64,000 nucleotides of DNA, from the IMG/VR virus record IMGVR_UViG_3300035698_015309. The stretch is one strand, 5' to 3'. This document shows, one piece after another, positions 1 through 64,000 of the stretch. The position numbers and the translations under genes were made by a program. Position 1 is the stretch's first letter. Every line of letters begins with the position of its first letter. The notes below the pieces were generated by a model that was not told where the DNA came from, did not search any database, and saw nothing but the letters and a program-made list of their open reading frames with translations. This DNA is from a virus (Duplodnaviria; Heunggongvirae; Uroviricota; Caudoviricetes).

Positions 1-846
1 ATTCTGCATCCCATTGACCACGGGGACGACTTTCCCCATAACGACATCCTGACGAGGGATACCGTTGTCCTTGTGGACTGGACCCCTCCCGCTCAGGATT
101 TCATACGCCTCGCTGGGAAACTGGACTGGCACCCCGAGAGAATCATCTGGCTCGACCATCACGAGCCCAATATCCAGGAGATCGTCAAAACAGTGCAGAG
201 CAAGGGAAAGGACGCCACCGTCTTCCAGGGCAACGCTTTACACTTCGATGACGGCCTCTCCGGTTGCGAAAAGGCGTGGGTACATTTCTTCCCCGGAAAG
301 CCGATGCCCTACACCGTGCGGATGCTTGGCCGCTACGATGTTTGGGATCACGAGGATCCCGAAGTCCTCCCTTTCCAGTACGGGATGAAGGCGGAGGAAG
401 AGACTGATCCTCACAAGAACCCCTGGCTCTGGAAGGGCCTTCTGATCTATTGCGGAGAACTCGAGCCCAAGATCCTCCGTGCGGGGAACGCCATCTCGAA
501 ATACGTCCAGGCCCAGAATCACAAGTTGGCTCGGGCGTGTGCTTTGGACATCCGATGGAAGGACCAGGACTGGCTTGCCATCAATGCCCCCCTGTCCAAC
601 TCCAAGGTAGTGGACGGACTCTGGAAGGACAACCACGTAGGGGTCTTGGTCTTCGCCTTCCACGGTTCTCGGAACAAATGGAAGGTCACTCTTTTTCGCA
701 ATCCGCTCCGTGACGACATCTCCATGGCCGCTATCGCTAAGAGCATGGGAGGGGGCGGTCACGACGGGGCCGCTGGGTTCTGGTGCGACGCTCTGCCTGA
801 CTGGACAGTGGCCGAAGCAATCTCTGTGACCAGGGATGGGCGGTAA
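1..846 (+). CDS. DHH/DHHA1-family phosphoesterase (5' end outside window)
   Basis: Frame is open from base 1; motifs VVLVDW, WLDHH (DHH) and C-terminal GGGGHDGAAGF (DHHA1). Confidence 0.8.
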   Translation: MLHPIDHGDDFPHNDILTRDTVVLVDWTPPAQDFIRLAGKLDWHPERIIWLDHHEPNIQEIVKTVQSKGKDATVFQGNALHFDDGLSGCEKAWVHFFPGKPMPYTVRMLGRYDVWDHEDPEVLPFQYGMKAEEETDPHKNPWLWKGLLIYCGELEPKILRAGNAISKYVQAQNHKLARACALDIRWKDQDWLAINAPLSNSKVVDGLWKDNHVGVLVFAFHGSRNKWKVTLFRNPLRDDISMAAIAKSMGGGGHDGAAGFWCDALPDWTVAEAISVTRDGR

Positions 847-849
847 CTC

Positions 850-1203
850 ATGAGCATTGCGCTAGACGGATTGAAACTGCGAGTAAGGGTTCAATGCGAT
901 CTTTGCGGGAAACTGGTGACAAATAAGGATGTCCAACTAAGCAGGACAACGGTACAACAAAAAACGGAGGAGGAGTGGGCCGAACTCCTCAAACATCGTT
1001 GCATACACTGTGGAAGGCACTACTGTGCGGCTTGTGAGGGAGCTTCCCTCCCGGACTACCCCCATCTAGGTCTCTGCCAGAAATGCAAAGAGGACGGGTT
1101 GTTTTGGCGTTTCAGCAGACAAAACTACAGACCCCGCTGTATGTTGGGCCTGTACAAAAGGGGCGACCCCATGTTCCTGATGAAACTTAAGGTAGAGGAC
1201 TAA
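850..1203 (+). CDS. Cys-rich (zinc-binding) hypothetical protein
   Basis: CDLC, CIHC, CAAC and CQKC motifs; starts 4 nt after the upstream stop. Confidence 0.55.
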   Translation: MSIALDGLKLRVRVQCDLCGKLVTNKDVQLSRTTVQQKTEEEWAELLKHRCIHCGRHYCAACEGASLPDYPHLGLCQKCKEDGLFWRFSRQNYRPRCMLGLYKRGDPMFLMKLKVED

Positions 1204-1224
1204 TAGGGGGGTAAAATCAGGACC

Positions 1225-1773
1225 ATGATCTACCCCCTTGATGAGTACAGCAAGGACGTCACTGTCAAGGCGCTAGGTCATCAGGGTACGCTTGGAGTAG
1301 AGCTTGTAACGAGAGGAGCTGACATGAGAGTACACACGGAAGACGGTTGGTTCCATATGTCGGCGGATGGGACCTATCCCAAAATGTCCGGCAAATGGCT
1401 CTTCTTCGGTCCGAGCATGGGTCGACTAGTGGAGGTGGCCGAAAAGGAGCTGTCAGAAGGCCTCTTCCATCTGGCAAAGGTAAGTACCACGACCAGACGG
1501 GGCGACTATGTCCTGTATCTCTACGCTGAAACGGAAGACCGAGCACAGGGCGCTCGGCTGAAAGAGATCTATGACGGACCGCAAGGGATCAAATTTAGAT
1601 GGTGGAAATCGGAAGAGGCCACAAGGAAACAGCAGACCCCTATACCGTCAACAGGAGGCAACGTGATGCGGTCCATCTGGGCCGATCGTTACATCCCCGA
1701 CTGGGTAATCGACAGGCACCCCGACGAGGGCCTCCTGACATACGATGACATCTACGGGGACGGTGATTTCTGA
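1225..1773 (+). CDS. DUF1917/Bles03 (eIF4E-like fold) family-like protein
   Basis: SGKWLFF...AKVS...VLYLY...WWKSEEAT matches my recollection of the order of the DUF1917 GKWLLF/AKVS/ICVYT/YKxDxxT motifs. Confidence 0.5.
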   Translation: MIYPLDEYSKDVTVKALGHQGTLGVELVTRGADMRVHTEDGWFHMSADGTYPKMSGKWLFFGPSMGRLVEVAEKELSEGLFHLAKVSTTTRRGDYVLYLYAETEDRAQGARLKEIYDGPQGIKFRWWKSEEATRKQQTPIPSTGGNVMRSIWADRYIPDWVIDRHPDEGLLTYDDIYGDGDF

Positions 1774-1864
1774 TGGCCTTTCCCATTGATGAGTACAGCA
1801 AAGACGTCACCATCAAGGCCCTGGCTACACCAGGGGACATTCTCACGGTCTGTTTACCTAATGG

Positions 1865-2977
1865 TTACCCAGAACCGGCATAAACCGGCAGAGGATTTGG
1901 TAGTAAACGGAGACCATAGACTCCCGCCAACCCAAGAAGCTCCAAGTTCTTGGCAGCATTGAGGTCGGCATGTTCGGAATGCCCACAATGCACACACTTG
2001 AACTTGTCCCCTCTCCGATTTCGCCTGTCCCATCTACGGCATACTCGACAGAACTGCGAGGTTTTCCAGGGGTTCTTCCGTTCCAGCCGGACCCCCTCTT
2101 CCTCACATTTCCGTTCAATGAGATCCGCCGTATAGGCATAAAGCCAATGAGACAACCGCCTATTAAACCGACGAGGAAACTTTCCCCGTGTACCACGTTT
2201 CACATGTTTCAGGTCCTCGATGCACAGCTCTTGGACACCACTCAAATCAAGAGACTTGAGGGCGTGACCGACCACCGATTTGATATAGGTTCTTGTGTGC
2301 TTCCTGCGACGTCCAAATTGTTGGATAAGGGCATATGGTTCATCTGCGATCTGTTGGCCATCAGAGAAGACAAGACCAGCCTTGTAGTTGGAATCCATCC
2401 CGAGGATTTTTCCGATCTTCCGCTTGGGGGCTTTGGGCTTCTCCAGCAAGAGGTCTATGTAGAGATCGTCGTTTCTACGACCGAGCCGAATAGACTTGCT
2501 GATCTTCCAGCCGTTACTGAGCATCTTGTTGATGTGTGCGGTGCTCTTTGTAGGAATGACCACTCGGGGGGCTCCAGAGCCGATCAGTTTGATAGCGTAA
2601 TCGAATGCCCCATCGAACTCCGAAACGGTTACGAAATGCGAGCACAGTGTGGCTGTGTGTCTACGAAGACTAGGTTTCCTGTGCTTGTTGGCGTGGGCAG
2701 ATCGGACCGTTTCCTTCGCTTGTTTGGCAAGGGCTTGAGCAAGTCGGGTCGTGATTTTGAACCTGTCTCGTCCTCGATGTACTGTAGGGAGGTCTGCGAG
2801 AGTAGCCGAGAAGTCCTTTCGTTGCCAAAAGAGATCTACAAAGTACTGCGTGGTGTCGTGGCACAATCGCAGAAAATCTACAAGTTCGTCCCGCTTTCCT
2901 GTGTTCAGATCGTTGATGAAGATGCGACTGGAGCGTCGCATAGTAGGGACAGAGAAGGTCTTGTGCGCCTTACGCAT
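1865..2977 (-). CDS. tnpB: TnpB RNA-guided nuclease (370 aa)
   Basis: RuvC-I LGMDSN, RuvC-II IEDLKHV, Zn finger CRVC/CVHC, RuvC-III HADLNAAKNL. Confidence 0.92.
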   Translation of the reverse strand: MRKAHKTFSVPTMRRSSRIFINDLNTGKRDELVDFLRLCHDTTQYFVDLFWQRKDFSATLADLPTVHRGRDRFKITTRLAQALAKQAKETVRSAHANKHRKPSLRRHTATLCSHFVTVSEFDGAFDYAIKLIGSGAPRVVIPTKSTAHINKMLSNGWKISKSIRLGRRNDDLYIDLLLEKPKAPKRKIGKILGMDSNYKAGLVFSDGQQIADEPYALIQQFGRRRKHTRTYIKSVVGHALKSLDLSGVQELCIEDLKHVKRGTRGKFPRRFNRRLSHWLYAYTADLIERKCEEEGVRLERKNPWKTSQFCRVCRRWDRRNRRGDKFKCVHCGHSEHADLNAAKNLELLGLAGVYGLRLLPNPLPVYAGSG

Positions 2978-3586
2978 CTACTTTTTCTTCTCCAGCGCTT
3001 GGATTGCTGCTTCTGTCTTCTTCCTGCCTCGTCGCTGCCCGTAAAGACGAGCACAGAAGGACGTTATGATGGCCACGAGGTCTTCCATAAGATCGGAGGT
3101 CTTGTCTTCAGCGACGTTGACGACTTCGATCCGAAACGGCGCAAGGGCTACGAACCAGCGGAAACCGAATCGAGTGAGCCTGTCTTTGTGCTCTACAAGA
3201 AGCACATCGAAATCCTTAGCAGCCAGAAGCCGGTGGAGTTTTCGTCGCTCGTCGTTAATGCCAGAGCCGATTTCTGTGACCACCTGAACAATTTGCCAGC
3301 CTTTTGCTGTAGCATACCGACGGAGCCCATCAACTTGCGAAGCCAGTGCTGCCTTGTTCTCAGATGAAGATTCCCTTGCGTAGATAGCGCACCGACACTC
3401 TGTCGTCTTCGGGGTCACTCCTGCCTGTTCTTCGACCCACCATGTGGGGATAAACCAGCGTCCAGTGTCGGACCGGATAGCAGGTATTTCTCCCTTGGCG
3501 GCTCTTCTACGAAGAGCTACTCCTTGAAGACCAAGGAGTTTGGCTGCCACCGACGCACGAACTCGAAGTGGTTTTTCATCCCTCAT
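2978..3586 (-). CDS. tnpA: IS607 serine transposase
   Basis: N-terminal MerR-like HTH, AIYARESS catalytic motif, EHKDRLTRFG, C-terminal DLVAIITSFCARLYG. Confidence 0.92.
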   Translation of the reverse strand: MRDEKPLRVRASVAAKLLGLQGVALRRRAAKGEIPAIRSDTGRWFIPTWWVEEQAGVTPKTTECRCAIYARESSSENKAALASQVDGLRRYATAKGWQIVQVVTEIGSGINDERRKLHRLLAAKDFDVLLVEHKDRLTRFGFRWFVALAPFRIEVVNVAEDKTSDLMEDLVAIITSFCARLYGQRRGRKKTEAAIQALEKKK

Positions 3587-3919
3587 ACGGACAACATAGG
3601 CCCGATTGTGCCAAAAGTCAAGGAACTTTTATAATGCTTTCGTCCTGCGCCCGTGCTCGCACTGTCAGGGACAACACACCGAGACCGTCCGGGGCGTCGA
3701 GTTCCGGTGCGTCCATTGCCAGTTTGGGAAGGAAGAAAGCAACCTGAGCAACCAGCCCATTCAGGTCATCGTCCAGGAGGTCAGAATGAAGGCTGGGGGA
3801 CGAACCACCTACCTCATCGGACTGGCCGAGGGAGGCCGTTTGGCTAACGAGGGGATCATCTGTGATGGCTTCCTGAGCGAAGCCCTGGAGAAGGCCAAAA
3901 ACTACCAAGAGGGGACTGG

Positions 3920-4234
3920 ATGACTGAATCAACTTCGATGTGGACCCTGCACCCAAAGTGCCCGTTCTGTGACGCCCCGCTAAGAAGCCTCCTGAGAAGC
4001 TTCCTGACATTTTTCCATCGGGAGCTACGAGTGTGGCTCCCGATGGAACGACTCACACCTTGTCCGGTCCTACGCTTGCACCGAGATTTCACTCTTCCAG
4101 GGTGCCTTCCACCTCGCCGTGGCCGAAGCAGGAACCTCAGCCCAAGACTACCTAGAAGCGACCCGTCACCTGGACGAGTTCATGGAGGACGTGGTCTACA
4201 CCCCGAACATGAGGCAACTAGACTGCCGTATTGA
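3920..4234 (+). CDS. hypothetical protein
   Basis: ORF coupled by ATGA to upstream stop; CPFC motif. Confidence 0.4.
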   Translation: MTESTSMWTLHPKCPFCDAPLRSLLRSFLTFFHRELRVWLPMERLTPCPVLRLHRDFTLPGCLPPRRGRSRNLSPRLPRSDPSPGRVHGGRGLHPEHEATRLPY

Positions 4235-4425
4235 TTGCAGACCCGTGCCGGGGGAAGCCCGGCGGGAAGGAGCGACACCGATGGGCTGGCACTAGGAAAA
4301 GCATGCACCTCGAACAACAAACCACAGAACTGGAGAGATCATTCAGGGCACCAGCCGAGTAGAGGGAGTAACGGATGCTCCATGCTGCTGTGGGGCCAGG
4401 AACGGAAACGTGAGCGAGACACGGC

Positions 4426-4650
4426 ATGAAACTTTGGGTCAAACAACGGGTCCGGCTCAGGAAAGGCGTAGACGGCCCTCCTTGCCGTGTAGGAACCGTC
4501 ATCTCCGTGGAGCGAGGCGGTGCCCTGGTCAAACACGATCAAGCCACTGACATGGGCGACATTTTTGGGCTTTGGGAAAACTTCGGATGGATGGCCTCGG
4601 AACTTGAACCCCTATTACAGGAGGTGCCCCGTGGGCCGACCCAAACGTGA
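4426..4650 (+). CDS. hypothetical protein
   Basis: ATGA-coupled small ORF. Confidence 0.5.
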   Translation: MKLWVKQRVRLRKGVDGPPCRVGTVISVERGGALVKHDQATDMGDIFGLWENFGWMASELEPLLQEVPRGPTQT

Positions 4651-4870
4651 GAGGTACAGTCGGGAGCGGGAGATCCAGCGTCTCCTGGACGCTGCGGAGG
4701 ATGAGTTCGGGGATCTGCTCGGCCCTGCGATGGCCAACAGGGTGCTCTGGGCCAAGTATCGCAAGCGCATGCGGGCACGCCTGATCAAGTTCGGTCAGGG
4801 CGAGCGGAACAAGCTGGCCACACAATATGACAACGTCTGCAAAGCCTGGAATCATCCGGGGAGGTTCTAG
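4631..4870 (+). CDS. hypothetical protein
   Basis: AGGAGG RBS before GTG 4631, within ORF 4520..4870. Confidence 0.5.
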   Translation: MGRPKRERYSREREIQRLLDAAEDEFGDLLGPAMANRVLWAKYRKRMRARLIKFGQGERNKLATQYDNVCKAWNHPGRF

Positions 4871-5265
4871 TGAAAGCGTACAAGGTCGTCCAACGCCACG
4901 GGGACAAACGAGTGAGCCTCTTCATGGGTGTCCCTGGGTGGCAGACCTTTTACCCAGTGAAGAAATGGGCCGAGGCTCGCTCGGGGGGTCTCTTCGTATT
5001 CGACACCTACACCAACGCTGCTGTCTTCGCTCAGGCCAACGACTTTCGGATGCCCGAGATCTGGGAGTGTGAGGTAGAGGACCGATGCCTCACTGTCATG
5101 AGCATCCCCTACATGTCAATTTTATGTACAGCAGCGGACTTTGAGTGCTTCTGGGGGGGCACATACGGCCACGCCCTGATGCCCGTCCCCAAGGGTACGC
5201 TGCTGTTTCAACGGGTCAAGCTCACCCAAAAGATGCCCAACCCGGCCCAAAAGGAAGCAGCATGA
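4870..5265 (+). CDS. hypothetical protein, AYKVV paralog family
   Basis: Shares AYKVV...GGLFVF...EIWxC...GTLLF..V.L with 5262..5657 and 9532..10140. Confidence 0.7.
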   Translation: MKAYKVVQRHGDKRVSLFMGVPGWQTFYPVKKWAEARSGGLFVFDTYTNAAVFAQANDFRMPEIWECEVEDRCLTVMSIPYMSILCTAADFECFWGGTYGHALMPVPKGTLLFQRVKLTQKMPNPAQKEAA

Positions 5266-5657
5266 TTGCTTACAAGGTCGTCCGGGTCACAGGTCACCTC
5301 TGGTGGAGGAAACGCCTTTCGGTCGTTATTAACAACCCTGACTGGCAGATGGAGTACAAACCTGACGAATGGGCCAAAGCGAAAACGGGCGGCTTGTTCG
5401 TGTTCAAAAGTTTGCCAGCAGCACGGATTTTTTCCAAGAACTCACATGGGTGTAAACAGAGCATCGAAATCTGGCGGTGCAAGGTTGCCAAACCAAGGTT
5501 CGTGCCTCCTCAGATCATGCCCCTTACGAAAAGATCAATCCTGTTACAGGAGTTCTGGCTCACCCCGGATCACCCGAAGTGGCCCTGGCTCTTGAACACA
5601 CCCTGCGGAACGGCACTGTACGACCGGGTGATGCTTCTGAGAAGGATGCGAAGATGA
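5262..5657 (+). CDS. hypothetical protein, AYKVV paralog family
   Basis: Tandem paralog of 4870..5265; ATGA overlap. Confidence 0.7.
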   Translation: MIAYKVVRVTGHLWWRKRLSVVINNPDWQMEYKPDEWAKAKTGGLFVFKSLPAARIFSKNSHGCKQSIEIWRCKVAKPRFVPPQIMPLTKRSILLQEFWLTPDHPKWPWLLNTPCGTALYDRVMLLRRMRR

Positions 5658-6136
5658 TCAACTACACGCACGTCTTCGTTGTGGACACGGAACAGTACTC
5701 GGGCAACTTCGAGCGATCCCTTGTTGCCTGGATGACAGGTCGGATCGGGGACTGCAGCGTGGGTGACGAAGAAGCGACAATGGCCATAGAGGATATGTCC
5801 TCTGAGTTGTACGATTGGTTTGCAAACCACGTGGTCAGCGTGCCTGACGACCACGGTTGTGCCCGTCCCGCAGCGACCTACCCGACCCCCGGCTGGTTCA
5901 ACAGCGGACATGGGACACACTGGAAGGAGGACGCTGACCCCGAGGAGGTCCGTGTAGCCCACGAGAAGTCCGTCCGAAAGACCTACGAGGGCTACATGGG
6001 CATCCGGGCGTGGACCATCTTGCCACCGATGTTAGCCCTAGCTGTAGATTTCATCTACGTGGCGCTGCTCGTCCACTATTATTCGGTACGAATAGAACTC
6101 GCCGCTCTTCGGCGGACACACAAACCTGGAGGATGA
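5654..6136 (+). CDS. hypothetical protein
   Basis: ATGA-coupled ORF (MINYTHVFVVD...). Confidence 0.55.
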   Translation: MINYTHVFVVDTEQYSGNFERSLVAWMTGRIGDCSVGDEEATMAIEDMSSELYDWFANHVVSVPDDHGCARPAATYPTPGWFNSGHGTHWKEDADPEEVRVAHEKSVRKTYEGYMGIRAWTILPPMLALAVDFIYVALLVHYYSVRIELAALRRTHKPGG

Positions 6137-6450
6137 CAATGAAAAGTCACGAAACGATCATCGTCGAACAAACGGTCTCGGACGGGGACTCGGGCTGGAT
6201 TCACGGGATGATGACTACCGTCATCCGTTTCATTGTGCCCGAGTTGGACAACCTCGCAATCACCGTTCACAAGGACAGGCTGTACATACTCACCGGCTTC
6301 GACCTGAAGGAGGCACCCGACACCAAGGTCGTGGGGCACTGCCAGCTTCCCGCCGAGACGGTCAACAAAGCCCTGGCCTATGCTGATGCCAAAAAGGAAA
6401 TCATCAAAATCCTACAGCCCCTTGTGGATGAGCACATCACCGTTCCTTAA
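6133..6450 (+). CDS. hypothetical protein, 3' end interrupted by IS607-type element
   Basis: Stop lies inside the element right end; removing the element gives ...HITLQGRRGERLHARVNV*. Confidence 0.55.
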   Translation: MTMKSHETIIVEQTVSDGDSGWIHGMMTTVIRFIVPELDNLAITVHKDRLYILTGFDLKEAPDTKVVGHCQLPAETVNKALAYADAKKEIIKILQPLVDEHITVP

Positions 6451-7878
6451 AACCTGCTGGAATGTAACAGGCATCAAGTTTGAAGCTGTGCCGCTGCCAG
6501 ACGAATCTGATCCAACGGTAGTAAACCTCCGGCCCAACGGTAAGGGCTCGATTGACGACCGCTCTAATCGCCCGAATCCCAAGGAACTGGTCCGCTTAAC
6601 ACGGAATGGCTCTCTCAGCACTCGTTTTACGCCTCTCGGATGATCGTTAGTACCGATGTGTTCGTCTCCAGAACGTCTGAGCACACCAGAACTTCCCACC
6701 CAATCAGCATGAGCTTTCCTGCCGCACGAGCGGCAATGGAACCTTGTTGAATTTCGGTTTCCTCGATGAACATAACCACAAGAAGGACACTCCTGCGAAG
6801 TATAAGCTGGGTTCACCTTCTCAACCGGAGTCTTCCTTTCCAAGTTGACTTGTAACGCCCTGTAAGCAAACCTCTTTTGACCCCGACAACCTCGAAGATC
6901 AAGATCCTCAACCACGAACACTGTCTTAGGATGACGAACGATAAGGGTGTTTACTACACGACCCGTTTCTGTTTTGATCAACCCACTCAGTTTGCTCTCA
7001 AGGTGGTCCAACTTTGGACTGTTGTCCTTTAAGTCCTGTCGTTGGCGATTTGCTCTGAGATTCCTGACACGAGCGTAGAGTTTATCGAACTTGAGTTTGA
7101 CGTGTTCACCATAGGTCACGCCATCTGATGTAGCTGCGAGCACATTCAAACCAACGTCCACACCCAACTTAGGCCAACCTTCCTGTGCTTCAGGAACAAT
7201 CCATTCGTCCTTGCTGACCGCCTCAAAACGCCAAAAGCCTCGCTTGGTCTTGCGGGCTGAAACACCTTTGCTAACTTGGTCAGCCTGCTGGATGTAAGGA
7301 TTCCCAACGAGAGGTAACCAGACGGACTTGCGAGGTTCTAACGAAGACACCCTCAGCCAGAAATCCCCGAGAGGAGCTTTAGTTGTGTCTTCCAATCGAG
7401 CCGTCATTTCTGACAACATCATGGGCAGGTTGTCCCTTACGATAGGCTTATTGCCTCCGTATGTGTCCAGCAGAACGTGGTAGGCGTCGAGGTGGTCTTG
7501 GGTAATGAATTTCCATGGCTTACTGATGGATTTTAATCCAATGGTGTAGAGTGCTTTGGCGTCTTGTTCGGTAAGGGTACCATCGTGTTTGAGATTGGTG
7601 ATAGTCGGCTTCAATTTGCGAGCGTAAGTGGCCTTGGCCCAAGCGCTCACGATCTGGATGGCGTGGTCTCGTGCGATCTTTTCGATTTGGGATGTAAGGT
7701 TGGTAGCTCGTGGAAAGAACGTCTGTTTGGCGGACTTCGGGAGATTGTGGGTTCGCTGGTCGAGCATTGTTTGTACGCAGATACGGACATACTTGACGTA
7801 GACTTTGTGCAGGGCTTCCAACTTATCGATTTTGGACGGGTTGGTGTCCTTGTGAAGTCGAAAGATGCGACACTTCAT
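6412..7878 (-). CDS. tnpB: TnpB nuclease (close paralog of 35849..37264)
   Basis: LGVDVG, VVEDLDL, CPSCG/CRSCG, HADWVG; ORF reads through the right end. Confidence 0.92.
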   Translation of the reverse strand: MKCRIFRLHKDTNPSKIDKLEALHKVYVKYVRICVQTMLDQRTHNLPKSAKQTFFPRATNLTSQIEKIARDHAIQIVSAWAKATYARKLKPTITNLKHDGTLTEQDAKALYTIGLKSISKPWKFITQDHLDAYHVLLDTYGGNKPIVRDNLPMMLSEMTARLEDTTKAPLGDFWLRVSSLEPRKSVWLPLVGNPYIQQADQVSKGVSARKTKRGFWRFEAVSKDEWIVPEAQEGWPKLGVDVGLNVLAATSDGVTYGEHVKLKFDKLYARVRNLRANRQRQDLKDNSPKLDHLESKLSGLIKTETGRVVNTLIVRHPKTVFVVEDLDLRGCRGQKRFAYRALQVNLERKTPVEKVNPAYTSQECPSCGYVHRGNRNSTRFHCRSCGRKAHADWVGSSGVLRRSGDEHIGTNDHPRGVKRVLREPFRVKRTSSLGFGRLERSSIEPLPLGRRFTTVGSDSSGSGTASNLMPVTFQQVLRNGDVLIHKGL

Positions 7879-7953
7879 TTACTAACCTCTGATTCCTGTT
7901 TCAAACAGGAATAGTTAGATTTTAGCAACTAAATCGGGTGCTGTCAAGTACCC
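6440..7953 (-). mobile_element. non-autonomous IS607-type element carrying tnpB only
   Basis: Left end GGGTACTTGACA and right end GGAACGG are shared with elements at 19289, 35825 and 42991; TTGACA-N17-TAAAAT promoter (7947-7919). Confidence 0.85.
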
Positions 7954-8114
7954 TTACAAGGAAGACGTGGAGAACGACTCCACGCCCGTGTGAATGTGTA
8001 AAGACTGTCGGGACATGGTAGCATAGGAGGTCTGATGTCAGAAGTCAATACACAGCCCAGCCCTTGACTTTAGAACGATCTTCCTGCACAATCCTTATGT
8101 AGGAGGAGGGCATC

Positions 8115-8351
8115 ATGTCACGCTCACGGAAGAAGACCCCGAAACAGACTATCGTTTGTTGTAATTCAGAGAAACTCTGGAAGCGGTATATGAACCGTCG
8201 TGTCCGTAGAGGGGCCACACAGCGCCTTCTCACTGACGGGGACGGGGACAACATCCCGGACCTGAAAACGCTATACGACCCCTGGTCTGGCCCGAAGGAC
8301 GGCAAACGTCGCTTCGACCCCGACGAGCACCCTGAAGACATGCGGAAATAG
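8115..8351 (+). CDS. small basic hypothetical protein
   Basis: AGGAGG RBS; MSRSRKKTP...NRRVRR. Confidence 0.65.
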   Translation: MSRSRKKTPKQTIVCCNSEKLWKRYMNRRVRRGATQRLLTDGDGDNIPDLKTLYDPWSGPKDGKRRFDPDEHPEDMRK

Positions 8352-8380
8352 CTCCTTTGTGCCTGTAAGTCCCAACAGGG

Positions 8381-8406
8381 GATCATCTGTGACACCACCA
8401 GAGTAG
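8381..8406 (+). promoter_or_regulatory. class-A phage promoter
   Basis: GATCATCT-N12-GAGTAG upstream of 8426. Confidence 0.75.
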
Positions 8407-8425
8407 CTGAGGGTAGGAGGTCACA

Positions 8426-8776
8426 ATGGGAGACATGCACGACCACGATGAGAGATTTCGGAACGGTGAACACCTCCGAGATGACGACTTAGAGGGCTAT
8501 GCCCCTCGGAGGCCCAGCGGAACACGCCGACCCAAACACAAAGGCTGGGCCACTTGGCAGTGGGTCCTGTTCTCCGTGCTGGCTTTGGCCTGGGTCCTCT
8601 TCGCTTTTGGGCAATGGGTGGAACAATTCGGGGTCACATGGGCCTTCTTCGTAGACTATCTGGTGGTGTCCTTCAACTGGGCCTGGAAGACGTCCCTGCT
8701 GACGGTCGCTCTGGTGATCGGGTGGGCTGTCCTACGGGTGGTCATCACGGCGCTCGGGAAGCTCATCTACAGGTAG
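8426..8776 (+). CDS. membrane protein
   Basis: Two long hydrophobic segments; AGGAGG RBS. Confidence 0.7.
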   Translation: MGDMHDHDERFRNGEHLRDDDLEGYAPRRPSGTRRPKHKGWATWQWVLFSVLALAWVLFAFGQWVEQFGVTWAFFVDYLVVSFNWAWKTSLLTVALVIGWAVLRVVITALGKLIYR

Positions 8777-8789
8777 GAACGTTTACGGA

Positions 8790-9478
8790 CCGTTCTCCTA
8801 AACTGACCCAATCGAGGACACAGGCCCCCCATCAGGGTTAGGTTCCTGCTTCATTGAGGATAGTTTCACTTGGTTCAGATGAACCAAGCCAGCGCTTTCC
8901 TCTCCACAGGCTGTAACCGTCGAACTGACGGCCAAATTTCTTAAATTACAAGCTGCGTTCTCATCACGATCCTGTATGTGTCCACAGGAATCACAATGGA
9001 AAACACGATCCCTCAAGGTTAATTTGTGCTTAACCTCACCACAAACCGAACACATCTTGGACGAGGGGAACCATCGATCTGCCTCTACGATTGTCCCACC
9101 GTGCCAAGCTACCTTGTACTTCAGACAACGAAGGAAGTTTCCCATCGTTGCGTCAGATAAACTTCGAGCCAGACAATGGTTTTTCATCATCCCTGACACA
9201 TTCAAGGACTCGATCCCAACAATCACACACCGTTTGGCTATCGCAGTGGTGGCCTTATGAAGCGCATCCTTACGAACGCAGGAAATTCGATAATGTTGGC
9301 GGGCGAGACGATGCTTTGCTTTCCCCCGATTCCTCGATCCCTTCTTCTTTCTGCATACGTGAATGACCCAACCCAGGCCTTCCTGCCTGGTAGCTCCCTG
9401 AGAGCTGGTCGACAATTCACCATCAGAAAAAACATTGCAACACTGGCCACCCTGATCGGTGTAAAACTGAAATATCAA
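8790..9478 (-). pseudogene. tnpB: 5'-truncated tnpB with intact right end (second IS family)
   Basis: RKKKGSRNR, GIESLNV, DRWFPSSKMCSVCG, DRDENAACNL; N-terminal half and RuvC-I are missing or degenerate; right end ...GGAGAACGG at 8790. Confidence 0.85.
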
Positions 9479-9531
9479 CAGGCACAGAAATTCGAGGCCA
9501 AGGACAACATTACCATGTGCGAAATCACGGA

Positions 9532-10140
9532 ATGACCACCGACGACGGCAAGCTCACGTCCGAGCAACGGGCCAACTGGAAACGGACCCTGAGCGCCTCT
9601 TTCGGGCTACCCTCCTGGTTCCTCACGGACAAGGATGTCCAGGAGTTCCGGGACAAGACCCAGCGGGAAGCTGATCAGAAGGCCCTGGAACGAGCCGCAA
9701 AGGAGGCCCTCACTCGCCAGGAAGCCTCCTGTACGGCATACAAAGTCGTCGTCAGTACTCTCCGGGGTGACTTAGAATCCTTTTCCCAGTACTCAGCCTG
9801 GGCCTACAGCTACACCCCCGAGAAATGGATGAGCGCATTCCCTGGCTCAGGTCTTTTCGTGTTCGCCACCCAGGACCAAGCTATGAACTTTGCCAGCGCA
9901 TCCATTTTCCGAAGTCAGGTTTGGGGGTGCGAGTGTGAAGGCCCAATGGCAACGCCGCCTATGGTCCTGGGCATGCTGTATTCCGATGTGCCCCTTCAGC
10001 GCTTCTGGTCCAATCACCATCTGGGGCTCCCGCAGCCGCTGGAACCCCACCTCATCAAACCCCCGGAGGGGACGCTGTTGTTCAAACGGGTCAAATTGAT
10101 CAAGCGGCTCACCCCCCAGGCCAAACAAGGTCCCTTCTAA
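9532..10140 (+). CDS. hypothetical protein, AYKVV paralog family with N-terminal extension
   Basis: TAYKVV...GSGLFVF...QVWGCE...GTLLFKRVKL. Confidence 0.7.
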   Translation: MTTDDGKLTSEQRANWKRTLSASFGLPSWFLTDKDVQEFRDKTQREADQKALERAAKEALTRQEASCTAYKVVVSTLRGDLESFSQYSAWAYSYTPEKWMSAFPGSGLFVFATQDQAMNFASASIFRSQVWGCECEGPMATPPMVLGMLYSDVPLQRFWSNHHLGLPQPLEPHLIKPPEGTLLFKRVKLIKRLTPQAKQGPF

Positions 10141-10695
10141 CGCCCGGAGAGCCTCCCACAACTTGATCTCCGTGACCTTCCTGTCCCAGCAGTCAGGCAA
10201 CTCTACCCCCCCCCCGATCTGCAGCTCGTCCGTGGCGATACCATAGAGATCGTCATCGTTCTGAAGACACCCGACCCCACACTGCAGGCTCCAAACGGTT
10301 CCTTCACTACCATCTCTCTTGGGGGCTTCCAACGTCTCAAAGGCGATGACCATCAGGTCACAACCCGACTGGACCTTCATCAGGTCGTCCACCTTGGACC
10401 GGAGGAGAGTTCCGACTGAGGCCACAATGTTCCGGGGGCTGGGGAACACCTTGTCCGTCACAATGATGGTGAACATCGGAAGGAGTACCCGCTTGTTCGG
10501 CTCTGGGATCTGAATCACCCCCACACCGTCATCCCCGATGGCCCACGCTGGAGTGCCCTGTACCTTCTCAAGGATCGGGACGGCTACACCGCTTGCCCGG
10601 ATGTTCACGTACTTCATGGACGCCCGTGGGGCGGACTCGACTCGGGGAGGGGTATCGAACCCTGGAGGAAATACAGCATTCGGTGGGTAACGCAT
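9847..10695 (-). CDS. hypothetical protein (likely start 10617)
   Basis: Long ORF; 3' end overlaps the convergent gene. Confidence 0.45.
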   Translation of the reverse strand: MRYPPNAVFPPGFDTPPRVESAPRASMKYVNIRASGVAVPILEKVQGTPAWAIGDDGVGVIQIPEPNKRVLLPMFTIIVTDKVFPSPRNIVASVGTLLRSKVDDLMKVQSGCDLMVIAFETLEAPKRDGSEGTVWSLQCGVGCLQNDDDLYGIATDELQIGGGVELPDCWDRKVTEIKLWEALRALEGTLFGLGGEPLDQFDPFEQQRPLRGFDEVGFQRLREPQMVIGPEALKGHIGIQHAQDHRRRCHWAFTLAPPNLTSENGCAGKVHSLVLGGEHEKT

Positions 10696-10741
10696 TGGGG
10701 TCTCCTTTTGTCAGATCACTCTACCCCAGTCGGAACTGTTG

Positions 10742-10767
10742 GATCATCTGACACCGTCAGGGAGTAG
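10742..10767 (+). promoter_or_regulatory. class-A phage promoter
   Basis: GATCATCT-N12-GAGTAG upstream of 10788. Confidence 0.8.
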
Positions 10768-10787
10768 AGGATGTCAGGAGGTGCCCT

Positions 10788-13379
10788 ATGCACGAAAAGA
10801 TCCGCAAGTCCTTGATCCGCAAACTCATCCCCGATTTTCGCAACTGGCTCTACACGAAGGCCCGACAAGGCAAGGGACTGGCCGAGAAGACCATCACGTA
10901 CTACCTGCTCAACCTGGATCGCCTCCTGAAGGTGCTCCCGGACCCGTTCACGATCGATGACGTGAACAAGGTAGTGGCGGACGACTGGGCCAGCCAAACG
11001 AGCAAGAACAAGCAGACGCATATGGCGTCCGTTTGGAGCAACCTCCAGGTGTTCCGTCTCACCCTGCTCCTGGCCAAGGACACGCCCCCGGCCATCTGGG
11101 GTGTGTCCCCCAAGACCGTCATCAACCGGCTCCCCGAGTACAGGATTTGGATGGAGGCGGGGGGGCTGCTCAAGCACGAAACGGTAGAGGAGTACCTGCG
11201 AATCGCACACATCGTCCTGGGCTGTGTGACCAACGTCACGACCGAGAACCTGAAGGAGGCCCTGACCGGGCATCCTCTCCGTTACCGTTATGCCACACTC
11301 GGGCAGTCTGGGCTGCTGACATGGTGGAAGAACGTCACGGTAACCCCGGACACGGCAAGGCTCCCCGCCAACATCCCGACCGTCACCTGGGACATGCCCG
11401 AAGACTTCTCCGTCCCACTTGCCGCCATCCCGGCGTACAGGGAATGGCTGGTCAAGGAACAAAACTTCAAGTCCAGTTCCGTTCGGGTCTGGGTCAGTGC
11501 TGCGGAACGCATGATCCACAAGGGCACCCCGATGAACATCAACACCCTCGTGCGTGCGACCTACATCAACTACTACGCCTGGATCGGCCCCTCCGGTTTC
11601 GTGCCCTTCTGGAAGCAGTATAACAAGCCGTCCGAGGTCACGGAACCGGATCCGATCCCTGCAAAGCCCAAGACGCCCAACAAGAACAAGGAGACCCCCT
11701 TGAAGTATTGTCACCTGTTCCCGACCGAAGCCCAGGTAGCCCAGTCCCTGTCTGAGTACCCCGATTGGGTGGTGCGCCGGGGTTGCACCCCCAACACGGC
11801 GGAGGTTTACCGCAAGGCCCTCCGGCAGTTGCTGAAGACCGTCACGTCCTGGGACCAGGAAACCGTAAATAAGGCGCTCTCAGGAATGAAACAGACGCCC
11901 AACTATGCCTGGAACGGAAACTACGGCTTCCTGGCCTTCTGGAACGAACGGAACGCCCTTCCGATCAGCCACCACCAGATCCAGTCGTTGACTCCCGCCT
12001 TCCGCTCCTGGATGAGGGAACAGGGTCACACCGAGCGGGTGGCTGGCGACTACGCCAAGGCAGTCCTTGGGCTGTCCCTTAAGGTCAAGTCCTTCAGCCC
12101 GACCGACCTCGCCCCGGTGCTCAACAAGTCCAAGCACTACAGGAACGCCTGGAGAAAGTTCATGATCTTCTACCAGGCCCAGGACATCTCGGTCGAGGCC
12201 CCCACGAAGGCCACGCCGGTCCCCGAGCCTGAGCCGGTAACGGACACGCCCACCGACATCAGGAAGCCCACCAAGGCCGACGTCGAGGCCCTCAAGGGCG
12301 CATTTGAACTCTGGCTGAGCACAAGCCGCAAGCTCAGTCGGAAGTCGACCGGCAACCGTATGAGTGGACTCCGGCAGATCATCAAGCACTCCACCTCACC
12401 CACTTTGGATGACATCTACTCCGTGCTGAACATCCCAATGTCCAACTTCTACCGGGACGCTTGGCTCGGGGGCTCCGGCTTCATGCACTTCTGGACTGAA
12501 TACAGGGACATTCAGACGCCCCTCATCGTCATGACGCCCCCGGTGGAGACGCCTGAACCCGCCGAGGCGCTCTCCAAGCCCCTGACCTGGGAGGGGGGCC
12601 TCAAGACCGTGGCCAAGTCCCTCGACTCCAACTATGATCCCAAGGCAAATGCCAAGGAAATGGTCGACAGCATCATCAAGGAATGGTCGGAAGACAATGA
12701 CTTGTTGAATGTCCTGATGACCCAGGCAGGTATCGAAACACCCCAGGACAGCACAATGGGCAAATGTTTCCAGCTTCTCCTGGATGCAGCGGAGGCCCCC
12801 AAACCCGAGACCACCCCGCAGTCCGATGTGTATGAACAGAGTTTCCGCACCCTGATCAAGACCATGTTCCACGGCAGCGCCCTCACTGACCCTACTGAAC
12901 TGACTGAGTCCTTCCGTGACGGTTGGGCAACGGATTGGGCTAGACTCAACAACTGGATGGACGAAGCGGGAATCAACAGGGCGGATCCCCTCATCACACT
13001 CAGGGAGGCCATCCGCCTCCTCAAGGCCGACTGGGACTTCAAGTCTGTACCCCAGGACAACCCCTACAAGGACGCCCTGGTGCAGATCAGGAAGACCCTC
13101 AACATCACCGGGGTCACCGACCCCCACGAGGTAGCGGAAAGTATCCGCAACACCTGGATGGTTCTCGAAACGCTGCTGACCGAGCTTCTGCACAAGGCCG
13201 GATGGTCCAAGGGGCAGACCCTCACCTTCCCCGAAGGACTTCGGTACCTCAAAAGGAACTGGCCTGACAGGGGTACCCCGGCCAACCTGACCCAGGAGAT
13301 CCTCGCCGCACGTTGGCGGGAGACCAAGACCGGAACCGACCCCAAGGTGCTGGATGCACTCCTCGCCAAGCTCACATGA
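10788..13379 (+). CDS. 863-aa protein of six tandem integrase core-binding (SAM-like) modules plus three C-terminal helical repeats
   Basis: Repeats such as FRNWL..GLAEKTITYY, YREWL..NFKSSSVRVW and FELWL..KLSRKSTGNR; most end W.G..GF..FW; no tyrosine-recombinase catalytic motif. Confidence 0.65.
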   Translation: MHEKIRKSLIRKLIPDFRNWLYTKARQGKGLAEKTITYYLLNLDRLLKVLPDPFTIDDVNKVVADDWASQTSKNKQTHMASVWSNLQVFRLTLLLAKDTPPAIWGVSPKTVINRLPEYRIWMEAGGLLKHETVEEYLRIAHIVLGCVTNVTTENLKEALTGHPLRYRYATLGQSGLLTWWKNVTVTPDTARLPANIPTVTWDMPEDFSVPLAAIPAYREWLVKEQNFKSSSVRVWVSAAERMIHKGTPMNINTLVRATYINYYAWIGPSGFVPFWKQYNKPSEVTEPDPIPAKPKTPNKNKETPLKYCHLFPTEAQVAQSLSEYPDWVVRRGCTPNTAEVYRKALRQLLKTVTSWDQETVNKALSGMKQTPNYAWNGNYGFLAFWNERNALPISHHQIQSLTPAFRSWMREQGHTERVAGDYAKAVLGLSLKVKSFSPTDLAPVLNKSKHYRNAWRKFMIFYQAQDISVEAPTKATPVPEPEPVTDTPTDIRKPTKADVEALKGAFELWLSTSRKLSRKSTGNRMSGLRQIIKHSTSPTLDDIYSVLNIPMSNFYRDAWLGGSGFMHFWTEYRDIQTPLIVMTPPVETPEPAEALSKPLTWEGGLKTVAKSLDSNYDPKANAKEMVDSIIKEWSEDNDLLNVLMTQAGIETPQDSTMGKCFQLLLDAAEAPKPETTPQSDVYEQSFRTLIKTMFHGSALTDPTELTESFRDGWATDWARLNNWMDEAGINRADPLITLREAIRLLKADWDFKSVPQDNPYKDALVQIRKTLNITGVTDPHEVAESIRNTWMVLETLLTELLHKAGWSKGQTLTFPEGLRYLKRNWPDRGTPANLTQEILAARWRETKTGTDPKVLDALLAKLT

Positions 13380-13393
13380 CAGATTCAACACTG

Positions 13394-13419
13394 GATCATC
13401 TGCTGCCGCCAGGGAGTAG
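13394..13419 (+). promoter_or_regulatory. class-A phage promoter
   Basis: GATCATCT-N12-GAGTAG upstream of 13442. Confidence 0.8.
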
Positions 13420-13441
13420 ATGATCCAGTAGGAGGAACACG

Positions 13442-15139
13442 ATGAAACACCCGACCAGGAAACAAGTCAGGGCCTTCCAGCCCGAGTACGCTGAGTGGCT
13501 CCAGCAGATGGGCGTGGCCCCAAGGCGGATCAGAGCGAACACCCTGTGCCTTGACATGCTGCTCCGAGAAACACACTCGCCCTTTAACGAAAAAACCGTG
13601 GCCCTCGCTGTCATACAAACGACAGGCATAGGCCTTCAAGAAGCTTGGGCCACGTCCCAATTCAGCTTCCTGGCCTTCTGGAAGGACAAGACCGGACCCA
13701 CTCCGGGTGACTTCCAGTCCCACAAGACCCGATTTTACAGTTGGTTACAACACGGGGACGACCCCAACGTACAGCGTTATAGCGAGCGGGTCACCACCGA
13801 TACAATGTATGCCCTTACGGGGCTGTCCCACAAGGGCAAATCGTTCCGGTCCTGTGACCTGGAAGAGACCCTCAACCGTTCCGGGCACTACAGGTTGGCC
13901 TGGAAGCGTTTCCTGAAGTTCTGGGACACCATCGACCAGCCCCCACTGGAACCCCCGGCAACGTCCCAACCGGCACCTCCGGCCCCCGTGAAGGCCCCGG
14001 AGCAGGCGGACACCTCCCTCCCTCCTCTGACCCGGTACAACGTCCTGAAAAACCTGACACGGTACAACAGGTGGCTGCAGGTGGCTGACGGGTTCGACAC
14101 CACCAACCTCCCCGCACGGCAATGGGCCATGGCGAGGATCCTTCGCCTGTGTCACTCCGAAAATATGGATGACCTCCCCCAGATCCTTGTAGAAAACGGC
14201 GACCTCCACGCTGTGTGGCACGGCATCGATTTCGGCTTCCTCACCTTCTGGGCGTTTCAGTATGGACCCAAGGACGCCTCCGAGGGGTCCACGGACCAGC
14301 CGAAACCCCCCACCATGACCGAAGCCCTGGATGTCCTGGACGACTACGAGCGGTGGCTGAGGGTCTGCCACGGGTGGCGTCACAGCGCTGTAAGGGGACG
14401 ATATCGGACCATGATGCTGGGCCTCAGCCGGTGCCAATCCGAAGACCTGTCCGACCTGTACCAGTTTACGAAAACGGACGACGCCTTCCACACGGCGTGG
14501 CACGGCATCGATTTCGGCTTCCTCACCTACTGGAATCTCCGGCACGAGAAGGTCCAGATCCCGAAGACTCCCGTTACACCAATGGGCGTGTGGGAACAGT
14601 GCCTGCGCTCCGTGTTTCAAGCACTCAGCCCTGGCACCTTCCCCCCTAGCGACCCCCGCAAGTTGGCCGACACCATCAACAAGACCTGGGGGGAGACCCA
14701 CGAACTGCTGTCCAAACTGCTCACCAAGGCAGGCGTCACGACCAAGATCATGACGGCCACCGACGCCCTCCATGCCCTTCTGGTGGTATGGCCGGAACCC
14801 GAGCATCCCGAGACCGAGCCTACCCCGAGCGACGTGGCACACGACAGGGAGAACGAATCTACCAGGATGCCCACCAAGATTGATGTCAAAAGGGCGGTGG
14901 GGGACTATCAGGCATGGCTGAAGGACATCCAGGGACTGAATACCACGGCAATCTGGGAATGCACCGTGGATCTCCAAGGGAGCGTCTGCGCCTGCTGCTC
15001 CCACGATCTGGAAGATCTCCCCAGGATCAAGAGCGAACACAAGCCGTTCAAGGAAGCCTGGGACGGCCCCAATGGCTTCATGGCCTTCTGGAATGATCGC
15101 CGCCGGACCCCAAAAGCGATCAAGAAAACGCCCCCGTAG
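13442..15139 (+). CDS. 565-aa paralog with five of the same modules and one helical repeat
   Basis: YAEWL, FYSWL, YNRWL, YERWL and YQAWL starts; WHGIDFGFLT(F/Y)W occurs twice. Confidence 0.65.
   Translation: MKHPTRKQVRAFQPEYAEWLQQMGVAPRRIRANTLCLDMLLRETHSPFNEKTVALAVIQTTGIGLQEAWATSQFSFLAFWKDKTGPTPGDFQSHKTRFYSWLQHGDDPNVQRYSERVTTDTMYALTGLSHKGKSFRSCDLEETLNRSGHYRLAWKRFLKFWDTIDQPPLEPPATSQPAPPAPVKAPEQADTSLPPLTRYNVLKNLTRYNRWLQVADGFDTTNLPARQWAMARILRLCHSENMDDLPQILVENGDLHAVWHGIDFGFLTFWAFQYGPKDASEGSTDQPKPPTMTEALDVLDDYERWLRVCHGWRHSAVRGRYRTMMLGLSRCQSEDLSDLYQFTKTDDAFHTAWHGIDFGFLTYWNLRHEKVQIPKTPVTPMGVWEQCLRSVFQALSPGTFPPSDPRKLADTINKTWGETHELLSKLLTKAGVTTKIMTATDALHALLVVWPEPEHPETEPTPSDVAHDRENESTRMPTKIDVKRAVGDYQAWLKDIQGLNTTAIWECTVDLQGSVCACCSHDLEDLPRIKSEHKPFKEAWDGPNGFMAFWNDRRRTPKAIKKTPP
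14215..14528 (+). repeat. 32-bp identical direct repeat inside the repeat protein
   Basis: GTGGCACGGCATCGATTTCGGCTTCCTCACCT at 14215-14246 and 14497-14528. Confidence 0.95.
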
Positions 15140-15147
15140 CAGTCGTC

Positions 15148-15609
15148 GTGTGGGAGAACACCTACCGGGACAACTGGGAAGGTTGGCACATGGCCCGGAA
15201 GATGCTGACCAGATACGAGGGGTGGCTCTCCTACCACGACGAACTGCGACCCTACATCAACTGGATCGACCAAGGCAAAGACCTGCCCCGACTCTCGGTC
15301 GTTACAACCTACCCAAACCCAAGGATCGGGACGCTGAAGACCCAGGGGCGCAATGTCCCCGTCCTGAGTCATACCACGAGTAAAGACGGAGACCACCATC
15401 GCATCCACCTGAGGACACGTCTGTGCCCCGGCACATGGCCCAGCTATGTCAATGAAAAGTTCAATGCCACGCTGACCATAGGAAACCAGCAGTGGGAAGG
15501 CCCATGGCGGGCCTACGAGGACTATGACACACCCTACAGCAACACCATCCGGTTAGACCCACCTACACAAAAGGCGTTAGGAATAGAACACCCCAGCCAG
15601 CCCACCTAA
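15148..15609 (+). CDS. hypothetical protein
   Basis: ORF directly after the repeat protein. Confidence 0.55.
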   Translation: MWENTYRDNWEGWHMARKMLTRYEGWLSYHDELRPYINWIDQGKDLPRLSVVTTYPNPRIGTLKTQGRNVPVLSHTTSKDGDHHRIHLRTRLCPGTWPSYVNEKFNATLTIGNQQWEGPWRAYEDYDTPYSNTIRLDPPTQKALGIEHPSQPT

Positions 15610-16081
15610 GCCCCCCACCTAAGCCCCTTCACCCCAATAAGGATACACAACCCGCAGAAGGACCAGAAACGCCCACACAAGGCCACGTGGGATCCCCTAA
15701 AAGCATATACAGCCAGTGTACCCAATCCCCTAGAACGTAAGACCACATGACAACAACCACAAAGTGATCGGAAATAGCCACTGAAGGCCACATGGGGGTT
15801 TATAGGGACGTATCCCTGACAATTCCAGCGATAGCCGGAACCGTCCCTGATAGGTCGGGCAATCGTTATAGAGGAAAAACCGGCAAAGTCCCTCCTTTTC
15901 ACACCGTTTTCTTGACACCCCAACGCCCAAGGAGTAGGAAAGTTGGGAGGCCCCAGACTGGGGATCGCTGAGAATGGCAGCGTCAGTCAGGTCGGGGGCG
16001 TAACGCTAGGTGGCCCGAATGTCAAACCGGCACGAAGAAAGAGATTGCTTGACTCGAATTGAAATCTAGATTCTGTAGGAG

Positions 16082-16987
16082 TTGCTTATGCCACAGATTC
16101 TCTACACCCGGTCGAATGATGGTTGTGATGAAGTTCGAGTACGGGAGACGGAGGGTGGCCGTATCTATACACTAGAGCGGCCTACAGGTGCTGAGACGTT
16201 CGACTCGGCACGCAAGCTACTCATCATGGTAACGGGTCATCCTGAGGCTCGTCATTGGACGCTGGACCGTTACTTCCGGACGGGGCGTCACACCCCTAGA
16301 GGCAGGAGTGCTTCGTCACCGATCCTAGAAGCTCTGGGTCCGGGTGGTTGGGCTATTGATCCGTCGAGCTTGTCAACTCCTTCGGGCATTGTTTCGGTAC
16401 GTCGGTTGGGTGACCCACAGAATCTGGGTATTGACTTGGCGGTGCGTGGCCGTGAGGTAGCGAAGCTCCTCTACAAGGGGTTCTCTGGGAAGATGCGAGC
16501 GGCTCGTTATGAGCCGGAGGATGTTCTTCAGGAAGTTTACAAGGGGATACTCATCCGCAACAAGGGCAAGTGCCCCTTCGATGCTCGGGTGGCGTCCTTT
16601 GGTCATTACGTTCACATGGTCTGTCGGTGTGTGTTATCGAATTACCACAGGCGGTCGCAACGTTATCGTAGTGTGATGCAGGCGGGGTTGCCTGGTTGGA
16701 CTGAGGATGGGCTGACAACGGTAGATGCGGGGGATGACCGTGCGTTGGTGGGCGTGGTGACGGATCCGTCTGATGTATCTGAGGAGTCGTTGATGCTGGA
16801 CCTGATGGATTCTTTACGTCCCCATCCTCAACGTGAGTTAGCGATACAGGCCATGCCTTTGCTGAAAAGAGGCAAGGGCATGGCCTGGGAATATGCTGGT
16901 GCTGTCTTGGATGAGTCCCCGGCTACGATGTCCAAGGCATACGCTTACCTTAGGCGTGAGATTCATCATTACCGGGACGCTCACTAG
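16082..16987 (+). CDS. sigma70/ECF-like RNA polymerase sigma factor with N-terminal extension
   Basis: Region-2-like EDVLQEVY...FDARVASFGHYVHMVCRCVLSNYHR; C-terminal HTH AGAVLDESPATMSK. Confidence 0.75.
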   Translation: MLMPQILYTRSNDGCDEVRVRETEGGRIYTLERPTGAETFDSARKLLIMVTGHPEARHWTLDRYFRTGRHTPRGRSASSPILEALGPGGWAIDPSSLSTPSGIVSVRRLGDPQNLGIDLAVRGREVAKLLYKGFSGKMRAARYEPEDVLQEVYKGILIRNKGKCPFDARVASFGHYVHMVCRCVLSNYHRRSQRYRSVMQAGLPGWTEDGLTTVDAGDDRALVGVVTDPSDVSEESLMLDLMDSLRPHPQRELAIQAMPLLKRGKGMAWEYAGAVLDESPATMSKAYAYLRREIHHYRDAH

Positions 16988-17106
16988 AGCACTGGAAAAG
17001 TCCAGTACTTTCGTTGTAATCTGCACAAAAAGATCTGGGCAAAGAGTACTGGAAAGTACTTGACTGTGGGGTGCTGACCTAGATTCTGTGGGTTATCCCG
17101 GTGGGG

Positions 17107-17132
17107 GATCATCTCAGCGACCCACAGAGTAG
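17107..17132 (+). promoter_or_regulatory. class-A phage promoter
   Basis: GATCATCT-N12-GAGTAG with no nearby downstream ORF. Confidence 0.7.
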
Positions 17133-17283
17133 TCTAGGTGAAGGCAAACGATTCGTCGGTGTCTGGGTCTGCTCCGTAAAGAAATAGAACGTCACGGCCC
17201 ACGGGTATGGCCCACTTTCGGCTTGGCAGAGCTTCCGTCTCCCAGGTAAACTGAGAGCAACGTTATGGGTGTGTCCCTGTAGA

Positions 17284-18381
17284 CCCACAGAATCTAGGTG
17301 TGACGTCCTTTGGGGGCTGTGTTGGGGTAGACTGGTGGGGGCATGGGATTTTGGCGTCGTTAGTGGGTGACCCCTGCTTTTCGGGGGCACACAAAATGAC
17401 ATGTCGGAGCATGGTGGGAGCCTTTTTTTTGCGGTGGCTCATGTGGGGGCGTTTCTGAGTAGTTACTGTGTGTGATTTTGCTGTGGGGGTTTGTCTATGG
17501 GGATTGCGTCACCTGATGATTACATCTCGACTTTAGAGGCGGCAACGCTTTATGGGACTGACCGTGCGGCTATGCGTCGTGAGGCAATTCGTCGGGGCTG
17601 GGACTCCGTTCGTTTCTTTAGCAACATGCTGGCTTATGACTTGGATGACTTTCTGGATTGGCATATGGGGCTTCAGAAGCCGGATCGTCGTCCTTGTTTG
17701 GGTTGTGGCAAACCTTCCATGGTTGACCGTTACTATTGTGACCGCTGTGCTCAGCTTCGTAAGGGGTGTGGTGTGATTTGCAAGGAGGCTGCTGGCGTGG
17801 CGGGACTTCCTTTTTCGAGTGGTGACTGGTAGATGCTTTGTCCAGTACTTTCGGACATTCTGTGGGAGGCTTCTTTGGGGAAAGCAAGCAAAACAGTCGC
17901 TGGTGTGATCAGGAAAAGATCTGGGATTGTCTTGACAGGAGTACTGAGGCTGTGTGGTCTAGATTCTGTGGTTGGCCTTCTGTGGGAGTCCAGTACTTTC
18001 GCTGTGTGGGGTGCAGAAATAAACCGTACTGACAAAGTACTATAGTACTTGACTGGGGCAATACTCTAGATTCTGTGGGTCGTCCCTTCGGGGTGGTACA
18101 AAAGGCTCCCTACATGGGTCGCCAACTCATTTACGGTTAGTAACGACGTAGAGTTGGGTTTTCGTTTTACGGGAGGGTCTCAGGAGACTAATGGTGAGCC
18201 TTTTCCTGTCGTGCTGAGATCGTCACACCCATATGCTACCGCCTCACAGACGCCTGCAGGTTTTCATTTCTCATATAACATCTTTGGGGATGGATCACAA
18301 AAGGAAAAGGTTCTTTGGCCCCACAGAATCTAGGGTGACGCCCTTTGGGGGCTGTCTTAGGGTAGACTGGTGGGAGCATGG
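17284..18381 (+). repeat. about 62-bp imperfect direct repeat (17284-17346 and 18320-18381)
   Basis: CCCACAGAATCTAGG..TGACG.CCTTTGGGGGCTGT...GGGTAGACTGGTGGG.GCATGG occurs twice. Confidence 0.9.
17491..17832 (+). CDS. excisionase-like HTH protein with C-terminal Zn finger
   Basis: YISTLEAATLYGTDRAAMRR; CLGC...CDRC. Confidence 0.55.
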   Translation: MSMGIASPDDYISTLEAATLYGTDRAAMRREAIRRGWDSVRFFSNMLAYDLDDFLDWHMGLQKPDRRPCLGCGKPSMVDRYYCDRCAQLRKGCGVICKEAAGVAGLPFSSGDW

Positions 18382-18391
18382 AGGGAATGAG

Positions 18392-18598
18392 ATGAAGATT
18401 CCAGTGATGACACCGCTGACGGTAGTGAAGGGTAACGACGGGAAGAGCGTAAGCCAGTTTTACTGTTACGAGAGGATTGGTGGTGCGGTCTTTAAGCTCC
18501 CTGAGGGTCTGACTCCAGACCTTGAGGTTCCTTGGACGTCGGAGGAGAAGGCTGGGCTGCCTTGCTTCCTAAAGGGGGACAGGTCAAACATCACCTGA
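18392..18598 (+). CDS. hypothetical protein
   Basis: GGAGGG RBS before ATG 18392. Confidence 0.4.
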   Translation: MKIPVMTPLTVVKGNDGKSVSQFYCYERIGGAVFKLPEGLTPDLEVPWTSEEKAGLPCFLKGDRSNIT

Positions 18599-18837
18599 TC
18601 AGCTACAGTGACCTTGAGGTGGGGATGCCTGTGCTGGTGCCTACACTGTGGGGGTACACCCTTGGGGTGGTCACGGAACTGACTGAGGATGGTGGTTACG
18701 CTCGGGACTATGGCCACACTGAGGAGAAGCCGGGCAATCAGTACCTTCTAAGTTTTGCTCGGGATGGGTGGGACTGCTGGTCGTGTGGTTGTGCTATGAA
18801 CCTGAGGGCTCTCAAGCGTCTGGGGGTAACCCGGTAG
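18532..18837 (+). CDS. hypothetical protein
   Basis: ORF with DLEVGMPVLVP and CWSCGC; start uncertain. Confidence 0.4.
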   Translation: MDVGGEGWAALLPKGGQVKHHLISYSDLEVGMPVLVPTLWGYTLGVVTELTEDGGYARDYGHTEEKPGNQYLLSFARDGWDCWSCGCAMNLRALKRLGVTR

Positions 18838-18845
18838 CCTGTGGG

Positions 18846-18870
18846 GACCATCTGCTGACCCACAGAGTAG
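18846..18870 (+). promoter_or_regulatory. class-A promoter variant
   Basis: GACCATCT-N11-GAGTAG. Confidence 0.55.
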
Positions 18871-19236
18871 CTGAAGTGGGGAGAGTGGGGTGTCTTCCTC
18901 TAGATTCTGTGGCCTCCCTTTTGGGGCCTGTTCTTTTACTCTCCCTACAGGGTGTCCCAACTCATTCTGAGGTAGTGTTTATGCGGGTCTCCGAAAACGG
19001 GTGTGAAGCGGACGTTGGGCGTTTCATCTTGGTGAAAACGTCTGAGACGAGAGGGTGGGTGGTCACACTGTCCTACTTTGCGACACCTCTGTCGTGTTGT
19101 GGGGCGGGCTGCCCGAGCAATTGTCACTTAGAATCTCAGATGACCTGACGACTCATCCAACTGTGGCAGCCTGGTGGGTGTTACGTTGGCGTGGGTGGCG
19201 GTCTTACGTTGTCGTAAGCTAAGAGGGGGCTGCCAG

Positions 19237-19262
19237 GATCATCTCACCGACCTGCGGAGTAG
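19237..19262 (+). promoter_or_regulatory. class-A phage promoter
   Basis: GATCATCT-N12-GAGTAG. Confidence 0.7.
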
Positions 19263-19288
19263 ACCTTGTGTAACGACCGCGACTAGGG

Positions 19289-19640
19289 GGGTACTTGACA
19301 GTGCCCTTCATACTTACTAAAGTCTAATTATTCCTGCTTGAAACAGGAAGCTGTTGTGGCAGGAAGGCTTACGCTGATTGGGTAGGAGGTTCTGGTGTGC
19401 CCAGATGTTCTGGAGACGAACACATTGGTATTAACGATCATCCAAGAGGTGTAAAACGAGTGCTGGGAGAGCGATTCCGTCGAAGACGGACCAGTTCCTT
19501 GGGATTCGGGCGGAAGGAGCATCCGTCATCCGAGCCCTTACCGTTGGGCCGGAGGCTTACTACCGAGGCACTTGGGTCACCAAGGATCGGCACAGCCTCA
19601 AACTTGATGCCTGTAGGTTTTAGCAGGTTTTGAGGAACGG
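19289..19640 (+). mobile_element. complete protein-less IS607 mini-element (left end + tnpB 3' tail/omega-RNA + right end)
   Basis: GGGTACTTGACA left end, TTGACA-N17-TAAAGT promoter, about 290 nt homologous to the tnpB 3' ends at 6440-6730 and 35825-36125, GGAACGG right end. Confidence 0.85.
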
Positions 19641-19907
19641 TGTCCTGTTTCCCATTGTGAAGCCGTGCGGGGGGTAACGCAGCAAGCGTTGTTGTGGATG
19701 GACTGGCGCTGCGTGGCTGACTGATTCAAGGCGCAACCCTGAGTAGGTCTACGCAGTTGATGGTTCGGAAAGCAGAGACGTTAGCGGTTTCAGAAGGAGC
19801 GCAGTCTGGTGGCGTCTCCAACTTTAGTCTGTAGGAACGACGCCTAAAAACCAGCCCTACAGAGTGTCAAACTTCACTTATGAGTCTCAGACTACCAACC
19901 TTCGTGG

Positions 19908-19933
19908 GATCATCTCAGTACTCTACAGAGTAG
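19908..19933 (+). promoter_or_regulatory. class-A phage promoter
   Basis: GATCATCT-N12-GAGTAG upstream of 19976. Confidence 0.8.
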
Positions 19934-19975
19934 TTAAAGTGAGGGGGGCAAATGACCCCCTGACAAGGAGACACC

Positions 19976-20392
19976 ATGGCGGTCAACAATGGAAACCCCT
20001 ACCCTACTTCAAGGCCCTTCCCCGCCAAGTTCCCAGGGACCTGTGATTGGTCCGGGACAAAGTATCGGAAGGGCGAGATCACACGGCGCATCATCGACCG
20101 CTACGACGCCGACACCGACAGAGAAATCAACCCCCGCTATGTGCGGGAATGCTTCGTGAACATGGCATGTGACCCCACCTGGCGGCGACTGGATGAGAAC
20201 TTCACCATCGAGGGGATCCTAAAAGACCTGGTCCGGTTCATCCTCGTGGACAAGAACGGCAAGGTCAAGGGGCCGTACACCTACCGGGGCGAGCGGTTCG
20301 AAGTGCCTGGCTACACAGTACAGACCAGGAGCTGCGGACAGATGAAGCAGACGTTCACCGCTGCGGTGGCAGTGCAGGTACTGGAGGGCTGA
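19976..20392 (+). CDS. hypothetical protein
   Basis: AAGGAG RBS; follows class-A promoter. Confidence 0.7.
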   Translation: MAVNNGNPYPTSRPFPAKFPGTCDWSGTKYRKGEITRRIIDRYDADTDREINPRYVRECFVNMACDPTWRRLDENFTIEGILKDLVRFILVDKNGKVKGPYTYRGERFEVPGYTVQTRSCGQMKQTFTAAVAVQVLEG

Positions 20393-20395
20393 GCG

Positions 20396-20575
20396 ATGAA
20401 AGCTGGGCACGATTGGAACTGGGTGGACCAGGAGGTTCGATATGCCTTCGGTGACCGGGACCGCCCCTACAGCATGGACGTCTGGGTATGCAAACGATGT
20501 GGGAAGGAAGTGAAAACCAGAGGATCGGGCAAAGGACCGAAGCCTGGAAAGTGCCCCGCTGCAAAGGGGGGCTGA
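20396..20575 (+). CDS. small Zn-ribbon protein (59 aa)
   Basis: Manually translated MKAGHDW...WVCKRCG...KCP. Confidence 0.5.
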   Translation: MKAGHDWNWVDQEVRYAFGDRDRPYSMDVWVCKRCGKEVKTRGSGKGPKPGKCPAAKGG

Positions 20576-20614
20576 AGATGCACTGGAACATTCACGCATT
20601 GGGGCGGGGGGACA

Positions 20615-21013
20615 ATGGATACGAAAGCTAAGACAGAGCTTGTGGCGATGACCCAGGCACTTACTGAAAGGCTGCTCCATCGGGACGCTGGGGACAGCAG
20701 ACCCACTATCGAATTCACCAAGGCACAGTTTGACGAGTTGTCGAGCCGGTGTGAGGCGGTCATTGTTTGTGGTGGCAAACCTCATCGTCGGTTTGCTGGT
20801 CACATTGACGACCTCATCTGGGAAGCCCGTGCCCGCAAGGACCGGCGGCTCAAACTGTCACCTGAGGAAGCGGCGTGGGCGGCAGCAGAGATGGACGACG
20901 CAGCGCTGGTCTCCAAGCGTCTTTTTAACAATGGTGGAACCAGGAAGGAACTGACCCAGAGTCGTTCCTACAGGAAGGCAGCGATGATGCTGCAGGCTGT
21001 GGGGCCAGAGTAG
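20615..21013 (+). CDS. hypothetical protein
   Basis: ORF with G-rich RBS. Confidence 0.55.
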   Translation: MDTKAKTELVAMTQALTERLLHRDAGDSRPTIEFTKAQFDELSSRCEAVIVCGGKPHRRFAGHIDDLIWEARARKDRRLKLSPEEAAWAAAEMDDAALVSKRLFNNGGTRKELTQSRSYRKAAMMLQAVGPE

Positions 21014-21051
21014 ATTATGTGATGGTGGGACTGTCCCCAAGGGAGATTGTG

Positions 21052-21444
21052 ATGCCTATCTGGAGTCAACGACTGACCGTGGATAACATTGAGGAGGTGG
21101 GGGAACGTCTCAGGGGCCTCTTGGAGGACAAGATTTACGTCTTTGTCTCCACCTCGGAACGTAATGGGTTTGTTCCTGACGTCTTTGCAGGGCAACGGTT
21201 GGCCAGAGGGACGGCCATTACTGTCTCGATCATCAGGAAGGACTTCGGGATCCTCACCGTGAATGACGGGGACATCTGGCAGGTTTCGACGGGCAAAAAT
21301 TTACCCAAGGAAAGACCCTTTGAGACACCCCAGGTGACCTTCTATAACGATAAGGTCCGGATCAGTCACAGATCCAGAGACGGGAGTGTTCTCCACTGGG
21401 TCATCATTGTGACTGGAAACATCCCCGAGGAAGCTCTGAGTTAA
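21052..21444 (+). CDS. hypothetical protein, paralog of 43430..43840
   Basis: WSQRLTVDNIEEVGERLRGLLEDK vs WKQRLTVENLEEVGERLRGLLEDK. Confidence 0.7.
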   Translation: MPIWSQRLTVDNIEEVGERLRGLLEDKIYVFVSTSERNGFVPDVFAGQRLARGTAITVSIIRKDFGILTVNDGDIWQVSTGKNLPKERPFETPQVTFYNDKVRISHRSRDGSVLHWVIIVTGNIPEEALS

Positions 21445-21597
21445 AGCACAAGCACCCTCGTAGCGAAGGGACTAGGGAATAGGGTAGGGGAGGCCCACGC
21501 TGGCCGTCTAAGGGCTTTTTAACCGTGGGTTGGGGGGAGTCTGTGGGCACCCCGTTGGGGTAGAGTGCATAGGGACTCTTTCACAGGAGGTGTTCTG

Positions 21598-22266
21598 ATG
21601 TACGGTTACCATTTCGTTCGTGAGGATTTGAAGCTGGGTTATGAGGACGGTCGGGATGTCATCGTTGGTGAAAAACTGACTGTCGATTGTGAACCTATTC
21701 TTTGTGAGCAGGGTCTTCATGCCAGTAAGAGTATCCTTGATGCTTTGCAGTACGCTCCTGGTCCGATGCTTTGCCGGGTCCGCCTTTTCGGGCAGATCCT
21801 GCATAGTGATGACAAGTCGGTTGCAACCGAGCGTCGGGTCCTTTGGATGTTTGATGCCACCGCACTCCTGCGGTACTTCAGCCGTTGGTGTGCGGCTCAA
21901 GTAGTGCATCTGTGGGACGCTCCTGAGGTCGTATTGGAGTTCCTCAAGACGGGAAATGAGGAATTGAGGGAAGAGGCATACAAGAGTGCCAGGGCCAGTG
22001 CAAGGGCCAGTGCAAGGGCCTGGGCCTGGGCCAGTGCCAGTGCCAGTGCCAGTGCAAGGGCCAGTGCCTATGCCAGTGCATGGGCCAGTGCAAGGGCCAG
22101 TGCCATGGCCAGTGCCTATGCCAGTGCAAGGGCCAGTGCAAGGGCCGATGCAGAGGCCGATGCAAGGGCCGATGCAGAGGCCGATGCAGAGGCCGAATTT
22201 CTGCGCCTGATCCCTTTTGCCCGTGCGGGAAAGTTGCCTACGGAAATTGTCATCCCAAAGAAATAG
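21598..22266 (+). CDS. phage hypothetical protein with Ala/Ser-rich tandem-repeat tail
   Basis: CEQGLHAS...DALQYAPG motif seen in phage proteins; ASARA repeats. Confidence 0.7.
   Translation: MYGYHFVREDLKLGYEDGRDVIVGEKLTVDCEPILCEQGLHASKSILDALQYAPGPMLCRVRLFGQILHSDDKSVATERRVLWMFDATALLRYFSRWCAAQVVHLWDAPEVVLEFLKTGNEELREEAYKSARASARASARAWAWASASASASARASAYASAWASARASAMASAYASARASARADAEADARADAEADAEAEFLRLIPFARAGKLPTEIVIPKK
21985..22195 (+). repeat. 6/12-bp coding tandem repeats
   Basis: GCCAGT, GCAAGGGCCAGT and GCAGAGGCCGAT units. Confidence 0.9.
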
Positions 22267-22269
22267 ACC
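22243..22269 (+). repeat. 27-bp identical repeat, copy 1
   Basis: GAAATTGTCATCCCAAAGAAATAGACC. Confidence 0.95.
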
Positions 22270-22618
22270 AGTACTGACCTGGTGACGAGAGTCCTCTCTG
22301 TCACATGACTGTCTCAAATGTTCTCGTGCAACTGAGTCTCACAGTGACCGACAACTTCGGAGGCAGTCCTACGTCTGGTCCCAAAGTTGTCGAGCGCCCA
22401 CAAGTACTTTCGTTTTCCCACCGGAGAGAAGAGATCAGGGTAACGGCCTCGGGGCATAGGGTAGGGGAACAACTACCCTTGGAGAGGGAACGGCCCACAG
22501 GAGGGCACTGTGGGCCTCGGGTGGCATAATGGACGCCAGGTGTCGGACCCAGATTCTGTGGACCACCCGTGAGCGGGGCCTCTTTCACTGAGAGATACAG
22601 TTCTCTCTTACAGGACCG

Positions 22619-23770
22619 TTAGGCATACAGGTGGGTGATAAGAACATTGAGGATCATTCCGATGTTTGACCAGTCCACGTCTTCCTGCTGGAGGATTTCC
22701 CGGATAGTGTATACCTCCACGAAGGTCCTTTCCGTGTCCTCCTCTATTCCATGGACCTTCCCGGCTTCAGCCTTCAGGAGTTCCATCTCCTTCAATGACA
22801 GGCGGACGGCAAACGTATGCGCTTTGTGGGCAGAGAGAGTTCCGGCGATTTGTCGGTTGCCGATGTTCACGAACTCTCCGGTCAGCGTCACGTCCGTTTC
22901 CTCGAAGAATTCTTCTCTGGCAATCTTCTGAGGGTCCATCGCTGTCTTGGGGGAACCCCCAGGAACTTCTCGGATGAAACCGTCCACGGTGGCAGCGGGG
23001 GAACGGAATTCCCGCACGATCACCACTTCGGTTTCCATTAGGTCATCGCTGTGAGGAAGATATCCCACCACGGTGGAAATGTCGGGCCTGGAAAGGACCA
23101 CCTCGTTGGTCTTGTGCCGGTCCTCAGACTTGATGTACATATTGACGTGGAGAACCCAAAAGAAGGGCTTTTTACCGGGCCGAAAGGTCCACTCCACTGT
23201 AGATCCCTCTAGTCGGTTCCCTGCTTTCCGTTGAGCCCTGTACCAGTTCTGGAATGATGCCAAATTCCAAATGTAGAGAGGCACAGAGCACTCCCCTCCT
23301 ACACGAAGAGCACCATCCCCCAGGATCCCCAGAGCTGTCCTCAAGGTTTCCTCAAGGGTCTCATTTATGGGGACATTTTCCTGCTGTGCCTGGTAGTCCA
23401 GGGCTCCCATTCTTGGAGCACTAGGTGGATGCCCATAGACAATTTTGCCGGAAGCGCACCACGTTCCGAACTCTAGGTTCGTTGTAAATGCCGGGAGGGT
23501 CTTCAGATCTCGGGGGATCCAAAACATGATGACGTCGGCCATGTTCAGACACTTGGTTTTCCAGTCCAGTTGGTCAGAATAGGAGTGGGTGAAGACGCCG
23601 TCTTCAGGCAGAGGGATGAAAACTGTTCCATTGTATCCGAAATTTTCCAGTAACGTAAGAGCTTCAATACGCCAGTTGGGATGAGTCTTCTCCCGAGGAG
23701 ATGGACCAGCTAGGAAAAGGGACTTGGACATCGTCTGTGGGACTTCCTCTGGAGCATAGATGATTTGCAT
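22619..23770 (-). CDS. nucleoside 2-deoxyribosyltransferase-like / Nudix hydrolase fusion
   Basis: N-terminal LFLAGPSPR..WRIEA..TNLEFG; C-terminal Nudix box GGSPKTAMDPQKIAREEFFEET. Confidence 0.8.
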   Translation of the reverse strand: MQIIYAPEEVPQTMSKSLFLAGPSPREKTHPNWRIEALTLLENFGYNGTVFIPLPEDGVFTHSYSDQLDWKTKCLNMADVIMFWIPRDLKTLPAFTTNLEFGTWCASGKIVYGHPPSAPRMGALDYQAQQENVPINETLEETLRTALGILGDGALRVGGECSVPLYIWNLASFQNWYRAQRKAGNRLEGSTVEWTFRPGKKPFFWVLHVNMYIKSEDRHKTNEVVLSRPDISTVVGYLPHSDDLMETEVVIVREFRSPAATVDGFIREVPGGSPKTAMDPQKIAREEFFEETDVTLTGEFVNIGNRQIAGTLSAHKAHTFAVRLSLKEMELLKAEAGKVHGIEEDTERTFVEVYTIREILQQEDVDWSNIGMILNVLITHLYA

Positions 23771-24262
23771 TCGAACCTCCTTGTCCTGTTTACTACTCCG
23801 AAGGAAGGTCTGTCGTAATGTGAAGCAGCGCTGTCACAGGTTGGTGTGGCCAGGCGACTCCTGAGTCCAAAGAGACGTGCTTGGATGAGCGGCCCGTAAA
23901 AAGGGGTACACCTAGTGTACCCCCCCTGGCGACCTGGCCAACAGATGCGAGACAGATGCCATACCCCCACTGTCGCAAAGTGGGACACCACTGTCCTATG
24001 GTGACACAGGCTGGCGGCCCAGTGTGACACCCAGACAGTTGGATGAGCAGTCTGGTCATCCAACTGCCCTCAATCGCGGGAAAACGTTTTCCCGAGGCTC
24101 CCCTCTTCGTGTCGTAGCACCGGATTACGCCCGAAATCGACCCCCCCTGGGATGGTGGCCCTGATGATGTCTCTCATCAGGGCCGATTTCAGACCCAGCG
24201 CTCATCTGTCTACTTTTGGGCGTCTCCGCAGCCTGGCGGTAGAGTAGAGGAACCATTGACCC

Positions 24263-24994
24263 ATGGAGGACAGCATGACGGACAAAGTGAAGACGGCTTG
24301 GACGGACCCCCTCAAACTCGAAGAGGGTATGACCTCGGAAAAGACTCAGGAGGTTCACGTCCTGGGACTGAGTAGCGATGGGAAGGGGCTTCTGGTCACC
24401 ACCCCGTTGATGTGGTCGGACCATCACAAATGGTACCATATTCACTCTGGCGAGATGACACAGGAGCAGCGGGATGTTCACGCCCATCTTATTCAGTCGG
24501 ATGAGCGCCTGACTGTAGTAGGACGGCATCACCGGGAACACTTCGAGACCGACGCTGACTATGAGTACATGGAGAACCTGTTGGGTGAGGACAGGACTGA
24601 TCGTCTGAGTATGGAGTTGACGAAACGAATCGACCAGCACCTGAAGATCTGGGAGCGGACAGAAGCAGTGATGAAGGGTGGCATCCTGATCTCCATGGAC
24701 GCTGCACAGTCCGGTGGCCCACAGGTGACGCTCACAACCATCGGTGGGAAAGTCCTGGGGAAGATCAACTCTGCTGCTGGAGGTCTCCTTCTCAGCTTCG
24801 CCAACGCCAAGTTCTTTATCCCAGAGGAACCGGACGTGGTGGCAGAAGACAACGTGTGGGTCGTCAAGGGAGACGGAAACGATGTTGCCCTTTTGGAGGA
24901 CGGGACTGTGGGCCTGAACTCTTTGGATGAGGACGCTCAAGAGTTCTTCGAGAAGACGGAGAAGAGAGTCCGCTATACGAAGGGGTCAAAATGA
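24263..24994 (+). CDS. hypothetical protein
   Basis: 243-aa ORF with RBS. Confidence 0.6.
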   Translation: MEDSMTDKVKTAWTDPLKLEEGMTSEKTQEVHVLGLSSDGKGLLVTTPLMWSDHHKWYHIHSGEMTQEQRDVHAHLIQSDERLTVVGRHHREHFETDADYEYMENLLGEDRTDRLSMELTKRIDQHLKIWERTEAVMKGGILISMDAAQSGGPQVTLTTIGGKVLGKINSAAGGLLLSFANAKFFIPEEPDVVAEDNVWVVKGDGNDVALLEDGTVGLNSLDEDAQEFFEKTEKRVRYTKGSK

Positions 24995-25094
24995 GCTACG
25001 CACGGATGTGTCCCGTTTGCGGGCAATGGATGGAGCAAATGACAGGCGGGTGGAGTTGTCCGTTCTGCGGACACTCTAAACTAAAGGAGTCAAA

Positions 25095-25289
25095 GTGAAG
25101 GATCTCATCCAGCACCTGGAGAGTAAACGAGAGTTACTCCGTATGATAGGGAACTGTGCGGCCCCAGCGGCAGGGAGAGCCAGCGAGGCGTTTAAGAGGG
25201 ACCAGGAAGCTGAACTGAGAGGATTCGACAAAGCTCTCGTCTACGTCCGGGGATTTGGCACCTCAACGGAACCACAGGAGAGCTTATGA
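25095..25289 (+). CDS. hypothetical protein
   Basis: GTGA-coupled small ORF. Confidence 0.45.
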   Translation: MKDLIQHLESKRELLRMIGNCAAPAAGRASEAFKRDQEAELRGFDKALVYVRGFGTSTEPQESL

Positions 25290-25443
25290 AAGTTAAAGAG
25301 TTCCTGAAGGACCATAACATTGATCTCGAAACCGAGGACGACTGCAACCTTTGTCGACTCCATGACCTGTTCACATTGAAGATCCCCAATCTCTGCTGCC
25401 CCAAGTGTGGCCACCCCATAGACTTCCTTGACGGTGACACAGG

Positions 25444-26229
25444 ATGAGATTTGGGGGCTGTAACGGCCCGGTGGGCAGCGTGAGGAAGTGGGGGATGAGA
25501 GAGACAAAATGGCCCACAGCGTACCGACTCGGAGACGCAGACGACATCCCCGTTTTGTCGGGGGCACCGTTTATGATCATCAATACAGTCGGAGGATGTC
25601 AGGCCGTTTCTGAGGGATGCGCCAATTGCTTCGCTGTTCGATACCGTCGCACCGATCGCTTCTTCAACCTCGAGGCCCTCCACGCACTGCGGGAGCCAGA
25701 GCCGAAGCGAGTTTATGTCGGCACACATGCAGATTTATTCCAACCTGGGATAGAGCGTCATGTTGACCGTGTTTTCGACGCCTGCCGAGCGCACCAACAA
25801 CACAAGTATTATTTTCTGACTCGTCATGTGGAGGGGATGCGATTGGCGCTACAACGTCAAACATCCATCCCCGACAACTGGGCATTTGGGGTTTCCGTCG
25901 AGAGCGCTGAATACTTCGACAGAATTGATACCCTCAGGGGCTTTGATGTTGCCGAGAAATATGTTTCGTTTGCTCCAATTCTTGGGCGCATGGATCCCCC
26001 ATTGTCGGGGATCAGGTGGGTTATCTGTGCAGGAGAATTTGGCGGGGCAAAAGCCCGAGGCTGTGATCTCGATTGGTTCCGCTCCATAAGGCAAGCCTGC
26101 CATATGTCAGGGACTCATTTTGTGATCAAAACGCTGGGGAGCAAACTTGGTGGTGGGCAAATCCTTGACGGGGTCCACCACAAAGAGGAGCCGCCGGGCT
26201 ACGATGGAGGCTGTGATGCCGTTTTTTGA
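25444..26229 (+). CDS. DUF5131 (phage Gp37/Gp68, radical-SAM-like) protein
   Basis: GCQAVSEGCANCFA, ADLF, YFLTR, GVSVES, WVICAGE..ARGCDLDW. Confidence 0.85.
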   Translation: MRFGGCNGPVGSVRKWGMRETKWPTAYRLGDADDIPVLSGAPFMIINTVGGCQAVSEGCANCFAVRYRRTDRFFNLEALHALREPEPKRVYVGTHADLFQPGIERHVDRVFDACRAHQQHKYYFLTRHVEGMRLALQRQTSIPDNWAFGVSVESAEYFDRIDTLRGFDVAEKYVSFAPILGRMDPPLSGIRWVICAGEFGGAKARGCDLDWFRSIRQACHMSGTHFVIKTLGSKLGGGQILDGVHHKEEPPGYDGGCDAVF

Positions 26230-26491
26230 GTATGGCCCAGACTACGACGAAGATCCTGGTCCAGATAGACTGTGCAACGTTCCGTCCTGCCCCCGGTTTG
26301 GCAAGTGCTACCACGGTCGTGTTCATGAAGAAAACGATCGCTGTATCGGGCCGGGGGCACGAACCCGCCTAGACACTAGGGACGAGCCCCCTCGACCACG
26401 AGGACTAAAAAACTATCCCTACAGGGTGCCAAACCTCACTTATGGGATCATCTTGGCCACCCACAGAGTAGTTAAAGTGAGGGACGGATGA
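26216..26491 (+). CDS. hypothetical protein
   Basis: Cys-containing ORF overlapping the upstream stop. Confidence 0.4.
   Translation: MPFFEYGPDYDEDPGPDRLCNVPSCPRFGKCYHGRVHEENDRCIGPGARTRLDTRDEPPRPRGLKNYPYRVPNLTYGIILATHRVVKVRDG
26446..26471 (+). promoter_or_regulatory. class-A phage promoter
   Basis: GATCATCT-N12-GAGTAG upstream of 26510. Confidence 0.8.
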
Positions 26492-26509
26492 TCCCCGTGG
26501 AGGACTCAG

Positions 26510-26737
26510 ATGGTTTGTCAACGTTGTAAGAGTAGCCGAGTTGCAGACGTCATTGGCAAAACGAGCGATATGTGCAGCTTCAGTCTTGACGTGACCGTTG
26601 AGGTGACGGGGGAGGACGGCGAAGTCCCTGAGAACGTAGGGATCGGTGGCGGCGACTACCTCCGGTTCTCCTACTGTCTCGACTGCGGCCAGATCCAGGG
26701 AACATTCCCCACCGAAATTGTCATCCCAAAGAAATAG
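26510..26737 (+). CDS. small Zn-binding phage protein
   Basis: CQRC...GIGGGDY..FSYCLDCGQIQG. Confidence 0.7.
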   Translation: MVCQRCKSSRVADVIGKTSDMCSFSLDVTVEVTGEDGEVPENVGIGGGDYLRFSYCLDCGQIQGTFPTEIVIPKK

Positions 26738-26740
26738 ACC
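26714..26740 (+). repeat. 27-bp identical repeat, copy 2
   Basis: Identical to 22243-22269. Confidence 0.95.
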
Positions 26741-26897
26741 CTGAACACCTGTCCTAAAACCTTACTGGTACAGCGGACAATAATCTCCCTATCAAGGACA
26801 CTGTTTGGGTCTTAGGGAGACTTTGAATGTCCCATCAAAAAGGACTCACTAACGATCTGTTCTTGCAAGGCAGCAGCACAACTGAGGAGAAAGTCCT

Positions 26898-27323
26898 ATG
26901 AAGTTACTGACGGCAAACGACTACAAGGGAATGCTTAATCGTGTCGGTGTCAACCTGTCGATCAATGGGGCGAGCCTCTACCTAAAGGTTTTCTCACTCA
27001 GAGAAAAAACAACGGCAACCGTTACCGTTGAGGTTGATGCCGGGTCAAGTATGAGTACGCGTGGTGTCAGTTATCTGGTGGATGGACTGGATGAAATAAC
27101 GGAGAAACTGAAAACACAACTGTTGGCAATGTTGCAAAGGGAAGGGGTGCGCTGGGACTTTGCAGCGGTTCGTGTCCCCGTCATAACAGCACGTGGAAAC
27201 CATCTTGGGGGTTTCGTTGAAGCAACCTTCCGTACTCGGGATAACGATCCGGGTCTCACAAACGTTGTGGAAACTTTTGCACGAAAGAACCATCTCAAAG
27301 TCATGTCCAGTCCCGCCCACTAA
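26898..27323 (+). CDS. MKLLTA-tagged hypothetical protein
   Basis: Starts MKLLTANDY. Confidence 0.7.
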   Translation: MKLLTANDYKGMLNRVGVNLSINGASLYLKVFSLREKTTATVTVEVDAGSSMSTRGVSYLVDGLDEITEKLKTQLLAMLQREGVRWDFAAVRVPVITARGNHLGGFVEATFRTRDNDPGLTNVVETFARKNHLKVMSSPAH

Positions 27324-27454
27324 AACCCTAAGCATTTCAGATTCTGTGGGTCACCCTAGATTCTGTGGGTGCCCTGACTCGAACATCTCTGCGTCACCGG
27401 GGTAACCTTGACAAGGGTAACGAAGGAAAGCGACAGTTCACTGAGGAGGACATC

Positions 27455-27808
27455 ATGATCTACACCCACGACAACGGTTTGCTACTCTTCGACGGTGACA
27501 TCATTAGGGTATTCTCCGAAGCCACAATGTTGGCTTCCATCTCCGATCCCGATAAAATCCTCGCCAAATGCGGCTGCTTCAATCTAATGGGACAAGGCAA
27601 AGGCATCACTGAAGCTGTCGTCAGTCTCCGTAGCGTACTGACGAACCATCTCGACTACTACCACCGAGAGAACATGCTCGCAGCAGTCCTGACTTCCGAA
27701 GGCTGGACGAAGCTGCAGACAAAGGAGACGCTGACGGCATCGTTCGTCCTACTCGATCTCCTCTTCGCCCGTGGCATCGTCGTCTCCACTGTCCTCACGC
27801 CTCGCTAG
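27455..27808 (+). CDS. hypothetical protein
   Basis: GAGGAGG RBS before ATG 27455. Confidence 0.6.
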   Translation: MIYTHDNGLLLFDGDIIRVFSEATMLASISDPDKILAKCGCFNLMGQGKGITEAVVSLRSVLTNHLDYYHRENMLAAVLTSEGWTKLQTKETLTASFVLLDLLFARGIVVSTVLTPR

Positions 27809-27904
27809 AGGGCCACAGCGGTCACCCCTAGATGCTGTGAGTACCCGCCAGGTAACGATAGTGGGCCTATAAACCTATTCGTAGTAGACTGGAAGGGGAG
27901 ACCC

Positions 27905-28390
27905 ATGACAAACAAAAGACTGCTTGCAGGTTTGACCAACCTGGCGACAACACACCCCCAATACAGGACACACCTGGCCCCCCTGCTCAGAACAGCCTCT
28001 GGGGAGCGCTGGGTGGACGTCTGGCAACAAGCGACTAACAATTGGGTGTTGGCTACGATCTTACCCCAGGTGGTGGCAAGGCTGAAACGACTGGGTTTTG
28101 CTATAAATCAGTCAAACTTGAGTCTTGAAACATTTGTGACCCGTACAGACGTCAGTGAAGTCATGCGTAGGCCACACAAAACCCAAGTACGTTTTACCAT
28201 CGGATGGCCAGGACAGATCCTTGGAGTTGACGTCCTCAGCAAAGGGGCCAACACCCGATCCCTGATCACCTTCTCTTTGATTGGGAAAAGCTCTAGCGCT
28301 GTGGCAACACCCAGTAAAATAGCAGACGCCGTGGTCCGAACCCTTCAGACCTGGATGGAAGAAGAAAACGTAGCCCCGTCTGTACGGTGA
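27905..28390 (+). CDS. hypothetical protein with N-terminal LxxLA..HP.YR.HL.PLL motif
   Basis: LTNLATTHPQYRTHLAPLLRTAS. Confidence 0.65.
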   Translation: MTNKRLLAGLTNLATTHPQYRTHLAPLLRTASGERWVDVWQQATNNWVLATILPQVVARLKRLGFAINQSNLSLETFVTRTDVSEVMRRPHKTQVRFTIGWPGQILGVDVLSKGANTRSLITFSLIGKSSSAVATPSKIADAVVRTLQTWMEEENVAPSVR

Positions 28391-28429
28391 TCCTCCAATA
28401 ACCCCCCCAAAGAGTAGCAGGAGGAGCCC

Positions 28430-28657
28430 ATGAAACTTATGATAGCAGCCGAATACGAAGACACTTCCAAAAAGGGAGCCTACTCCCCTTACCTGATGAA
28501 AGCGGACAAGGCAGTGCGTAAAGTTCTGTTGGACGCCTGCAAGACACTAGGCGTAGACGAACCTAAGAAGTTTCTTGAAGGCAAAGCAGATCGGTCAGTC
28601 CGAAGCCTCGTGCTGGCCATTGACAAGGAACTTATCAAAGCCTCCAAAGCCAAATAA
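28430..28657 (+). CDS. MKLM-tagged small protein
   Basis: Starts MKLMIAAEY; AGGAGG RBS. Confidence 0.65.
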   Translation: MKLMIAAEYEDTSKKGAYSPYLMKADKAVRKVLLDACKTLGVDEPKKFLEGKADRSVRSLVLAIDKELIKASKAK

Positions 28658-28722
28658 CCAGTACACCCCTCCCGCTTGGCACGGTGATCTCCTAATAAAT
28701 CCTGAAGGGGTAGGAGGCACCC

Positions 28723-29523
28723 ATGTCAAACACTCTTGTCGTTACAGCAACGAAACAAGCAGGTAGGGTAGACCATTTCATTGTCGTTGGGGACGGCCCC
28801 TCGTCCACGGATGTTCGGAAGCTGGCCTCCAAGTTCCACGGCAGAGTTGAGAGGGGTCGCAGGGACACGGTAGTGTTGTTTAGTGAACGAGATGGAGCGA
28901 AAGGAACAGCCTTCCTGGAGGCCGCTAAGAAACTGGGATGGCCCGTATACAGTACGGGGGTTGACATAGCGCTAACTGTAGAGTACCCCGAGGATCTGAG
29001 CTACTTTGTGAGAGAGGAACTGGAGTCCCAGCACGACGCTCATCCGTTCATGTCCGGGCGGGCCGTTGTCCTGTTGTTCCAAGGGGGCAACAACCTGGCC
29101 AATGTGCGGAAGTTTCTAGCTGAGGCAAAAAGGAAGGGAATCAGGATCAAAAACGGACCCTCCCTTAGTTTCTTCGACGTGCCCATCAGGGTAGCGACCC
29201 AGGAGACACCAATGAGTCAGACAGCATCAGCCATCACTCTCCAGGACGCTAATCAGCTCGCAGCAAACATCCAGGGGCAACTCAGCTCCATACTCAAACC
29301 ACGCAGCATCAAGGACCTCATGGAGAGGTACGTGAAAAGGGCCGGGATCTCAGTGAAGCTGGATGACATCCTGGAAGACATCATCTACGTCGCCACCAGG
29401 GTCAAAGTCGACCCCCGTCAAATCATGAGACTGGTCAACCAGCACACCATCCCCAGCAGCGGAAGACACGCCACACTCCTGACAGCATCCGACTACGAGA
29501 ACATGCTCACGGACGGAGACTAA
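28723..29523 (+). CDS. hypothetical protein with C-terminal LLTASDY tag; internal start at 29212
   Basis: C-terminal 100 aa paralogous to 30447..30749. Confidence 0.7.
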   Translation: MSNTLVVTATKQAGRVDHFIVVGDGPSSTDVRKLASKFHGRVERGRRDTVVLFSERDGAKGTAFLEAAKKLGWPVYSTGVDIALTVEYPEDLSYFVREELESQHDAHPFMSGRAVVLLFQGGNNLANVRKFLAEAKRKGIRIKNGPSLSFFDVPIRVATQETPMSQTASAITLQDANQLAANIQGQLSSILKPRSIKDLMERYVKRAGISVKLDDILEDIIYVATRVKVDPRQIMRLVNQHTIPSSGRHATLLTASDYENMLTDGD

Positions 29524-29530
29524 GACACCG

Positions 29531-29911
29531 ATGAGACTCCTAACCACAGCAGACTACAAAGCAGCGCTGGATAAAACCTCAGCACTGGGCAACTGCTACG
29601 AAGCTGCTGGCAAATACATCATGGGGTCCGGAAGACGTGACCACGGCATCAGACTTGTACATGGGGAAGTCGCCGGGCAGGGACCACTAGAAGGGAAAAC
29701 CTTCGGACACGCCTGGGATGAGGACGGGAACAATGTTATCGATCTGTCCAATGGAAGACATATCGTGATGCCCAAGGCCGTCTACTACGCCCTGGGACAG
29801 ATAGCTGAGATCCACAACCTCAAGGTCTATACCTGGAGGCAAGCCCAGAAGAACATCCTCAGACATGGACACTGGGGACCTTGGGATCTGAAAACGAGGT
29901 CAGGACTGTGA
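29531..29911 (+). CDS. MRLLTT-tagged hypothetical protein
   Basis: MRLLTTADY...GNCYEAAG...HGEV...HAW (C/H residues suggest a possible papain-like or transglutaminase-like fold). Confidence 0.6.
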   Translation: MRLLTTADYKAALDKTSALGNCYEAAGKYIMGSGRRDHGIRLVHGEVAGQGPLEGKTFGHAWDEDGNNVIDLSNGRHIVMPKAVYYALGQIAEIHNLKVYTWRQAQKNILRHGHWGPWDLKTRSGL

Positions 29912-30015
29912 AACCCTTTGACAAACTACCGAGAAAACGGATCCCCTTAGACCCCGAAGACTTGGAGAAGCTCCGTATGGGAAACTACAACCATCAGACA
30001 ACCCCGGAGACTGAG

Positions 30016-30423
30016 ATGAAGCTACTCACAGCATCCGACTACGAACATACCCTGACAGCCGGAGCAAGCTACTTCTGGGAAGATCTCTGGATAGCCACAG
30101 CCTTCCGGTTTGTCCGGTCCCTGGCCACACAACTAGCCAAACCATTCGGCCCCTTCGGCGGCACTGTGAAGGCCAAGACCAACCTGCTCTTCAAAGTCAG
30201 AGACGACGAAATCGTTGTAGATGTCATGCTGGTCATGAAAGCCAATTTCACCAAGAACCAAATCGAGTTGGAGATCCAACCTAAGTCACGACTGAGCAAC
30301 GTCACCCTCAAACCCCTCCCACTGAACATCGACTACAACACCTCCCTCACAGCCAACGACATCAGCGTCCGTCTCTATCGATGGATGATGCAAAATAACC
30401 TGACCCAGACGCAATCCAAATGA
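30016..30423 (+). CDS. MKLLTA-tagged hypothetical protein
   Basis: GGAG RBS + MKLLTASDY inside ORF 29881..30423. Confidence 0.65.
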   Translation: MKLLTASDYEHTLTAGASYFWEDLWIATAFRFVRSLATQLAKPFGPFGGTVKAKTNLLFKVRDDEIVVDVMLVMKANFTKNQIELEIQPKSRLSNVTLKPLPLNIDYNTSLTANDISVRLYRWMMQNNLTQTQSK

Positions 30424-30446
30424 AACGACAAGCACAGGAGACCACA

Positions 30447-30749
30447 ATGAGCCACAACGCAGGAAGAGCCAACCCCCTTCAGGATGCCAAAGCACTCGCC
30501 GCAGAGATGCAGAGAGTACTCGACAGGCTGCACAAACCAGCGCTCATCAAATCCCTCGTCCAGAAGTACGTGAAGGACGAGGGGATCTCAGTGAAGATGG
30601 ATGACCTCCTGGATGATCTCGTCTACGTCACAAAGACGAAGGTGGACCCCCACGACATCATAAAGGTCGTCAAACAAAACACCATCCCCAGCAGCCGAAG
30701 AGCAGCACTGCTCACAGCAACCGACTACGAACAGATGCTCACCGACTGA
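30447..30749 (+). CDS. hypothetical protein with C-terminal LLTATDY tag
   Basis: Paralog of the 29212..29523 segment. Confidence 0.7.
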   Translation: MSHNAGRANPLQDAKALAAEMQRVLDRLHKPALIKSLVQKYVKDEGISVKMDDLLDDLVYVTKTKVDPHDIIKVVKQNTIPSSRRAALLTATDYEQMLTD

Positions 30750-31550
30750 GCCACCCATTGGGATGGCTGTCCTGGCCACACGATAAGCAGAGACAGAGAG
30801 TTCTCCCCACCCTCCCCTGTGGGACCGTGACGCACGACACGAAGAGACACCCCAACCACAAAGTCTTAGTGATGCCCCCGTCCCCCACACACCAGACACG
30901 ACAGGCTGAGGAAGACACCGGGACATCTCTCCTCGTGTCCTCCTCCGCCCGTCATGTGAGAGGACTCAGGAAACGACACACCCACGACCCATGAGTCCTC
31001 CCCACTCGCTCCTGTCTACTCACCCCTCCCCTGTCTTTCCACTCACCCCCTGTCTCCCTCACCTTTGTCCTTCTCCTCTGTCTGTTGTGTAAAACTCTCT
31101 CCCTCGTCTCCCCCAGTTTCGTCTCTCTGTCGTCTCTAACCACTAACTCGATGTCGAGTTAGCCCCCATTCCGCTCCCAACCCCAAAGTCAAGCGAAACC
31201 GACTGGAAAACTGCGCCTAAGTGATCTGGAGTCCCAAAAAGGCGTATTGGACCTGTATTGATTTTGAAACGCCTACTTTGAATCCCCCTTCCAGGATAGG
31301 GTACAACCCCTGAAACCCTCCCTGACGCCCGCTATGGCCCCACGTAGCCGTTTCCTAACCCTATCCGTTATCCCTATGCCATCCCCCTTTGCGGGGCTTA
31401 CAGTCAACGCTACGGCTTCCCTGCACCGTAGGCCCTCTCCCTAGCTCCAGTACCCCCGTACAGGCTGGAACCCTGGTGTCCAACCTGTCCTGTCTCCACT
31501 ACGGCGGTATGGTGATCAGAGACGACATTGGTGAGGGTAGGAGGAACAAA

Positions 31551-32102
31551 ATGATTAGGTTGCAGAACGGGACTGCGGGAGAACTACAGTTTGACGGGGT
31601 AGAGGAAGCCGCAGCCTTCTTCAAACTGCTTCAGGAACAGACTTCGGATGACGACCAAGCCTTTGATGAGATGATTGCGGAGGAGATAGAAACAAATCCT
31701 CCTGACGAAAAGGCTCCTCGGGAGGAATTTCGAAGAAGCCTCATCCTCAAGGCTTTGGACATGAGAGGAAAGGCTTCGTTAGAGCTTGTGGTCAGTCTCT
31801 ACCAAACCAAACTCACGGATGAGACCCGAGAGCGGTGTAGAAGGGAATTCCCTAGTTCCCATCGTTCTGTAGTCCCTGTCATCGTTCACAGCCCCAGGGT
31901 GCTGTCCCTTGAAGTTCCAGATCCTTCTACGGCTGTCATTAGTCAGGAGGATGAGTGGGTTATCGCTCGTTTGGAATACCCGCTGGTCCTGCGGGACGTG
32001 CATCCGGAGACATTACAGAGTCTTTGTAGACACTGGGAAAGCCTGATCAGTCGTAGCTCTGTACGGTTCAAGTACCTGTTTGACATGGGGTGGGCCTACT
32101 AA
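31551..32102 (+). CDS. hypothetical protein
   Basis: AGGAGG RBS before ATG 31551. Confidence 0.6.
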   Translation: MIRLQNGTAGELQFDGVEEAAAFFKLLQEQTSDDDQAFDEMIAEEIETNPPDEKAPREEFRRSLILKALDMRGKASLELVVSLYQTKLTDETRERCRREFPSSHRSVVPVIVHSPRVLSLEVPDPSTAVISQEDEWVIARLEYPLVLRDVHPETLQSLCRHWESLISRSSVRFKYLFDMGWAY

Positions 32103-32303
32103 ACCTTGACGTTACGGTCTTCCGTCCCTATCCTATGGCTTCCACCCGTGTGGATACGTCCATGCGGAGCCCTGGGCTACGGTTCAGGGCTGCTCTCTTC
32201 GTAGTCCCTGCATCTGCACATGACGATCCAAAAGCAATCTGGGATCTGAAGATCTGCCAAAGGGTCTGGGGTTTTTTTGAGAGGCTGAGATTGAAACGGG
32301 GGT

Positions 32304-32696
32304 CTAGGATGCGTAGAAAGCAGCCTTATGCTTTTTCGCATAGGCTGCGATGGTCGCTAGTACCTGTTCGGTGTCCACCTGTTCGGCAGTACTGAGCAGG
32401 AACGTACTCCAGACCTTGAGGCCCCTTCCCGTGGTTGCTACGAGATCCAGGGACTTGGGATGGTTTACCCATCTGCCGGGCAACTGGACGAGAAGGTTGA
32501 ACTTGGGGCCGACCAACTGCTGGTGTCTTAGGATGATGGCCTGAACGTCATCCACCGTTTTCAGCATCTCGGTGTCGGCCATGAGTTCCAACTCGACGGT
32601 CATTCCGCCCTGGGGGCGTTCCTTGACCTTTCCAAAAACGTGGCCTTGGATGCTGGCGGTTTTGAGTCGGACTTCCTTGGTTGACATAAGCTTCAT
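32304..32696 (-). CDS. MKLMS-tagged hypothetical protein
   Basis: MKLMSTKEVRLKTAS. Confidence 0.65.
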   Translation of the reverse strand: MKLMSTKEVRLKTASIQGHVFGKVKERPQGGMTVELELMADTEMLKTVDDVQAIILRHQQLVGPKFNLLVQLPGRWVNHPKSLDLVATTGRGLKVWSTFLLSTAEQVDTEQVLATIAAYAKKHKAAFYAS

Positions 32697-32776
32697 GCTG
32701 TGTTCTCCTTCGCTGTCATAAGCTTCATCGTGGTCTCTCCTGTCAGAGGAGCGGGGTCTACAGGGGATCTACCGTC

Positions 32777-32995
32777 TCAGCGCAGCAGGGTAGCCTCTCC
32801 GGCGTCCTTTAGCCTACGGCGGAGTATGCCTACCATAAGCATCGGGGTAGCGTCATAGGGGCGGTCTTCGTTCCCCTGGTACTCGTCCCAGCCGCACACT
32901 GCCCGTAGCTCCTGCATCATAGTGAAGAGTGGTATCTGGTTCTGGATCATGTGTTGGGTGATGGACACTGGGGAGAATGGGTCGTAGTTGGACAT
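32777..32995 (-). CDS. hypothetical protein
   Basis: GGAGG RBS before MSNYDPF. Confidence 0.45.
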   Translation of the reverse strand: MSNYDPFSPVSITQHMIQNQIPLFTMMQELRAVCGWDEYQGNEDRPYDATPMLMVGILRRRLKDAGEATLLR

Positions 32996-33070
32996 TGGGC
33001 CTCCTGTGCTTTTAACTACGTGGGGTGTCACGTACAGGGGGCGTTCGGGGTAGAGTGATCCAAGGGGGGG

Positions 33071-33541
33071 GTGCTTATGTCTACAGGAAGGAAAGAGCAA
33101 AAGCTGAGGTACCAGCGTGCTGTAACAAGGGGCATCAAACTTCGTTGCCTTCAACGCAACGGTCCTACTGATGTCGTGGCTGGGATGCTTGAGGTTGATC
33201 CGTCTTCTGAGATACGGGCTGCATACCTGGGACATGAAGACGAGTTGGAACGTGTAGCTCGGGCATGCGTCCGGTGGTTGATTCCGACTGATCCGTGGGG
33301 AGAGCCCCATGATGTTGTGGACTTTGCCACAAAGTTTACCGAGCAACTCAAACCTGAGACGTGCGAAGCAATAGCAGTCGAATTGACGGATCTTCTGGGG
33401 GAGGAGCATTTATCTCTTCGTGGAGATCTTTTCATCTGGCTTGCTTTCCAAACGAAGATCTACAGGGGCTATCTCGAACGTTTGCGGGAGCAAAATTCGA
33501 GGAGACGCCAGAGTCTTCAAACGGGGGTGGGCGATGAGTGA
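33071..33541 (+). CDS. hypothetical protein
   Basis: ORF with G-rich RBS. Confidence 0.55.
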   Translation: MLMSTGRKEQKLRYQRAVTRGIKLRCLQRNGPTDVVAGMLEVDPSSEIRAAYLGHEDELERVARACVRWLIPTDPWGEPHDVVDFATKFTEQLKPETCEAIAVELTDLLGEEHLSLRGDLFIWLAFQTKIYRGYLERLREQNSRRRQSLQTGVGDE

Positions 33542-33935
33542 TGTAGCGAAGGCTCTTGGGTACCTGAACAGTTTGCTGGATGCGGACCCTGTAGCGATGG
33601 GGGCTCTCATTGAGCATCGTGTGCCGTGCAATAAGGCTCTGGCAAGGCACCCGAGGTGTCAGGTTGCTTACCAGGAGGGGAAGCTCATTACGGGTGTCAG
33701 TTCCTACGCTGTGGGGATGCTGGGCATCTTGGTAGGACTGCTGGAACCGTTGGCTGATGGTCCGAAGAAGGGTTGGCCTCCAATCCTGCTGGAGGTCGAG
33801 GGTGAGTGTTCGGCCTGTGGCTTGCGTGGTGAGGCTTTGGAGGAGAAGGGTTGGAAGTCTGGGGATGAGGACTGTCCACTCTGTATGGAGGCACTGGATT
33901 GGCATCCGTTGTACTTCAAGGAGACGGAGGTGTGA
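33534..33935 (+). CDS. hypothetical protein
   Basis: LNSLLDADP.AM..LIEHRVPCN..LA.HP; CSAC/CPLC. Confidence 0.6.
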   Translation: MSDVAKALGYLNSLLDADPVAMGALIEHRVPCNKALARHPRCQVAYQEGKLITGVSSYAVGMLGILVGLLEPLADGPKKGWPPILLEVEGECSACGLRGEALEEKGWKSGDEDCPLCMEALDWHPLYFKETEV

Positions 33936-34003
33936 TCATGCTGTGGTTTGTGGGGGTCTCAGTTTTGAGTTAGTAATCTTCGTAGTGGTATAGGGGATCA
34001 CAA

Positions 34004-34354
34004 ATGAACATTAACCAGCAAATTGATGCAATGGCTATCCGGTGTGGGTGTCTTCCTAGAGAGGAATATCGTAAAAAGGCTTTTGCTCAGGACTGGCGAA
34101 AAGGAAAGTCCTATAGTGTGGAGGAGTTGGCGGTTAGGCAAACGGGTCGGACCACGACAACTCTTTTAGCTGCCTTGTGTGCGGCTGACACAGGTCGGGT
34201 TGTGTTTCTCAGGGGCTTGACCAAGGAGGCAACTCTTTTCATGCGTGATGATGCTCGACGTATGGCTCGGGAAGCTGGGATCAATCCTCAACTTTTTCAA
34301 GTTGATCGTCAGGCTTCTTTGTTTGAGGATCACACTGTTCGGGAGCTTCCATGA
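34004..34354 (+). CDS. hypothetical protein
   Basis: ORF containing RQTGRTT. Confidence 0.5.
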   Translation: MNINQQIDAMAIRCGCLPREEYRKKAFAQDWRKGKSYSVEELAVRQTGRTTTTLLAALCAADTGRVVFLRGLTKEATLFMRDDARRMAREAGINPQLFQVDRQASLFEDHTVRELP

Positions 34355-34587
34355 ATGACGTCACCAAGATCTTCCTCCGTGTGTGTGGGGATGCTGGTTA
34401 CACTCGGATCGCCATTGACAGGCTGGACCTTGAGATGGAGGTCTGTCGGGATTGGGGTGACTTGTCTGAGTTCTCTCACGACGTCTTTGCTGCACCTGAC
34501 TTGAAGGATGCTGACGGTTCTCCTTTATTGTGGGGGATCCTGGAGGAACTGTATCTGGTGTGGGGTCGTTTCCGTCGTGCTGGATGA
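34351..34587 (+). CDS. hypothetical protein
   Basis: ATGA-coupled. Confidence 0.5.
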   Translation: MNDVTKIFLRVCGDAGYTRIAIDRLDLEMEVCRDWGDLSEFSHDVFAAPDLKDADGSPLLWGILEELYLVWGRFRRAG

Positions 34588-34633
34588 GGCTGATGCGGAC
34601 TTCCATTGTGTCCCCCTGTGTTTACAGTGTAAA

Positions 34634-35089
34634 TCAGTCGGGTTGGTCCTTGCAAGGCCCTTTGGGGCATCCGGCCCAGTCGTCCACTCCATGGAACTCG
34701 TAGGGGTCTCCGTCCGTGTAGGGGCTCTTCGGTAGTGGTGGGGTCCAGCCGCCGACGTTCCAGTCCGCCATGTAGAGGTCGTCCAGTCCACCGTCCGTCT
34801 TTGTCCGGTCGTAGAGTTCCTTTGCTTTACGGAGCAGCGTGCGTCTTGCGGCGTCGACCTCGGCTCGGTTGGGTTTGTCGTCCCCTGTCACTGCTCGTTG
34901 GAGTAGGATGCAGGCCATGGAGAGTGCAAGGTGGTGGGTATCCACCACTTCCTGTGTCCTATCCTTGGTGTCTTCCGGGACGTAGGCTGTGGCTTTGAGG
35001 TTGCCGATGATCTCGACCCGTTTCCGGTCTTTGTGGGTGTAGATGGGGTTGCCGTATTCGTCCATTAGGATCCAGAAGCGGTCGATCAT
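34634..35089 (-). CDS. hypothetical protein
   Basis: Part of coupled minus-strand run 35791 to 34634. Confidence 0.55.
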   Translation of the reverse strand: MIDRFWILMDEYGNPIYTHKDRKRVEIIGNLKATAYVPEDTKDRTQEVVDTHHLALSMACILLQRAVTGDDKPNRAEVDAARRTLLRKAKELYDRTKTDGGLDDLYMADWNVGGWTPPLPKSPYTDGDPYEFHGVDDWAGCPKGPCKDQPD

Positions 35090-35228
35090 GGTGTGTCCTG
35101 TGTTGATTTGTCTTCAGGTTTGCACTGTTTCAGCCCCAGATAGAGGGCAACTAGGCCGAAGACACCCAGCCCGCCGCTTATTATGTAGGTCCATTCTACG
35201 ATGAGATCCGCATTTACCGCTGTGGCGA

Positions 35229-35552
35229 TCATGGTGTGTCCTTCCGGTGGCAGTCCTTCCCCAGTATGTTGACGATCCGTTCGATGTCCATGTCGATGTA
35301 GACCTTGGTTCCGCAGTCGTATGTGAGGACAGGATTGTCCTCCTTGTTCACGGAGACCCTCTCGGCCCCACATCTCCAGCATGTCCTTTGATTCAGGGTC
35401 AGGTCTACTTGGTCCTCCCATCTTTTTACGGGGGCTGGTCGTTTCCATTGTGTCCTGGAGGCTGCCCAAACGGCCCCCAGAACGAGAAAGACAAGACCCC
35501 ATCCAACGAGGGTTCCCAGGAGCCAGCCCAGAGCATTGATTGTGGCGATCAT
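35229..35552 (-). CDS. membrane-anchored hypothetical protein
   Basis: N-terminal hydrophobic segment; CWRC. Confidence 0.55.
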   Translation of the reverse strand: MIATINALGWLLGTLVGWGLVFLVLGAVWAASRTQWKRPAPVKRWEDQVDLTLNQRTCWRCGAERVSVNKEDNPVLTYDCGTKVYIDMDIERIVNILGKDCHRKDTP

Positions 35553-35791
35553 TGTTCACCCACCGTGAAGCTACCTACTCCGATGCAGGCGAGCACGTGT
35601 CCACCTCCGACCGCTGGTACCAGGTAGCAGGGTTGCCAGGGGCTGGTGGGTGCGATTCGTGCCCTTGTTCCTTCCTCGGTAGTTTGGAACTCGACCTGTG
35701 TCCCCCAGGATGTGGTGGCTGTGGTTGGAATCTCCTGTGCCATTGTGGGGGCAGCCAATAGGAGTAGGATGATCGTGAGTAGTCGTGTCAT
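35549..35791 (-). CDS. putative secreted small protein
   Basis: Signal-peptide-like MTRLLTIILLLLAAPTMA. Confidence 0.55.
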   Translation of the reverse strand: MTRLLTIILLLLAAPTMAQEIPTTATTSWGTQVEFQTTEEGTRARIAPTSPWQPCYLVPAVGGGHVLACIGVGSFTVGEQ

Positions 35792-35848
35792 GGTTTCTCC
35801 GGGGTCGTCAACGGGATGACTTTACCGTTCCTTAAAACCTACCTAAAT

Positions 35849-37264
35849 CTAGGTGAGCATCAAGTTTGAAGCTGTGCCGCCGTCAGGTAAACCTAATTCA
35901 ACGGTAGTAAGCCTCCTGCCCAACGGTAAGGGCGAGGACGAAGGTTGCTCTAACCTCCCGAATCCCAAGGAACTGGTCCGTCGAAGACGGAATCGCTCTC
36001 TTAGCACTCGTTTTACGCTACGAGGGTGATCACCAGTCCTAATGTGTTCGTCCCCAGAACGTCTGAGCACACCAGAACTTCCTACCCAATCAGCGTGAGC
36101 CTCCCTGCCACAACAGCGGCATTGGAAACTAATTGATCTCCTATTACCACGATGAACGTAATCACAAGAAGGACACTCTTGACTCGTATATGCAGGGTTC
36201 ACCTTTTCGATAGAAGCTTTCCTCTCCAGATTGGTCTGTAACGCACGATAAGCAAAACGCTTCTGACCCCTACAACCAGACAGATCGAGATCCTCTACTA
36301 CGAATATAGTTTCAGGATGTTTCCTTACAAAGGTGTTTACGACACGACCAGTCTCAGTCTTCACGAGCCCTGTTAGACGGGACTCTAATCGATCAAGCCG
36401 AGGACTGTTTTCCTTAAGACCTTGTCGTTGTCGATTCGCCCGTAATGTCTTGATCCGAGCGTACAATTTGTCGAACTTAGGTTTGACAAATCCACCGTAA
36501 AGAACCCCATCGGAAGTAGCTGCTAGAACGTTCAAACCCACGTCAACACCCAACTTCGACCAACCTTCTTGTGCCTCAGGAACAACCCATTCATCTTTAC
36601 TGACGGCTTCAAATCTCCAGAAACCCCTCCTGGTTTTACGGGCTGATAGCCCCTTGTTGACTTGGTCAGCTTGTTGGACGTAAGGATTTCCAACGAGAGG
36701 TAACCAAACTGATTTGCGAGCTTCTAACGAAGAAACCCGCAACCAAAAGTCTGCTGTGACTGCCTTGCTTGGGTTTTCAAGCCGGGCTGTCATTTCGGAC
36801 AGTCTTATCGGAATTTTATCTCTTACGACTGGTGGGTTACCTCCGTAAGTATCCAACAGAGTGTGATAGGCATCCAAGTGGTCTTGGGTGATGAACTTCC
36901 AAGGTTTGCTGATCTGCTTCAACCCGATGGTACAGAGAGCTTTGACATCCTCGTTTGTGATCGTACCGTCGTGTCTGAAATTGGTAATGGTGGGCTTCAG
37001 CTTACGGGCATAGACACCCTTTGCCCAGGTATCTACAATTTGAACGGCATGGTCTCTAGCGTTCTTTTCAATTTGGCTGGTAAGGTTCGCAGCCCGTGAG
37101 AAGAACGTTTGCTTTGCTGATTTCGGAAGGTTGTAGATCCGGTTGTCGAGCATCGTCTGCACGCAAATGCGGACGTAGCTGACGTATTCCTGATGGAGTG
37201 CCTCCAGTTTTTCAACCTTGGAACGGTTGGTATCCTTATGAAGTCGAAAGATACGACACTTCAT
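35849..37264 (-). CDS. tnpB: TnpB nuclease
   Basis: LGVDVG, VVEDLDL, CPSC/CRCC, HADWVG. Confidence 0.92.
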   Translation of the reverse strand: MKCRIFRLHKDTNRSKVEKLEALHQEYVSYVRICVQTMLDNRIYNLPKSAKQTFFSRAANLTSQIEKNARDHAVQIVDTWAKGVYARKLKPTITNFRHDGTITNEDVKALCTIGLKQISKPWKFITQDHLDAYHTLLDTYGGNPPVVRDKIPIRLSEMTARLENPSKAVTADFWLRVSSLEARKSVWLPLVGNPYVQQADQVNKGLSARKTRRGFWRFEAVSKDEWVVPEAQEGWSKLGVDVGLNVLAATSDGVLYGGFVKPKFDKLYARIKTLRANRQRQGLKENSPRLDRLESRLTGLVKTETGRVVNTFVRKHPETIFVVEDLDLSGCRGQKRFAYRALQTNLERKASIEKVNPAYTSQECPSCDYVHRGNRRSISFQCRCCGREAHADWVGSSGVLRRSGDEHIRTGDHPRSVKRVLRERFRLRRTSSLGFGRLEQPSSSPLPLGRRLTTVELGLPDGGTASNLMLT

Positions 37265-37890
37265 CCTACCACCTCCGCTTCTTTTTTCGCTCTACGTCGG
37301 TCAGCCGAACGCTTCCCGTAAATTTTTGCTGAAAATGATGACATGAGCGTCAAAATGTCCTCGACCAACTCCTCCTCGTAGGACTTGCCCAACATTTCTT
37401 GTACCCACTCGATGGTAACATCATGGCTGCTGAAGTAAGCTTCGATCAGGTTGAACCCGAAACGACTCAGACGGTCTTTGTGTTCGACAACCACCCGATC
37501 GATCTCATGGGTGTTGACCAGTTTGAACAACTTTTGGAGTTTGGGTCGGGTGTCGGACATACCTGAACCCACGTCTTGAAGCACCTCAACTAGCTTGTAC
37601 TGTTTCGTGACGCTGTGTGTCGTAACTCGCCCGACTTGACGCTCAAGATCGCCCGACTTCTTCTGGTCGTGACTGCTGACTCGGCAGTAGATGGCAACTC
37701 GTTCCGTACTGGAGTCGACAGGAAGATCCCCTCGCAAGGTGTCAATATCTGATTGCTTGAATCGGCGGTGCCCACCCACGGTGCGAACGTGGGGGAACTT
37801 GCCTTCATCTGCCCAATCCCGAAGCGTGTTCCTATGAACACCAAGGGCTTCTGCTGCCTTAGTAAGGGCTAGGAGACAGTTAGTCGGCAT
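37261..37890 (-). CDS. tnpA: IS607 serine transposase
   Basis: HTH AAEALGVHRNTLRDW, IYCRVSS, EHKDRLSRFG, FSAKIYGKRS. Confidence 0.93.
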   Translation of the reverse strand: MPTNCLLALTKAAEALGVHRNTLRDWADEGKFPHVRTVGGHRRFKQSDIDTLRGDLPVDSSTERVAIYCRVSSHDQKKSGDLERQVGRVTTHSVTKQYKLVEVLQDVGSGMSDTRPKLQKLFKLVNTHEIDRVVVEHKDRLSRFGFNLIEAYFSSHDVTIEWVQEMLGKSYEEELVEDILTLMSSFSAKIYGKRSADRRRAKKEAEVVG

Positions 37891-38080
37891 TTTCGTCTCC
37901 AGAAGCAGGAAGCATCAAACCTTGATCTTCAAAGATCTTGTGCCACCTATTGTACTGCCGTTGGAACTCTTCGACGGTAGGCACCTCATCGGGATCGAAC
38001 GGAATGAAATGTGGGATCACCCGTCCATCAGACGTTTTAAACTCGGTTGCGGTCACTCGGATGATAATGGTTCGTTTCAT
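37880..38080 (-). CDS. 66-aa accessory ORF inside the IS607 element
   Basis: Lies between the left end and tnpA; overlaps the tnpA start. Confidence 0.6.
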   Translation of the reverse strand: MKRTIIIRVTATEFKTSDGRVIPHFIPFDPDEVPTVEEFQRQYNRWHKIFEDQGLMLPASGDENAD

Positions 38081-38191
38081 GCCCCCACTATACCAATGTG
38101 GAAGCTATAAAGGAATCACCGAGAAAAACTGAGGTTCAGGTGGGTTTTTGGCTGCTGTTCAAATACCCCTTTATCTGTGTTCGATCCCGTC

Positions 38192-38572
38192 TTAGTTGGT
38201 GGGGGCTGTTGACCACAGGGTGAAGCCGCCTTGTCTCCAGTGCTCTACTCCGTCCTCATCAAACCAGTAGTCGATCACACCGGAGTCGTTCAGGACGTGC
38301 CAATGGAAGACTGCGGCTGTGGTATTCCAGCCGACCATTGTGTAGGTTTTGCGGATGCGGAGGTCGACCCAGGCTGAAACCTCCTTTCGGCTGGCCACCA
38401 GTTCGTACTTGACGCTCCAGCCGTCGTGCCAGTTGTCAGCGTAACCGAAAGCGAAGCCCATGTAGTAGGGTGACGAGAGTGGCATGTACGCTCTCTGTGC
38501 CGGGCGGTTCACATGGAAGAACCAGCCCATGATGAGCGTGACGAGAAGGACTTGGGTCAGGAAACGTTGCAT
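38192..38572 (-). CDS. hypothetical protein (signal/TM segment)
   Basis: Hydrophobic N-terminus. Confidence 0.55.
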   Translation of the reverse strand: MQRFLTQVLLVTLIMGWFFHVNRPAQRAYMPLSSPYYMGFAFGYADNWHDGWSVKYELVASRKEVSAWVDLRIRKTYTMVGWNTTAAVFHWHVLNDSGVIDYWFDEDGVEHWRQGGFTLWSTAPTN

Positions 38573-38639
38573 TTGGCGAACCTACCTTTTGGGCAACCAC
38601 TTTCGTTGGTGCCCTTGTTGCACAAACGCTACTCCGAAT

Positions 38640-38891
38640 CTAGAGGTGATGATCTTCGAGGGGTCTCCAGAAGGTTTCACGGACGAAGTCCGCAAAATGT
38701 CGGAATTCCCCTGTGGGGCGTCCGGTGGCTTTGTCTACCATGAGATCGAGGGGTGCTCCTTGGAGCAGGAGGTTTGTCCCGTGGAGCCGGTCGTACTCTG
38801 TCAGCAGTCCCCGGTCTTGAGCGCACCTGTGGAGGACCTTCATGAAGCTGAAAGCATCCTGGGCAGTTTTAAACGGCATCGGTTCGGGCAT
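38640..38891 (-). CDS. hypothetical protein
   Basis: MPEPMPF start within a longer ORF. Confidence 0.45.
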   Translation of the reverse strand: MPEPMPFKTAQDAFSFMKVLHRCAQDRGLLTEYDRLHGTNLLLQGAPLDLMVDKATGRPTGEFRHFADFVRETFWRPLEDHHL

Positions 38892-38911
38892 GACGGACCT
38901 TCCTTGTGGGT

Positions 38912-39130
38912 CTATTCCTCTTCGCCGTCCCAGGTGATGTAGACCGACTCGGGGTCGGCCACCTGAACAGTCCCTTGCTTGCCGCAGGCGGAACACTTGG
39001 CGAGATCCTGATCTCCAAACATTCCTTCAGGCATGTCGGTCAGGACAGTCACGGCTTTGGCTCCACAGGTGTGGCAGGGATAACAGAAGGGTTTCCAGTG
39101 TTGGATCTTTTTGGCGCAGTTCTGTGTCAT
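38912..39130 (-). CDS. small Zn-ribbon protein
   Basis: CHTC...CSAC. Confidence 0.55.
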   Translation of the reverse strand: MTQNCAKKIQHWKPFCYPCHTCGAKAVTVLTDMPEGMFGDQDLAKCSACGKQGTVQVADPESVYITWDGEEE

Positions 39131-39194
39131 GGTTTGGGTCCTCCGTTGGATGTGTCTACTCCAACGGGGTGAGTTTAGAAGTGAGGGTACCCCA

Positions 39195-39589
39195 CTAAAC
39201 CGACCAGACCACGGGCTTGATACGTAACCTAAGGTGCTTGGCTGTTTCCTTCACTGCGTCGTTAACGGCTTCAGAGTTCACATCAGGGGCACCCCTGTAA
39301 CTGACTATGCCATAGATGATGAGACTCTTTCCATTTGGCTTAATCTCGGCGCTCCCCTCTGTCTTGATGGTGCCCCTTGTAACAGGGTCAACACTGGAAC
39401 CCAGCCTTCTAGCGAACTGTTCCATCAAGTGGTTGAGTTCATCACCCAGTTTGCCGACCAGAGCGGTAGTGTTCGAGTAAGAGGGGAGCAGACTTTGGAA
39501 ATGGATGACCCCTCGTTTGTACTCCCATTGGCACTGAACATTGCCTGATGCCTGGTCCTTCCGCACTCGGCTGCTGACAATAGCTTCAT
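39195..39589 (-). pseudogene. MKLLSA-tagged gene with a one-base frameshift
   Basis: ATG 39589 gives MKLLSAAE; the body continues VRKDQAS... in the -1 frame from GTG 39566. Confidence 0.55.
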
Positions 39590-39753
39590 CGTACTACCTC
39601 TACTTTGAGGATACTGTTCTGCCAGGCTAGATCCCTGGTGTGTGAGTCTTTTTCGGTTGCTCATGCTGATCCCCCTTGAGTCTCAGGGGATGTTTCTGAT
39701 AGAGAGATTACCGCCCGCCTGACGGGTAGAGTATATCAAAACGGAGGTGTCCG

Positions 39754-40050
39754 ATGTTTAATTTAGTTCCTTTCGCACGACGTATCCTCATAGGGGCTTT
39801 CAGGAAGGACGGTTTTCAGCCGGGGGGTTTCTTCCACGGATACATAGCCAACATCGCATGTGCCATCTATGACAGCACCGAAGTCTTCGGGGTCAAGAAG
39901 GTGGAGATGGTGGACTGCAACGTCGTCGCTGCGACCATCATGCTTCGGCTGTTCCCGGAACTGGCCGATGCCTTGAAGGAAGAACGGCGGCAACTCTCTG
40001 TTGAAGTCACCCAACCGATGGGTTCTGGTGAGACAGTCATTTTGCCCTAG
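39754..40050 (+). CDS. hypothetical protein
   Basis: GGAGG RBS; GYIANIACAIYD. Confidence 0.6.
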   Translation: MFNLVPFARRILIGAFRKDGFQPGGFFHGYIANIACAIYDSTEVFGVKKVEMVDCNVVAATIMLRLFPELADALKEERRQLSVEVTQPMGSGETVILP

Positions 40051-40112
40051 CTTTATTTCTACGACCAGATAAACTTTCAACCAGGTAGACAACTGTGTGG
40101 AGGCTCTAGGGG

Positions 40113-40577
40113 ATGCGTTATCTGATCGACTTCCAGCTTAACGGAACGCCCTTTTGTGCTGTTCCGAAAGGAACGACTGTTTTCCTTTGGGACTGGGGTT
40201 CCGTCAGTCCACACCCGTATGATAGGAGGGGGATCCGTCTCCCAAGACGAATGCTGGAGGTCCGAACAACAAATCCCCGGCAAGCTGCTAGGTATTTCAA
40301 GGGACAGATCCAGCGTGGTGTGGAAAATGTAACATACGTTTCGACTCACAACGGGACGAAACCCAAGATCAATCAGATCATTGTGGTCGTCATGACGCTC
40401 CCTCAGCTTGTGAAGCCGAATGTCTGGGGTCTTGACGTCGGGGCCTTTGCTCGTTCGGTCAAGGAGCCTATTGGGGAGACCGAGTTCAAGCTGGGTTCGA
40501 TAGAACGGATCCCCACGGAATGGAAAGGTGCTGTGGGGAAGCGGATGTCTAGGGCATTGTTTAATCGGAGCCGTTGA
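40113..40577 (+). CDS. hypothetical protein
   Basis: ORF. Confidence 0.5.
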   Translation: MRYLIDFQLNGTPFCAVPKGTTVFLWDWGSVSPHPYDRRGIRLPRRMLEVRTTNPRQAARYFKGQIQRGVENVTYVSTHNGTKPKINQIIVVVMTLPQLVKPNVWGLDVGAFARSVKEPIGETEFKLGSIERIPTEWKGAVGKRMSRALFNRSR

Positions 40578-40617
40578 GTCCTCGTTGGAGTAGACCTCCG
40601 TGTGGAGGGGGATTGTG

Positions 40618-41076
40618 ATGCATTTTGACGTGTCTTTTTTGGGGGCTCCCATCGTAAACGTGGATCAGGGGACTCCCAGCCTGTTGTGGGATGGTGTGAG
40701 GGTGGAGACGATAACCCGGAAGCGGATCACTGCTCCTCGTGTCCCTGTCGGCACCGAGTGGGACTCTTGGCCTGAGAAGGCGTACCGGGTCAAGCAGGAG
40801 TTGGAACGGGCTGTCGTGGCCCTTGACGCTGCTTCTCGGGCCGAGGACGTGGATGTCAACCAGACGGTCTTCTGCATCTGGGATACAACCCCGATCACGG
40901 TGGCGGTGCTCTCGTACCTGACGTCGGAACCCAAGGGTGTGGAGACGCTGGAAATCCCTGAGATCGAACCGAACAGTTTCGCTGAATTGATGACGGGACT
41001 GTTTCCAAAGGTACGGCCCCCGTCGATGGGCTGTGCCCTATCAGGATGCTTCCCCTATCCTTTGTGTGGCGAGTAG
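40618..41076 (+). CDS. hypothetical protein
   Basis: ORF with RBS. Confidence 0.5.
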   Translation: MHFDVSFLGAPIVNVDQGTPSLLWDGVRVETITRKRITAPRVPVGTEWDSWPEKAYRVKQELERAVVALDAASRAEDVDVNQTVFCIWDTTPITVAVLSYLTSEPKGVETLEIPEIEPNSFAELMTGLFPKVRPPSMGCALSGCFPYPLCGE

Positions 41077-41085
41077 GAGGAGATC

Positions 41086-41268
41086 ATGGCGTGGTCATTG
41101 AAGAGCTTACAGAGCTGGAATAAAGTCCAGGCTGAGATCAACGGCAAATGGGTTCCTGCAAGACCTTTGCGCCTTAGCGGGTGGGAGGGTTTTCGGATCC
41201 GGTTCAAGGATGCAATGCTCGTACTCCGGGACAAGGCTGAGGCTTTCACCTGGCCGGAAGGTCAGTGA
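41086..41268 (+). CDS. small phage protein
   Basis: AGGAGG RBS; INGKWVPARP...RFKDAMLVL..KAEAF.W. Confidence 0.65.
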   Translation: MAWSLKSLQSWNKVQAEINGKWVPARPLRLSGWEGFRIRFKDAMLVLRDKAEAFTWPEGQ

Positions 41269-41377
41269 AAGCCTCGTTTGAACTGTTCCAGGAGCATTCT
41301 TATCACTGACAATGCGGCAGACCGGCGGATTCGTAGCGCACATCGGGGGCGCTGTCCGACGATAAGGAACGAGGAGA

Positions 41378-41707
41378 ATGAGGATGAACAGAGATGATGT
41401 GGCGAAGGTAATCCACAACAACTGGGCTGACTGGATGGGGTTTATGTTCGCCAATTGCGGGACGTTCAATGCCGATGGCTCGTGGACAATGCCAACAGAA
41501 CAAGTTTGGAGGCTGGCTGGGCAAGCAGCAGCGAAGTTCGAAACGCCGCCGATGCCGAAGGAACAGACAGATCTTTTTCGTGCAAGCGGTAACGGCACCA
41601 AGGGCGGTCTGACTACTCAAGAACGGAAGTCGGCGTTGGCCGCTGCCGACGCCTTTATAGCGACTCTCCAGCAACTTACCGACACCGATGTCGAGGCACG
41701 GAAATGA
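41378..41707 (+). CDS. hypothetical protein
   Basis: HNNWADWMGFMF motif. Confidence 0.55.
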   Translation: MRMNRDDVAKVIHNNWADWMGFMFANCGTFNADGSWTMPTEQVWRLAGQAAAKFETPPMPKEQTDLFRASGNGTKGGLTTQERKSALAAADAFIATLQQLTDTDVEARK

Positions 41708-41970
41708 CTGACCTACTAAGCGACTTCTTCCCTGAACTCATACTGGGACAATACGACGACTCCCTGGCTTTCAAATACAGTGACGAGCCTGTCTTATGGG
41801 ACAACTGGCGAGATGCCAAAGTCATCAGCCAAACCAAATGGCCGGGCCGCCACAAGTACGTGTCGTCCTGGTGCGTCCTCGTCAACGGCATCGCCGTGGG
41901 CTGGAACGAGTCTCCTTCTGGTTGGTCGTTCCCAGTCAGAAAATTCGACGTGACCAATGACCTCTGGTGA
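41704..41970 (+). CDS. hypothetical protein
   Basis: ATGA-coupled; AVGWNESPSGWSFP. Confidence 0.55.
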   Translation: MTDLLSDFFPELILGQYDDSLAFKYSDEPVLWDNWRDAKVISQTKWPGRHKYVSSWCVLVNGIAVGWNESPSGWSFPVRKFDVTNDLW

Positions 41971-42051
41971 ACAGCGCTGACCCAGAGAACTGAGATGGAC
42001 CGGCTGTACACGATGGCGGAGGTCATCGTGTACAGCCGGGGAGGGGACAGG

Positions 42052-42504
42052 ATGAGGGTCTATGTAGCGAGTTCCTGGCGAAACAAGTACCAACAAGAAG
42101 TCGTGCGGCAACTCAGGGCGGAAGGTTTCGACGTCTACGACTTCCGACATCCAGCCCCTGGGGATGAGGGGTTCCACTGGTCGGAGATCGATCCAGACTG
42201 GCAGGAATGGGATCCGGCAACTTACGTTGGGGCACTGGCCCACCCGATAGCGGAGCAGGGCTTCCGGTGCGACTTCGCCGCCATGAAGGACTGCGATGTC
42301 TGCTTGTTTGTGCTCCCTGCTGGGCGGTCCGCCAGTTGGGAGGCAGGGTGGTTCTGCGGGCAGGGGAAGCCGACTGCCGTCCTCGTGCCCGAGCATGTAG
42401 AGCCTGAGTTGATGTTCAAGCTGGCCGACTTGATCTGCGTAGATCTGGGAGAGGCGGTCGCATTCTTTAAAACGACAGACCTGGGAATGGGGGGATCACG
42501 GTGA
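42052..42504 (+). CDS. nucleoside 2-deoxyribosyltransferase-like protein
   Basis: VYVASSWRN...D.AAMKDCD...LPAGRSASWEAGW..GQGKP. Confidence 0.75.
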   Translation: MRVYVASSWRNKYQQEVVRQLRAEGFDVYDFRHPAPGDEGFHWSEIDPDWQEWDPATYVGALAHPIAEQGFRCDFAAMKDCDVCLFVLPAGRSASWEAGWFCGQGKPTAVLVPEHVEPELMFKLADLICVDLGEAVAFFKTTDLGMGGSR

Positions 42505-42534
42505 TGAGTGATGTGATGCGACGGTTGCAGATGG

Positions 42535-42849
42535 GTGGCTCGGGAGAGGGCAAACAGGAAACTTATGCCGATGGGTGGCCTAAGTACTCCCCCAGCGGGG
42601 AACAGGGTCTACTTCTTCAAGGACGTGAGCCACGAGTCAGTTGCTGACCTGTGTCGCCAGGTTGAGGAGGCGGCACAGTCCCTTCGCACAACGTTCAGCG
42701 CCTACCCCGAGGTGGACCCTCCCCCCGTCCACCTCTATCTCGACTCCTACGGAGGTGGCTTGCTGGCGGGGTTGTCGGCCTACCACTACATCAGGCAACT
42801 AGGGTACCCCGTTCACGCTCACGTTTTACGCCTCTCGGATGATCGTTAG
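42535..42849 (+). pseudogene. clpP: ClpP-like protease, truncated before the catalytic Ser
   Basis: RVYFFKDV, VHLYLDSYGG..LAGL.AY, PVHAHV, then the sequence switches to IS sequence at about 42822. Confidence 0.7.
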
Positions 42850-42991
42850 CTTTAATGTGTTCGTCCCCAGAACGTCTGAGCACACCAGAGCTTCCTACCC
42901 AATCAGCATGAGCCTTCCTACCGTAACAGCTTCCTGTTTCAAGCAGGAATAGTTAGACTTTAGTAAGTAAATCGGGTGCTGTCAAGTACCC
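42822..42991 (-). mobile_element. partial IS607 mini-element (left end + 5' part of the omega-RNA region; right end deleted)
   Basis: GGGTACTTGACAGCACCCG left end; same internal junction as 19289..19640. Confidence 0.85.
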
Positions 42992-43429
42992 TTGCGGTGT
43001 CCTCTGAAAAATAATCTCGCTGGCTTTGAGCCACCTGATCATGGGGTCATCGGGTTGCTGATCGGGGCACCCAGGACGGCGATGACGAGATCCCTGTCGT
43101 TGGTTATGTCGTCCGTGCTGAACAGGACACCGTTGGAGATGGTTTCGGTGTGGTAGGGCTTGGTGGATACGATACGCACCTCCCAGAGGTTAGGGTTCAC
43201 ACGCACGAGCTTCTTGGTCATTACAGTCATGGGACTCTCCTACTTGATCATCCTGTCATCAGTAACCGGACCAGTTCTAGTGGTCCGCAGTTCAGGCATT
43301 CCTTCACCAGCTTGCGTCGAGGCTTGTAGTACAAGACGGACAGGCACCCGCAGCCAGGACACCGTTCCTTGGAAACGACACCCTGGTGGCCATCCACTGT
43401 GCGATGAAGGGATCCTGTGGGGTGGTTTT

Positions 43430-43840
43430 TCATTTTTTCTCACCCACCGGAATGTCTCCGGTTACAACAAGAACCCAGTGGGACACGAATCCTGAGTCTG
43501 TCCTGAAACTGATTGCTACTCGGTCAGAGTGAAAGGTCACCTCGGGGGTCTCGTAGGGTTCGTCGTCCTCTCTGTGGGCCGGGCCTGTTCCCAGAGTCCA
43601 ACCCTTAGTGTTGTTTTCCGCTACCTTGATGAAACCGTAGCAGCCTACCCGAAGGGTCTGAACAGGCATACCCTTCGGGTAACTGCGGCTGGGGTCCAAC
43701 CGTAAACCTATACGGACGACAGGGAGACGGCCCTCTTGAGAGGCCACGAAGACGTATTCTTTGTCCTCCAGGAGGCCCCGCAGGCGTTCCCCCACCTCTT
43801 CCAGGTTCTCTACGGTCAGACGTTGCTTCCAAACAGACAT
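43430..43840 (-). CDS. hypothetical protein, paralog of 21052..21444
   Basis: See 21052 entry. Confidence 0.7.
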   Translation of the reverse strand: MSVWKQRLTVENLEEVGERLRGLLEDKEYVFVASQEGRLPVVRIGLRLDPSRSYPKGMPVQTLRVGCYGFIKVAENNTKGWTLGTGPAHREDDEPYETPEVTFHSDRVAISFRTDSGFVSHWVLVVTGDIPVGEKK

Positions 43841-43851
43841 TGTCCCTCTCC

Positions 43852-44112
43852 TCAGCAACGGATACTTTCGGCCTGACAGGACAGGCCCAGGGCCATCAGC
43901 GCTCGCTCGTCTTCGCCTTCGTAAGGATTGCAGAACACGATCCGGACGTCCTCGATGAAATCGTCGCAGGTGGCATCCAGCCATCCCCGCCAGATCTCGA
44001 AGTGGGTCAGGCCGTCTTCCCGAGCGTAATGCTTGGCGTCGCTCAGTGTGTCCAACACACAGTGTTCCTCATCGGTTTTCGTGTTCCAAACTTGGTAGGC
44101 TTCGTGCATCAT
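43852..44112 (-). CDS. hypothetical protein
   Basis: AAGGAG RBS; follows class-A promoter. Confidence 0.6.
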   Translation of the reverse strand: MMHEAYQVWNTKTDEEHCVLDTLSDAKHYAREDGLTHFEIWRGWLDATCDDFIEDVRIVFCNPYEGEDERALMALGLSCQAESIRC

Positions 44113-44153
44113 CGTGGGGTCTCCTTGTGGGGGTCATTTCCCCCTCACTGAGA

Positions 44154-44179
44154 CTACTCTGTGGGGTCGGCAGATGATC
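44154..44179 (-). promoter_or_regulatory. class-A phage promoter
   Basis: GATCATCT-N12-GAGTAG on minus strand. Confidence 0.8.
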
Positions 44180-44443
44180 CCTTTTTCTGGGGCCTCACCG
44201 TGCCCACCGTACAGCGGCACTGGGTTTCGCCCCTACAAGCCACACCACCGTCAAAGCCTTCGGCAACACACTGTTGTTTACAGAGGGCGTCGTGATGGGA
44301 GACGTAAATGAAGCAGCCAATGAAGAACATGAAGGCCAGAAAGAGAAGCATCCAGCCGAGTCCTTTCCAGATTTTCATCATTCCTCCTCTACTGGGAGTC
44401 GTGTCCTGTATTGCACCTTTTCTGAGAGGGGTTCGTAGATGTC

Positions 44444-44728
44444 TCACTTTTTCTCCTCTACAGGGAACCGTGTCCAACCTCGTGCCTTTGCGGCTTCGAA
44501 CTGTTCCTCTGAGATGGGTTCGTAGGCATGGGGGACGGAGATCATCTCCTGTTTCCCTTCAGCCCACTCTTTGGAATAGGTCCAAACAAGCCCTTGGCCA
44601 ACTTGGGCCATCCTCTCCTCATCCACGGCGTCGGGGGACTCGATCACGACCCCGAAGACGGTGATGTCCCAGTTGGGGATGGTGCGCTGGTAGTAGTCCA
44701 GGACTTTCCGTCCCTTGTGTCTACTCAT
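44444..44728 (-). CDS. hypothetical protein
   Basis: MSRHKGR start within a longer ORF. Confidence 0.45.
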   Translation of the reverse strand: MSRHKGRKVLDYYQRTIPNWDITVFGVVIESPDAVDEERMAQVGQGLVWTYSKEWAEGKQEMISVPHAYEPISEEQFEAAKARGWTRFPVEEKK

Positions 44729-44933
44729 CGCCTCACCCGCAGGACCATGGTCTGGTAGTAGTAGCGGTGGTCGGCAGTCACCCTCATGCGGGGTTCCCCA
44801 TAGGGTTGCATCCCTTCTGGATGTGCTCCCTGATGGCCTCGTCCAGCGCCACCGTGTCATCCATGGTGTGGATGGTCTTGTAGTCAACGACTGGCCTTTC
44901 CATAGTCGAACTCCTCGTTGAAGGACACCCCAT

Positions 44934-44959
44934 CTACTCCAGGGTCGACTGTGAGGATC
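44934..44959 (-). promoter_or_regulatory. class-A promoter variant
   Basis: GATCCTCA-N12-GAGTAG. Confidence 0.55.
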
Positions 44960-44963
44960 ATTT

Positions 44964-45671
44964 TCAGGTCTCTACAATCAGGTCCGGATTGAAGTTCCTG
45001 GTTTCCCTTCGGCTTTCGTACCCGTAGGGGTTCGCCAGAACCCGTGTCTCCCCCAGCATCACATCCACGGGTGTGTGCATGTGTCCGTGTACCCAGAGCT
45101 TGGGCTGCACCCGTTCAATCAGGCGTTCCATATCACAGACGTAGAAGATGTTGGCAGCGCTGATTTTGTACTGTGGGTGAATGCTCTTCGGGGTCGGTGC
45201 ATGATGGGTTACCACAATGTCGTCTGATTGCACCGTTTTATTCAGGAACTTCTGGGCCTTGGTGTTCTCCTCCCCGAACCGGGTCCACATATCTGCGATG
45301 TGTTTGAAATCCGTAAAACCGTGGGCGAACCCCAACGCCCGAGGCGTTTCTGGGAACCACAGGGTTGTCCCCACGTACCGTTGACCTTCGATGGTTACGG
45401 TGCCGTTGTTCAGCCAGTGGAAGTTGGAGAACTTGGCGCTGAGTTGGGACAGCACCTCGTGGGTGGCATCAAACGAGGACTCGTAGTACTCGTGGTTGCC
45501 CGCAACGTAGACGATGTGGGGGAACAGATCACACAGGAGTGGGATGGTGAGCACGAGAGCGTCCAGTTGACCGACGTCTCCCGCAAGGACAAGGACATCA
45601 GCACCGGCCAGGGTGGGAAGTCTCCTGTTGATGTCAGTGTGGAAATCTGAAGCTATTAGAAGTCGCTGCAT
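44964..45671 (-). CDS. calcineurin-like metallophosphoesterase
   Basis: SDFH, AGDV, GNHEYY, THH, HGHMH. Confidence 0.9.
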   Translation of the reverse strand: MQRLLIASDFHTDINRRLPTLAGADVLVLAGDVGQLDALVLTIPLLCDLFPHIVYVAGNHEYYESSFDATHEVLSQLSAKFSNFHWLNNGTVTIEGQRYVGTTLWFPETPRALGFAHGFTDFKHIADMWTRFGEENTKAQKFLNKTVQSDDIVVTHHAPTPKSIHPQYKISAANIFYVCDMERLIERVQPKLWVHGHMHTPVDVMLGETRVLANPYGYESRRETRNFNPDLIVET

Positions 45672-45691
45672 GATCTGCTCCCGTACTCAGT

Positions 45692-45717
45692 CTACTCTCG
45701 ACGCCACCCCGATGATC
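45692..45717 (-). promoter_or_regulatory. class-A promoter variant
   Basis: GATCATCG-N12-GAGTAG upstream of 45671. Confidence 0.7.
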
Positions 45718-45802
45718 TCCTTATCCTGTCCAAGAGTGCCGTTTACTTGCCCGTTAGAGTAGTATCAGTCGTTGGCTTGTGAATGTAAACGGAGAAAATA
45801 GG

Positions 45803-46180
45803 ATGGAAAAGAAAATCGTTCAGGACGCAGTAGACGACGGACGGGTCATTCGTGCCGGGGGCTTCTCTTCCGTGGAGGGGAACAGTCCCAACCGGGTCTG
45901 TCGGGACTTCGACGTGGCCATTCCTAACATTTACGGGACGGGTCTTGTTCAGGTGGAGCGTGCCCTGACGGAGACTGTGGACGCAAAGACGTTCGTCGGA
46001 CGAGCGCTGTCCATCAAAACCCCTCAGATTCTTCGTGTGCATTTGGATTCGTGGGAGGAACCACAACGGAGGGAACAGGGGGCGGAGAAGATCCACTACG
46101 AACATCTGTCCCATCCTGAGATGGTAGACCTGATGTACCGTTCTCCTAAACTGACTCAATCAAGGACAAACCTTGACTGA
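45803..46180 (+). CDS. hypothetical protein truncated by mini-element
   Basis: Last codons come from the IS right end. Confidence 0.5.
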   Translation: MEKKIVQDAVDDGRVIRAGGFSSVEGNSPNRVCRDFDVAIPNIYGTGLVQVERALTETVDAKTFVGRALSIKTPQILRVHLDSWEEPQRREQGAEKIHYEHLSHPEMVDLMYRSPKLTQSRTNLD

Positions 46181-46285
46181 CGTTAGGTTCCTGCTTCACT
46201 GAGGATAGTTTCACTTGGTCAAAAGGCACCAAGCCAGAGCTTTCCTCTCCACAGGCTGTAACCGAGGAACTCCCGGTCATTCACA
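46138..46285 (-). mobile_element. right-end/omega-RNA-only remnant of the 8790 element family
   Basis: About 145 nt homologous to 8790-8935 (CCGTTCTCCTAAACTGAC...GGTTCCTGCTTCA..GAGGATAGTTTCACTTGG...CTTTCCTCTCCACAGGCTGTAACCG). Confidence 0.85.
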
Positions 46286-46573
46286 ATCGTTAAGACTGCT
46301 AAGTTCTTCAACGATTTGAGTTTTACAGTGAGGTCTCTCCTCACCAACCACCAAACCCAAAGTCCCAAAGAACATTTTGAAGAGCTTGGCTATCGCCCTT
46401 ACGCTGAGTACAGTAAGAAGAGGGAGGATCAAGTCAAGGATTTTTGACCCCTCCCCGACGCAAAGAGTCCCTATTAAAGGCTGTTTTGAGCTACTGCTGG
46501 CAACCCTCCGAGCGGGCGCAGCCTCCTCTTCCACACCGTCCACACGGCATTCTCGGAACACTGGCCCATCGCC

Positions 46574-47413
46574 TTGTCTCCCGACGTCCTGATGTATCTT
46601 GTCCTTCATGAGGTGGCGATCACGGTCAAGCAAAATCCAGAGGACTACCGGGCGCTGTTCACGGCGTCGGATGAGAAGCAGCTTGTCCATGTTCGGCATG
46701 ACCACCTGATCCTTGGATCTCCTTCCCCGTGGCACGAGATGATGGGTCTGTTCTACACAGCCCTGGCGGAACGGTGCCCGCAGGAAACAATGGATCAGAT
46801 GTTCCCGACCTTCTCGACCCACACCGTGGCGTCGCAAGCGGGAACACTGGTGGCCTTCATGGATGCTGCCTCTCCCTTCTTCTCCTACCGCTGCACCACG
46901 AGGTGTGGCCTGCCCTCCATCAGACTCCTGGGTTGCCCAGAGGACTACCGAAAGCTGCTGCTGGCGAGCACAGAACTGGCCAAGATGTTCGACCCTCACC
47001 TGAAGGATTATTTCGACCATCTCCTTCCTGTCCTGGCCACGATTGCAGCCCAGGCTGCGGGGGCACCCTACGACGAGGGCTTCTGGTCCTCCCTGTACAA
47101 GCACTTCTCTGGTTCGGGGACAGACGACATGACGGGCTGGATCTCAGCCTTCCTGAACTATGGTGACAAACAGGAGGGCCTTGTCCCGAAGGAGGGCAAG
47201 TTCTACGACTGGAAGGCCACGATGGATCAGAGCGGTTGGAAGTCAGCTTTTCCCCGTGACGAGATCCCGGCACATGTCAGCCGGACGCCCTTCGTGTGGG
47301 ACTATTATGGCAAAGAAATGAAGATGGAACTCATCGGAGGTGTCCTGTCAGTCCAGAACATTGACGGTTTCCTGACACCCCAGCTTGGTTTCGGTATTAT
47401 CCACGCTGATTAG
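46574..47413 (+). CDS. DUF4419-like protein (N-terminus probably frameshifted)
   Basis: H.PIALSPD, FSTHT, CGLPSIRLLG.PEDY, FWSSLYK, SG...MTGWI. Confidence 0.7.
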   Translation: MSPDVLMYLVLHEVAITVKQNPEDYRALFTASDEKQLVHVRHDHLILGSPSPWHEMMGLFYTALAERCPQETMDQMFPTFSTHTVASQAGTLVAFMDAASPFFSYRCTTRCGLPSIRLLGCPEDYRKLLLASTELAKMFDPHLKDYFDHLLPVLATIAAQAAGAPYDEGFWSSLYKHFSGSGTDDMTGWISAFLNYGDKQEGLVPKEGKFYDWKATMDQSGWKSAFPRDEIPAHVSRTPFVWDYYGKEMKMELIGGVLSVQNIDGFLTPQLGFGIIHAD

Positions 47414-47476
47414 CGTGGTACAGTCATTCCAGGTCGCCCAAGGTGAGCGGCTACACACACGCACTGGGAGGAAATT

Positions 47477-47710
47477 ATGGGACAGGACAGTGGTTACAGG
47501 ATGCGTTTGGAGTTGGTGAACATCGCCAAGGACATGCTTTATCAGCCTTGGGACGTGCGGATGTCAGCGGAGATGTCAAATGCCAACCGGAAGGGGGACA
47601 AGGCACGGGATGTTCGGTTCATTGATCCCCCGTCTCCCGAAGACGTGATCACACTGGCGGGGAAACTGAACGACTTCGTCAGCACCAAGAACTCTGGGAA
47701 CGAGAGCTAA
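47477..47710 (+). CDS. small conserved phage protein
   Basis: YRMRLELVNIAKDML...PSPEDVITLAGKLNDFVS. Confidence 0.65.
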   Translation: MGQDSGYRMRLELVNIAKDMLYQPWDVRMSAEMSNANRKGDKARDVRFIDPPSPEDVITLAGKLNDFVSTKNSGNES

Positions 47711-48267
47711 CAGTATTCCGGCCCCATCTTCAACGTCCACACCAGCTTCTTGATGTCCTCGACGGTCTCGTCATCGTGCAGTTTGAACTCCAGCGTCCCC
47801 ATGTGCGGGATCTCGATGATCAACTGATCGTCCTTGTAACAGACGTGGCTGGGGTCAGTGCGGTCGAAGCAGCCGCACTCCATCGCCTTTCCGGGGGTCT
47901 CCCACCGGACGTAGGCCGAGGAGATGTGAAATATCGTGGTCCCAAAGGTCAGGTGGACCTCTTTGTCCACCTGGATGGGTTGCTGCTGCACGCATGCGGG
48001 CCTGTCTTCTTTGTGCATCACCAGCAACGTGGTCAGGGACATTCGCAGAGCGCTGGCTTCCGAGGTGGATGCGAGGTTTGTGGTTTTGGCCAGCAGCAGG
48101 CGCACGTCTTCGGGGGTGATGTCAGCGGCCTTACGGTCTTGCAGCAGCCCTTTTCCCAAGGCAGCAAAGATGAGGGCTGCTCCGGCCTGTTTGTGTTGGA
48201 CCTGAAGCAGGCACCGGTGAAAGTCGATCACATCCTTCAGGTCTTCGGTCCAGTTGGGATTCGCCAT
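47707..48267 (-). CDS. hypothetical protein
   Basis: GGAGG RBS; follows class-A promoter. Confidence 0.65.
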   Translation of the reverse strand: MANPNWTEDLKDVIDFHRCLLQVQHKQAGAALIFAALGKGLLQDRKAADITPEDVRLLLAKTTNLASTSEASALRMSLTTLLVMHKEDRPACVQQQPIQVDKEVHLTFGTTIFHISSAYVRWETPGKAMECGCFDRTDPSHVCYKDDQLIIEIPHMGTLEFKLHDDETVEDIKKLVWTLKMGPEYC

Positions 48268-48297
48268 GGGTTCCTCCGTGGTTTTCCATCACCTTAA

Positions 48298-48323
48298 CTA
48301 CTCCCATCATGTCAGAGATGATC
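48298..48323 (-). promoter_or_regulatory. class-A phage promoter
   Basis: GATCATCT-N12-GAGTAG. Confidence 0.8.
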
Positions 48324-48380
48324 CTCTCAGCCGAAACATCAAGTGCCCCTTTGGAGTAGAACAGGCAGGAGGTTGTTGAA

Positions 48381-48791
48381 ATGCAGATCACTGAGATGCT
48401 GGACAAGGTCACAGCCCAATGCCCGGAGGCCGATGGCTGTCCCGTGCTGGCCGAGGTCCGGGAGAAGTACATGGCTGGGGAGTGGGGGGACGCCCTCCGT
48501 TACCTGAAGATGGGCGTGGGACCCTGCGGGAAGGCCGTGACGGCGTGTTGTCCTGAGGGTGAGGCTCTGTTCCAGGCTGTCCATGATGAGGAGAAGGGAC
48601 GGCTCATGCTTCTCTGGGAGGAAGCCTTCGGAGCCAAGCCTTTGGAGATCGATTTCATCTGCGCCAACCCCTCCAAGCTGAATGCCATCAAGGAAGCAAT
48701 GAAGCTCGTAGACGTGATCCCCCTGACGTTCTCCCTCCAGGAGCACCCGTCCGGGCGTCACGACGTTGTGCGTTTTACAGTGGAACTTTAG
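48381..48791 (+). CDS. hypothetical protein
   Basis: AGGAGG RBS. Confidence 0.6.
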   Translation: MQITEMLDKVTAQCPEADGCPVLAEVREKYMAGEWGDALRYLKMGVGPCGKAVTACCPEGEALFQAVHDEEKGRLMLLWEEAFGAKPLEIDFICANPSKLNAIKEAMKLVDVIPLTFSLQEHPSGRHDVVRFTVEL

Positions 48792-48804
48792 CAGGAGGTA
48801 ACAG

Positions 48805-49701
48805 ATGGGTGGTTCAAGCTATGATGTGTCAGTCGGCACAGCGGACTCGGGACGGTCGTACTCAACGGGTTCGGCCCGGACGTTCAGCGGCACAACGCAG
48901 GCAGACTCGACGGTTGTCCCCGACAAGACGACCAAGCTCTCCACGGACGTCAAGCACCCGGTCGTGGTGGCCCTCGACGTCACGGGGTCCATGGGAGACT
49001 CCGCCCGCATCATGTACGACAAGATGCCGATGTTCTGGGGCCAGATCGAGCAGCAGGGCTACCTGACGGACCCGGCTCTTTCCTTCTGCTGCGTCGGGGA
49101 CGTGTTCTCGGACCGTGCCCCGCTCCAGGTGACGCCGTTCGAGAAGGCTAAGGCCATCCATCCCTGGCTCAAGAAGCTCTGGCTGGAAGGCGGTGGCGGC
49201 GGGACGATGCAGGAGAGCTACGACATGGCAGCGGCGTTCTACGTCAACCAGTGCGACATCCCCAATGCCGTGAAGCCGTTCTTCTTCTTCATCGGAGACG
49301 AGGGCTACTACCCGATGACGGACGGATTCCCCAACGACGTGGTCTTCCAGGGACTCATGGAAAAGTTCGAGGTGTTCCACATCCACTGGCCCTATTGCGG
49401 GAGTCGCTACACCCAGCAGGACGAGGCCATTGTCGCTCAGTGGCGCACCCTGATGGCGGAGCGTTTCCTCCTCCTCCCGGATCCCAAGGCCATCGTGGAC
49501 ACGATGCTCGGTCTCATCGCTATGGTGTGCGAGTCCCGGACCTTGGATGAATACATCCAGGATATGAAGGACCGGGGCCAGAGCGAGGAACGGATCGAGA
49601 CGGTCACCACGACCATCAAGGGTTACACCGAGTCGCTGGCTGCGAAGTCGAAGCCCCTGGGGAAGAAGGTCAAAGCGAAGACGAAGAAGGCGAAGAAGTA
49701 G
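48805..49701 (+). CDS. vWA-domain protein
   Basis: MIDAS-like VALDVTGSMG, GGGGG..ESY, FFFIGDEG. Confidence 0.8.
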   Translation: MGGSSYDVSVGTADSGRSYSTGSARTFSGTTQADSTVVPDKTTKLSTDVKHPVVVALDVTGSMGDSARIMYDKMPMFWGQIEQQGYLTDPALSFCCVGDVFSDRAPLQVTPFEKAKAIHPWLKKLWLEGGGGGTMQESYDMAAAFYVNQCDIPNAVKPFFFFIGDEGYYPMTDGFPNDVVFQGLMEKFEVFHIHWPYCGSRYTQQDEAIVAQWRTLMAERFLLLPDPKAIVDTMLGLIAMVCESRTLDEYIQDMKDRGQSEERIETVTTTIKGYTESLAAKSKPLGKKVKAKTKKAKK

Positions 49702-49709
49702 GAGGGCGG

Positions 49710-50984
49710 ATGCACTACGTTGTAGGGGGACTTCTCTTCGGGGACGAGGGGAAGGGTCACACGGTAGCCAAGCTGACCGATGTACTGGGGGCGAAAGCTA
49801 ACATCAGGTTCTCCGGTGGGTGCCAAGCGGCACACAGGGTCGTTCGGGGTGATGTCAGCCACATCTTCGCTCAGTTCGGTTCCGGGTGTGCTGTGTCCTC
49901 CATCGTCCAGACCTTCATCACGGACAAGATGGCCTGGAATCCCCTGAGCTTGATTCGTGAAGCCGATGCCCATCGGACCAATGGCCTGGGGGATCTCCTC
50001 TTACGTTTGCACATTTCCCCCAACTGCCCCACGACGACGTGGTATCACCGGGCGCTGAACAGGGCACGGGAAGTCCATCGTGAGGTTGCCGAAGGTGGTC
50101 GATTATCCTCGGTGGGCCTCGGGGTAGGGGACACTTTCGATGATGTTCGGAACCACCCTGAACTGGTGCTTCGTGCCGGTGCCGCTATCCAGGGATACCT
50201 CCAGGGCAACGCTCGATCCACCCACCGGATCGAGCTGGCGGACAAGCTGGAGGCGATCAGGGTCGCCAAGAATGAGATTGTTGAATTATTCTGCCCCGAT
50301 GCCCAGGCTCTGTACAGGAAAGAACTGGGGGTGTGTTATCACAGCGCCCATCTGTACGCTGAGAAACTCCATGAGTTGAGTTCGATCCTTGGTTCCTGCA
50401 TCAAGCGGGGATTCCAGGATGTGCTTTACAGTTACCTGAGAGGCGGTCCCTGTATTTTCGAGGGTTCTCAGGGGGCTCTCCTGGACAGGGACATTGGGAC
50501 CATTCCGTTCATCACTCATTCCAGAACGGTTGTCAGTGAGGCCCTGCCGTACCTGGGGGACTTTGAACACACGATGCTGGGGGTCACCCGCACCTACGCC
50601 CACAGGCACGGCGTCGGGCCGTTGCCGACCGAGAACTCGGTCCTGGCCAGCACCGACCCGCACAACGTCTTCAACGAGTGGCAACAGGGGTTCCGCATGG
50701 GTGACCTGGACCTCCCCCTGCTTCGGTACTCCGTGGGGTCCATGAAAGGTCTCGACGGGATCGTGGTCACACACATGGATCAGATCCCCGAGTCCAAACG
50801 CTACTGTGACCAGTACGATGGCATGGGCAACCGGACCATTCGGGATCTGGCGCTGTGTCACAACCCCGTGCCTCGTTACGAAACCTACGATGACGTGATT
50901 GAACTATTGACGAGGGAACTGGGACTGCCGGTGGTAGCACAGTCTTGGAGTGACAAAGACAAATGGACAAACATAAAAGTGTAA
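49710..50984 (+). CDS. purA: adenylosuccinate synthetase-like protein (divergent clade)
   Basis: GDEGKG, RFSGGCQAAH, FEGSQGALLD, RTYAHRHGVGPLPTE. Confidence 0.8.
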   Translation: MHYVVGGLLFGDEGKGHTVAKLTDVLGAKANIRFSGGCQAAHRVVRGDVSHIFAQFGSGCAVSSIVQTFITDKMAWNPLSLIREADAHRTNGLGDLLLRLHISPNCPTTTWYHRALNRAREVHREVAEGGRLSSVGLGVGDTFDDVRNHPELVLRAGAAIQGYLQGNARSTHRIELADKLEAIRVAKNEIVELFCPDAQALYRKELGVCYHSAHLYAEKLHELSSILGSCIKRGFQDVLYSYLRGGPCIFEGSQGALLDRDIGTIPFITHSRTVVSEALPYLGDFEHTMLGVTRTYAHRHGVGPLPTENSVLASTDPHNVFNEWQQGFRMGDLDLPLLRYSVGSMKGLDGIVVTHMDQIPESKRYCDQYDGMGNRTIRDLALCHNPVPRYETYDDVIELLTRELGLPVVAQSWSDKDKWTNIKV

Positions 50985-51372
50985 TGCCTGATGTGACCCG
51001 GATCGTAAAATGCCGGAGTTGCCATTCTCGTTACGTAGTCCCTCCAGGAATTGGGGCCGTCTGTCCCAAATGCGGTTGCATTCCCATGTATGTCAGTAGT
51101 ACGGGAAGTGTTCTCGTGCAACAACTAGGTGTGGACATCCCACGTATAGATTGAGCGCAGTCCGGGAGTTTGTCCTTGAATTTTCCGGCACGCTGTTTCT
51201 TTGGCCCCATGGAAGTTCTCGCCCAACTCGCAGGGTTTCACAAGTAGGAGTTACCCTAAACTCCTCGGCCACTGGAAACTCCTGCACCATACTAGCCGAA
51301 AACTTTTACTTGACAAAGCTTCAAGACTTCTGGGGTACTGTCTAAGAACGCAGTCCATCATAGGAGTATCCC

Positions 51373-51957
51373 ATGCGTTGGCCTTTCAGACTTCCGCCCC
51401 GTTCCTTTCCGATCCTATCACCAGCAATGCTGACCGCCCTGAAGAACACTCTGACCCGTCTGTTGTTCTTCCCTTTTCAAGCGGGAGACCGCACGATTCT
51501 CCTGGGGGCCAGGGATGGGGTCGACCGTTTACGGTTAGCTCCTGATGAGGTGTTTTACGCTACCCTGGACGGGCACGTGTGGTGCAAGGATGGGAAGCCC
51601 TTTATTGTGGACCTTCCCACGGCGTTGCTCTACGAACTCATCACATCGACAGTCCCTGGCGTTACTCGGTTCCTGACCCATGGTATGAAAAGGAAGCCAC
51701 GAGCGGTTCATCCGCCGGTCACTCCCCTGTCCTCTTACAAGGGTCCCCACAAGAAGGCAACACCGGAGGAGGTAGACTCCTTCAACGCTGACATCTTGGA
51801 GACGTTCGGACCGGACACTCTGGGGCTAGGGGTGATCCCAGAGAGGGACGAGGTCGGCTTCATCACCGAGGAACCTGAAAATGATGATGTGACTTTCCTT
51901 GCCGAGGACGAGGAAGTCGTCTTCAAGGAAGCCGCTAACGGTGATGACGGAGAATAG
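51373..51957 (+). CDS. hypothetical protein
   Basis: AGGAG RBS; acidic C-terminus. Confidence 0.55.
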   Translation: MRWPFRLPPRSFPILSPAMLTALKNTLTRLLFFPFQAGDRTILLGARDGVDRLRLAPDEVFYATLDGHVWCKDGKPFIVDLPTALLYELITSTVPGVTRFLTHGMKRKPRAVHPPVTPLSSYKGPHKKATPEEVDSFNADILETFGPDTLGLGVIPERDEVGFITEEPENDDVTFLAEDEEVVFKEAANGDDGE

Positions 51958-52978
51958 GAATGAGGTGCCTGCGGTATTTCGGATGCGTCTGAGCGAGGCG
52001 TAGTACCCCAGTTCTTAAGGAACTCTTCTTTCCCTTATCCCGTTTCTTGAGGTACCTTTTCTTCCGCTTTTTGATGTCGTCCGGCAGGGCTAGAGGCTTT
52101 CCCTGGAAGTCTTCACGGTAAACACCGGGCATCTCATCCGCACGATCCAGCATGTCCTTCATCGTGACACCGACCCGGATCACGTTCATCGTGCGCTTGG
52201 GGTCAATGGTCAGGAGAGCGGCCCAGCGATGGTGCCCATCCAGAATGTGGCCATCGGAGGAGATTACGATCTGATCCCCGATGTTGGGGAAGGTGCCCTT
52301 CAGATGTGAGTCTGCCATCCCAAAGGTCTTCCCTGCTTTGATCTCCTTCTGGGTTGCCTTGAGTTGACCGACCGGCACTTTCTCAGGTTTGACGGTCACG
52401 CCTTCGCCCTTGAGAGTGTCCAACATTTGATTAAGGATCGTGCGGTCATCATCCGGGTCGGCTCCCGCTTCCACAGCAGCTTTCCCCTTGGCACGGGCAC
52501 CTTCGTCGGAACTGCCATCCTTCTTTGTCGCATCCAGCATTTCTTTGACGGACATATCTCCGGGGATCTGTGGCATCTTGTCACGGGACAGCCCCAGGTT
52601 CCCATCACACACGGGAGGAGAGAGTTTGCAGACGTCAGCGGATTTGTCGATCCCTTCGCTCAACTTCTTGGCGATTTCGATGGCCTGGTCAATGTCATCC
52701 CCGACAACGTCAAGATGATATTTGTCCAACCTATCCCGGACTTCCTGGGGAAGACCTTTGGCTTTCTCTTTGGCCTTCTCCACGTCGGTCGTCCCAACAC
52801 CCTTGCCCCCCTTGGGTTTGTCCTCGGGGGCTTTGCTCTTACCATCAGGGCTTTTGACCTTGTGTCTGTGCGGGTCTGCCTTGGGGTGTTCCCTCAGATA
52901 ATCCTTCAGAGCGTCTTCGTTGGAGAACTCAATGGCGTTGACGTATCGGCAGGCCAGCCTTTGTGCTGGTGTCCTCAC
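51935..52978 (-). CDS. ParB/Srx-like domain protein with terminal peptide motifs
   Basis: GNLGLSRDKMPQI, LKATQKEI, ISSDGHILDGHHRWAA. Confidence 0.7.
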   Translation of the reverse strand: MRTPAQRLACRYVNAIEFSNEDALKDYLREHPKADPHRHKVKSPDGKSKAPEDKPKGGKGVGTTDVEKAKEKAKGLPQEVRDRLDKYHLDVVGDDIDQAIEIAKKLSEGIDKSADVCKLSPPVCDGNLGLSRDKMPQIPGDMSVKEMLDATKKDGSSDEGARAKGKAAVEAGADPDDDRTILNQMLDTLKGEGVTVKPEKVPVGQLKATQKEIKAGKTFGMADSHLKGTFPNIGDQIVISSDGHILDGHHRWAALLTIDPKRTMNVIRVGVTMKDMLDRADEMPGVYREDFQGKPLALPDDIKKRKKRYLKKRDKGKKSSLRTGVLRLAQTHPKYRRHLIPILRHHR

Positions 52979-52979
52979 G

Positions 52980-53309
52980 TCAGTTCTCCAACTTAGTGAT
53001 GATCTTGCTGGCCAGGGCCTTTACCGTTAAGCCCACAGCCCGGCCCAACTTGATGGAACCGACTAGGGCTGCCGGTCGTCCTGAAGCGAGAGCACCGTGG
53101 CTCAACACCTGAAGGTCTCCGTTGGGCAGGAAACCCACGTAGATGTAGCTGTACCCAATGCTGGCAGGGGTCAACATCTTAGCAGCAGATTGCCCGTTGG
53201 GTTCAACCTTGGAATCGGGGATGGTCCGACTGACCTTTTCCAGAACTGCCATGCAGTACATCTGGAGGGCATCTCCCAGGGTGTTCTGAGCGTTCAGTTT
53301 TCCGGCCAT
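52980..53309 (-). CDS. hypothetical protein
   Basis: GAGG RBS; coupled to 52978. Confidence 0.55.
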   Translation of the reverse strand: MAGKLNAQNTLGDALQMYCMAVLEKVSRTIPDSKVEPNGQSAAKMLTPASIGYSYIYVGFLPNGDLQVLSHGALASGRPAALVGSIKLGRAVGLTVKALASKIITKLEN

Positions 53310-53310
53310 T

Positions 53311-54639
53311 TTGCACCTCTATCCATTCGATGTTTATAAGGAGGCTACCGTCGACAGTGCCTTTGGAGTAGACAAGAAGGATGAAAGCAAAACACACCCT
53401 CATCCACTGATGGGCAGCTACACACCATGGACGCCACAAGATTGGGCTGTCGTTGAGGAGGCCAACGTTAATGGTCTGACGACTACCAAGATCCACTCTC
53501 TCAACCTTCTTCCTGGACGCAGTGTCCTTGACATCCAAAATGCGTTGGGACGTTTTCGGGCGTCCCTTAGAGGGCAGTGCCCCAAGTGTCGGAAACCGTT
53601 TCCCCCTGATGAAGTGATGAGTGGCCACAATTATTGTTCTGCTTGTCGCAAAAAGATTAGAACGAGACAGAGTGATCTTGCAGAGAAGGGTCTTTGTTCT
53701 GCCTGCGGGAGTGATCGTACTGGAGGCAGTGTCCGTCTTTGTGTAAGATGTTTGGAAAGGGTACGGAAAAAGAACAAAAACTACAGGAACAGGGTCCGCC
53801 AATCATGCGATAAGGCTTCAGCATCCCCACAGTATCTTTTCCCCTGGCCTGGGGCGGTTGCCCGAAAAACCATCGCTCCCTTCATGGCAGGTAGAGAGGT
53901 GATCGACCTGTTCGGAGGGGCCAGCAAGATAGCGATGGCTGTGTCCGAATATGGGGGCACCGTGGTGGCTTGGAACGACCTGCATCCCCTCCTCTGGCGG
54001 TTCACCAATGATCTGGTGTCTGACCCGGATCCTCTCCTGGCTGATATCCGGGCGCTCCGAGGGCAGATGTGCAAGACATGGCCTAGAGACAGGCTGCTCT
54101 CCCGTTACCAAGAGGCCATGGAAAACCCTCTGGAGGACCCCCTGGGGTCGGCTCTGTTTTACTGGGCATCCCGGATGTTTAGCTCAGGGTCCGCCAAACG
54201 GATTAACTCGCCCGCCGAGGGGCCACCGGGGTCCTCACGCCAACCTCCGGTGCAAGCCGTAGAGGGGGTCACGAGGGCGCTCCAGGGGGCAACCCTGACA
54301 CGCCTGGACTTCTCTGAGGTTCTCGGGAATGGTGTAGACAAAGAGGGTCGGGTGATCATTGCCGATCCACCGTGGCCTGGAAGTGGTAACTTCGAGTTCC
54401 ATTTGGAGGGGCGGCACACGGACCTTGTACGGTCTCTCGTGGCTGCCCGCTCCGACTTTGTGCTGCTCCTGTCCTCATCCCAAGCCACCCAACAGATCCT
54501 CGCTGAGGCTCTTCCCAAAACGGGCGGACGCAAGGTCCACCTTTACTACCGGCAGGGTGTCCTGGGGAAAGAAGTTATCGCCACGACGATCCCGATGGGT
54601 GACGGTGTGGGAATCTCTCTGATGAAGCGTCCTCGATAA
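53311..54639 (+). CDS. Zn-finger / D12-class DNA adenine methyltransferase-like fusion
   Basis: Four CxxC pairs, then DLFGGA (motif I), NDLHP and IADPPW (motif IV). Confidence 0.65.
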   Translation: MHLYPFDVYKEATVDSAFGVDKKDESKTHPHPLMGSYTPWTPQDWAVVEEANVNGLTTTKIHSLNLLPGRSVLDIQNALGRFRASLRGQCPKCRKPFPPDEVMSGHNYCSACRKKIRTRQSDLAEKGLCSACGSDRTGGSVRLCVRCLERVRKKNKNYRNRVRQSCDKASASPQYLFPWPGAVARKTIAPFMAGREVIDLFGGASKIAMAVSEYGGTVVAWNDLHPLLWRFTNDLVSDPDPLLADIRALRGQMCKTWPRDRLLSRYQEAMENPLEDPLGSALFYWASRMFSSGSAKRINSPAEGPPGSSRQPPVQAVEGVTRALQGATLTRLDFSEVLGNGVDKEGRVIIADPPWPGSGNFEFHLEGRHTDLVRSLVAARSDFVLLLSSSQATQQILAEALPKTGGRKVHLYYRQGVLGKEVIATTIPMGDGVGISLMKRPR

Positions 54640-54687
54640 GCCTCCTATTGGTACAGTGTTCTTAGGCAGTAACGCCAAGGGGGCACT

Positions 54688-55722
54688 ATGACGACACTGA
54701 GACGAGGGATGCGAGGGGTCGAGGTTGCGGTCCTTCAGGACAAGCTGACTCAGGCGGGGTTCGGGTGTGGTCCCATCGACGGCATCTTCGGGGGCGGGAC
54801 AGACATCGCTGTCAAGGCTTTCCAGAAGCACAAGGGTCTGACAACTGACGGGATCGTCGGCAACCAGACCTGGGCAGCATTGGATGCCATCGCCCCCACG
54901 GTTCCCGTGGACCCAAGCATCATCGACACCTACGCTGAGGTCATCGCCCTTCCTTGCGGTCTGCCCCGGAACGAGCGGGACCGCCGGTTCAGCGATGCAC
55001 TCAAGCTCCAGCAGACCTGCGACGGTGGCCAGGGCTTCCACTACTGCGGCTGGTCGAACCCCTACCTGTACGGCAGCAAAGAGTTCCGAGCGGGGGATCT
55101 GGGCTTCCCGATGCCCGATGGTTCCATCTCGTCGGTCGCTCCGGGCCACGACCTTAAGGCACCTCTCCACGGTGGGACGTGCAGCCCCTGGACCGGATGG
55201 TTCATGGGCTGGTGGCTCGCCGCCAACGGGGACTTCAACTTCAGGGTCGGGAGGAGCGCCTCCTACATTGTGGACTGGCCCCATGACAAAATCTACAAGA
55301 ACACGAAGATCCCTGGCTTCGCTGAGTACTGCGAATCGGATGGCACCCGGCTACGGAAGGCTTCCATGTCCACCCTCTACACACAGTGGGAGTGGCTGAA
55401 TCAGGTCAACGTGCTGCCCATGTCCCATCACATCGTCCTGGCCATCAAGGTGGGCGGCGACGACGGCTTCTGGTTGGAGGATCCCCACAACCCCGGCCAG
55501 CCCATTCCGAGCGGCATCTATAGGTTCGGTGCGGACGGGAACTACCCCGTCGTCGGAGGGAAGAAGTTCTACTCAGGGGCCAGGCAGACCTGGCGTCGAA
55601 TGACGGACAGGGAGTCGGTGGGCCAGTCTTGGCGTACCTGCCGGGTCACGAACAACTCCGAGATCACGGGTACTCCCGAGGCCGGACCCTTCGGCGGACG
55701 TCCGAGTTGGGAACTGACCTAG
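54688..55722 (+). CDS. putative endolysin: PG-binding domain + uncharacterised catalytic domain
   Basis: LRRGMRG.EV..LQ..L...DGIFG..T..AVKAFQ..KGL..DGIVG..TW. Confidence 0.75.
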   Translation: MTTLRRGMRGVEVAVLQDKLTQAGFGCGPIDGIFGGGTDIAVKAFQKHKGLTTDGIVGNQTWAALDAIAPTVPVDPSIIDTYAEVIALPCGLPRNERDRRFSDALKLQQTCDGGQGFHYCGWSNPYLYGSKEFRAGDLGFPMPDGSISSVAPGHDLKAPLHGGTCSPWTGWFMGWWLAANGDFNFRVGRSASYIVDWPHDKIYKNTKIPGFAEYCESDGTRLRKASMSTLYTQWEWLNQVNVLPMSHHIVLAIKVGGDDGFWLEDPHNPGQPIPSGIYRFGADGNYPVVGGKKFYSGARQTWRRMTDRESVGQSWRTCRVTNNSEITGTPEAGPFGGRPSWELT

Positions 55723-56237
55723 TCTGCTCCCAGGTACATCCACACCCCCAATGTTATAGGACCAATGACTCTGTCAGGAAGGAGTGCGTGTTGCATCTGG
55801 AACATCCCGATTGCGTTGGGTGCAAGGTCTACCTTCGGGTTGAAGGGCAGGAAGAGTTGGCCCCCCTCGAAGTAAATGATGAGATTCCACTCGTGTGCTA
55901 CCATTTGATTCTGGATGTTTTGATGTACCAGCGTAGGGAATGACACTCGACCTGCTCGGATGTCATCCTCAGTCGCCACCAACCCCCGGAAGTAGAAGGT
56001 ACCTGCGGATTTCCAGAGGGGAGCCGAGCAGCAGATGATTGGATCACCCGTCGCTGGGTCTTCAACCTCGGCTACGACTTGGTCTATGAAGCTGACACCC
56101 AAGGCCCCACTCGGTTGCTCAATGACCTTGCAAGCTGGGTCTCGTTCCCCCGGTGGTGCCTCTACATCCACAGTGCGGGTGATGGCCCCGTCCTGGAGAA
56201 GGAAGCGAGCGATAGTGCGTCGTTCGGTGAAGCCCAT
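55719..56237 (-). CDS. hypothetical protein
   Basis: ORF. Confidence 0.5.
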   Translation of the reverse strand: MGFTERRTIARFLLQDGAITRTVDVEAPPGERDPACKVIEQPSGALGVSFIDQVVAEVEDPATGDPIICCSAPLWKSAGTFYFRGLVATEDDIRAGRVSFPTLVHQNIQNQMVAHEWNLIIYFEGGQLFLPFNPKVDLAPNAIGMFQMQHALLPDRVIGPITLGVWMYLGAD

Positions 56238-56298
56238 TAATGCCTGGTTTCGAGATATTGGACAAACTTACCCAATTCTCTGGCGTCCTTTCACCACC

Positions 56299-57582
56299 TT
56301 AAGCATCCACCTCTTCAGGTAAATGACCCCGACGACCAGTTATAGTCGAGGATTCGTCCTTGGGAATCTCACCCAAGTTACTACGCATGCCTGTATCATT
56401 ACAGGAGCTGGTAGCAGCCCTGTGAGGGCGACTATTCTTTGGTTTCAGGAACTCGTCCCTTAACCACGACCAAGCCTTCGGACGTAAAGTATGTTTTCGG
56501 GATCTTCCTTCCAGGTTAATCCGAGAACCCCCACGACCTGTAAGCTTGTCCGTAAAACGTTGACTCTCTAAAAATCCTTGACCCCTGCGAGCTATCACTA
56601 ACGCTGCAGCAGTGTGGACATTCAAAGAGTACATATCCTGATATTTCAATTTGCCCAAGATGGAGGTGAACGCAGGGTTGACATCCATAACCTCAACACC
56701 CATCTTAGTTGCTCGGGACCTGATAGCATCGAGCATCTGCTTATGGAGGAAGTTGTGTTTCATCCGATTGAACTTAGGACCCTTTTGTTTACCTGCACGG
56801 AAACTCAATTGTTCAAGTACCAGGGGTTTCCTGGTGAGGAAAGCAAACAAGACCACTTGGGCTGCGAGCAACCGGATATCATAGGTCCGCTTCTCTGATC
56901 TAGCAAAACGGATACGTTGTTCGTTCTCGTAGTGGTGATGGACTAGCTGGCCCTGGGCGTTTGTCTCAACGACTGCAAGACCATCAGGGTTGCAATCGAT
57001 CCCAATGGCTCCCTGACTGACAGGTTTCGTTACGATCCGAGGAGTTGGAAACTCCGAGGAGATCTTGACCTCGACTTGACCTTTTCGATAGATAAGCCTC
57101 ACGTCGTAACAATCAGGATTGAAGTCAAACTTCTTGGGCATCCAGAATATACCCTCGATCCAACGTCCTCTTTCTGAAGGATCGTTGACAAGGATCTTGT
57201 TCCCTTGGATACGGATGTTGGGGTTGCCCTTGTGTGACTTGTCGCCTCGGGAGTAGAGGAGTGCGTTTCTTTTCTGTACCCAGTCCTCCTTGGAGAGTTT
57301 GCCTCTTTGGAGGTCTCTCCAAGCCCGCTTACCCCCAAAGATCACCGAGGGTACATTACGCTTTTGGGCCGCAAACCCACAGGCATCAGCGATGTATCGC
57401 TGGTTCAGGTCAGTCATGTAGTGCGGTTTTAGTGCTCGCTTGACAGGGTTCCCAAAGTCCCCTGTCCGTCGCATTTGTTGATAAGCTGCCCGAACTGCAG
57501 AGGCTTGAACCTTCATGAGGAAGAGAATCCGGCCCCTTTCTGGATCGGGAAACCAAGCTCTGCCGTGGGTTACCTTCCTCAT
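56299..57582 (-). CDS. tnpB: TnpB-related protein lacking Zn finger, His at the RuvC-III position
   Basis: IGIDCN, VLEQLSF, VNPAFTSILG..KY...NVHTAAALVIARR; TTGACT-N17-TATCCT promoter just upstream. Confidence 0.85.
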   Translation of the reverse strand: MRKVTHGRAWFPDPERGRILFLMKVQASAVRAAYQQMRRTGDFGNPVKRALKPHYMTDLNQRYIADACGFAAQKRNVPSVIFGGKRAWRDLQRGKLSKEDWVQKRNALLYSRGDKSHKGNPNIRIQGNKILVNDPSERGRWIEGIFWMPKKFDFNPDCYDVRLIYRKGQVEVKISSEFPTPRIVTKPVSQGAIGIDCNPDGLAVVETNAQGQLVHHHYENEQRIRFARSEKRTYDIRLLAAQVVLFAFLTRKPLVLEQLSFRAGKQKGPKFNRMKHNFLHKQMLDAIRSRATKMGVEVMDVNPAFTSILGKLKYQDMYSLNVHTAAALVIARRGQGFLESQRFTDKLTGRGGSRINLEGRSRKHTLRPKAWSWLRDEFLKPKNSRPHRAATSSCNDTGMRSNLGEIPKDESSTITGRRGHLPEEVDA

Positions 57583-57705
57583 AGTTCAAAGGATACAGAG
57601 GGCATTCCTCCAAGTCAAGTCTTTTCCTCATGTGTTTTGTGTGTGGCCATCTTTGCCCAGGTTTGTCCAACTTTTCAGGAAGCAGGTTCAACCTCCTGGC
57701 ATCAT

Positions 57706-58167
57706 CTACTCGCTGACAGCTTCTTCGGCACGGGTCTTGGGAATTTGCATTGCGGTTTGTGTGGCTTCCTTGGACTCATATACGCTGTCCTCGGGGAAGC
57801 TCACGTCGGGCACCTCACGCATCCTGTAGAAGATAGACACGCCACTCGGGCGTCCAATGATGTACATCATTTGAATTGAAACGAGACGAGGAGAAAGAAC
57901 GAACTGGCCGGTGCGTTTGGCCATCCCCTGGCAGGAGGGGCAGACTCGGGCGTGTCCCTGGGGAGATGCCAGTCTTCCTGTGGACCCGCACTGGGGGCAT
58001 GCTACGTTCACCATTTCGGCTTCGTGATCTACAACCCAGACTTCTTGGTTCACATCGTAGAGGGTAGAAACGTCCACTTTTCTACCCTCCACAGTAATGG
58101 GTAATGACTTTCCCACAAAGTTTTGATAGGAGCGCCCCACAAAAGGCACCTTTCCAACCGAGTTCAT
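57706..58167 (-). CDS. Zn-finger hypothetical protein (start uncertain)
   Basis: CPQCGSTG...CPSCQG. Confidence 0.5.
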   Translation of the reverse strand: MNSVGKVPFVGRSYQNFVGKSLPITVEGRKVDVSTLYDVNQEVWVVDHEAEMVNVACPQCGSTGRLASPQGHARVCPSCQGMAKRTGQFVLSPRLVSIQMMYIIGRPSGVSIFYRMREVPDVSFPEDSVYESKEATQTAMQIPKTRAEEAVSE

Positions 58168-59233
58168 AAGCTCCGATATCCCAGGCTGGTCCTTGGGGTC
58201 TTGGTGTACCTATGTGATCATCATCCACTATTCCTGCAAGATTTTTCCCATTGTCTTCTAGAGGTGAACCTGTTGGGAAAGTAAAAACCTGATTTGCAGC
58301 ATCTGTAAACAGAGGATTCGTGGTCTGGGAGTTGATCGGGGGCGTGTAATTGACGTAGTCGGTTCCGTTGCCGAAGAACAAATTACTGTCCGGGGCGTTG
58401 GGAGTATTGACCGAGGCGGACCTATAAATCCCCGTCCCACAATTGACAAAAGCGTTATTGTCAAGAGCAGCTATACCATCGTTTACTCCAAGCTGGATAC
58501 CCTGGGTACAGTTATAGAACGTATTATTGTTTACCCCACCTGTAGTGGTGCTGAAACGGTCTCCTTGGATACCATAATCCAAATCAGCGAAAATACAATT
58601 GCGAACAGTTCCATAACGCAAAGTGCATAGTCCGTGACCGGGATTGACACCGTCGCCAATGAATTTGCAACGCTCAGCTAACTGTGTTGTTGTGTAGAAG
58701 TTGTACACCCCATGCCCGCTCTCTACAAAGAACGTGCTATCCTTAACCACGAAATTAGAGAGAGATGCCGGGTAGAGTCCTATGCCATTACCCGTGCAAG
58801 TAAACTTGCACTCCTGAACAGTCCACCCATCAGCCGCAGCCGGTACCGGACCAAGATCGATTCCACGACCAAAACTCGGGACAGTAAATTCGCAGTTATC
58901 AATGACGCCGTCGTTGCATCCCTGAATCCCAATGAACTTGTCAACTGTTCCAACACCAAGAGCAAGTTTTAGTCCTTGAATTAGCATAATGTCGGATTCC
59001 GCAACCCACAAATAAGCAGGTGAACCAGAAGGTCTAACCGTAATCAGTCCCTCGTCACCGGGAGCTGGCTTGATGGTCAGCCCATTTAGCAGAAAATGGG
59101 TGTGTGGCTCATCGAAAGTTGTCGGGGCACCCCCTGTAGCGTGATAGAGGAATGAGTCCCCTACGCCAGCAGCAAGATAGGCCACTGCTACCGTGGCATA
59201 AGTCTGTCCTACGCCTATGTCCAGATCAGCCAT
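58082..59233 (-). CDS. right-handed beta-helix protein (virion/tailspike-like)
   Basis: Repeated xNCxF/NNTF turns; C-terminal GSPLEDNG...PRPQG..WDIGAYE. Confidence 0.75.
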   Translation of the reverse strand: MADLDIGVGQTYATVAVAYLAAGVGDSFLYHATGGAPTTFDEPHTHFLLNGLTIKPAPGDEGLITVRPSGSPAYLWVAESDIMLIQGLKLALGVGTVDKFIGIQGCNDGVIDNCEFTVPSFGRGIDLGPVPAAADGWTVQECKFTCTGNGIGLYPASLSNFVVKDSTFFVESGHGVYNFYTTTQLAERCKFIGDGVNPGHGLCTLRYGTVRNCIFADLDYGIQGDRFSTTTGGVNNNTFYNCTQGIQLGVNDGIAALDNNAFVNCGTGIYRSASVNTPNAPDSNLFFGNGTDYVNYTPPINSQTTNPLFTDAANQVFTFPTGSPLEDNGKNLAGIVDDDHIGTPRPQGPAWDIGAYELGWKGAFCGALLSKLCGKVITHYCGG

Positions 59234-60822
59234 TAGGGGACCTCAGCCCATACCACTGGTGGATTGAACTCGATGATGGTTGCGGAACGGGTAACACCTA
59301 CCACCTGAAGGAAGTCACCGCTGCCAGGGACCGCTTGCTGCATCGTTCCTGCAACCGTGACGTGAAGATACAAAGCTCCCGCCCGACCACCAACCGCCCA
59401 GCCCCAAGCGTCATTACGGAAAAGACCCCGTTGAAGAACCAGCATTGGGGTAGAGGCTGCAACAGCAGCGGCGTCCACGGTCTCCAGTACGAGGTACCGG
59501 ACAGGGAGAAGCCCCGTAGCATCCCCGAGCGCCTTCGCCGCCTTCCCGTTGGCATCAATGTACATGATGTCACCAACGGCGGCGGTCTCTGCAAAGGGGA
59601 GATTGTGGGTGCTTCCCGACCACTCCAGGTCAGCGAGGGTTGTGCTCTCTTGGAGGTAGAGGGCTTCTTCGGGATGCTGAAGCGGTTCCTCCCTGTCCGT
59701 GAGCAGAGCGTGCGAGGCTGTAACCCCACCGGAGCTAACCAGGGATGACCTGTTACCTGTGATGTATGTGAGATCCTCGATGCGGCATTTGCCCGTTGTT
59801 CCATACGAGGCATTCGTTCGGAATGTAAGACGAACAAAAACAGTAGACTCCGTGACTAACGTAAGGAAGTCACCATATTGCAGTTCCCTGTAGTCCTCAC
59901 CCTGAGCTTCAGCGAGAGACGAGTATTGTATTTGCGGTTGGATCCACAGGATGCGATAAGTTTGTGAAGCGACATCTGCTGTTGTGGGGATAGCAATCCC
60001 ATAGACGTTCAGGTATTTTCCGTTGCTGGCAGTGTCCTCACTGAACGTCCCCGTTCCAGGATTGTACGTGTTGCAGTACATATAGGAAGCGGCACTGCGG
60101 TAAGGGACGACGGCGGTGTTATCGTAAGCCGAAATACCGGCTCCTGTGAGTCGCATCGTCGTGTATGTCCCCTGGATCCAGGCAGCAATTGTGGTTTGCA
60201 AATCCTCATCCTGAACGACTCCCTGATCGACTCCCGGCGTGTTGTCCGCATCAGCGGGTGCCCCCGGTTGGATTGTATAGGTGCCCCCCGTGAGTGTCAG
60301 TCCGCTGTCCCGGAACGTCCCAATCTGATAGTGTAGTACCTCGTGGCTTTGCCAAGGCATCAGTCCATGACATTCCCGCTGGGAGAAGCTCACCCCCGCT
60401 GGCTGCTCATAGTTCACATAGGCAACCAGACCTTCGTAGTACTCCCAAAATGTTGTGGACCACGACAAGGTAGGAACGGTGGGTGGCCCTCCTGCAAGGA
60501 CATAGGTAAGATAATAAATGTTTGCAGCAGCGGTGTGGGCGGAACTTACCCAGGGGCTGGCAACAGTGTATTCCACCCCATTGAACAGCACCTTTATGCC
60601 ACCGCCTTGGGTGACCGTAACTTGGCGAGTCGTGGAGTCGTAGCTGACCGTCACGTTCTCAGGGCGTGAAAACCCTGTAGGATCCTGTTGGCTGTCCCTC
60701 TGTGTTGTCAGACTGGCGACCCCCGGAACAGTTGGGTTGGGATAGGTTCCAGCAAGGTCGCCTCCGGCAGGACCAGAGGGAGGTCCCTCAATTCCCTGAT
60801 TGAATCCTCCACCAGTGGGCAT
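59233..60822 (-). CDS. putative tail fibre/virion structural protein
   Basis: GPAGGDLAGTYPNPTV motif; T/G/A-rich. Confidence 0.6.
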   Translation of the reverse strand: MPTGGGFNQGIEGPPSGPAGGDLAGTYPNPTVPGVASLTTQRDSQQDPTGFSRPENVTVSYDSTTRQVTVTQGGGIKVLFNGVEYTVASPWVSSAHTAAANIYYLTYVLAGGPPTVPTLSWSTTFWEYYEGLVAYVNYEQPAGVSFSQRECHGLMPWQSHEVLHYQIGTFRDSGLTLTGGTYTIQPGAPADADNTPGVDQGVVQDEDLQTTIAAWIQGTYTTMRLTGAGISAYDNTAVVPYRSAASYMYCNTYNPGTGTFSEDTASNGKYLNVYGIAIPTTADVASQTYRILWIQPQIQYSSLAEAQGEDYRELQYGDFLTLVTESTVFVRLTFRTNASYGTTGKCRIEDLTYITGNRSSLVSSGGVTASHALLTDREEPLQHPEEALYLQESTTLADLEWSGSTHNLPFAETAAVGDIMYIDANGKAAKALGDATGLLPVRYLVLETVDAAAVAASTPMLVLQRGLFRNDAWGWAVGGRAGALYLHVTVAGTMQQAVPGSGDFLQVVGVTRSATIIEFNPPVVWAEVP

Positions 60823-60862
60823 TTTACACCTCCTCGGAAATACCTAGTCAAACATGAAGCTC

Positions 60863-61186
60863 TCAGTATGCTTTTGGGCTTAAGGCAGACTGAACTAGGT
60901 CCACGGACACGGTGCCTGTGTTTGCTGTCCAGATAACCCTGAGATTTTGGAAGTTCCCAGACACGGCGATGCTGTCCGTGGTCGTGACGGTTCCGGAGAT
61001 GGGCACCCAACGGATGAGGCCCGGATGTACAGGTTCCGCTGCCGCTTCGACCCAAACATTCCCAGCCGCCGAGAGGGTCACAAGGAAAAGAACACGGAAT
61101 CCATCCTGGGATCGTACCATCTCTGCATTGTCTGCCCCAGCAACTGAGGCTTCCACAAACCCGTAGGTCTCATTCAGGTCAAGCAT
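60863..61186 (-). CDS. putative virion protein, tandem paralog
   Basis: DGFR.LFLVTLSAAG.VWVEAA shared with 61195..61515. Confidence 0.7.
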   Translation of the reverse strand: MLDLNETYGFVEASVAGADNAEMVRSQDGFRVLFLVTLSAAGNVWVEAAAEPVHPGLIRWVPISGTVTTTDSIAVSGNFQNLRVIWTANTGTVSVDLVQSALSPKAY

Positions 61187-61194
61187 CTATCACC

Positions 61195-61515
61195 TCAATA
61201 AACGTCGGGGATGAGGGCTGACTGGAGCAAATCGACCGTAACCAACCCGGCGTTACCGCTCCACGCTACCCTCAAGTTGGTGACGTTCCCCTCCAGGGGG
61301 ATCTCGCCTGAAACTGTGACGGTAGCCGATACAGGTACCCAGCGGATGGGTGACACCCCCGGATCAACAGCGGCCTCGACCCACACGATCCCTGCTGCAG
61401 AGAGTGTCACAAGGAACAGATGGCGGAAGCCATCTCGGGGTCGGGTCACAAGGGCAGTTCCTGAGACAGCACCAGAGGCTGTTACAAGTCCGTAGACGGT
61501 GTTCACTTTGAGCAT
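61195..61515 (-). CDS. putative virion protein, tandem paralog
   Basis: Paralog of 60863..61186. Confidence 0.7.
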   Translation of the reverse strand: MLKVNTVYGLVTASGAVSGTALVTRPRDGFRHLFLVTLSAAGIVWVEAAVDPGVSPIRWVPVSATVTVSGEIPLEGNVTNLRVAWSGNAGLVTVDLLQSALIPDVY

Positions 61516-61695
61516 AGCCCCTCCCTACGGAGTGGGCCTAATAACCGCTCTACCGAGCCGACAGGTGCTGTACCAGTAGACATCTTGGGTCTACTGGTTA
61601 TAGTGGGGGTATCGTCTGCTTCGGTAAGAAGGCTTGTATTTTCTGTTTTCCTTTAGTAAACTACGATCATGGGGTTGGGAACTTAAGGTGGCTAA

Positions 61696-62967
61696 ATGAT
61701 TAGGTCTTCTGCCCATAGTTTGCGGTTTACAAACCCAGGTAAGGTGCAATTGGTAGGAGAGCTTATCGGAGAGTACCGCCTTTTTACCCAACAAATCATA
61801 AACGATATATGGGAGAATGGTTTTTCAACATGGGGAGTTCATCCAAGCTCAAACAGGCTGGATTTCAAAGGTAAGAGCCTTCTACCCACAAAATACCTCA
61901 AACAGTTCCCAACAGAGATGTCAGCAAGGCTTCAACAAGCTGCTGGTAAACAAGCTATCATGATGCTCAAGGCAGCAACAGAAAAACGACGGAAACAACT
62001 TTTTGTGTTAGCCAACCTTCAGCGAGAAGGAGGCAAGTACAAACGCCTTCAGTCGAAAATTGACCAGCAACCTCTTGTTAAGCCAAACGCTTCAGGAATC
62101 AAGCTGGAATTAGATTCACGCTTTGTGGGTTTCCAAGAGACAGACCTCTTTTTGTTTGTCCAACTCTCATCCCTTGGGACTCCATACATTAGAATCCCTA
62201 TCAAAAGAACTCGATGTTCTAACAAGTGGCAGACTAAGGGGATCCTGAAAGTGTGTGTTAGAATCTCTGAGGACACACTACATTTAGTTTACGAAGTACC
62301 AAACAAAAACGCTTCAGGGAGTCAGGTAGTTGGTGCAGACCAAGGTATAACAACTGCGCTGACTCTTTCAAATGGTGCAACGACACTGTCGTGTCCTCAC
62401 GGGCATAACCTCCAAACGATCCAAGCAAAACTTGCTCGTAAGCAAAAGGGATCGAATGGTTTTCGTTGCGCCCAAGAGCATCGTAAAAACTACATTCATT
62501 GGTCATTGAACCAACTCAACTTCAAGGACGTAAGGGAAGTTCGTTTTGAAAAGATCAAGCATCTCCGCTTATCAAAGCGGAGTTCACGATACATGTCACA
62601 TTGGCGTTACACTTTGATCAAAGACAAACTTGTTCGTCTCTCAGAGGAGGAAGGTTTCCTTTTTCGAGAGGTTGCGAACGAGTTCAGGTCTCAGAGGTGT
62701 AGCTTGTGTGGCTGGGTCCGTAAGAGTAACAGGAAAGGCAAGACGTTCAAATGTGGCAAATGTGGCTTTACCACTGATGCTGATTTGAATGCGGCTTCCA
62801 ACTTGAAACTCGGTCTCTTTGAGATCCCATGGTGGGTACGGCTAAGTCAAATAAATCGCAAAGGGTTCTTTTGGACTTCTGATGGTTTGTTTGACGAAGG
62901 GCGGGAGTCTATAGTCCCCGCCACTATAAAAGACAATGAAAGTAAAAAATTACTACAGCATTGTTGA
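61696..62967 (+). CDS. tnpB: TnpB nuclease (solo)
   Basis: VVGADQG, RFEKIK, SQRCSLCG..CGKCG, DADLNAASNL; more AT-rich than flanks. Confidence 0.9.
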   Translation: MIRSSAHSLRFTNPGKVQLVGELIGEYRLFTQQIINDIWENGFSTWGVHPSSNRLDFKGKSLLPTKYLKQFPTEMSARLQQAAGKQAIMMLKAATEKRRKQLFVLANLQREGGKYKRLQSKIDQQPLVKPNASGIKLELDSRFVGFQETDLFLFVQLSSLGTPYIRIPIKRTRCSNKWQTKGILKVCVRISEDTLHLVYEVPNKNASGSQVVGADQGITTALTLSNGATTLSCPHGHNLQTIQAKLARKQKGSNGFRCAQEHRKNYIHWSLNQLNFKDVREVRFEKIKHLRLSKRSSRYMSHWRYTLIKDKLVRLSEEEGFLFREVANEFRSQRCSLCGWVRKSNRKGKTFKCGKCGFTTDADLNAASNLKLGLFEIPWWVRLSQINRKGFFWTSDGLFDEGRESIVPATIKDNESKKLLQHC

Positions 62968-62969
62968 CT

Positions 62970-63884
62970 ATGAAGACGAATGTTTGTCAACGTTGTGGTA
63001 GAGATTGGGACACAGTTAAGAAATTTGCTCGTGGGATGTGCAAAAGTTGTTATAACTACCACCATCCTACAAAAAGGAGACAAGCGTTAGATGACGGTGC
63101 TCTTCAGGAAAGGTTCTGGAAAAAGGTGTCTGTCCTAAAGGAAGATGATTGTTGGTTGTGGCAGGCATCCTGTACCGGGAAGGGTTACGGTCAGTTTATG
63201 ATGAATGGGAAACCCTGGATGGCACACAGAGTAGCTTGGGCTTTAACTCACTTGAAAGAACCGGGAAAATCCTGTGTTTTGCATTCCTGTGACACACCTG
63301 GCTGTTGCAATCCTAAACATCTTAGACTAGGCACACATAAACAAAATTCTGAGGACATGGTCAGGAAACGGCGGCATGCTCTCCACAAGGCAACGGACTA
63401 CGCCCGAGATGCCACCTCGCTTTTACGACTGGTTTTGGAGGAGAGCATTTCTTCAGGGTTGCGAGCGGAAGTACTCTACCCCTGGACCTTCAGGATGGCA
63501 TCCACGAGGGCCAGCTTTCCACCAGGGATCTTGCAGGCCCCGACGATCCTCAGGTGGTGGGCGGCGTACTTCCGCAGGGTCTTGAGGCTCTCCTCCAAGA
63601 GCTGGAAGTTGTCGCAGCCGTCCAGCCGGGCGTACTCGGCCTCATCCAGCCGGTGGTTCTTCGCATCGATCTTCTTCTCGGCCTTCTTGACCTTGCGGCT
63701 CTTCTTGACCGCCGAACCCTTGGACATCGTCGCCATCGTGGAGGAGGGGAGCTGGTGGGCGTGGTGTCCAATCACCTTGTACTTGCACACCCGCATCTTC
63801 ATCTGGTCGACGTCATGGGGGATGCACACAACGTCCGCCGGGTCCACCTTGCAGATCACGATGCGGCTTCCGTCCCCGGCGTGA
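62970..63884 (+). CDS. HNH homing-endonuclease-like protein
   Basis: RFWKKV..CWLW..GYGQF..AHRVAW..VLHSCDTPGCCNPKHLRLGTHKQN; ORF runs into the convergent gene. Confidence 0.85.
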   Translation: MKTNVCQRCGRDWDTVKKFARGMCKSCYNYHHPTKRRQALDDGALQERFWKKVSVLKEDDCWLWQASCTGKGYGQFMMNGKPWMAHRVAWALTHLKEPGKSCVLHSCDTPGCCNPKHLRLGTHKQNSEDMVRKRRHALHKATDYARDATSLLRLVLEESISSGLRAEVLYPWTFRMASTRASFPPGILQAPTILRWWAAYFRRVLRLSSKSWKLSQPSSRAYSASSSRWFFASIFFSAFLTLRLFLTAEPLDIVAIVEEGSWWAWCPITLYLHTRIFIWSTSWGMHTTSAGSTLQITMRLPSPA

Positions 63885-64000
63885 AAGGTGCTGGCATAGC
63901 CCAGCGCCCCGACGTGGTAGCCGATGTGGCACGCCTTCGTCGGGTCGTCCGAGATCTTGTTACGGGGCATCTCGTGTTCGGACCCGATGGTGTTCGCCAC
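63476..64000 (-). CDS. rIIB: rIIB-like protein, C-terminal part (5' end outside window)
   Basis: C.IGYHVG...CKVDPADVVCIP.D...KMRVCKY.V resembles the T4 RIIB C-terminus. Confidence 0.7.
   Translation of the reverse strand: MANTIGSEHEMPRNKISDDPTKACHIGYHVGALGYASTFHAGDGSRIVICKVDPADVVCIPHDVDQMKMRVCKYKVIGHHAHQLPSSTMATMSKGSAVKKSRKVKKAEKKIDAKNHRLDEAEYARLDGCDNFQLLEESLKTLRKYAAHHLRIVGACKIPGGKLALVDAILKVQG

Follow-up and report, generated by a model that had tools for sequence, protein, structure and literature searches.

Neighbouring genes of a huge phage encode strings of recombinase core-binding-like domains without a catalytic domain

Two neighbouring genes of a 528-kb Ace Lake huge phage, P0001 and P0002, encode strings of six and five units resembling the core-binding (CB, SAM-like) domain of tyrosine recombinases, with no catalytic domain attached. 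Both lie in the stretch of 64,000 nucleotides analysed here (the window). We lean towards the reading that they are accessory tandem paralogs whose CB-domain strings would act as avid, non-enzymatic binders of several DNA sites, a view that draws on analogy with known CB-only proteins.

Both genes are open, lie on the plus strand and have an AGGAGG ribosome-binding site. P0001 (10788-13379) encodes 863 residues and P0002 (13442-15139) 565, so that the initial annotation overstated matters in calling the proteins giant. Its count of six and five units of 70-80 residues was borne out by a hidden Markov model (HMM) built only from these 11 units, which finds exactly six in P0001 and five in P0002, each of ~75 residues (i-E 1e-21 to 1e-28). 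The same HMM matches paralogs elsewhere in the phage genome, a 478-aa protein with three units and another protein with one (i-E 4e-6 to 2e-14), so that chance does not account for the repeat. Pairwise identity among the units is 10-43% (mean 21%). Also as annotated, there are four copies of a second helical repeat of ~72 residues, three of them in P0001 (aa 598-828) and a single one in P0002 (aa 381-456); the linkers between units are, on direct reading, rich in Pro, Thr and Glu; and a pair of units, 3 and 4 of P0002, retains an exact 32-bp DNA duplication (14215-14246 and 14497-14528) within a 56-nt pair at 88% identity. The layout is as follows.

10741..10767, + strand: two-box promoter-like motif GGATCATC-N13-GAGTAG, just upstream of P0001
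10788..13379, + strand: P0001 gene, six CB-like units, three helical repeats and a conserved C-terminal tail
10809..11051, + strand: P0001 unit 1 (aa 8-88), the sole unit above the Pfam Phage_int_SAM_5 cut-off (26.4 vs 22.3 bits)
11112..11342, + strand: P0001 unit 2 (aa 109-185)
11409..11627, + strand: P0001 unit 3 (aa 208-280)
11730..11957, + strand: P0001 unit 4 (aa 315-390), with just 5 residues between units 4 and 5
11973..12188, + strand: P0001 unit 5 (aa 396-467), 'KF' subtype lacking G..GF, sharing 43% identity with P0002 unit 2
12276..12509, + strand: P0001 unit 6 (aa 497-574)
12579..13271, + strand: P0001 three helical repeats of ~72 aa each (aa 598-670, 679-752 and 757-828)
13275..13376, + strand: P0001 C-terminal tail, consensus L..ALAARY.E..G...S.VDDLL..L, common to most family members
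13393..13419, + strand: two-box promoter-like motif GGATCATC-N13-GAGTAG, just upstream of P0002
13442..15139, + strand: P0002 gene, four CB-like units, then one helical repeat, then a fifth unit, without the C-terminal tail
13460..13696, + strand: P0002 unit 1 (aa 7-85)
13706..13939, + strand: P0002 unit 2 (aa 89-166)
14036..14266, + strand: P0002 unit 3 (aa 199-275), holding one 32-bp repeat copy (14215-14246)
14318..14548, + strand: P0002 unit 4 (aa 293-369), holding the second 32-bp repeat copy (14497-14528)
14582..14809, + strand: P0002 helical repeat (aa 381-456)
14879..15106, + strand: P0002 unit 5 (aa 480-555), the unit used for the structure model (pLDDT 95.4)

The AlphaFold2 (AF2) model of P0002 unit 5 comprises five helices. 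An exhaustive VIA-align search of 48,161 chains returned XerD as its top match (Z 7.9, 72 of 76 residues, 2.5 Å), followed by Brujita Int, XerA, the N-domain of a Haloarcula integrase, the lambda Int CB domain and IntI4. Recombinase CB domains account for about 17 of the top 26 structural matches. Z values of 5-8 fall in a range that, by the tool's own caution, may stem from a common helical arrangement. The CB fold was recovered only by this exhaustive search and not by Foldseek, which gave no match for the unit model at E≤0.001 in the PDB or BFVD.

Sequence comparison points to the same domain family. P0001 scores 26.4 bits against a cut-off of 22.3 for Pfam PF13102 (Phage_int_SAM_5), through unit 1; scanned singly against this family, the 15 units of the phage give at most two weak matches (best E 0.025). 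Among PDB sequences, a profile search had no significant match. Against 1.84 billion proteins, the unit profile matches the N-termini of Pfam-confirmed integrases (E 1e-4 to 1e-5) and a PF00589 protein (E 5e-7), and hhalign aligns the unit with integrase SAM domains at 97% probability over columns 3-36. Proteins of 2-3 kaa that the profile also matched (for example, P0006 and P0018) proved spurious, the match being confined to a 'YAWSGPSGF' beta-repeat motif.

Together these comparisons support a relationship between the unit and the tyrosine-recombinase CB domain, by sequence over the first half and by fold over the whole. The initial annotation had noted the resemblance of the first half alone; that part stands on the PF13102 match of unit 1 and the hhalign alignment, and the fold match extends it over the whole unit. 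Relative to the XerD-type CB domain (PDB 1A0P N-domain; Pfam PF02899, PF13102 and PF13495), the phage units share the helical fold over those 72 of 76 residues and the helix A/B signature Y..WL...G.s..T...Y...L. Likeness in sequence to integrases is confined to helices A and B; beyond helix B it is undetectable, and the C-terminal helix of the phage unit bears a family-specific aromatic motif, AW.G..GF..FW. Moreover, XerD-type recombinases have one CB domain joined to a catalytic domain, whereas the phage proteins have six and five copies and no catalytic domain.

The missing catalytic domain, which had also been claimed from the start, was examined with PF00589, the C-terminal domain with the R-K-H-R-H/W-Y active site. 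Neither P0001 nor P0002 matches this family even at E≤10, and outside the units both consist of helical repeats and linkers. Lacking this domain, P0001 and P0002 cannot cut or join DNA. Nor was PF00589 matched anywhere in the 188-kb record (36% of the 528-kb genome), whereas all 14 control genomes gave a match; a catalytic partner might still be encoded as a separate gene in the rest of the genome. This bears on the idea, raised in the initial annotation, that the arrays are dominant-negative decoys, which would occupy core sites or form heterodimers with the tyrosine recombinases of host, satellites or rival phages and so block integration or excision. CB domains devoid of catalytic residues would suit such a role, as would an accessory, fast-evolving pattern typical of conflict genes. 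We nevertheless regard it as very improbable: no tyrosine recombinase was found in the 188-kb record, the nearby mobile elements are of IS607/TnpB types, which use serine recombinases, and the units are too divergent to mimic any one recombinase.

P0001 and P0002 belong to a very small family confined to one lineage. Two further paralogs lie outside the window in the phage, giving 15 units in four genes, and related phages hold about ten clusters of family members. Copy number varies, and members occur as strain-specific cassettes. Searches of 50,697 phage records with the locus and P0001 (blastn and tblastn) gave no match, and scanning IMG/VR with P0001 and P0003 turned up no relatives. The C-terminal tail is common to most members, being present on P0001 and not on P0002. 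The AF2 model of the C-terminal third of P0001 (aa 590-863) is all-helical with a pLDDT of just 52.9, unusable for a fold search, and a complex prediction for two tail copies (score 0.16, mark 0.42) was uninformative either way. A MAFFT hint that the tail is a shortened copy of the helical-repeat end was too weak and was dropped.

High divergence of the units, together with a frameshift in one of the paralogs outside the window in this record, could suggest that these are decaying, non-functional repeat-rich ORFs left over from integrase genes. We find this scarcely credible, since both ORFs run intact to 863 and 565 aa, each preceded by a ribosome-binding site and a promoter motif, and an identical protein recurs in 44 of the collection's blocks, which are assemblies of different samples. 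That the fold is under purifying selection is indicated by the pLDDT of 95 and by a hydrophobic core kept throughout 31 units drawn from several phages.

Each gene had been credited with its own promoter, and the two-box motif does precede both. The window contains 12 copies of GGATCATC-N13-GAGTAG, where shuffles yield ~0.8, and the 188-kb record contains 55. Since both genes carry this motif of the phage's own, they are probably expressed as part of a phage-directed programme. The initial annotation also placed a sigma factor and an Xis-like helix-turn-helix (HTH) protein beside the pair. A sigma-like gene is indeed present 1 kb downstream (16082-16987), but its match to ECF sigma factors is weak (E 0.035); in a related phage, a family member is followed 3.5 kb downstream by a copy with 54% identity. 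An Xis-like HTH was detected in none of the neighbouring genes.

No cognate repeated DNA site could be tied to P0001 or P0002. The AGATTCTGTGG motif is truly clustered; as a set of cognate sites it was rejected, there being no link to the proteins and only one exact copy at the related locus L011. The GC skew dips between 8 and 16 kb and changes at ~16 kb, which is local to the C-rich P0001 and P0002 genes and not a genome-wide switch. This is not an origin signal, and a role as origin binders was set aside.

The six P0001 units are basic throughout, with net charges of +2 to +6 and pI 8.9-10.1. Arg and Lys are over-represented at helix B positions 23, 26, 30, 33 and 34 and also at position 58. 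Units 3-5 of P0002, in contrast, are acidic, with net charges of -2 to -3, and the units of P0003 are neutral, so some units do not look like DNA binders. Strict conservation across the 31 units is limited to the hydrophobic core.

This pattern can also be read as exaptation of the CB fold for protein-protein interaction, with each array gathering phage or host proteins on a flexible scaffold or adaptor, for instance transcription or replication factors held by the tail. The neutral and acidic units and the restriction of conservation to the core would fit, as would the share of P0001, a third, given over to helical repeats and the conserved tail. We rate this as unlikely while taking it seriously, because the basic character of all P0001 units and the concentration of Arg and Lys on the helix with which recombinases and FliZ touch DNA count against it, and because the known CB-only proteins, FliZ and HsvG/HsvB, are DNA binders. 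In its favour, recombinase CB domains also make contacts between protomers (PMC13667924).

Many weakly basic domains on flexible linkers might, on the other hand, form a non-specific structural coat, nucleoid-like or packaged in the capsid, that condenses or protects the 528-kb genome, with the tail as a capsid or assembly targeting signal. Huge genomes require compaction, and the tail is common to otherwise different paralogs. Such a coat seems improbable to us: variable copy number and strain-specific cassettes would be unusual for a core structural function, and P0002 and P0003 have near-neutral pI.

The claim that this architecture was undescribed does not hold, since type III effectors with 1-6 CB-like (SU1) units in tandem and no catalytic domain have been published (PLoS Biol, October 2026; PMC13667924), and FliZ is a CB-only regulator that binds DNA through its CB-like helix (PMC3367168). 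The layout has recently been described in bacterial type III effectors and not in phages. SU1-array proteins include rhizobial Nop effectors (for example, Bel2-5, with five units), HsvG/HsvB of Pantoea agglomerans and HopBL1, and in HsvG/HsvB the experimentally defined DNA-binding region coincides with a three-unit CB-like array (PMC13667924). Compared at the level of layout, by published description, SU1 arrays and the phage proteins share the run of tandem units (1-6 against six and five), the lack of a catalytic domain, extreme unit divergence with the hydrophobic core alone conserved, and XerD (1A0P) and IntI4 (2A3V) as best structural matches. They differ in that the effectors are secreted and act in plant nuclei, carrying ULP, OTU or BPN domains, nuclear localization signals and activation domains, whereas the phage proteins have none of these, Pfam matching no ULP, OTU or BPN domain in them; they have their own helical repeat and C-terminal tail and are encoded in a phage genome.

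FliZ of E. coli and Salmonella likewise has a CB-like domain and no catalytic domain and acts by binding DNA. Its gene adjoins the sigma-factor gene fliA, a setting that resembles the phage pair with its nearby sigma-like gene. In contrast to the arrays, the 183-aa FliZ has a single CB-like region and known targets; hhalign places the phage unit in register with the CB helix region of FliZ (92-132) at a weak 35.7% probability. Among phages, MrpR of SPbeta (PDB 8A0A, titled SPbeta master regulator) and SroF of phi3T (PDB 9RD5, bound to DNA) are also catalytically inactive tyrosine-recombinase derivatives, and their CB domains are among the structural matches of the unit (Z 3.9-4.7). These proteins retain a catalytic-type second domain and a single CB domain, whereas the arrays have only multiplied CB domains.

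In the reading we prefer, multi-site DNA binding, P0001 and P0002 would be tandem paralogs from a set of accessory genes, few in number and evolving fast, that the Ace Lake huge phage has in common with its relatives. Each array would be a series of independently folded five-helix domains descended from a XerD-type CB domain and joined by flexible Pro/Thr/Glu linkers. By analogy with FliZ and the HsvG/HsvB SU1 arrays, each unit would set a face formed by helices B and D into the DNA major groove, and avidity would come from several units, each weak and unlike the others, occupying several sites at once. The array may then regulate or organize phage or host DNA, and the tail, where present, may be the peptide through which family members dock or assemble with a shared partner. 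A bolder version, which we regard as a long shot, is a modular DNA-reading system in which each unit reads its own short subsite, arrays of 1-6 units spell composite targets in the manner of TAL effectors, the tail docks the family on one phage machine (for example, the divergent sigma factor or an RNA polymerase next door) and cassette swaps between strains re-programme the loci that are switched.

If the arrays do bind DNA, they would be the first viral case of recombinase CB domains multiplied without a catalytic domain, extending to huge phages a design newly recognized in plant-associated type III effectors and suggesting that multivalent DNA readers have been built from the CB fold again and again. 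Because the 15 units in four genes are so different, they offer a natural panel for working out how DNA specificity is written into CB domains. In annotation, the label 'integrase' should be avoided for proteins of this kind. Finally, the conserved tail points to a common partner of the family members.

The window lies within an IMG/VR virus record of 188,175 bp, for which CheckV estimates a completeness of 36%. The exact P0001 protein, the larger of the two array proteins, is also found on an ENA contig (521,674 bp) and on JGI contig Ga0208769_1000001 (528,260 bp), the latter an Ace Lake (Antarctica) 'huge phage' according to Panwar et al. 2020 (PMC7416419). The repeat unit occurs in these genes:

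10788-13379, + strand: P0001 gene, open ORF of 863 aa, AGGAGG ribosome-binding site upstream
13442-15139, + strand: P0002 gene, adjoining the P0001 gene, open ORF of 565 aa, AGGAGG ribosome-binding site upstream
~1 kb before the window start: P0003, 478 aa, three units (HMM)
~21 kb before the window start: P0004, one unit (HMM)

Both frames in the window are open and preceded by a ribosome-binding site; that the array genes are decaying ORFs is scarcely credible. P0002 matches the C-terminal two-thirds of P0001 (alignment E 3e-29), making the pair tandem paralogs.

Motif scanning and alignment resolved 11 units of ~75 aa each, six in P0001 and five in P0002 as the initial annotation had claimed. 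An HMM built from these 11 scores every one of them with i-E of 1e-21 to 1e-28 and detects four further units outside its training set (i-E 4e-6 to 2e-14). Identity among units is only 10-43% (mean 21%), the most similar pairs being P0001 unit 5 with P0002 unit 2 (43%) and P0002 unit 3 with unit 4 (38%). The 32-bp DNA duplication ascribed to one unit pair is kept exactly in P0002 units 3 and 4 (14215-14246 and 14497-14528), and the second helical repeat (~72 aa), for which four copies had been counted, has three of them in P0001 and the other in P0002. The C-terminal third of P0001 was modelled with a pLDDT of only 52.9.

The proposed resemblance of the units to the core-binding (CB, SAM-like) domain of tyrosine recombinases is confirmed by Pfam, profile search, hhalign and structure alignment. 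P0001 unit 1 is a Phage_int_SAM_5 domain above the Pfam curated cut-off (26.4 versus 22.3 bits), and matches of P0001 to SAM_4 and SAM_1 fall slightly under theirs; scanned one by one, the remaining units are below the Pfam threshold. A 15-unit profile searched against 1.84 billion representative proteins returned 51 matches. Beta-repeat giant proteins among these were spurious and were discarded, leaving about a dozen true family members. Below them in the list are P0029, P0031, P0040 and P0048, database proteins matched on their N-terminal SAM-like domain and confirmed by Pfam as genuine tyrosine recombinases; another protein of the recombinase catalytic family PF00589 matched at 5e-7.

An hhalign comparison of a 31-unit profile with the SAM domains of those recombinases reached 97% probability across helices A and B. 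Foldseek with the unit model found no match in PDB or BFVD. The model, of P0002 unit 5 (AlphaFold2, 31-unit alignment), has five helices and a pLDDT of 95.4. Exhaustive alignment against 48,161 PDB representatives placed the XerD N-domain first (72 of 76 residues at 2.5 Å) with a Z-score of 7.9, in the range where scores by themselves are flagged by the alignment tool as possible generic helical-bundle likeness. Behind it come Brujita integrase, XerA, an integrase N-domain from Haloarcula, the CB domain of lambda Int and IntI4, along with numerous integrase N-domains solved by NMR. Since one family dominates the matches, coverage is full-length and the sequence evidence is independent, we regard the unit's assignment as a recombinase CB domain as secure, with little room for doubt.

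The claim that a catalytic domain is missing also holds: Pfam finds no recombinase catalytic domain in P0001 or P0002, nor is there one throughout the 188 kb searched (36% of the genome). That the arrays serve as a recombinase decoy is very improbable.

The initial annotation held this layout to be undescribed, which is contradicted by two precedents. 'SU1', a CB-like unit defined in PLoS Biology in October 2026 (PMC13667924), occurs in 1-6 tandem copies without a recombinase catalytic domain; among 33 rhizobial Nop effectors 13 have it, as do HsvG/HsvB and HopBL1. FliZ is a long-known regulator with a CB domain only (PMC3367168). SU1 and the phage unit share 1A0P and 2A3V as top structural matches and a conservation confined to the core. 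In contrast to the effector arrays, the phage family is viral in context, carries a helical repeat and a tail of its own, and lacks ULP, OTU or BPN domains. A literature search found no report of tandem CB arrays in phages. Hence, the phage arrays are a new phage version of an already published tandem CB-like design. Tandem Phage_int_SAM-like domains without a catalytic domain also occur in P0013 and P0030, uncharacterized bacterial proteins from a metagenome/genome protein collection, one with five repeats behind an N-terminal zinc ribbon and the other with a C-terminal HTH_23; tandem CB arrays thus exist beyond phages and type III effectors too.

In recombinases and FliZ, DNA is read by variable residues of helix 2 (PMC3367168), and the experimentally mapped DNA-binding region of HsvG/HsvB corresponds to a three-unit CB-like array (PMC13667924). 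Together with these precedents, the basic character of all six P0001 units and the enrichment of Arg/Lys on helix B and where helix D begins, strict conservation being limited to the hydrophobic core, point to putative DNA binding. That the arrays are instead structural DNA-coating or packaged proteins is improbable. The acidic P0002 units 3-5 and neutral P0003 units count against uniform DNA binding, and a role as protein scaffold, although unlikely, is the better of the alternatives. We lean towards the arrays being putative non-enzymatic, multivalent DNA binders with a regulatory or organizing role, in which the ~30-aa conserved C-terminal tail (L..ALAARY.E..G...S.VDDLL..L), present on nine members including P0001 and P0003 and absent from P0002, would dock to a common partner.

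A promoter-like two-box motif, GGATCATC-N13-GAGTAG, lies upstream of both array genes, with 12 copies in the window versus ~0.8 in shuffles and 55 across the 188-kb record. The copy before P0002 doubles as a perfect 10-bp inverted repeat (13392-13427; TGGATCATCT…AGATGATCCA) that could, if transcribed, form a 5' hairpin; pairing in the copy before P0001 is imperfect. Another motif, AGATTCTGT(G/A)G, has 13 copies in the record, eight of them within 2.8 kb just downstream of the array genes (16068-18902, both strands), often embedded in ccT-AGATTCTGTGG-gtcaccc and with TTGACT 12-14 nt ahead of several of them. A further copy is found on the strand opposite to P0003, 76 nt upstream of that gene. 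No tie of this cluster to the CB-array proteins was found. Neighbouring genes are as follows:

16082-16987, + strand: 301-aa sigma-like protein, weak ECF sigma region 2 match (TIGR02937, E 0.035), 1 kb downstream of the arrays
9847-10695, - strand: P0055-like ORFan family; also at G000:C1:144116-144655 (+) and L011:3760-4203 (-)
6412-7878 and 8798-9478, both - strand: TnpB-like genes (Cas12f1-like_TNB, OrfB_IS605), just upstream of the array locus

The sigma-like protein has a C terminus that is region-4-like by eye, no Pfam or PDB match, and no two-box motif before its gene. A related phage encodes a 54%-identical homologue (L011:5265-6191) 3.5 kb downstream of its CB-array family member P0010. 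Escherichia coli fliZ similarly adjoins fliA, a parallel that is suggestive only. P0055-like genes, with a conserved core RV.LP.F…W.L..G.G…LPD.W and no match in Pfam, PHROG, NCBIfam or PDB, accompany CB-array genes at three sites (next to P0001, next to P0003 and close to P0010), and their product is a possible functional partner of the arrays. The TnpB-like gene at 8798-9478 is a 226-aa C-terminal fragment absent from public gene calls, and an IS607-like resolvase and TnpB pair lies at 1865-3586.

True relatives are few, and they come from the same metagenomes or from similar ones:

P0005, P0009, P0010, P0016, P0017, P0032, P0038, P0042 and P0047: 1-4 units each

The smallest layouts are one unit plus tail (P0047) and four units plus tail (P0009). 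The fourth paralog of this genome (G000:C1:160084-162383, - strand; L006:949-1749:-) combines a single CB-like unit with a long helical stretch and the tail. In this record a G-run frameshift (…IIGRLLG|KTKTEV…), absent from its homologue P0017, which reads through, breaks the gene into two overlapping ORFs; the frameshift could be an assembly error or real. Across related phages, repeat number was compared as had been suggested, and close relatives differ both in gene copy number and in units per gene, one having two array genes side by side. One relative's contig (L012:4227-5871 versus window ~38655) shares 94% identity with another part of this phage across 4.2 kb and diverges exactly at a two-box promoter, beyond which it carries another cassette including the four-unit gene P0009, absent there from this record. 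Promoter-led cassettes thus appear to be exchanged between strains. Such variation is the mark of an accessory cassette family that evolves rapidly.
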